In this document: piece by piece, positions 1-32,000 of the stretch
Layout of the letters: every line of letters starts with the position of its first letter
Position numbering within the stretch: position 1 is the stretch's first letter
NCBI GenBank assembly: GCA_002794465.1
Contig: MTSL01000126.1
Coordinates: 16,155 to 48,154 of the forward strand
Direction of reading: 5' to 3'
DNA from: Paramicrosporidium saccamoebae KSL3
Taxonomy: Eukaryota; Fungi; Cryptomycota
Length of the DNA: 32,000 bases
Position numbers and translations under genes: made by a program
The notes under the pieces: model-generated
The model's database searches: none
The model's input: only the letters and a program-made list of their open reading frames with translations
What the model was told of the DNA's origin: nothing

Positions 1-432
1 AATGACATAATTCACATTTCTGACTCGTGGGTGCCACAAAGGTGTAGGATGACAGGGATGAAGATGGCATGGATGGATTTGACTAGCTGTAGTTTGACGA
101 GAGCTGGCCAAGTCCAACAATAGAGTACTGCAATCTGCCCTGCTGACTCGTGAGGATTAGCAGAACAACAAACTAAAATGACATCACATTTGGGAAACGG
201 GACCGTACCAGGGCAGAACGGCGGTAATTCAGGGCCTGCTATTGGCATCGAGTCAATGCTCTACCCTTGAAGAAGAACAAGGGGTTTCGGTGCACATCCT
301 TACCAGAGTCCTCAGGCCTACAATCTCATACTACTCTGCCAAGTACAGACCATCTTTCATAGGACCGAGTCTTTCGTCTGATCTTTGCCGCACTTTGGGA
401 ATTTGGGGCTTGAAACGGTCGCTTGGCCCACG

Positions 433-2757
433 ATGGATCGCCGGGGTCGTGCGTGGCTCATGCTTATTACAGTCCCGGCTATTATCGCACTTTTCACGCT
501 GAGTCAATGTTCTCTCAGCGGTTATGAGAGAGACGCCAACGGACCGTCATTGCTCTCTACAACAAAGGAGAATGGTGCAATGTGGACCGAAAAATTTCAC
601 GTTTTAAGCGGAACGCTCATGGACTCTTCTGGACAATTGCTCCCAAATGTGCTCAAACAGGTAGAAGGGGGCCTCTTGGAGGCCGTTGAGTCTGGATATG
701 AGCTCGATGAGGCGGCTATGATACTTTTAAATTCCCCTGTCTACACGAGTAATATTGACCCGGAGGAACTCGTGGAAGTTGCTATCAAGAACGGCAATTA
801 CGTTTTTCTGCGTAGTCTCCTTTGCTTCCCCATCTGGAAGACGGAGGAGCTGAGACACTGGTTTGCTGCACTATCTTACGACAGTGATTGGTATGTCGAA
901 GAAGAATGGTACAAGCGCTGTGACGATTACGATTGGATCACTTACTTTGATATGGCTCTCAAGGCCGACAATGTGGCGTTCTACCATAGCATCAGACACG
1001 ATAGTCTTCTCTGGTCTGCCATCTCCAAAAAATACGAAAACCTCCTTAGTTTGATGGTTAAGAAAGATGCGTTGAATATTTTACTATCCGACGGGCTGAC
1101 CGATTTTGAGTACATTGCTCAACAGGCTGACTGTTTGGTGAAGAACGGGGCCTGGAAGATCATTGCCTTTCTCCAGAGCGGCGATTCCGCGTTGGATCTC
1201 AAGCAGGTAAGTGTCAAAGCCGCCATCACGACCGCTAAAGGACTCGAGTTTCTGTACTCTCATCGCTATCCAAAGGAGCCATCCAAGCTGACGCTGCAGA
1301 AGCTTTTGACTGATGGGAAATTTGATATTTTGAACATATTTTTAAGGTATTCGCGCGATAGAATGACAGAAGCGAATCTCAATCTCATCTTCATGGCAGG
1401 CTCGGAGGCTACTCTTCCGATGCTAGAGTGGGCATTTGCCCAAGGCCTCAGAGATTCCGAGTTGAGCGTTTATATACACCACGCCGCAGTAAATAACTGC
1501 ATCTCAGTATTGGAATATTTGGCAACGCATGGTTACTACACCTTTTCTGATTATTTGTTGTTGGAAATAGCTTCAAATGGATGCGTCGATGTAGTCCAGT
1601 GGGCTTTCGACAAGGGAGAGAGATTGGACTATCAGAAACTACTGGATGCGGCCGTAGCTTCAGGTCAGACGCGCTTTATCAAGTGGATCCATAAAAAACA
1701 GCCTGACTTGAAGCCCAGTGTCAATGCCTTTGATAGTTTGTGTGGCTTGGCAACTGGTCTAGAACTCTTGCAAGAATTTCACTTTTCCCGTAGTTTACAA
1801 CTGACCGAGTGGGGATTACAGATGGCCGTCCGCAATGGCCATTTTAAGACTGTCGAATGGATCATGAACTTTGACGAGAGTCTCTTTGATGCTAAGTGCA
1901 TCAATTTAGCAATTGAAGAAGGCTGTACTGAAATACTAAAGTTGTTCTACGGGTACGGTATCCGTGTATACCCAAGTATTGCCAGTGTAAAGAGTGCTGC
2001 TAGCGGAGGACATTTGGCCGTAATCGAACTTGTTGCGCCGCTACTAGAGGACATAGCGTATCAGGAAATACTCTATGCCGCCATTATTGCTGGACATTTA
2101 CACATTGTACAATGGGTATGCACGGAATTGGAGTTATCTCCCGTAGCCGGTGACCACATGGCTGCAGCCGAGATGGGTCATTTCGAGACATTCAAATGGC
2201 TGATGGAGAATTATCCAGCCAAAGAGTCCAATCTAGGTGCAATTGACAATATTCTAACAAATGGATACATGGACAGTCTAGATATTATCATCGACGGGGG
2301 TTTTGAAGTTTCCGTAAGCGAAGGTATTGCCGATCGCATTGCCAAGAATGGACACCACTTGGCGCTCCGGTGGCTCAAGGCCGCTACCAAGGAGATCCCA
2401 ACTCAAAAAGGGCTTGATGATGCCATTGAAAATGGACACGTAGGAGTAGCCGATTGGATTGTCGCTCAGAAAGGCCAGTTCGAGGTCAAGTTGAAAAGTG
2501 TCAATATAGCGGCAACCAAAGGCCATCAGGATATGCTGAAATGGGCACAGTTGAAGGGAGTGATTCCAAGTAAGGATTCCATTTTTGTTGCCTCTCTGGA
2601 AGGACATTACGAGACCCAGGATTGGTTTTATGCCCTGCCACCGATTCAGAATCAAGGAGATGGCTCTCAGAATATTGCCCAGCCGCCAGTCCAGCACAAT
2701 ATCCAGAACGACGATCCCAAAGACCTGCAGGACCCAGAGTGCTGCACGTTGTTTTAG
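433..2757 (+). CDS. Ankyrin-repeat protein with N-terminal signal peptide/anchor and C-terminal CaaX box (putative secreted effector)
   Basis: Long ORF (track 385..2757); first ATG at 433 gives MDRRGRAWLMLITVPAIIALFTLSQC (basic + hydrophobic leader). About 13 short ankyrin-like units, e.g. MAVRNGHFKTVEWI, SAASGGHLAVIELV, AAIIAGHLHIVQWV, AAAEMGHFETFKWL, DAIENGHVGVADWI, IAATKGHQDMLKWA. Ends in a Q/N/D-rich linker and PECCTLF*. Confidence 0.75.
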   Translation: MDRRGRAWLMLITVPAIIALFTLSQCSLSGYERDANGPSLLSTTKENGAMWTEKFHVLSGTLMDSSGQLLPNVLKQVEGGLLEAVESGYELDEAAMILLNSPVYTSNIDPEELVEVAIKNGNYVFLRSLLCFPIWKTEELRHWFAALSYDSDWYVEEEWYKRCDDYDWITYFDMALKADNVAFYHSIRHDSLLWSAISKKYENLLSLMVKKDALNILLSDGLTDFEYIAQQADCLVKNGAWKIIAFLQSGDSALDLKQVSVKAAITTAKGLEFLYSHRYPKEPSKLTLQKLLTDGKFDILNIFLRYSRDRMTEANLNLIFMAGSEATLPMLEWAFAQGLRDSELSVYIHHAAVNNCISVLEYLATHGYYTFSDYLLLEIASNGCVDVVQWAFDKGERLDYQKLLDAAVASGQTRFIKWIHKKQPDLKPSVNAFDSLCGLATGLELLQEFHFSRSLQLTEWGLQMAVRNGHFKTVEWIMNFDESLFDAKCINLAIEEGCTEILKLFYGYGIRVYPSIASVKSAASGGHLAVIELVAPLLEDIAYQEILYAAIIAGHLHIVQWVCTELELSPVAGDHMAAAEMGHFETFKWLMENYPAKESNLGAIDNILTNGYMDSLDIIIDGGFEVSVSEGIADRIAKNGHHLALRWLKAATKEIPTQKGLDDAIENGHVGVADWIVAQKGQFEVKLKSVNIAATKGHQDMLKWAQLKGVIPSKDSIFVASLEGHYETQDWFYALPPIQNQGDGSQNIAQPPVQHNIQNDDPKDLQDPECCTLF

Positions 2758-2858
2758 TGCATATGAAGTGGGGTTTAGCGGGTTAAATGCTCTAATAAGA
2801 GATCATTACTCGAAACCCTAGATAGCTCAATAAGGTTTGTGTAGTAAGATCACAGCTA

Positions 2859-2879
2859 GTGTCGCGTAGTGGGGATAAT
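2859..2879 (+). repeat. 21-bp core of a dispersed intergenic element (inverted copy at 25169-25189)
   Basis: GTGTCGCGTAGTGGGGATAAT is the exact reverse complement of ATTATCCCCACTACGCGACAC at 25169-25189. Confidence 0.85.
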
Positions 2880-3170
2880 ACTACGGACTTTGTCACTACT
2901 ATTTATTTGGGAGGCAAGGGAACTCTTTTATTATCAAATCGTAAGTCATTTTATAGTCTCCCGAGTTGCATAGTAATAATCCTCAAATGGTAAGATATAG
3001 ATCTCATTATCCTTCGTCGATTATTCTGATTATCCCTTCTCCAAACTAGAGAACTATTTCCAAAAGACATACTAATCAGTCTTCTACGTCACACTAGGAT
3101 CCACATCAATAACATGGTGCACAAGCTAAATATACTCAGTGGCGATTCATGTGCAAAATCTGATCTAATT

Positions 3171-4562
3171 TTACTCATTCAGGATTACAAGACTGGTCTC
3201 GGTGGGACTGGTAATTTCATGATAGACCAGCCAGCCCTCCCACTCGCTGATAAAATGGTTCAAGGTAGCCTTCTCCTCCACCAGGAACAGCCGGGCCAAG
3301 AAGAGACAGGAAAAGGCAGTGACTAGGACCGCAGGCTGCACACCAAACAGTGTCAGTGTCAACAAGGGCGTCAGCTGATCGCCGGGAATAGTGATGGCGG
3401 TAGTGATGGTCAGTGCGACAAAGATGAGAAGCATTAGAACGACAACTGACATGTAGAAACGCTGCCAGCGAATCACATGGAGACGCTTGGTGGCAAAGAT
3501 CTGGAGAGCCTTGTGGACCATTTCCTTTTGCTCCTTGAGGGTGAGGGGATTGGGATCGGCTGAGTATCCAGAGGTGGCAAGTTCGGCAGGATTTATGGAA
3601 AACTCGGCCTTCATAAAGAGATGATCAGAGAGCGACATTTTCGGTTCATATAGCACATCCTCGGTGAGCAGATCAAGCGATTTGCAGACCACACCGGGAC
3701 GGGGTGCGTAGAGGAAATAGTCTATCCGCTGGGACGGATGTTTCTTGATGTAATGGGTGCTGGTAGGCAGGTTATAGGTATGGCCGGTGGATTGCTCAAC
3801 AGCCAAAGCAGCAGTGGGACTGTCTGCCATGCACGCATCAACGCCACGCTGTCCATACAGCTCTGCCCAGGCGTCCTTCAGAGGTGGTTCCAATTTGTTA
3901 CCACAACCACCTGCTACCATCATACGGTAGGGAAAGTCCTCTGGAGTGGTGTTCAGATCGCCAGTCACAATGGCCACGTGTGTTGGACGACTGGTGTGTT
4001 CCACAAACTGCGCCAACTCTTGCAATTGCGCCAGTCGGTGCGCCGTATATCCCAGCTTTTCGGGATTGTATTCGGCGTGCAGATGGGTGGTGTACAGGTC
4101 CAGGGTGACCCCGTTGATCAATACGCGTACTCCACCCACACCCTTTCCGCTAAAATAGTCGCCGTGCCATATACGGTCGATTGAGCCGTTCAGACTGTAC
4201 CGCTTGAAGAAACGCTGTGCAATCGGATGACGTGAAAGGATGCACAGACCGGAGCCAATAACACCGCAGGGAAAGTACACAGTGTGTGGGTAACGGTCCT
4301 TGATGGCCTCCTTCAACCGCATAAAGTCGCTACTCATCCACACCTCCTGCAAGGTGACAAAATCAAACTCGTTGTTCTCCTCCAGCAAGTACCGCTGGAT
4401 TTGTGCAAAACGCGGCTTACGTTTTGGCGAGTACAACAGTCCCCAGCAGTTGAGTGAGGCTATGCGGAAGGTCACATTATCTTCAGTCGTCTGTTTGGGA
4501 GGCATCACCGTCCAGTCGTCCAAACCAGCTCTAACCCCTGTCAGCCAATCACAATAGACCAT
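3171..4562 (-). CDS. ISC1: Neutral sphingomyelinase / inositol phosphosphingolipid phospholipase C (Isc1/SMPD2 family, EEP fold)
   Basis: Motifs SLNCWGL, TLQEVW, SGLCILSRHPI, P-loop-like GDYFSGKGVG, THLHAEY, TGDLN, RIDY, SDH; two C-terminal hydrophobic helices. Start may be ATG 4562 or 4505. Confidence 0.9.
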   Translation of the reverse strand: MVYCDWLTGVRAGLDDWTVMPPKQTTEDNVTFRIASLNCWGLLYSPKRKPRFAQIQRYLLEENNEFDFVTLQEVWMSSDFMRLKEAIKDRYPHTVYFPCGVIGSGLCILSRHPIAQRFFKRYSLNGSIDRIWHGDYFSGKGVGGVRVLINGVTLDLYTTHLHAEYNPEKLGYTAHRLAQLQELAQFVEHTSRPTHVAIVTGDLNTTPEDFPYRMMVAGGCGNKLEPPLKDAWAELYGQRGVDACMADSPTAALAVEQSTGHTYNLPTSTHYIKKHPSQRIDYFLYAPRPGVVCKSLDLLTEDVLYEPKMSLSDHLFMKAEFSINPAELATSGYSADPNPLTLKEQKEMVHKALQIFATKRLHVIRWQRFYMSVVVLMLLIFVALTITTAITIPGDQLTPLLTLTLFGVQPAVLVTAFSCLFLARLFLVEEKATLNHFISEWEGWLVYHEITSPTETSLVILNE

Positions 4563-4681
4563 TTAAGAGTAAGAAGACATAGTCTAACTTTGAGCAAAAC
4601 CAGCAAATGTTGCTAACTGGCAGCAGAACTCTTGTAGTTATGCGAGTACAAATTGGGAGATAGACCAGGACAAAAGCAATC

Positions 4682-4750
4682 AACAAAAATAGTTGATAAA
4701 AGTAGTGAACGAAAGTAGTGAACAAAAATAGTTGACGAACGTAGGTTATC
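4682..4750. repeat. Degenerate 12-15 bp tandem repeat (AAAAATAGTTGA / AAAGTAGTGA units)
   Basis: About five imperfect units read directly from the intergenic sequence upstream of the sphingomyelinase. Confidence 0.6.
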
Positions 4751-4888
4751 TTGGCCGTTTGGAACGTCGAACACAATCAGTACGTTCCTAGCTGGCTGCC
4801 CAGTGATACTGGTATCCTTATCTATTAATTGATGTGTATTGCTTGCAATTCTATTATCCCGCTAAGTAACTGGTTTATATATTATTAG

Positions 4889-4973
4889 TGACTCGACTAT
4901 CTCGCCGATTAATTGTGATTCGATTCTCCCGCTGATTAATTGTGGCCTGATTACTCGTCCCCGCTGGTTATTG
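4889..4973. repeat. Three decayed ~27-bp units, one containing the IleRS stop codon
   Basis: 4889-4915 tgactcgactatctcgccgattaattg; 4916-4942 tgattcgattctcccgctgattaattg; 4948-4973 tgattactcgtccccgctggttattg (contains stop 4968-4970). Confidence 0.7.
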
Positions 4974-7900
4974 CCGCAGGACCAGAGTTACTGTTCCATT
5001 TCCGAGATCGGAATCGTCTTGGGCCACAATGCCGTCACTTGGCACATTGCCCAAGGTAAGACCAGTCTTCAGAGCCTTGCACAGGTAGGCCATCTGTCCT
5101 TCCAGGGCGGTGGCCAGGTCGGGATCATTGCTAACTTGGCAATGAATCTGCACCTCATCAGTGGCCTTTAGTCCAGCCTTTTTGCGGAGTCGCTGTACGC
5201 GATTGACTAGTTCGCGAGCAAGACCTTCGTCCCGCAATGTTTGGTCAATGGTAATGTCCAGAAGAACAATAAATTCGCGCTCACATTGGACTGCACGTGT
5301 CGAGTCTGCAGGAAGCTCTACTACACGGACAACCTCCACCTCTTCAAGCGTCAATTCGTGTCCAGCCACTGTCAACTTTCCAGTATCCATGAGGGTACGC
5401 AGATCGCTCTGAGGCACAGTGGCAAGGGCCTTTTGCACCGTAGAAAGATCCTTCTTAAGACGCTGTCCAAGGAGCTTAAAGTTGGGTGTTGCGCGATATT
5501 GTACTCCCCAGGCAGCTTCATCCTCCACCAGCACCAAGGCACGCACATTCAACTCCTCTTCCACATACAGACGCAGTGATTCCAAATCGGCCCGGAAAAT
5601 AGGATCAGTGCTGAGCACTGTAATCTCCCGGAGTGGGGTCTTTAGGGGAATATTCCTTGCCTCGCGCATGGTGCGGACACGCTCAACAACGTCTTGAAGA
5701 CGAGAAAAGGCGCGCTCAATATCTTCGTTAAAGTATTCGTCGCGTACAATGGGATACGACATGAAATGAACACTACGATCATCCACAATCTCTTTTGGCT
5801 GGGTGACATTGTTACGGAGACGTTGGAAGAGATTCTCTGAAAAGAAGGGTGCAAATGGCGCCATGATGATGGAAAAGCTGTACACCACATCAAATAGGAC
5901 ATGGAGGGAAGTATTCAATTCCTCTGCCCCGGCCTCGCCTCTTAATCTGCGACGATTGAAACGAATATACCAGTTGGTAAGCGATTCAATGAATTTCAAA
6001 AGCGGTGGGACCACGGCATACAGTCGGTATGCCGCCATCTCAGCACGAACCGTCTTGATAAGGGTTTGCAACGAGGCCAAGATCCAAGCGTCCATAGTGT
6101 TCTCCCGGTTGTGGATGACGTTCGGATCAAAATTGAAAGGAGCACCCGTCTCGACTTGGAAGACTTCCATCTGGGTGGCCAAGAATCGGTACGAATTGTA
6201 CCAAGGCAGCATCACGTCTCTGATGATATTTCGGACACCTTCTTCGCGAAAGCGTAATGTTTCTGCGCGCACAACGGGGGAATTGATCATATAGAGACGA
6301 AGTGCGTCTGCTCCGTAACCGTCAAATACACTACTTGGTTCGGGATAATTTTTCAAGCGTTTGCTCATCTTCTTACCATCGGCAGCCAACACCAGTCCGT
6401 TGACAATCAAGTTTTTGAACGGAACCCTGTCAAACAGATGAACTCCAATGACCGTCAGAGTGTAGAACCAACCGCGTGTTTGGTCCAGCCCCTCCGCAAT
6501 GAAATCGGCCGGGAAGGATGATTCAAACTTTTCCTTGCTTTCAAATGGATAATGGTTCTGTGCATACGGAACACTGCCACTCTCAAACCAACAATCCAAC
6601 ACTTCCTCCACCCTCTTAAGTACCCCCTTACCTAATTTGGAGGGAATGGTAATGTGATCAACACTCTCTCGGTGCAGATCCGTGATTCCACTCACTCCCG
6701 AAAGCTCTTCAAGTTGCGCCACGGAGCCAATACACACAATCTCTTCAAAATCTTCACTGGCCCAAATGGGAATGGGTGTACCCCAATAACGATTACGGGA
6801 AATGGCCCAGTCGCGTGCCCCTGAGAGCCAATTATGGAAACGCTTCTCTTGCACAAACTCGGGAACCCAGAGCGTCTCTGCACTGGCGGCGAGTAGTCTA
6901 GGGATAATGTCACCAACGCGAACAAACCAGCAAGGAATGGCACGATAGATCAAAGGAGTGTCAGAACGCCAGCAGAAGGGATAGCTGTGGGTAATCTGAC
7001 CTCGATGGAAGATGCGGCCATTGCCGTCAAGTTCTTTAATGATGCCTGGATTAGCCTCTTGCCAAAGTGTCCCTTCATAGCGGGTGATGGGAGCAGTGAA
7101 GCGGCCACTGTCGTCAATGGGACAAGGAACGTCAGTCTCCTTGGTGATGCCATAACGCAAGCAAATGTTAAAATCGTCCTCACCAAATGCCGGTGCCATG
7201 TGTACCAAACCAGTACCGGCATCATTAGTGACAAATGTATCATTGACCACGGAAAAGGTCTTTGGATACTCCGTTTGGCGGCTCTCAAAGAACTCTAGAA
7301 TAGGAACGTATTTGAGACCTTCAAGCTCCTTTCCTGTAACAGTCTTGATAACCTTGTAGCCCTCATGTCCGCCCGACTTCATAACACCCTCGATAAGCGT
7401 CTCGGCAACAATGTAGGTCTTTCCGTCCTTTGGACTTTGGGCATAGCAATACTTCATCTCGGGATGAGCGCAGACGGCCAAATTGGAGGGCAAGGTCCAC
7501 GGGGTGGTTGTCCAGATGAGCAATACAGTGTCCTGGTCATCGACCAAGGGAAGCTTCACCGTTACAGCAGGATCCTGAACATCCCGATAATTAAGGGCCA
7601 CTTCGAAATTGGACAGAGGAGTGCCACAGGCAGTACTGTAGGGCATTACCTTAAATCCGCGGTAAATTTGTCCCTTTGCAAAAAGCTGCTGGAACACCCA
7701 CCAGACGCTCTCCATAAACGAAGGATACATTGTCTTGAAGTCTCCTTGGAAATCAACCCATCGGGCACTGCGACGCACCGTCTTTTCCCATTCTTCGCTG
7801 TACCTCATCACAATAGATCGACATTCTGCATTGTAGGCAGCGATCCCCATTTTCTGAACATCAGCACGGCCTGTGATACCGAGCTTTTTGTCAATTTCGT

Positions 7901-8204
7901 ATTCTATGGGGAGACCATGGCAGTCCCAGCCGAAGCGACGCTCAACGTGAAAGCCATTGAGAGTGGCGTAGCGGGTTACAATATCCTTGATGGCACCGGT
8001 CAATAAATGTCCGTAATGCGGGAGACCAGTAGCAAAGGGAGGTCCATCCAAAAAGGTGTATAATGGACGGCCTTCGGAAAGCTTCAAGCTGGTCTTGAAT
8101 GCATCAATTTCGTCCCAGTATTTCAATATCTTTAGTTCCTCGTTTGGAAAGTCAAACCGGTCGAGATTACTGGCGTCACTGGCCACAGCATTATCAGTAC
8201 TCAT
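4968..8204 (-). CDS. ILS1: Cytoplasmic isoleucyl-tRNA synthetase
   Basis: 1078 aa; DGPPFATGLPHYGH (HIGH), GWDCHGLPIE, editing domain WTTTPWTLP and GTGLVHMAPAFG, WAISRNRYWGTPIP, KMSKR, eukaryote-type C-terminal DEGLARELVNRVQRLRK. Confidence 0.98.
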   Translation of the reverse strand: MSTDNAVASDASNLDRFDFPNEELKILKYWDEIDAFKTSLKLSEGRPLYTFLDGPPFATGLPHYGHLLTGAIKDIVTRYATLNGFHVERRFGWDCHGLPIEYEIDKKLGITGRADVQKMGIAAYNAECRSIVMRYSEEWEKTVRRSARWVDFQGDFKTMYPSFMESVWWVFQQLFAKGQIYRGFKVMPYSTACGTPLSNFEVALNYRDVQDPAVTVKLPLVDDQDTVLLIWTTTPWTLPSNLAVCAHPEMKYCYAQSPKDGKTYIVAETLIEGVMKSGGHEGYKVIKTVTGKELEGLKYVPILEFFESRQTEYPKTFSVVNDTFVTNDAGTGLVHMAPAFGEDDFNICLRYGITKETDVPCPIDDSGRFTAPITRYEGTLWQEANPGIIKELDGNGRIFHRGQITHSYPFCWRSDTPLIYRAIPCWFVRVGDIIPRLLAASAETLWVPEFVQEKRFHNWLSGARDWAISRNRYWGTPIPIWASEDFEEIVCIGSVAQLEELSGVSGITDLHRESVDHITIPSKLGKGVLKRVEEVLDCWFESGSVPYAQNHYPFESKEKFESSFPADFIAEGLDQTRGWFYTLTVIGVHLFDRVPFKNLIVNGLVLAADGKKMSKRLKNYPEPSSVFDGYGADALRLYMINSPVVRAETLRFREEGVRNIIRDVMLPWYNSYRFLATQMEVFQVETGAPFNFDPNVIHNRENTMDAWILASLQTLIKTVRAEMAAYRLYAVVPPLLKFIESLTNWYIRFNRRRLRGEAGAEELNTSLHVLFDVVYSFSIIMAPFAPFFSENLFQRLRNNVTQPKEIVDDRSVHFMSYPIVRDEYFNEDIERAFSRLQDVVERVRTMREARNIPLKTPLREITVLSTDPIFRADLESLRLYVEEELNVRALVLVEDEAAWGVQYRATPNFKLLGQRLKKDLSTVQKALATVPQSDLRTLMDTGKLTVAGHELTLEEVEVVRVVELPADSTRAVQCEREFIVLLDITIDQTLRDEGLARELVNRVQRLRKKAGLKATDEVQIHCQVSNDPDLATALEGQMAYLCKALKTGLTLGNVPSDGIVAQDDSDLGNGTVTLVLRQ

Positions 8205-8256
8205 TACGACAGTGCCAATCGAGATCCCCGGTCGCTAATTATAGGATGCTCCGGGG

Positions 8257-8265
8257 ATGACTCAT
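8257..8265. promoter_or_regulatory. Perfect Gcn4/CpcA (AP-1-type) site ATGACTCAT upstream of IleRS
   Basis: ATGACTCAT lies 53-61 nt upstream of the IleRS ATG (8204); matches the optimal Gcn4 consensus. Function untested. Confidence 0.4.
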
Positions 8266-8610
8266 TTCCCAGGATAGCTGTAGGGACGAGGAGACGACAA
8301 GACAAGGGAATTTATTTATTATTTTTAGCTTATAGTAAAGACCCTTTATTGGTATCCCCGATCCGCAGTTATACTATTTCACAATTATTAACTCATTGAC
8401 CTATTTATCAGTATATTCATCGGCCTATTTAAGCGGCAGCCTCTTCACAATTGATCTATCATAAATAGAAAACCTGCAGACTAATTCACCACCTCACAGA
8501 AACTCGCAGGAGCATCACGGGACAATGCTTTCTAGCATGAAATACTTTTTACTCGTTAACGCTATTTACGCAGGAACTGCCTTGCAAGTGAGAGACTCAC
8601 GATATCTCGA

Positions 8611-9630
8611 TTATAGACCACATTTATCCAGCTTTATCTTTTCGGATGCGTAAACGTCAGGTGGGATTACCGGCTTATACACTGTGGGATCTGCAACCCA
8701 TCGCTCCCACTCGCACTGTCGAACATAGAATAGCATAAAGACATTATCTGAAGCTGCCAAGGCAGCGCTCCGATCGACCTTTGTGACCCCCACGTCATCG
8801 AAATGGTACCAGGTATCACTGGAGGCTTCGGTGCAGACAGTGGCAGCGTAGTGTCCTGACATGGTATGGATCAGTCCCATGAGCATAAAAGTCTCCCCTG
8901 AGACTTGCATGGTATCGCTGTAGATGACGTTAGAGGATTCGCTGCCACCGTCGCTGTCGTTGTCGCGGACCTGAAGCACAAGCATATCTCCCTTCGCAGA
9001 GGTCTTCTTAATAACGGTCGCATCCAGCTGCTCACCCCATTGGGTGAATCCAGCCTGCTCGAAGCGATCAACTGTTGCTTGGTCTGCAGGCTTTGTAATG
9101 TTCATACTCTGTGAGAAGGACGTCTCAGCCAAGGCCTGTTCAACTGATACTCCGGGATCCAGGTACAGGAACAATTGTATGCTGGAAGTCTCCATTTCCA
9201 TCAATGTCTTGTACTCGAGCAGCTGTCCCCCAACCGGCACATATGCTACCCGACTGACCTCGAGTAGAAACATTTTACCCAATATTGGCACCATGTACTC
9301 GACAAGCTTGGTGAAAAAGATGTCCGGGTCCTCCGGACGATCCCACTCTGCTCCGGGTCTATCCTGTTGTTGGGAGTCGGCAATGTAAAGACGATAGAAG
9401 GAGGTAATGGAGACAGCAGTGGAAGAGGTTTGCATTTCAGCAAAGAGCTGCGCAAGGGAGTGAGGGAGCTCACCATCAGAATTGGTGTACACAAGACTGC
9501 GGGCCGGTGGAATATAGAAGAGATTCTGTAAAGCTGTGGTGATGTAGCAGGTGTGGCTCATATTATTAACGAGATTAACTGGTGCGCCGTAAACGGCCGC
9601 GACCACCGCCAACAGCACTACCAGAAACAT
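8611..9630 (-). CDS. Signal-peptide-bearing minimal USP (peptidase C19) deubiquitinase-like protein
   Basis: MFLVVLLAVVAAVYGA signal peptide; Cys box NNMSHTCYITTALQNL; PEDPDIFFTKLVE (QDAxEF-like); His box SGHYAATV and WYHFDDVGV; terminal FMLFYVR strand. Confidence 0.8.
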   Translation of the reverse strand: MFLVVLLAVVAAVYGAPVNLVNNMSHTCYITTALQNLFYIPPARSLVYTNSDGELPHSLAQLFAEMQTSSTAVSITSFYRLYIADSQQQDRPGAEWDRPEDPDIFFTKLVEYMVPILGKMFLLEVSRVAYVPVGGQLLEYKTLMEMETSSIQLFLYLDPGVSVEQALAETSFSQSMNITKPADQATVDRFEQAGFTQWGEQLDATVIKKTSAKGDMLVLQVRDNDSDGGSESSNVIYSDTMQVSGETFMLMGLIHTMSGHYAATVCTEASSDTWYHFDDVGVTKVDRSAALAASDNVFMLFYVRQCEWERWVADPTVYKPVIPPDVYASEKIKLDKCGL

Positions 9631-9957
9631 TAGTTTGTTGCCACTGGCGGACAGTTCGCTTTTTGGACATGATCATTGTGTTTACCATCATAACAGTCAA
9701 ATTTCCTTATTGGTACCAAATGACCCGTCAAGCATCAATAGGTCATTCCGATGCCATCTACCCAAGAAGTGACCGAAAAGTTGTCGAGAGGTTTCTGTCA
9801 AGTAATATTTTCTGTGCCTTTTTGTAAACTTGGGAATACTTTAATTTGATCATATGGGTTAAATTTCTCTCCTTTGTCGCTGCTAGCTATTTTATTAGGA
9901 CACACCGAGATGAACAGAATGCAGTTTACTGTGTTCTAGTTCTAGCACTAGTACTGG

Positions 9958-10761
9958 TTACGCCAGACTTTCAATCAAACTGTCCCGGAACTCTTCCACA
10001 ATAGCCGTAGGCTTGGCATCCTGAATCTTAAAGATACTCTCAATCACTGACAATTCGGTGCTGGTCGTGTCCAGTCCTGTAAAGGCGCACCAGTCGTTTA
10101 CAACCAGCCCAGCCCCAAGCATATCCAAACCACGATTCACGGTTCCAGCAACTAACGGAATCTGCAGCAGAGTTGACAACTCGTCCTGGTCCTCCACACT
10201 GGTCCTTGGGTGCACCAATCCACCCTGATTACTCAGCGCACAGTAAGTGCCGACAAGGACGTTGGTGGCAATGGTGTGGCGAAACACTTCCACCTTGAGC
10301 ACGTCGGCAATAATCTCCTCTGTCTCACGGTCGAGGTCAGGATGTACGAGAGCCACGTAGTCGTTGCAGGCAATGACGTTTCCGAGGGCAGAAAGACGCT
10401 CTTCAACGCGTTGGATGTTCACAGTGTCGGGAATAGAGTTGCGAAGATGCTGCAGCTCCTGGTCGGTGGTCGTGTTGGGCACTAGCAGTCCGTGACGATT
10501 TCCTACACGATATAGAACGTTTAAGCGAGTGTACCGGCTGTCAGACGCCCAATAACACGGGTTCCAGCAATAGATGCATGCACAACGGGAATGACGTCAG
10601 CAAGCTCGCTCTCGAAAACACTGTAAAAGTTTTCTGACCCACCGATAGCAACCAGACAGTACGAGTTGGTGAGCTTGGAGAAGACACCAACGTCATTACT
10701 GTTTTCAAACTGACAACCTACAAAGTTGAGGAAAAGAAGGGGATCCAGTACGTTGCGCCAT
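9958..10761 (-). CDS. TIF6: Eukaryotic translation initiation factor 6; exons 10761-10752, 10717-10535, 10502-9958
   Basis: Spliced product [36 protein letters not shown]...[23 protein letters not shown]...[11 protein letters not shown] is very close to known eIF6; GT-AG introns 10718-10751 (34 nt) and 10503-10534 (32 nt). Confidence 0.97.
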
Positions 10762-10943
10762 CCTGAAGAAGCAAACTTGACAAGGGTATGGATACGGCCG
10801 ACGATCCGAAATAGGAAGGCAGTCGCATTGATATTTTATTGTATTTGGGGGTGGCAAACTAATCAGTCGGCAGTTGTGAGGATAAATTAGTTTGCATCTA
10901 TTACCATGGCAGTTGCGTTATTTACCATATTAAAACAATCGCG

Positions 10944-10965
10944 GAGCCAATCAAAATGATTGCTC
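10944..10965. promoter_or_regulatory. Near-palindromic CCAAT-box pair in the eIF6/H3 divergent promoter
   Basis: GAGCCAATCA-AAA-TGATTGCTC about 67-88 nt upstream of the H3 ATG. Confidence 0.25.
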
Positions 10966-11031
10966 TTTGGGTGTAGCTTTCATGCATTATGCATTCCAAC
11001 CAGGGACCGAGACAAGGACTCATCTGACAAA

Positions 11032-11436
11032 ATGGCTCGCACTAAACAAACAGCACGCAAGTCCACTGGTGGAAAGGCCCCTCGCAAGCAGCTTGCCACA
11101 AAGGCGTCTAAATCAGCTGCGCCTGCCGGCATCAAAAAACCACATCGTTATCGTCCCGGCACGGTCGCTCTTCGCGAGATCCGTCGTTATCAAAAGTCTA
11201 CTGAACTGTTAATTCGCAAGTTGCCGTTTCAGAGACTGGTGAGAGAGGTGGCTGGCGAAACAAAGGGCGATCTGCGGTTCCAAAGCACGGCAGTGGCAGC
11301 ATTGCAGGAGGCCGCCGAGGCTTATCTGGTTGGCCTGTTTGAAGATACCAACCTGTGTGCGATTCATGCAAAACGAGTAACCATCATGGTACGCGACATC
11401 CAACTTGCCCGTCGTTTGCGTGGAGAGAGATCGTAA
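11032..11436 (+). CDS. H3: Histone H3, divergent variant (134 aa)
   Basis: [21 protein letters not shown]...[37 protein letters not shown]...[17 protein letters not shown]; true start ATG 11032 (the track's 10960 start is a TTG extension). Confidence 0.97.
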
Positions 11437-11679
11437 GCCTGGCTGCTGACGGAGGACAGTAATTAGTAAGTCATGTCATAAGAACGGATGATTGAATGAA
11501 AATGATTGTACATACAAGTGCGAGCTTAAATTATAAAGCCTCAGCGTAGGCCCAGTTCGTATAGAGTATTTAATGGGAAAGAAATATATAGACCAGGGAT
11601 TCAATCGTCTTACTACAAACCTCGCAGCAAGTAAACTCTAATATTAATATCGTAGTGCCTTACCGGGGATTAAGGATCG

Positions 11680-13014
11680 ATGACGGTAAAGTTTCAACAT
11701 TTGGTCCTAGATTCAGGGCCCATCATCCTGAACACTGTACCGACAACGCTCTCTGAACACTTATATACTACCCCAGAAGTGCTGGCCGAGCTGAAAGATG
11801 TTGCCACTCGCGACCGTCTTGTGCTCTATCCCAACCTTGTTGTACGCAACCCGAGCATGGAAGCTTTGCAGACGGTTCGTGAGTTTGCAAAGATGACGGG
11901 TGATGTGGTGAGTCTGTCAGGGACAGATTTGAAAGTGGTTGCTTTGACTCTGACGCTAGAGTGGGAAATGAATGGAGTTGCATCAGCCCGAACCCGTCCT
12001 GTGGACTTGAAGATTCACGAGAGTCAGTCGATGGAAAAGAAGACATCCATAGGATCATCCAAATTATCCAAAGTGTCTACCGCTGCTGTTGCTGCCACAA
12101 GTGGCGAGGAAGTATCTATGCCCGAAGACAAAGTATCTCTGCCCAAGGAAGAGGCATCTGTATCTAAAGGAAAAGAATCCCTGCCCAATTCGGTACAGGA
12201 AAAAGAATCCCTGTCCAACTCGGTACAGGAAAAAGAATCTCTGTCCAACTCGGTGCAAGAAAAAGAATCCCTGTCCAACTCGGTGCAGGAAAAAGCAGCT
12301 CTACCCGCATCCGAATCTGAATCTAAATCCAAATCCAAGAAAACTTCTGGACCTACACCCGATTCTAACCCAGTAGAGGAGGAAGAGTGGGATGGTGACT
12401 GGATTACACCTGATAACATTGCCATGGTCAAGGCAAAAGCATCCAAGACTCTGAGCTCTCCGGCCGCAGGCACTGTTGGATGCATGTCCACCGATTTTGC
12501 CGTGCAAAACGTCCTACTCCAGATGCGTTTAAAGGTCTATGGTCCAGAAGGCTATCGAATTCGTCAAGTGAAGAGCTGGCTTCTTCGTTGCCACGCATGC
12601 TACTCAATCACCCGTCAGCTGGAGCGTCGTTTCTGTGACAAATGTGGAGGCGCTACCCTGCTTCGGACATCGTACATGGTGGATGCCCAAGGACAGACGC
12701 ATCTGTTTCTAAAGCGCGACTTTCAGTACAATTTGCGTGGAACAAAGACGCCGTTGCCGATGCCCAAGGCTGGACGGGGAGGAAACACGGTGCTCTTACG
12801 AGAAGATCAGAAGGAGTATCAGCAAGCGATGAAATCCTACCAACGACAAGAGAAACGGGCAGCAAAGATGACTGATCTGGATGCGATAGACGATCGACTG
12901 GCCACAGTGTTTGGAGGCATGACTTTCAAAGGCGCCGCCAAGCTAGAAATGCCCTTCCTGCCCGTCATTGGTTTTGGTCGCAAGAATCCCAATCAGGCAC
13001 GTCGTAGAGTTTAA
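11680..13014 (+). CDS. NOB1: 20S pre-rRNA site-D endonuclease Nob1 (PIN + Zn ribbon)
   Basis: PIN motifs LVLDSG, TTPEVLAELKD, GDVVSLSGTDLKVVAL; WDGDWITPDNI; STDFAVQNVLLQM; Zn ribbon RCHAC...FCDKCG; NLRGTK; FGRKNPN. Confidence 0.93.
   Translation: MTVKFQHLVLDSGPIILNTVPTTLSEHLYTTPEVLAELKDVATRDRLVLYPNLVVRNPSMEALQTVREFAKMTGDVVSLSGTDLKVVALTLTLEWEMNGVASARTRPVDLKIHESQSMEKKTSIGSSKLSKVSTAAVAATSGEEVSMPEDKVSLPKEEASVSKGKESLPNSVQEKESLSNSVQEKESLSNSVQEKESLSNSVQEKAALPASESESKSKSKKTSGPTPDSNPVEEEEWDGDWITPDNIAMVKAKASKTLSSPAAGTVGCMSTDFAVQNVLLQMRLKVYGPEGYRIRQVKSWLLRCHACYSITRQLERRFCDKCGGATLLRTSYMVDAQGQTHLFLKRDFQYNLRGTKTPLPMPKAGRGGNTVLLREDQKEYQQAMKSYQRQEKRAAKMTDLDAIDDRLATVFGGMTFKGAAKLEMPFLPVIGFGRKNPNQARRRV
12106..12295 (+). 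repeat. In-frame coding minisatellite in NOB1: four degenerate 21-bp units overlapping four 30-bp units (KESLSNSVQE)
   Basis: 30-bp units start at 12171, 12201, 12231, 12261; 21-bp units at 12106, 12127, 12148, 12169. Confidence 0.9.
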
Positions 13015-13801
13015 ATAAATTTATTTTTCGCAATAACACGGACGACCGAAGCAATGTGGATTCGAGAATCATGAGAGAGTTGTTTGCAAGGACAAAAAAG
13101 TTGATGGACGCAGGCAGCATGGACAAGATTACGGCCGAGAAGACGTTTGCAGTCTGAAGCAGCCAGTAGATCCATCGCTTGCCTTGTCGGCCCCGAAACA
13201 GCCACCAAACACTGCCCACATTAGACGCCACCACTACGGCTGTCAATAAGGGAAATGTCACACCCAAATCATAGCCAAATAGACCCGTGTCCCATCCAGC
13301 CACGGGGACTTCTCCATCAGCTCCCCACCATGGGAAGGCCCCCATCCGACGCAGGGCAGCCCCCATTCCCACAAACAACGGCAAATGCAACAAAATCGGA
13401 GTCAGCGATCTCAGAGGATGAGTACCGTGGCGTCTTAGCGCGGCGAGCCAAGCAATACCAACGGCCACGCGGAGTGCCGGCTTTGTTTTGTGTCGGAGTC
13501 GGAGGGTGGGCACTTCACCAGTGACGTCATGATGAGCACGTTGCATTAGTGATTGCTGACAAAGTGTCCATATTCTGACCGGCAATACTGCAACTCTGAC
13601 CATTGTTGTAGCTGCAAGAATGGTGGCCCACCAGGGCAGACCTGTTCCATGCATAACCTCCATTCCCGTCTGCATCAATGCCACACCACCTCCAAAAACC
13701 TCTCCCGTATACTCCCAGAACCCAATATCATTCAACTTTGGGGTACTGTACAATCGCACTAACCGGCGTGGTCTCGGCCACCGGAGGCGCCGAGAAAACA
13801 T
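12965..13801 (-). CDS. COX18: Mitochondrial inner-membrane insertase of the Oxa1/YidC family, Cox18-like
   Basis: Arg-rich leader MFSRRLRWPRPRRLVRLYS; family motif HGTGLPWWATILAATTMVRVAVLP; HPLRSLTPILLHLPLF; further TM helices; no long C-terminal ribosome-binding tail. Oxa1 vs Cox18 assignment is tentative. Confidence 0.72.
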   Translation of the reverse strand: MFSRRLRWPRPRRLVRLYSTPKLNDIGFWEYTGEVFGGGVALMQTGMEVMHGTGLPWWATILAATTMVRVAVLPVRIWTLCQQSLMQRAHHDVTGEVPTLRLRHKTKPALRVAVGIAWLAALRRHGTHPLRSLTPILLHLPLFVGMGAALRRMGAFPWWGADGEVPVAGWDTGLFGYDLGVTFPLLTAVVVASNVGSVWWLFRGRQGKRWIYWLLQTANVFSAVILSMLPASINFFVLANNSLMILESTLLRSSVLLRKINLFKLYDVPDWDSCDQNQ

Positions 13802-13912
13802 GGAATCAATTAAGCATTTCTTAAGTTGTGATAGTTTTGTTAGTGCACAAGATTTTTTTATTAAGGATTATGGTGTCGTTACTAGGTGCCATCCTTGATA
13901 GGATGAGCATGG

Positions 13913-14015
13913 GTTGTGGGGATAGATATCAGGATTGTGGGATAGCTACCAGGATTGTGGGATAGCTACCAGGATTGTGGGATAGCTATCAGGATTGTGG
14001 GATAGAGATCAGGAT
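13913..14015. repeat. 20-bp intergenic minisatellite, ~5 copies (GATAGCTACCAGGATTGTGG)
   Basis: Units at 13921, 13941, 13961, 13981 and a partial at 14001; head-to-tail with no spacers. Confidence 0.92.
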
Positions 14016-14045
14016 CACTAGCCATAAGCGGATACTGTTTAACAT
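14011..14045 (+). repeat. 35-bp intergenic motif, direct copy at 17982-18016
   Basis: aggatcactagccataagcggatactgtttaacat vs aggattaccgatcataagcggacactgtttaaaat, 28/35 identical. Confidence 0.7.
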
Positions 14046-14164
14046 ATCTTTACTGTAAACTTTATCTGGATCAAGACCATCGGCCACCATCTAAATCTTT
14101 GGTCATTAGTTTATTGCACACTCGGCAAATTAATTAAACATGCATTATCCACCCATTTTTAGGC

Positions 14165-17100
14165 TTATTCGGGATAGTCTGAAAGACGGAGGGTAAGCAC
14201 TTTACTCGAATTCTCTTCAGGATCGCGATAGATTCCAACTAGACTATCGGCTTTGGCATACAACGAGCTCTTCAACGAAATTACCAGAAATTGCACTGGA
14301 GATACGGCAATCTCACGAGGACTCGACCCCAACTGCGAAGTATTTGTAACTTGGCCACCAAGGGAACGCGCCCGAATGAATGCAGCAACGCGATGTACAT
14401 TGGCAGCATCCAATGCAGCATCAATCTCGTCGAGGATAAAGAAAGGTGCAGGCCGATACGAATGGATCGCAAATAGGAGCGCCAAGGCTGCAACTGTGCG
14501 CTCACCGCCGGATAACTGATCCATGTCCAGGAATCGTTTCATTGGAGGCATGGCATGGAATCGCACTCCCTCTGAAAATGGCTCTTCGTTATTCTCAACA
14601 CTCAGAAAGGCGCTGCCACCAGTAGGAACTAGATCAGACCGGGTCAGCTCCTTGTAAATGGTGTCAATATTGGACGAAATCTGCTTGAATGCATGATTGA
14701 AGCGATCAAACCGCTTGCTCTTTACCAAAGAAAAGTCTTCCTTGGCCTTTTTCAAATCATTCTTAGTCTTTTCAAATGCTTCCAAGGTGCTCTTCAGACG
14801 GGTCTCTGCGCCGTCAATCTTATCCAACGCGCGCAGATTCGGAGCAAGTTTGTCCATTTCATCCTGGACTGCATTCAACTGTTCAGTGTACTTGCGCTCA
14901 TTGGCAGCATCCAAGGGTGATGCTGTGCGCTTCTGGCGAGGCAGCGAGGAATAGTCAAAGACGATGGGATCACGACTCTGATCAACTTCAAGATCTACAT
15001 CGGCAAATGAGCACTCGGAATTGGCCATGGGGAGATCGACCTGTTCCATTTTACAGGTGCGGAGGAGCACCTTGCGACTTCCAAGTAGACGGTCCAGGTC
15101 ACATTCCTGGTTAGTCAATTCCTTGGAAACAAAAGTCAGGGCTTGCTGGGCAGTTGTAAGGACGGCCCGCTTTTCTTCAACAATTGCCTGCTCAGTCCTT
15201 TTCTTGGTCTTCACTTGGTCAAGTTCGCTCTTTATAGCGGAAGCTTTTTCACGCTTCTCCTCAACCAGATTCATCAAGTTCCTTTGCTCCCTTTCAATCC
15301 CGTCCAGTTCCTGCTGCAGAGCTGTAACCTTTTCCTTTCCCTCAGCAAGACGGCCTGTAGTTTGTGAATGTTGCTCTCTCAAGAACTGAATCTGATGCTG
15401 CAGTTTTGCAGCCACGGTGGCAAATTGAACTCGCTTCTCGGAAATTTCTTGGAAGAGACTCATCCTACTCGTCTCAAATTCCCTTACATTTCCAAATCCA
15501 ATTCTACCACAAAAGTCTGCAAATACCTCATCCTCAACACCGTGGACGGCAACAGTCCAAGTGGCCATTTCCTTTTCATACTTAGCCAGTGATTTGACTA
15601 GAGTGGCCAACTGAGCGCGACAACGGACTAGTTCTTGCTCTACATGCACCAACTCCTCCTGGATGCTCGACAACCGACGATTTTGCGCCTCCAACTCGTC
15701 CAAGAGGTATCGATGACGGGTCTCTAGCTCAACCAAATGCGCACGATTACGTTCCTCCGTCTCGGTTCTTTTCAAGCTCTTGCTAATGTCGGCGAGAGTG
15801 GCGAGACACGAATCACGCTCGCTCTTTAGGGATCGCACTTCACGCTCCTCCCAGCGATGTGATGGCTGGCCATAAACACCACCAGTAATCAATCCGCTCT
15901 TGTGAATGACAGTTCCATCCAAAGTAATTGCCTTTACCTTTACTCCGCGTTCATAGCAAAGACTTTTGGCAATCTGTGTCGAATCGCAGACGGCAGCACT
16001 GCCACAGGCATATCGGAAGGCGCGATCATACATAGAGTCAAAGCGGATCACTTCCATCACTGGACGACATCCATCAATCAACATGGACTTGATATTCTTC
16101 TCGCCGCCCTGGATAGTGTCAAGGGGAATGAACGTGGCCTGTCCAGCTCGTTGTTCTCTTAGGTATTGAATGCAGGCAATAGCCGTTCGTTCTTGATCAA
16201 TAACAATCGCATCGAGATTGCGACCGAGGGCTACCGAGACGGCCGCCTCATATTTTCGATTAGTAGGACGACATAGATCAATCATCCTTCCATGGACACC
16301 AGGAAAGATTCGCTTCAGGGTCTCAATGGTGGTGCACAGCTTAATTTCCCTCTCACTCTCCTGTCTCTCCACTTTGGCCTGCAGCAAGCGGGCCATGATC
16401 CCCCGCAACTTTTCAGTCATTTCAACTTGTGTCTGCTGCATTTTTAACTTGTTTGCCTGGAAAGTGGCAATTTCTCTTTGCATTCCCTCAATCTCGCCTT
16501 CCAGCTTTTCTGATTGCGCGCTTAGCTGGGCATGTTGCTTGTTGATGGCCTGCTCCTCCACTTCCAGACGCCCGCGTGCACCCTCCAATTCGGAAATTTT
16601 GTCTTCAAGTTGGCCCTTTGTCGCCATCTCGGGTGCAATTTTGTGTTCCAATGATTCCAACTTTAGCTTTTCTTTGGCACTGCGTTCTGAGGCCACTACT
16701 CGGAGTTCATTGTATTCGGCAATCAATCCGGGCTTGATGTCAGCTGCCGCAATCTGCTTCAGTGACTGGGCTTCAAACCGCTGTGCTGCTTCTTCGACCT
16801 TGGTGGCCTCGAGTTCAGCGGCCTGTGCTTCTCCCTCTTGTTCAGCTAAATCACTGATGGCACGTTGACAAACTTCGGTTGCAGCAGCCAGACGCTGGCT
16901 AACAAACTTATGACGTTCAGTAAGCTGGGCAGATTTTGGTCCTTCGTCGGTCATTTGTTTCTCTGCCGTCTTTACCTTTTTCTCAATGGCCAACAAATCC
17001 TTCTCTACCTTTGCTTGTTTCTTTTTGGCATCCTTCCAAATGGTCTCGGCTTTTTGAACTGTCAGCTGGGCCTCTTTCAATTCTCCGTCTTTGGCCTCCA

Positions 17101-17851
17101 AGATGGCACCGATCTTGCGGGCTGAATCCTCAACATGAAACAACTTCCACAAATAATGTTCTGCCTTTAGCGCGCGATACTTTTCTTGCATCTTTTCATA
17201 ATTGATGACGTCATCACGCTGCTCCTGAACAAGTCTCAATTCCGCCCCCAATCCGCGTTTGCGATTAAAATTCAATGATGACTCTTCCACTGCCCTGTCC
17301 AAGGCCACCTAACAGTCAGTAATCTCATTTTAGTATACCTTGCAACGATCATATTCCTCGCAGTATTCTTCAGAGCCTGATATTTGCTCAAACAAGCGTG
17401 TCAGCTCTTTGGGGGATTTGCTTGCCATGGCCTCTACATCGCCTTGGAAGACTAGGAAATTTCGTGCCTTGATGAGCACATTTTCGCCCTCCCAAACTCG
17501 AACATACTCTGCATAGGAGACTGTTCGTCCATCTAGACGGTACTCTGACACGCCTGCTGCACTCACTCTACGTCCAAACACCATCTCCACACCGTCCTTT
17601 TCGTATACAGCCTCCACACTTGCAAAGGACGCCTGCATCTCGCCTGACCGGAATATCAGTTCGTTCAACTGTTTTGAGCGGAGAGCTGCAGATTGCACAC
17701 CAAGCACAAAGGACAATGCGTCCATCAGGTTGGACTTGCCGGCACCATTGGGTCCAATGACACTGACAAAGTTGTCGCCAAAGGGACCTATTCGCTGTTT
17801 GCCGTTGTATGATTTAAAATTCTCGACCTCGAGCCGCACAAGTCGTCCCAT
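14165..17851 (-). CDS. SMC1: Cohesin subunit SMC1; exons 17851-17339 and 17308-14165 (~1218 aa)
   Basis: MGRLVRLEVENFKSY, Walker A GPNGAGKSN, NFLVFQGDVE, hinge GVHGRMIDLC / TLDGTVIHKSGLITGG, RFHAMPPMKRF, LSGGE, LDEIDAALD; 30-nt intron 17309-17338 (gtatac...actgac...ttag) joins the two track ORFs in frame. Confidence 0.97.
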
Positions 17852-17853
17852 TC

Positions 17854-17875
17854 TCGCGCGTTATTTAACACGAAA
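17854..17875. promoter_or_regulatory. MCB-like (ACGCG) and SCB (CACGAAA) cell-cycle boxes next to the SMC1 start
   Basis: CGCGT at 17857-17861 and CACGAAA at 17869-17875, within 25 nt of the SMC1 ATG. Confidence 0.3.
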
Positions 17876-17981
17876 CCATTAAATATTTCTTTATCATGCA
17901 AAGCCTCAAGTCCCAGAACGAAGCTACGAGACGTTGGGGCTCTTCTACTTACGTGTAGGAATTATAGTCGCATTGAATTGT

Positions 17982-18016
17982 AGGATTACCGATCATAAGC
18001 GGACACTGTTTAAAAT
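17982..18016 (+). repeat. 35-bp intergenic motif, direct copy at 14011-14045
   Basis: See 14011-14045; 28/35 identity. Confidence 0.7.
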
Positions 18017-18119
18017 AATGTCTTGATGAGCGCATTATTTCATTTGATCATGTTCTAGTTAGAGATAACCATTCCTTAAACACGAATTAATTCACTATGT
18101 ATACTTTGATTTTAGGCCC

Positions 18120-19290
18120 TCAGCACTCCGGGATAGAGTTGTCGAGTAGATTCTGCGGGAACACGAGGGGTAATCCGAAATCAGCCGTCCTCCTATATTT
18201 CCTGCATACCTGTAACATGTGATCTTCCAGTCTCTCTAGCGTTTCAAAGCCCAAATCTTTCATTCCCAGGGCGCCTCCCACTCGCTCATTTTCTAACATC
18301 TGTAAGATGGTGTCGTAGGGAAAGAGGGCACGTCGGATCTCTGGGAACATTTTTCCATAGAGCCAGAAGAGGGCCGGAGGGAGATTGACAAGTTTAGCGG
18401 GCGACATTGTCGAGTAGGCAAAGAGCTCGACAATGCGTCGATAGGTATAACCTTTGGGGCCGTACAGATCGTACTGTTTACCGTCAACTGGCTTGCCGGT
18501 TTGGGTCAATAGAACAATGGCACTGGCAATATCGGAAATGTGGATTGGATACCGGACTTGTTTCCCACCCTCAAGCATCGGATAGCCCGTCCAAAATCGG
18601 GTAAATTCTACACAATCACAAACTTATTTAATTGAGTACGTCCAATTCCATTGATCAGACGATCTTGCGTACCAAAAATGGTTCCGGGCCGCACAATCAC
18701 GGCATCAGGAAACTCTTCCCGCACCACAGTCTCTCCCTCGGCCTACACCAAGTTATGAGAGGAGACATGGCACACCTTTGTTCGGGAGAATTCAGAGGCG
18801 GCGTCGGGGCTCGCACGCAGACCACTGACATGGATCAAACGTGGCACTCCTGCCTCTTTACATGCCCTCGCAATGGCCCTCGCCCCGTCCACATTTACGT
18901 CGCGTATCTTAAAATTCCTACCACCTCAACAATAGTCGGCAAATGTACAGAGTGTGACGGTCTTGGGCAATCAAATTGATGACCACGTCCGAATACTTGA
19001 CGCAGCGTTGGATGGAGGCATAGTCTCTTAAATGGAAGCGCTACACACCTTAGTGATTCCAATAGTGTACTGAAAAGTTAATTTGTCCAAGGTCGCCCAT
19101 AACTTTCATGGGATAAATGTCAGCATCATCTCCTCGATGGGGCACAATGACCTGGGTGCCTATGCGTCCTATTCCCGTCAGTACAACCGCCTCTTTGCGC
19201 ACCAAGACGATTAACGACATATCTCCCGATATAGCCGGATGCCCCAAAGACTGTCACTGAAAGTCCGCTGACCGATGAACGTCCTCCCAT
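18120..19290 (-). CDS. NDUFA9: NADH:ubiquinone oxidoreductase 39/40-kDa subunit; six exons (19290-19203, 19168-19071, 19040-18949, 18917-18776, 18742-18640, 18607-18120), 336 aa
   Basis: Spliced product [41 protein letters not shown]...MKVMGDLGQ...[11 protein letters not shown]...[12 protein letters not shown]...[31 protein letters not shown]...YPIHISDIA; five GT-AG introns of 34, 30, 31, 33 and 32 nt restore the frame. Confidence 0.95.
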
Positions 19291-19327
19291 GAAACGGAAA
19301 ATATATTAGTGTTATTCGATTTTCGCC

Positions 19328-21244
19328 ATGAAGAAGGCAGCCATCGTGTATCGCACTGGCTCTATTGACGATATGGAACGCTCAGTCTGCTTCATCTGCG
19401 CTGTCGACCACCCACCTATTTGGGCCATCTCTGAGTGCAGCCACCGCATATGCAGTGTATGTTCACTGCGCATGCGCACGTTATATGGGACAAAAAAGTG
19501 TTCCATGTGCAAGACGGATTCCACACGGGTGGTGATGGTTAGGGCCAAAAAGGACCATACTGGAACCTTTGAGGAGCTATTTAACGAAAGGCTGCCCAGT
19601 GACAACTTGGGAATGTATTTTGCGGATGAGCAGATAAAGAGCGATGTACTCAAAACCCTCGAGTTGCGTTGCTGTGTTCCCAAATGCCGGGAGAGCAAAC
19701 GTGTCTGGAACACGAAGCAGGAACTCAAGCATCATGTGCACAATGTACACCAACTGTCCTTTTGCGACATTTGTCTGGCACACAAAAAGGCATTCCCCTC
19801 TGAATATAAGGCGTATAATCGAGGTGAACTTGTGAAACACCAGAACGACAAAGTGGCGGGACATCCATCATGCACAGTGTGCAGCAGTCTATTTTACTCT
19901 GAAGACGAACTGACTGCGCATTGTCGGGAGAAGCATGAGCAGTGTCACATCTGTCAGCGGCAGCGTGGCGGTCGTCCAAGTTATCATCGCAATTACGAGG
20001 CATTGGAGGAGCATTTTCGGAAAGAACATTATTTGTGTCCCGAGTCGCTTTGTTTAGAACTAAAGTTTGTGGTCTTTGAAACTGAATTGGAGTATAAAAC
20101 CCACATGGCCGAGGTCCACATGTCGAACCTGAAAATGCAAAGATCAGAACAGCGACAATTCAGGAGGATCGATCCTGGATTCTCAGTTGGTGCTGATCGG
20201 CAGCAACGAGGGCGAAGAGACCAGAGAGAGGAGCAGGCACAAGGGCAAGAGGTTTTGGCCTCTCGCTCTCCTCATACTCCTCGTCCTCCTCAGCCCTGTA
20301 GCCCTAATCCTTCTACGGAGCCACTTTCTGGGAGTGTTTTGCGGCATTTTCTGTATGGAGATGCCATTGGCGATCTTGCCCGTCGACTACAAAGTCTTAA
20401 CATGTATGAGCAACGGAATATTGACTTTTGCGAGTCACTTTGCAACGACTATGGTCTTACTGAAGCCAATGTGGCGAATATGAAAGGATATTGTCGTCAG
20501 TTCCAAAAAGGAGACTTTACGGCCTGGGATTTGACGTTAAAGCTTGACACGATGTTGGGACATGAGCGTTTGGGAAAGATGATGCCCATCCTTGTCGATT
20601 TGCAACTTGACACGCACAAGAGGATGCAGCTTACCTCGGCTATTAACGCACATCTCTCAAAGATTGCATCCTTTCCCCCGCTTCCAGCTTCAGCAGAACC
20701 AGAATATTTGGCCCGCCGAAATACTGGCCGAACACCAGTGTATAGTGGTGCATCCACGTCTGCACCCTCAGTACTTAGGATCAAACCAAGCACAAGGACT
20801 ACGTCATATGCTGCATCCTCCAGCGTCGATCCTACTCGGAATCCACTGGCACTTCTTGGTGCATCCGGATCGCTGTCAAGGAGTACAGGGGGAACCAGTC
20901 ATGGTAAGAAGACTAGTGCGGTGCCTCCGTCATTCCGCGTCGCTGTAGCGACTAGCTCTTCGGTCGGGATTGTCGATGACGCCAAAGGAAGGGTCCGATC
21001 CACTCTGACGGAAGAAGATTTCCCGTCATTGTTGAGCCACTCAACACCCTCACCCACCCCACCCTCTGATAATATCTTTGCAAATAGCGAAGATAGGAAC
21101 GAGCCAGAGTCATTCTTTATTGGCAGTTCCGCCAACGCAGAGGATTTTGAATCTAGGAAGGACAATGTTTTTTCTGGTGTGACCACCACTGGGAATGCCA
21201 AGATGAAGAAAAAGAAGGGACAGGTCTTTTTACGTTATGGTTAA
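19328..21244 (+). CDS. HEL2: Ribosome quality-control E3 ligase Hel2/ZNF598
   Basis: N-terminal RING CFICA...CSHRICSVCSLRMRTLY...CSMCK, tandem C2H2 fingers (CDICLAHKKAF, GHPSCTVC, HCREKHEQCHIC, HFRKEHYLC), EEDFPSL motif and KKKKGQVFLRYG terminus. Confidence 0.88.
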   Translation: MKKAAIVYRTGSIDDMERSVCFICAVDHPPIWAISECSHRICSVCSLRMRTLYGTKKCSMCKTDSTRVVMVRAKKDHTGTFEELFNERLPSDNLGMYFADEQIKSDVLKTLELRCCVPKCRESKRVWNTKQELKHHVHNVHQLSFCDICLAHKKAFPSEYKAYNRGELVKHQNDKVAGHPSCTVCSSLFYSEDELTAHCREKHEQCHICQRQRGGRPSYHRNYEALEEHFRKEHYLCPESLCLELKFVVFETELEYKTHMAEVHMSNLKMQRSEQRQFRRIDPGFSVGADRQQRGRRDQREEQAQGQEVLASRSPHTPRPPQPCSPNPSTEPLSGSVLRHFLYGDAIGDLARRLQSLNMYEQRNIDFCESLCNDYGLTEANVANMKGYCRQFQKGDFTAWDLTLKLDTMLGHERLGKMMPILVDLQLDTHKRMQLTSAINAHLSKIASFPPLPASAEPEYLARRNTGRTPVYSGASTSAPSVLRIKPSTRTTSYAASSSVDPTRNPLALLGASGSLSRSTGGTSHGKKTSAVPPSFRVAVATSSSVGIVDDAKGRVRSTLTEEDFPSLLSHSTPSPTPPSDNIFANSEDRNEPESFFIGSSANAEDFESRKDNVFSGVTTTGNAKMKKKKGQVFLRYG

Positions 21245-21351
21245 TAGATGAGCAGGTCATGTTATGATGTTATGCCGTTATGGCTACTATCGTGCCGGGT
21301 TTTACGTTATGATTAATAGATTGGCAGGTCTCATGTTATGGTTAATAGATT
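21221..21351. repeat. Decayed tandem re-duplications of the HEL2 stop-codon region
   Basis: CAGGTC...GTTATG(G/A)TTAATAGAT at 21221-21250, 21300-21321 and 21325-21351, plus GTTATG fragments. Confidence 0.75.
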
Positions 21352-21396
21352 ATTCCTATGACAGGTTACATTACTGTTAGGACCAACTTCACAGAT

Positions 21397-22077
21397 TTAA
21401 ACAAGTTTCTTTGAACGGAAGAAGCGACGTAGGGAATAGACTTGATAGACGGAAGCAATACCCAGAATAACAATCTGTAGAACGGCCCATTTGAGGACAT
21501 TTCCATTGACCCGATCCGACTTTGATCGGAAGTGCTGCTCTCTGTCGCGCTGTAGCGTCTGTTCTCGTTGTAGGTCGCTCGTCTGGTCCACAGTCTTGCT
21601 AATCATGAATGCCAGATCATTCAGACTGGCCTCCATAGGTGATGTAATGTGCGGGTCACCCGCATCCCCAATGAATACCTCAACTCCGAGCTTAACAATG
21701 ACACTGGGGGAGTATTGTGTGAGCATGGCCTGGAAGCAGACGAGATGGTCACCTGTGTTGGCAGCAGTGAGGAATAGACGGTCATTGGGCTTGCTCTGTT
21801 GACGGACGACAGTGTGGCCGGAAGAGTCACGCACTGTCACCAGCAGCTGGAATGGTGTCTCCACCTTGGCGCTGCTCCCCGTATTCCAGCTCGTGGCCGA
21901 ATGTTTCACAAGGAGGACAGTCTTTTCGGGAAGGTCTTCAACGAGACACTTTTCGCGGATTCCCTCCAGACGAATGTGAACCTTGTCCAATTCGGTCACT
22001 TCGTAGGGTTGGGGTTCCATCTTTGCATTGGCAGTGGCAAGGAGGACTGCCGCGCTCAAAAGACGTTTCACCAGCAT
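21397..22077 (-). CDS. p24/GOLD family cargo receptor, alpha subfamily (Erp1/TMED9-like)
   Basis: Signal peptide, GOLD domain (KCLVEDLP...GDHLVCF), coiled coil REQTLQRDREQHFRSKS, TM helix, FFRSKKLV (KKxx) tail; ATG at 22077. Confidence 0.92.
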   Translation of the reverse strand: MLVKRLLSAAVLLATANAKMEPQPYEVTELDKVHIRLEGIREKCLVEDLPEKTVLLVKHSATSWNTGSSAKVETPFQLLVTVRDSSGHTVVRQQSKPNDRLFLTAANTGDHLVCFQAMLTQYSPSVIVKLGVEVFIGDAGDPHITSPMEASLNDLAFMISKTVDQTSDLQREQTLQRDREQHFRSKSDRVNGNVLKWAVLQIVILGIASVYQVYSLRRFFRSKKLV

Positions 22078-22437
22078 CAATTAAAGATAACCTAATTTTG
22101 TTTTTCGTAGCCGATTATTTCTAAGTCGGACAAGCTTGTTGTGAGGGTATAAACATTTTTTAGATATGTATAGTTCATCAGTACAATCTTATGGGGATGT
22201 AATGAAAATGTCCTATTGGGGATCTGCCAATGCAATCTGCTCCCCCTTGAAAGTTTCTGATCTGTCTATATGCCCTCTCAACCTTTAAGTTTCCCCATTA
22301 TTTCCTACCCACTCCTTTCCAGCCAGTCCTTTTCACTCGCATCCACCCCTCAACCCTTCTCCCTCACATTCATATTCACGCTTATACATCTAGTTGGGTA
22401 AAGACCCCTGGTACTCCTCCAGGGTCAGACTGCTGAA

Positions 22438-23840
22438 ATGGTACTGTCTTGCTCTCCGGCTTGGTAATATTTGTAGAAAGTCAAGACGATTACGCGTTCG
22501 GCCGAATCTTGCCAGCGGGAACGCAAGGGAGACATATTTGTCATGAAACGCAACCCCGATGCCGCTCTGCATCCCTTTGAGCGTGCCCGCGAATACCAAC
22601 GAGCTGTGAATGCTGCTAAACTGGATCGTCTATTTGCCAAGCCATTTGTTGCGTCCATGGCCGGTCATGTGGATGGAGTGTATTGTATGAATAGACATCC
22701 AACCGACCTGAAGATGGTTGTCTCTGGGTCTGGCGACGGCGAGCTTCGTCTCTGGAACATTTCTACTCAGTACTGGCCGCAGTTTGTGTAGCTGATTATT
22801 TTAGGAAATGCATTTGGAATAGAAAGGAGGCACACGATGCGTTTATTAGAGGAGTGTCCTTTTTGCCAAAGAGCAGTCTGCTTTTGTCATGCGGTGATGA
22901 CAAGATTGTTCGTATGTGGGACTATTCCCAAACGAGACCGCTCCCCGTCAGTCTGTTCCAAGGAAAGGGCACTTTTACCTGTGTGGACTCGCATCGTGAG
23001 GGACAGCTCTTTGCTACTTCTGGCAGTTTGGAGGTGGCTCTGTGGGATCAAACCCGCGCTGAGCCTATCCAGACGTTTTCCTGGGGCGCCGACACGGTCA
23101 ACAGTATCCGCTTTAACCAGGCTGAGACTTCGCTACTTGCCTCTTGCTCTAGTGACCGTAGTCTAATGCTCCATGACACCCGGACAAGCAGCACCATTGC
23201 CAAGGTCGTGCTGAAGATGCGCAGTAATGCTGTTTCTTGGAATCCCCAAGAAGCCGTTTATTTGAGTGTCGCCAATGAGGATAGCAACGTTTATACCTTT
23301 GATATGCGCTACTTTGACCGCGCAGTCAATATTATGCAAGGCCATGTCTCGGCCGTCATTGACCTGGACTATTCTCCCACTGGACAAGAGATTGTCACCG
23401 GAGGTTATGATCGTTCTATGCGCATCTACAACGTCCGCGAAGGTCAGAGCCGCGACATTTACCATACGATGCGTATGCAGCGTCTCTTCTGTGTACGCTA
23501 CAGCATGGACAGCAAATACATTCTCTCTGGCTCGGACGACGGAAATGTCCGTATATGGAAGGCGCAGGCTTCTGAACAGCTGGGCACTCAAAACCATCGT
23601 CAGCGGGAAGCGCTTGACTACAACCGAAATGTCTTGACGCGCTTCAAACAGATGCCCGAAGTGCGTCGCATTGCCAATCATCGTTCTGTGCCAAAGGACA
23701 TTAAACAGCGCTCCAGACAGACACATGAACATCGCATTTCACAAAAGAGGAAGGAGGAAAATGTGCGTCGACATAGTAAACCGGGTAGTGCCGCCAAGAA
23801 GAATCTGCGTGATGACGCGATTCTCGAGGTTAAGAAATAA
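22438..23840 (+). CDS. SOF1: SSU processome WD40 protein Sof1/DCAF13; exons 22438-22440, 22477-22769, 22805-23840 (443 aa)
   Basis: MKVKTITRS...RNPDAALHPFERAREYQRAVNAAKLDRLFAKPF, WD40 repeats, YHTMRMQRLF, SGSDDGNVRIWKAQASE; introns 22441-22476 (36 nt) and 22770-22804 (35 nt). Confidence 0.96.
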
Positions 23841-23934
23841 ATAGACACTTGTACATGCCGAATGAATAACTAGACGTATATTTTTACAGAACACTACATT
23901 CACACACAAACACCTCGGGAGATTGGCTATTTAC

Positions 23935-24412
23935 TTAGGCTTTCTTATTAATGCCAAGGATGCGTACACGATGCATCTGGGGCATCTTTGCAATCAGCTG
24001 GATTGCCAGCACGGCCAGATTGATGCAAAACATGGTCAAATCGTAGTGGGTATAATGGGCACTCATCAGAAACAGAAAGACGGGGAAAACCATGAGGAAT
24101 TTGCGGGTTGGAGTGTATTGCTCGCCCTCGTCGAGTTGCTCCCACAGCGTTAGGGCGCTATATTCGCCCTGATTTAGGTCAAAGGGTGTGCCGCAGAGCC
24201 AGTGAAAAAAGAAAAAAGTAAACTATAGGCATAATCAGCATTGTTGACGTGCTTACAATATTGTAGGTTAGGTTGGTCAAGGTCCAGCCCAGCTCGTTGG
24301 TCATCCCGGGGACGCAGGTAAACAACCCCTTCAGGGCTACCGCTATCAGCACGTTGGTGACCCAAGTGCCCCGAAAGTTGAGCCAGTCGGCGTTCGGGTT
24401 GTTGAAGGGCAT
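23935..24412 (-). CDS. ORMDL: ORM/ORMDL serine palmitoyltransferase regulator; exons 24412-24257 and 24222-23935 (147 aa)
   Basis: NPNADWLNFRGTW, WTLTNLTYN, FHWLCGTPFD, LTLWEQLDEGEQYTPTRKFL, AKMPQMHRVRILGINK; 34-nt intron 24223-24256. Confidence 0.95.
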
Positions 24413-24517
24413 GGCTCCAGGCTCGCTTTTAAGGGGGCGTGTCGAGCTCAGCTTAGTGGTGGCCCCCAGCCCGTGTTTAGCTCTTTTTGAACTTTCATGA
24501 TTGGTCAGCGCGCATGA

Positions 24518-24844
24518 TTAGTGTTTATTCTGATCGGAATAGATATCCTGGAGGTAGGATTCATTGGCGTCATGCGGCGGTGGAGGAGGACGGTTGGTGA
24601 GAAATGTCCAGTCGCGTGAGTCGGGAGGATGATTCAAGATTTCAATGGCATCTTCGTAGACGTGCTGCAGATGGTCAGTGCTGGAATGAGAGCGATCGAA
24701 AGCGGAGAAGGAGCCGAAAGAGTCGCGCGGATAATAGTTGGCGTCATGACGAAGAATGGATCTTCTTGCTCGGTATCGTTTCCCCAGTCCGCCAACAGGG
24801 TCAATGCAGAGGATGGAAAGGAGAGTGGCCGCGACGAGTTTCAT
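24518..24844 (-). CDS. Small putative secreted protein (108 aa), unknown function
   Basis: ATG-initiated ORF occupying its own intergenic slot; hydrophobic leader MKLVAATLLSILCIDPVGG, basic KRYRARR, internal repeat HDANYY..D / HDANESY..D, poly-Pro. No recognised family. Confidence 0.5.
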   Translation of the reverse strand: MKLVAATLLSILCIDPVGGLGKRYRARRSILRHDANYYPRDSFGSFSAFDRSHSSTDHLQHVYEDAIEILNHPPDSRDWTFLTNRPPPPPHDANESYLQDIYSDQNKH

Positions 24845-25000
24845 GGCGAGTCCCTTGTATTGCCAAAATGGGCATCCGACTGCAGTTAATAAAGCCCAAT
24901 CCGGTGGTACGTAAAACGACTGTATGATAGGAGCTGTAAAATGGATAAAGCTTGACTATCGGTTATTATCGGCTGTCGTTATTTAAAGTCTGGATTGTTC

Positions 25001-25340
25001 AAATTATGGAATGTGTGCAACTTGGTCGCTTCTCGCAGCCAGATGTTTTATACAGACTATGGTTCCCTAGTTTGGAGAAGGCCTAGTTGCTGGGTATTTG
25101 AGGACGGTGGGTTGTGTATCCATATTATTATAGGATTAGCAGTGAATGAACCCCTTTCCCGTCTGTGGATTATCCCCACTACGCGACACAGATATTCTGT
25201 ATTACACAAATTATGGAATATACAAAGCTTGATCACCATGTACGGATGGATTACAGTATGATGTAGTGGGGGATAGAGTCTGAATTGCGTCAATTATGGA
25301 ATATACACAACTTGGTCACCTTCCACAGACAAATACTCTT
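25001..25340 (-). repeat. Two decayed downstream copies of the cullin C-terminal coding end
   Basis: Minus-strand translations: gene end YLSVEGDQVVYIP*; copy ending near 25210 NPSVHGDQALYIP*; copy ending near 25003 HLAARSDQVAHIP*. Confidence 0.75.
25169..25189 (-). repeat. 21-bp core of a dispersed intergenic element (inverted copy at 2859-2879)
   Basis: Exact 21/21 reverse-complement match to 2859-2879. Confidence 0.85.
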
Positions 25341-27477
25341 TTTCTTGCAACATCTGTAGCGTCTTTTCCAGCTCCGACTCGCCCACCAATGCTGTTAATT
25401 CAGCCTTTGTACATTGTGAATGAGCCTTCAGGTACTTGACGAGACGCGCCTGTAACATGAACGTGCGATCCTCCACAACATCCTTTGGCAGACCGACGAC
25501 AATTTCAGTCTCGGCAGCAATGCTCAGATTCAGTCGGGAATGGGGGGAGACAAAAGAGTGATTGAGCCGCAATGTATCAGCATGACTGAGCACTAATTGC
25601 ACCTGGAGCAATCGCATTAGGGAGGATTGAACGAGTGGTGGAACGAGACCAGTGATTGTGGACAGCTCAATGAGAGTAGAGGGACGATCCTGCAGCTGTA
25701 GCAAGATGGCCACCTGGGCTGCAGAAAGGATAAAGGAGAAGGGGCGCTGGGAAAAGGTGGCAACCACTTCGGCGGTCGTAAGAGATGGGCTCCAGGTGAG
25801 GACACGTCCCGTGTGCTGTTCTCCATAAAACTCTGCAAACGAATCAAGACATTCATGCAGACGCCGCTCCCAATGCAGGACGGCCTCATCGGGAGAGGCA
25901 GGCCAGCAGCCAAAGGTTAGGATTTGGAAGGATAACTCAAAGGGCAGTTTTGCGCGCTTGTGACGGCCCAGGAACTGCTGTGACACTTGTAACGAAGATT
26001 CCATGTCCACCAACATGCGTCGCAGATTGGACACGTAGCCATGGCCATATGTGGCAGCTAGTTGAGTCAGTAATGCCTCCTCCCCGTCCCGCTGGTAAAA
26101 GGATTGACGGGCTAATAGACGTCGAGACAAAAGTCGCGCATACCATTTCTGGAAGGATTCTTTGTCCTCCAAATAGCGCAATAAAGTAAGGATAAAGGGT
26201 ATCTTTGGGACAAACTCTTCCTGGTCGCGGATCAGTGTGTCCACCCAACGAGCCAGATGCTCTCCCAATGCGCGGAACGCCATAGCCGGAGCGGAAGGAG
26301 AATCGCTGATGAATCGTTTCAACGCCGTGTCTGAGGCTGCCAACATCATCGGCTCATCCATCATGGCAACGGAGACAATCCGGCGTGCATCCTGATACAT
26401 GGCAAACATTAGATTAATCAACATGGACATTTGCTCCGCTTTGGCGCCCTGTCGGGGCACCTTGGCTGTCAGTCGGGCGAGGAGGCCTGTCTCTATTGAA
26501 GGGACTAGTTCCTTTAGCAACGACTTGCGCTGCGCCACCAAATTGTAAATAAGTTGGATCGTCTCGGTGGGATCCTCTTCCGTCTCCATTGATCGGACTA
26601 TCTGATCTCTTAGGATGGGTAGTAAGGGAAGTAGAATAGCCGCTTTCATCGTTTCCTTGGTGCGTTTTTCCACCGTCTTGTTTGGAAGACTGGGCCCCGT
26701 TAGATAGCGTGCAACCCGCTCCATCTCCCCTTTCCAGAATGACAGCATTATGCCAATACTGCCCACAGTTGGCATTTGTGCCGTACTCAGTCGGGAAAGC
26801 AATTCAGTGCTGTCCTGTTGCAGAGTGTTGCAATACCACGGTAAAAGATGGTCCAGGAAGGGATGCGAGACGGTCATGGATTTGGATTGGGTTGCAGACT
26901 TGGAGTTGGTTGCAGACTTGGAGTGGGTCTTGGACATTGCTTGCAATAGTAATGACTCTTCCGGCACCGTGGATATGGCATGATAAATGCGAAATAGTTC
27001 TTTGAGGTCCGCATTGGGTTGGACAGTCCCGGCGGCTCGTTCGGCTGTCAGACAGCCCTCCGCCCACGCCAACAGCCGCTCTTCCTCTCCTCGCATCCGT
27101 CCCCACCAGCTCTCCCATAATAGTGGCACTACATGCACCGCCCCCTCCCGCGCCACCCAGAATCGATCCAAGTATTGAAACACGGCCTCTACCCGCAACG
27201 CAGCCTGTTCATAGCGTCGCCACTGCAAAAGCAATGCGACGGGATGTGAGGGTAGAGCAGGAAGGTTGGTGTAAAAGGCACACAGGGAGGTGTACAAATC
27301 CCGGCCCTGAATATCGGTTGATTGAGTGTTTTTCGCCACACAATACTCGTAGACCATGGTGTAGAGAGACATGTACAGGTCGGGTGTAAACCAGTCATCA
27401 ATGGCCTCGTCAAGATTATACAGTCGGTTCAAAAAGGTCTCCAACTTGTTCCAGACTGCCCCAACATCACTCATCAT
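25294..27477 (-). CDS. Divergent cullin, CUL1/Cdc53-like (727 aa; possible extra 5' exon 27730-27626)
   Basis: LYMSLYTMVYEYC (CUL1 Skp1-binding helix), QWRRY...YLDRFWV, EDKESFQKWYARLLSRRLL, LRRMLVDM, QILTFGCWP, FYGEQHTGRVLTW, EDRTFMLQARLVKYLK, LQEKEYL. Confidence 0.9.
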   Translation of the reverse strand: MMSDVGAVWNKLETFLNRLYNLDEAIDDWFTPDLYMSLYTMVYEYCVAKNTQSTDIQGRDLYTSLCAFYTNLPALPSHPVALLLQWRRYEQAALRVEAVFQYLDRFWVAREGAVHVVPLLWESWWGRMRGEEERLLAWAEGCLTAERAAGTVQPNADLKELFRIYHAISTVPEESLLLQAMSKTHSKSATNSKSATQSKSMTVSHPFLDHLLPWYCNTLQQDSTELLSRLSTAQMPTVGSIGIMLSFWKGEMERVARYLTGPSLPNKTVEKRTKETMKAAILLPLLPILRDQIVRSMETEEDPTETIQLIYNLVAQRKSLLKELVPSIETGLLARLTAKVPRQGAKAEQMSMLINLMFAMYQDARRIVSVAMMDEPMMLAASDTALKRFISDSPSAPAMAFRALGEHLARWVDTLIRDQEEFVPKIPFILTLLRYLEDKESFQKWYARLLSRRLLARQSFYQRDGEEALLTQLAATYGHGYVSNLRRMLVDMESSLQVSQQFLGRHKRAKLPFELSFQILTFGCWPASPDEAVLHWERRLHECLDSFAEFYGEQHTGRVLTWSPSLTTAEVVATFSQRPFSFILSAAQVAILLQLQDRPSTLIELSTITGLVPPLVQSSLMRLLQVQLVLSHADTLRLNHSFVSPHSRLNLSIAAETEIVVGLPKDVVEDRTFMLQARLVKYLKAHSQCTKAELTALVGESELEKTLQMLQEKEYLSVEGDQVVYIP
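26882..26935 (-). repeat. In-frame 18-bp x3 repeat in the cullin (SKTH-SKSATN-SKSATQ)
   Basis: ttggattgggttgcagac / ttggagttggttgcagac / ttggagtgggtcttggac. Confidence 0.8.
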
Positions 27478-27481
27478 CCCC

Positions 27482-27620
27482 TAGAACAGGGTATGTTGAG
27501 CTGAATTGATTTGAATCGATTTTTCCGTTGTCGGAACAGGGTGTGTTAGACTGGATTGGTGGAATCGATTCTCCGTTGTTCCTTAGAACGGGGCATGTTG
27601 AGATGAATTGATTTGGATTG
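27482..27620. repeat. ~51-bp degenerate tandem repeat x~2.7 upstream of the cullin
   Basis: GAAC(A/G)GGG(T/C) anchors at 27484, 27534 and 27586; shared TGTTGAG.TGAATTGATTTG and GAATCGATT..CCGTTGT. Confidence 0.8.
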
Positions 27621-27803
27621 TTTACTGCGCAGTCCCATAGAAAAGAGTGTATTGAGTCGAATTGGTCCCTCCATTGTCCCGTGACATTGGCTGTAAAGCC
27701 TCGTATATAATCGTGGAGGCGTATATCCATTTATTTAAACCCCCCCCCTTATGTAGCCTCTTTGAATTGGGTTTTATTTCAGGATCCATTACCATCCACT
27801 AAT

Positions 27804-30800
27804 TTAGCTGCCGATGCCAATTTCCCCCGAGGCACGAAAGGTGCGAGATTTGAGACGTTCGCATTCTCGGACAAGTCGCTCGGCCTTTTCCCTTTCCTCT
27901 TCCCGATCCCGTTCAGCTCTCCTTCGCGCTCCCTCTAGTTCTCCACACCGACCCTCTGCCGCCTCCACTGCTGTCGTCAGTTTGCGCAACTTTAGCTCGC
28001 ACTTGTCCAAAGACTCTTCCAAGGATATGCGTTGACGATCGCGGTCTGCCAGCTGTACAGTGAGATCCCGAATAGTCCGTTCTTGACGTCGGGTGTCTTT
28101 GAGTAACGTTTGCTTCTCGGCCGATTCCGACTCGATCTGTGCCATTATGGAGTGGTAAGCTGTCGAGGGACGACGCAGCGCTGCTCGTGACGAAATACCA
28201 TTTCCGCTAGTCTCTGAGTCGAGCAATTTCAGTTGCAGTTCCTTGATCTGCACCTCGAGAACAGCCTTTTCCTGACTATGCAGTTCGTTCTGCTTCCGTT
28301 CCCCTTCCAGCTCTACTTGGGTCACCTTGAGGAGTTGTTCCGTCTTTTTCAATTGCTCATTTAAAATGACGTTGGTGTCCTGCTCATCGTGGAGCTTGTT
28401 GTTTGTTTCGTCCAACAGCAATTCAGCCGTTGTGCAATTCTTTTCCATCGTCTGTTTAGTCAATGTCAGTTCCCGATGCTGTTCGTTGAGGGACTCGTAG
28501 CGCGATTCCAGTGCTTTTCGCTGTCTCTCCGAAGATGACAGAGATTCTTCAAAGTCGCACACTTTGGCTCTGAACTCTCGAATCAAATCATATTGAGACG
28601 CGAGTTGTGCCTGCAGAGCATCTTCCCGGTCAATTGCTTCTTGGTGTTGTCTTGTCACTTCCTTTAACCGCTGATCTAATCGATCCTTCTCCCTTTTCCA
28701 GTTGGTCTGATTCCTCATCTCTGCCTCCAACTGCGTGGCCAGATTGTCGGCACCCGATTCATACCGCTTAATAGTCTCCTTTAGACTGACCGCTTGCTTC
28801 TTTTCCTGCTCCAAGTCGAAATTCAGTTGGTGCATTTCCCGCTGAAGACGTTTGCGATTCTGATCCCATTCCTCCTCTCTCACCTCCAGTTCATCTTCGT
28901 GCTGTTGTTTGAGGGAGCGCAATTGTTGCTCAAATTCAGATTGCATTTCACGTCGTCGGGCCTGATCTGCCGCCTCGTCCTCCAGCTGATCCTGCAGGTG
29001 GCGACGCGCATCTTCCACCTGTTTCAGCTTGCACTCTAAATCCCGTCGGGACCGTTTTGCATCTTCCAATAGAGATTCAGTCTCGCCAAGGCGTTGTCGC
29101 AGTGAAGATTCGCTCGTTTCCAGCTTCAGTCGCTCAAACTCGACTTCGTCACTCTTTACCCGCAACGAAGCAATTACAGTCTTTTGTTCGTCCATTGTTC
29201 GTCGCAATTCAGCTTGTTCTTTTTCTTGCACAGCAATCCGCTGTTCCAGCTGATCTTTTTGAGACTCGAGCTCATTGGTAATTCGTTCCTTCAGACGGGC
29301 CAACTCCAGATCAAGCACAAGCTTGCGTTCCATCAGAGCCGTTTTGGAATCATTGGCTTCAGTGAGCTGCAGGGACAGGTGCTGGTTCTCGCGTTCAAGA
29401 TCACGACGACGAGTCTCTAGTTCATAGAGCATATTTCGTTCCTTGTCCAGATCAACGCGCAGTTGAGCCACTTGTCCATCTCGATCCACCACCAACCGCT
29501 CCAACTCGCTTTCCAGTTCTTCAATTCGATTCTCTGAACGAGTTACATTCAAAAGCGGTTTGACTTGGGAAAAGAGCTTCCACCAGGCCCATTGACGCAG
29601 GCGAAGGTAAAGTCGCACATTTCGCTGCAGAAACTGGACGGCCTCTTGCTGGCGCATCTTTCGATTCTTCTTCCGTTTTGCCAATACATATCGGTAGAGC
29701 GACTGGAAAGCCCGCAACACTGTGGATAGCTTACCATCACGTTGTTCGTCCAGTTTACTGAGCTCTCCCGACTTGAAAAAGACTTTGGATTGTCCTATTC
29801 GAAACGTTACTCCCTCCTCCATGCCAAACTGCGTCAAGAGCTGTCGACAGGCCTCTTTGGAATCGGTTGGCAAGGGGCCAGTGGCCAGAATCTCGTAAAG
29901 ACGACAGAATTCAGCAAAGTTGAGACGGTTTGGGAAGCCGAGACGACAGATCCTGATCCCCTCCAGGACGCCATTGCATTTTAGCTGATCAAGCACAAGA
30001 TGTGCAGCAATGACACCCGGTCGCTTCTCCTCATTGGGAATAATGCAACGCACAAAGTGCGGCTGGGTAGAGTATAGTTGTTGCATCAGCAGAGCAAGTG
30101 ATTCGCGATGTTTCTGGGCCACTGTGCGGAACAGGCCCTTTTTGGTGCCCTTGTTGGCCTGGTATACTTCTTCGTCAGTGCCGAAAAAGTCGGTAAACAA
30201 ACTCGAAACAAAGGGCTGACTGGATCGAGCCAGTAGACGTGTGACACTCTCATTAAGTGGATCCTTGTTCTTTACCAACCATCCGTCAGTGCTATATTCT
30301 ACTTTGCCTGCATAGTGGTTAATAAGGAAACCATCCCCAAAGCGCGTTACTTCAAACTTGCTCGACTTTCCCTTCCACAATGCGCTCACTTTGTCACAGA
30401 ACGAACGATCGGTTGCTCGTGGTACCACACAGTCCTCATCCAAACAAGCGAGCACCCCAATGGGGTTTGACTTCTCAATCAGATCAATAGTTGGCTGCAA
30501 ATCCAGGCCAAAATCAATATAATTCCATTCAATGCCTTCGCGTTTATACTCTTCCTGCTCAATGACAAACATGTGATGGTTGAAGAATTGTTGGAGTTTT
30601 TCGTTCGTGTGATTAATGCACAGCTGCTCAAACGAGTTTTTTTCAAAAATCTCAAAGCCGGCAATATCGAGGACGCCAATAAAATTGCCCTTGTTGGATG
30701 ACTTGTCGATAGACTTGTTGATGCGTTCGACTAGTTTGGTAAACATGCGATCATAAAGGGCTCGTGACAATGCCTCCACTGAATAAATGACTTGGGCCAT

Positions 30801-32000
30801 ATCTCGGGATTGTGCCACCATTTCATCGCGACCAGCCTTGAACACTGGATTGAGCAGACCGGCCACAAATTCTTCCGTTGGAATCCCCAGACATTTGCAC
30901 ACCCTCTCCGCTGCCTCCGGGCTCTTCAAGACGGCCTGGCCCTGCGAGTCTTCCTCAAACGTCAGATTTCCTAGCAAAAGAATTCCTGCTACTATGCGGA
31001 AAAAGGTATTTCTTTCCTCCTCGCTGAAGCCTAGGACATGCATGCATTTGACTAGATTTGCATACTCGGCCCGATCATCCATTCCCTCGACCTCCATGTT
31101 GGACTGTTTCATATAGCTGTAATCCTGTACACTGCCCGAGATGCCTAGTTCGACTTTTAGCGCTTCCGGTGCTCCCGCCAGGAGTTGATAAAACACATGA
31201 AAAGATCGTTCCTTTACATTACGATGCGTTACTCGTCCCTTTTCCAGCAAATATCGCTCAATGTTTCCTCCGCAAATCACTCCCGTCTTGTCAAATTCAA
31301 TCCGCACAAACTTGCCAAAACGCGACGAGTTATTATTGCGCACCGTCTGAGCATTTCCAAAGGCCTCCAAAATGGGATTGGCCTGGATGATCTGTTCCTC
31401 CAGACTGTCAGCCCCGCCGGCAATCTTGGCGAGATATTGGATCACGCGTTTGGTGTTTTCCGTCTTGCCCGCGCCTGACTCGCCCGTGATCAAAATGCTT
31501 TGGTTTTGACGCGTCGAAAGGGCGCGGTAGGCTGCGTCAGCGACGGAGAATATGTGCGGAGGACGATCAACACGACGCTGGTTCTTGTAATGGGCCACAA
31601 TGGGCTCTGTGTATATTGGAATGTTCCGATACGGATTCACGGCCACCAAGAATAATCCACTATACGTCTACATCATCAGGTCTGGTTTAGGAGGGAGCAC
31701 GTAAATGAGATTGGAATCGTAGCGTTGCTTAAGATTGTTGAGTACGGTTGCTTCATTCAGTTCGCTCAATTCGGCAATGTCTTCGCATCTGTCATAGCGG
31801 GTCGCATTTCCCGCCACAACCCTCTCCTTTTCCACCGTCTCCCTCTATCCGTAATTAGCATCCATCCGGATGGTACGGTCCTATCAGCAAACTCCAGCAG
31901 ACATTGGTCACCCCGCTCCACGACAGTCACGGGCACGTAGCCGTGCTCCTTGCTTGCCAGCCATGCGCACGGCGTGTCTTGCCACTCCAGCTCCACCGTA
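27804..32000 (-). CDS. Myosin class II heavy chain, 5'-partial; exons >32000-31877, 31844-31701, 31667-27804
   Basis: SH3-like N-terminus, EDIAELSELNEATVL, TYSGLFLVAVNPY, P-loop GESGAGKT, NNNSSRFGK, DIAGFE, QLKCNGVLEGIRI, WAWWKLFSQVKPLL, coiled-coil tail; introns 31845-31876 (32 nt) and 31668-31700 (33 nt). Confidence 0.97.

Follow-up and report, generated by a model that had tools for sequence, protein, structure and literature searches.

Host cells mark intracellular invaders with ubiquitin, and bacteria counter this by injecting deubiquitinases; to our knowledge, the effectors of microsporidia and their rozellid relatives are almost entirely uncharacterised. Paramicrosporidium saccamoebae is an intranuclear parasite of Saccamoeba, and a window of 32,000 nucleotides of its genome (the whole stretch of DNA analysed here, positions 16,155 to 48,154 of contig MTSL01000126.1, assembly GCA_002794465.1) contains a gene for a small deubiquitinase of the ubiquitin-specific protease (USP) family whose N-terminus resembles a signal peptide. 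Where would such an enzyme act, and on whose ubiquitin? An earlier note had proposed a parasite USP repurposed for export into the host to strip ubiquitin there. The reading frame was exactly as that note had given it (339 amino acids from an ATG), and its statement that there is no intron is right for the reading frame itself. The exact protein is found on this contig, and the gene belongs to the parasite. Since a 75%-identical syntenic orthologue, P0002 on L001, shares its start codon, its hydrophobic N-terminus and every motif, at a dN/dS of 0.19, the reading frame is not a chance one; this value indicates purifying selection, and positive selection is not indicated by it for these two closest orthologues. 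The same window carries genes for a cullin, a ZNF598-type RING protein and a p24-family protein, and an eIF6 gene neighbours the deubiquitinase gene. Features of the locus are collected in Table 1.

Table 1. Features of the deubiquitinase locus, in positions of the window
Feature	Positions	Strand	Basis and remarks
Conserved block immediately 3' of the stop codon, probable 3' UTR	8537..8610	-	Alignment with L001 downstream sequence
CDS of signal-peptide-like USP-family deubiquitinase	8611..9630	-	339 codons and stop, complete; ORF, ATG start
Post-core C-terminal helices, residues 305-339	8614..8718	-	AF2; family-conserved motif W...Y.P.IP; last 9 residues disordered
WYHFDD, residues 274-279	8794..8811	-	Asp278 as third triad residue, then invariant Asp279
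His box SGHY, residues 258-261	8848..8859	-	Catalytic His260; aligned to yeast Ubp6 His box
Cys box NNMSHTCY, residues 22-29	9544..9567	-	Oxyanion Asn23 (C-5), catalytic Cys28; aligned to yeast Ubp6 (PDB 1vjv) Cys box
Signal-peptide-like N-terminus MFLVVLLAVVAAVYGA, codons 1-16	9583..9630	-	Hydrophobic run; probable cleavage around Gly15/Ala16
Conserved non-coding block adjoining the ATG, probable promoter or 5' UTR	9631..9740	-	CCAAT-like motif; similarity to L001

The catalytic core was identified from domain, motif and fold comparisons. The protein matched Pfam PF00443 (UCH) with E=1.6e-12 and 48 bits (cut-off 23.9), and a Pfam scan of all 339 residues returned no further domain, in agreement with the earlier statement that accessory domains are lacking. 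The compact core with Asn, Cys, His and Asp motifs that had been read from the sequence was borne out by this match, by the motif positions and by the family alignment, in which His260 and Asp279 are invariant and Asp278 occupies the triad position. Further conserved USP positions are retained (Q35, D101, H260, D279 and Y302, plus the Asn at C-5), and the motif residues are kept both in P0002 and in the positional orthologue P0003. Because cysteines occur only at positions 28, 266, 306 and 337, the zinc ribbon (CxxC) is absent, as had been noticed for the fingers region. An AF2 model of the protein (pLDDT 84.9, pTM 0.81) was compared with the PDB by Foldseek, giving 299 matches at E<=0.001; the top 50 listed were all USP catalytic domains (USP7, USP35, USP30 and USP12), and the best were those of USP7 (E about 7e-16, TM about 0.6). 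When the family profile was run against solved USPs, USP7 was again the best match (E=3.5e-30), spanning the Cys box to the post-core helix and aligning the family's Cys box, His box and W-x-x-x-D-D motif to those of USP7 (GHY and W..FDD for the latter two). Beyond the core, the model has helices at 305-313, 315-318 and 324-330, and pLDDT falls below 50 over 331-339. The gene product is a genuine, compact USP/C19 core with a complete triad and a predicted fingers-palm-thumb fold, and is apparently catalytically competent. The suggestion that the divergent MSHTC box means altered specificity is not supported by the comparison: the Cys box is variable throughout the family (N-x-G/S-x-x-C-Y/F), the conserved USP positions are retained, and two paralogues carry a ubiquitin-interacting-motif (UIM)-like tail. 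Inspected by eye, the C-terminus KLDKCGL fits neither a CaaX box nor a PTS1 nor an ER retention signal, with Cys at -3 rather than -4 and Gly at -2.

The hydrophobic segment would not be the true N-terminus if the mRNA had a different 5' end, either through an upstream exon or through a downstream start. This genome does have introns, two of them in the neighbouring eIF6 gene, and several annotated models in the assembly have wrong 5' ends (PSACC_03620, PSACC_03621, an 812-aa fusion model and eIF6). However, in-frame stop codons lie 16 codons 5' of the ATG, and since a 2-nt indel separates the two orthologues 22 nt before the ATG, breaking any shared frame, an in-frame coding extension upstream is disfavoured. 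The intron signature of the genome (GTAC...GTAG, 32-34 nt) was absent upstream of the ATG by inspection. The next in-frame Met is M24, and a start there would delete the oxyanion Asn23 together with the strand preceding the Cys box, which leaves M1 as the one reasonable start. In addition, the same ATG and hydrophobic start are found in P0002, with equivalents in P0003 and in more than 20 relatives called independently in different assemblies. We consider a gene-model artefact very improbable.

Two candidate introns near the start were rejected. A GT...AG pair of 25-27 nt just 5' of the ATG, which would add an in-frame MIIGNKL in the window or MMIGNKL in L001, does not match the GTAC...GTAG introns of 32-34 nt; if real, the extension would do no more than supply an n-region with a Lys and bring the signal nearer to the canonical form. 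The second candidate, ATGATG/GTAAAC ... CTGGTAG/TG (slashes mark the boundaries), is out of frame. The non-coding block upstream of the ATG is ~90% identical to L001 across ~110 nt and includes an identical 35-mer, whereas the mid-intergenic part is not alignable; in L003, which is more distantly related, the block is missing. It was also considered as a known RNA and discarded, with no Rfam family and no tRNA found anywhere in the window.

An exhaustive HMMER search with the window protein placed it in a family that is specific to this lineage and counts about 30 members, with no named relative outside P. saccamoebae. Word-indexed searches recovered far less: the single protein returned itself and one orthologue only, and with a 19-sequence family alignment generic USP words overwhelmed the search, which gave four proteins. 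At least five paralogues with the signal-peptide layout are in the P. saccamoebae genome (two tandem pairs and the window gene, among 3,750 genes), and the remaining members come from environmental assemblies, where tandem copies also occur on other contigs. The contigs of four members were examined; all are gene-dense and eukaryotic, and three of the four are syntenic with P. saccamoebae, which marks some of the environmental sources as its close relatives. The positional orthologue in L003 is just 29% identical, compared with 74% for the flanking IleRS, 93% for eIF6, 91% for H3 and 61% for a phosphatase, showing that the family evolves much faster than neighbouring genes. A recent origin by transfer, be it from the host or from elsewhere, was rejected as far as composition, position and the homologue search can show: GC and GC3 of the gene resemble those of its neighbours, its position is conserved in two relatives, and the exhaustive search found no closer relative outside the family. 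What had been called a repurposed USP belongs instead to an old, expanded, lineage-specific family, neither recent nor host-derived.

The members differ in what follows the core. In P0008, P0011, P0014 and P0026 the core is followed by a stalk of low complexity, either rich in Ser, Thr and Pro or charged, and then by a C-terminal transmembrane helix with a basic tail. P0049 and L003:4464-5834 have a hydrophobic segment at the C-terminal end. Judged by sequence features, the stalked relatives have a type-I-like layout, as in type I or GPI-like proteins of the cell surface, and this layout would leave the USP domain outside; the C-terminal transmembrane helix with basic residues can also be a mitochondrial or peroxisomal tail anchor. 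The p24 protein of the same window, whose family is that of classical type I cargo receptors, shares the signal layout of the deubiquitinases and continues into a transmembrane helix and a basic tail. The UIM-like motif is at the C-terminal end of PSACC_03621 and PSACC_03620; it points to ubiquitin itself as the probable substrate, and does not discriminate between topologies. Some members have no catalytic Cys.

The window protein is purely hydrophobic over its first 15-16 residues. The segment MFLVVLLAVVAAVYGA is a run of 16 residues, all uncharged, whose Kyte-Doolittle values average 2.66; it ends 12 residues ahead of Cys28 and is conserved at 14 of 16 positions in P0002. It is followed by PVNLVNNMSH, with no basic residue. 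The h-region is clear, the basic n-region is absent and there is no obvious polar c-region, which makes this signal one of the less canonical in the family. Cleavage had been placed directly before Pro17, which the -3/-1 rule makes unlikely, as Tyr would stand at -3 and Pro at +1; VYG/A, after Gly15, is a plausible and better-fitting site. Asn23 sits in an N-x-S sequon in both orthologues; should N-glycosylation take place in the ER, this would be a difficulty. Across the family, nearly all members with a complete N-terminus begin with a signal-peptide-like segment, and it is this segment, right before the Cys box, that defines the family. An uncharged hydrophobic run of 8-20 residues was present in 21 of the 21 tabulated N-termini and ends 11-34 residues before the catalytic Cys; many of these N-termini also have a basic n-region (MK, MAKR, MNR, MIK, MR or MKAK) and a small-residue c-region. 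The complete N-termini of P0026, P0030 and P0049 are hydrophobic as well (by eye). In three models whose starts seemed to be missing or odd (P0013, the L008 neighbour and P0062), correct reading of the ORF restored the signal segment. Several gene models of the P. saccamoebae assembly hide such segments through wrong start codons. The claim of a hydrophobic, signal-like N-terminus thus stands, now for the family as a whole, and by its composition the segment looks like a cleavable signal peptide.

The same arrangement could also come from an uncleaved N-terminal membrane anchor, with the catalytic domain in the parasite cytosol acting on the parasite's own ubiquitin conjugates. Human USP30 and yeast Ubp16 reside in the mitochondrial outer membrane and Ubp1 in the ER, each with a hydrophobic N-terminus directly before a cytosolic USP core, and the parasite has ubiquitin machinery of its own, including the cullin and the ZNF598-type RING protein in the window. 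The lack of a basic n-region in the window protein would suit such an anchor, as would the basic residue right after the hydrophobic run in several relatives and, if they are organelle tail anchors, the C-terminal helices with basic tails; UIM tails are equally compatible with a cytosolic enzyme. However, the runs are typically 14-16 residues long (16 in the window protein), and most lack the length needed to span a membrane stably, and in most relatives the basic residues precede the run, favouring translocation of the C-terminal side. By a heuristic sequence test for anchors (a helix of ~20 residues with basic residues on the catalytic side), the window protein does not read as one. USP30 was missing among the best 60 of 112 profile matches (E<=0.001), and in the fold comparison it ranked 36th, behind USP7; we know of no solved structure of Ubp16 or Ubp1 for comparison. 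Anchored housekeeping USPs would not be expected to amplify in tandem, to lose the catalytic Cys or to drop to 29% identity where their neighbours keep 61-93%. Published topology predictions for analogous microsporidian UCH proteins also place the domain outside (Reinke et al. 2017, PMC5423893). Taken together, we regard the anchor as unlikely, though it carries appreciable weight.

A protein that enters the secretory pathway could also stay with the parasite, in the spore wall, the polar-filament apparatus, the ER/Golgi or the surface, and do something other than act on host ubiquitin, for instance process a different substrate or serve as a structural or binding protein. The signal-peptide features of the N-terminus agree with this as well. 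In spore-forming parasites, many of the proteins with a signal peptide end up as parts of the spore, and the persistence of members without the catalytic Cys indicates a non-catalytic role for part of the family. Against it, purifying selection has preserved the full triad, the oxyanion Asn and the conserved USP boxes in the window protein and its orthologues, the UIM tails of the paralogues suggest ubiquitin binding, and we know of no substrate of the USP fold that is not ubiquitin-like. Retention with an unrelated role appears quite improbable to us.

We arrive at a secreted deubiquitinase with a USP7-like core, from an expanding family, that would be exported to act on host ubiquitin; given the sequence evidence, we give this reading an even chance. 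The family data fit a secreted or surface-exposed deubiquitinase that would target host ubiquitin, and the host-exposed reading is strengthened by the five or more signal-bearing paralogues, the anchored and UIM-tailed relatives, the tandem duplication, the pseudo-enzymes and the fast divergence. In the proposed pathway, the hydrophobic N-terminus would lead the nascent protein into the parasite ER, with cleavage around Gly15/Ala16, and the mature enzyme of roughly 36 kDa would leave the parasite cell via the secretory route. Because the parasite grows inside the host nucleus, the enzyme would end in the host nucleoplasm or cytoplasm, presumably the only nearby compartment with ubiquitin conjugates. 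There it would deubiquitinate conjugates made by the host, whether these sit on the surface of the parasite or on the host's own proteins, and the membrane-anchored paralogues would have the same activity tethered to the parasite surface. For the window protein, we infer translocation, cleavage and export as well as enzymatic activity, ubiquitin as substrate and a host target. A wider picture, which we offer more tentatively, is that Paramicrosporidium and its uncultured relatives have an arsenal of USP7-like deubiquitinases delivered by classical secretion, in which soluble members would enter the host nucleus, UIM-tailed members would dock on ubiquitin chains and stalked, anchored members would cover the parasite and remove the ubiquitin that the host attaches to it, as a 'ubiquitin eraser shield'.

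The gene is a good candidate for encoding an enzyme that would deubiquitinate targets within the host cell. If the wider picture is true, the family would be the first of USP-fold effectors shown crossing from one eukaryote into another, and an expanded set of signal-peptide USPs (soluble, UIM-tailed and surface-anchored) would offer a concrete mechanism for evading ubiquitin defence or for rewriting ubiquitin marks of the host nucleus. The enzyme is small and intronless and has a recognisable active site, which makes the key tests straightforward. The hosts of the parasite are amoebae; people, animals and crops are not among them. Ubiquitin, secretion and effectors go unmentioned in the paper on the P. 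saccamoebae genome, and our literature search found no paper on secreted deubiquitinases of Rozellomycota.

Among known enzymes, USP7/HAUSP (yeast Ubp15) is the closest in its core: the order of Cys, His and Asp and the oxyanion Asn are the same, the fingers are without the four zinc cysteines, and the post-core helix aligns. However, USP7 is just 15-19% identical to the window protein, and its MATH/TRAF and UBL domains are absent there, with a signal-peptide-like N-terminus in their place, so that the window protein has a USP7-like core and is not a USP7 orthologue. In contrast to USP30, Ubp16 and Ubp1, which are conserved housekeeping genes with full-length transmembrane helices, the Paramicrosporidium family has a shorter segment, often preceded by basic residues, and is fast-evolving and amplified. 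Within the microsporidia, UCH is among the commonest domains of predicted host-exposed proteins, for instance Anncaliia algerae KCZ80175.1 and Edhazardia aedis EJW03922.1, which are clade-specific and have an N-terminal targeting segment before the UCH domain; the topologies predicted for UCH proteins are i12-30o282-304i, with a C-terminal transmembrane helix, and i12-31o (PMC5423893). These proteins come from a computational list in which none is characterised, and they are likened to the Paramicrosporidium family by description only. They are the precedent for our result; what is new here is the finding that the gene does not stand alone but is a member of a lineage-specific family. The bacterial deubiquitinase effectors, of which this family would be the eukaryotic counterpart, likewise have an intracellular pathogen deliver a ubiquitin-cleaving cysteine protease into its host, for which the present enzyme is a candidate only. 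Those effectors include the CE-clan ChlaDub1 and SseL, the OTU-type Lot proteins of Legionella and the USP-like TssM of Burkholderia. Whereas they depend on bacterial secretion systems and mostly have other folds, the Paramicrosporidium candidate is a eukaryotic USP that would take the classical ER route, from a parasite in direct or nearly direct contact with the host nucleoplasm.

The 339-aa USP-family protein matches, residue for residue, a coding sequence on MTSL01000126.1 (assembly GCA_002794465.1); MTSL00000000 is the accession of the genome paper of Paramicrosporidium saccamoebae, a rozellomycotan and intranuclear parasite of the amoeba Saccamoeba (7.28 Mb, 46.9% GC, 3,750 gene models). 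The ORF described in the earlier note holds; it starts with ATG and is preceded by in-frame stops 16 codons 5' of that codon. Base composition and GC3 of the gene are like those of its neighbours, which are ordinary eukaryotic housekeeping genes (the window encodes an ankyrin-repeat protein kinase, an Exo_endo_phos phosphatase, isoleucyl-tRNA synthetase (IleRS), eIF6, histone H3, NOB1, an Oxa1-like insertase, an SMC protein, a ZNF598-like RING protein, a p24 cargo receptor, a Sof1-like WD40 protein, a cullin and myosin II heavy chain). On a JGI metagenome contig, L001, a USP gene is likewise placed between eIF6 and IleRS, and the product, P0002, has 75% identity to the window protein and keeps the start, all catalytic motifs and 14 of the 16 hydrophobic N-terminal residues. 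The dN/dS of this pair was 0.19 (Nei-Gojobori, dS ~0.73) and even along the gene; judged by such comparisons, the window USP is a real gene under selection.

Intergenic DNA of the window and L001 was alignable only as gene-adjacent blocks. The block 5' of the USP ATG is better conserved than the synonymous sites of the gene itself, and within it are several upstream ATGs as well as a CCAAT-like motif; the more distant relative L003 lacks it, and the USP promoters there bear ATTGG (reverse CCAAT) motifs instead. The block probably represents promoter or 5' UTR sequence, and a 2-nt indel between the two species, 22 nt before the ATG, argues against a shared in-frame coding extension. Introns of P. 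saccamoebae, as deduced from the eIF6 gene, are 32–34 nt long (GTAC...GTAG), and none of this type was seen upstream of or inside the USP ORF; the gene's lack of introns, also claimed earlier, stands for the ORF. If a speculative mini-intron of 25–27 nt in the upstream block were real, the protein would be extended in frame in both species, by MIIGNKL in the window and by MMIGNKL in L001. As for the neighbours, spliced eIF6 is canonical (245 aa, beginning MAQRCQFENS at 10761), and the first exon of the public model (252 aa, start at 10828) is probably wrong; the divergent stretch of the H3 tail appears two residues short of the canonical sequence; and the SMC gene is split over two ORFs, which implies that they are separated by either a short intron or a change of frame.

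Coordinates of the features discussed (window positions unless a locus is named)
Feature	Position	Strand	Remarks
USP gene	8611..9630	(-)	ORF, ATG start, 339 codons
Conserved upstream block	9631-9740; L001 290-397	(-)	~110 nt, ~90% identity, two closest species
Conserved block past USP stop codon	8537-8610	(-)	~75 nt shared with L001; probable 3' UTR or polyadenylation region
eIF6 gene	9958-10761	(-)	two introns, 34 nt (10751-10718) and 32 nt (10534-10503), both GTAC...GTAG
Histone H3 gene	11029-11436	(+)	tail divergent around K27/K36 region
SMC gene	14165-17851	(-)	1,190-aa model; ORFs 14165-17308 and 17330-17851
PSACC_03620/PSACC_03621 tandem genes	L005 (MTSL01000213.1) 8068-9828 and 6001-7611
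812-aa gene model	L008 (MTSL01000179.1) 1269-4575		3' part 3319-4575, free-standing signal-peptide USP
Arg/Ser-rich protein	L008 ~821-1378		5' region; CCHC zinc-knuckle-like stretch

The compact USP core with Asn, Cys, His and Asp proposed earlier was borne out by a Pfam UCH match (PF00443, E=1.6e-12, 48 bits against a cut-off of 23.9), the only domain found in the Pfam scan, and by oxyanion Asn23, Cys28, His260 and Asp278, with an invariant adjoining Asp279. None of the four cysteines (28, 266, 306 and 337) is paired as CxxC, as a zinc ribbon would require, in line with the fingers having been described as free of Zn-binding Cys. An AlphaFold2 model built on a 19-sequence family alignment (mean pLDDT 84.9, pTM 0.81) showed an N-terminal helix (residues 2–15), a mixed helix/strand core and short helices past residue 305. 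In a Foldseek search of the PDB the core matched USP catalytic domains, USP7 at the top (E ~7e-16, TM ~0.6, 15–19% identity) and USP35, USP12 and USP30 below it, and the family profile matched USP7 catalytic-domain chains (E=3.5e-30) from the strand before the Cys box to the helix after the catalytic core. Zinc-binding cysteines are missing in USP7 and the window protein alike, whereas the MATH and UBL domains of USP7 have no counterpart in the latter. The window protein thus almost certainly has the USP fold and triad, the geometry of the triad being deduced from the alignment alone.

The hydrophobic, signal-like N-terminus close to this core is also as claimed: residues 1–16, MFLVVLLAVVAAVYGA, are uncharged and strongly hydrophobic and end 12 residues ahead of Cys28. 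There is no basic n-region, and by its sequence the signal is less canonical than that of many relatives. Cleavage before Pro17, as previously suggested, would put Tyr at −3 and Pro at +1; cleavage between VYG and A fits better and is the more plausible prediction. In both orthologues Asn23 is part of an N-x-S sequon, which would deserve attention should the protein be glycosylated. The window protein is predicted, with fair likelihood, to enter the secretory pathway. The main rival is that the N-terminus is an uncleaved anchor, holding the enzyme at a parasite organelle but in the cytosol, an arrangement known from USP30, Ubp16 and Ubp1; against this, the hydrophobic runs are short, basic residues lie N-terminal to the run in most relatives, and there is no special likeness to USP30.

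The window protein was compared by exhaustive HMMER search with 1.84 billion representative proteins, which gave 59 matches at E<=0.001. The best full-length ones (20–32% identical) form a distinct group, with a short hydrophobic segment right before the Cys box in nearly all complete sequences. Named members (PSACC_03621, PSACC_03620 and PSACC_02893) come from P. saccamoebae only, and the others from environmental assemblies of JGI, ENA and Logan; the contigs of the four members examined were gene-dense, with eukaryotic genes. The ORF of PSACC_03620 begins 28 codons upstream with MKLFLFLLSCTAVWCAQ, its signal peptide having been lost by annotation from an internal Met; PSACC_03621 probably starts at Met11; and the neighbour of PSACC_02893 is a separate signal-bearing USP hidden inside an 812-aa model that is probably a fusion. 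With these corrections, P. saccamoebae has at least five signal-bearing USP genes: the window gene and two tandem pairs, whose members share 22–28% identity with the window protein and, inside the pairs, 55% and 31% with each other. The Arg/Ser-rich product of the 5' region in L008 resembles the gene that is annotated as RRM/zf-CCHC at the equivalent place on a relative's contig, L007.

The window protein, consisting of no more than signal and core, is the minimal family form. In PSACC_03621 and PSACC_03620 a long low-complexity tail follows, whose end (DEDIRAAIALSLAQF and DDDLAMALAMSMMDF, respectively) matches the ubiquitin-interacting-motif (UIM) pattern in both. Relatives P0008, P0011, P0014 and P0026 add a low-complexity stretch (Ser/Thr/Pro-rich or charged), a C-terminal hydrophobic helix and a short basic tail, and P0049 and the second USP of L003 (YTPS repeats) have a hydrophobic segment at the C-terminal end. 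This membrane-anchored layout is that of the window p24 protein, which has a bona fide signal peptide (MLVKRLLSAAVLLATANA, cleaved before K), a transmembrane helix and a basic tail; such helices with basic tails may also be organelle tail anchors, a point in favour of the anchor explanation. The catalytic Cys is lost in P0026, P0047 and P0049 (SYSY for xCY, or a degenerate Cys box), but the signal and C-terminal transmembrane helix are retained; these are probably pseudo-deubiquitinases. Three copies (P0012, P0026 and P0036) lie on a single 18-kb contig.

In the more distant relative (L003 and L004) the order H3 - eIF6 - USP - USP - IleRS - phosphatase is conserved, and identity to the window is 29% for the USP (positional orthologue P0003), against 93% for eIF6, 91% for H3, 74% for IleRS and 61% for the phosphatase. 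PSACC_02893 and P0030, 28% identical, likewise show a conserved position on L007 and L008. From kept gene order and low USP identity, the family is therefore judged old in the lineage, vertically inherited, tandemly amplified and diverging far faster than its surroundings, evolutionary behaviour that also speaks against an organelle anchor.

The family is most simply explained as secreted and surface-displayed deubiquitinases that would encounter ubiquitin nowhere but in the host, outside the parasite. This host-exposed reading is favoured by the conserved signal-like N-terminus, UIM tails and intranuclear lifestyle, by type-I-like and possibly GPI-like relatives, and by tandem amplification, pseudo-enzyme copies and rapid divergence; the full mechanism we regard as about evenly balanced between right and wrong. 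The secreted host-ubiquitin effector of the earlier note is thereby partly supported and strengthened by comparative data, but its idea that the divergent Cys box points to a ubiquitin-like modifier is not, since the box varies family-wide, conserved USP positions are kept and the UIMs suggest ubiquitin. To our knowledge, no host-exposed UCH protein of such a kind has been studied so far.

The features of the family match the genomic signature described by Reinke et al. (PMC5423893) for experimentally identified host-exposed Nematocida proteins. In 23 microsporidian genomes, UCH was among the commonest known domains of predicted host-exposed proteins, and their table lists, with the predicted topologies, a UCH protein from A. 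algerae (i12-30o282-304i) and one from E. aedis (i12-31o). The idea of a secreted UCH/USP is not wholly new because of this precedent; in the P. saccamoebae genome paper ubiquitin and secretion go unmentioned. What is new here is a USP7-like core made into a signal-bearing, lineage-specific family in Rozellomycota.
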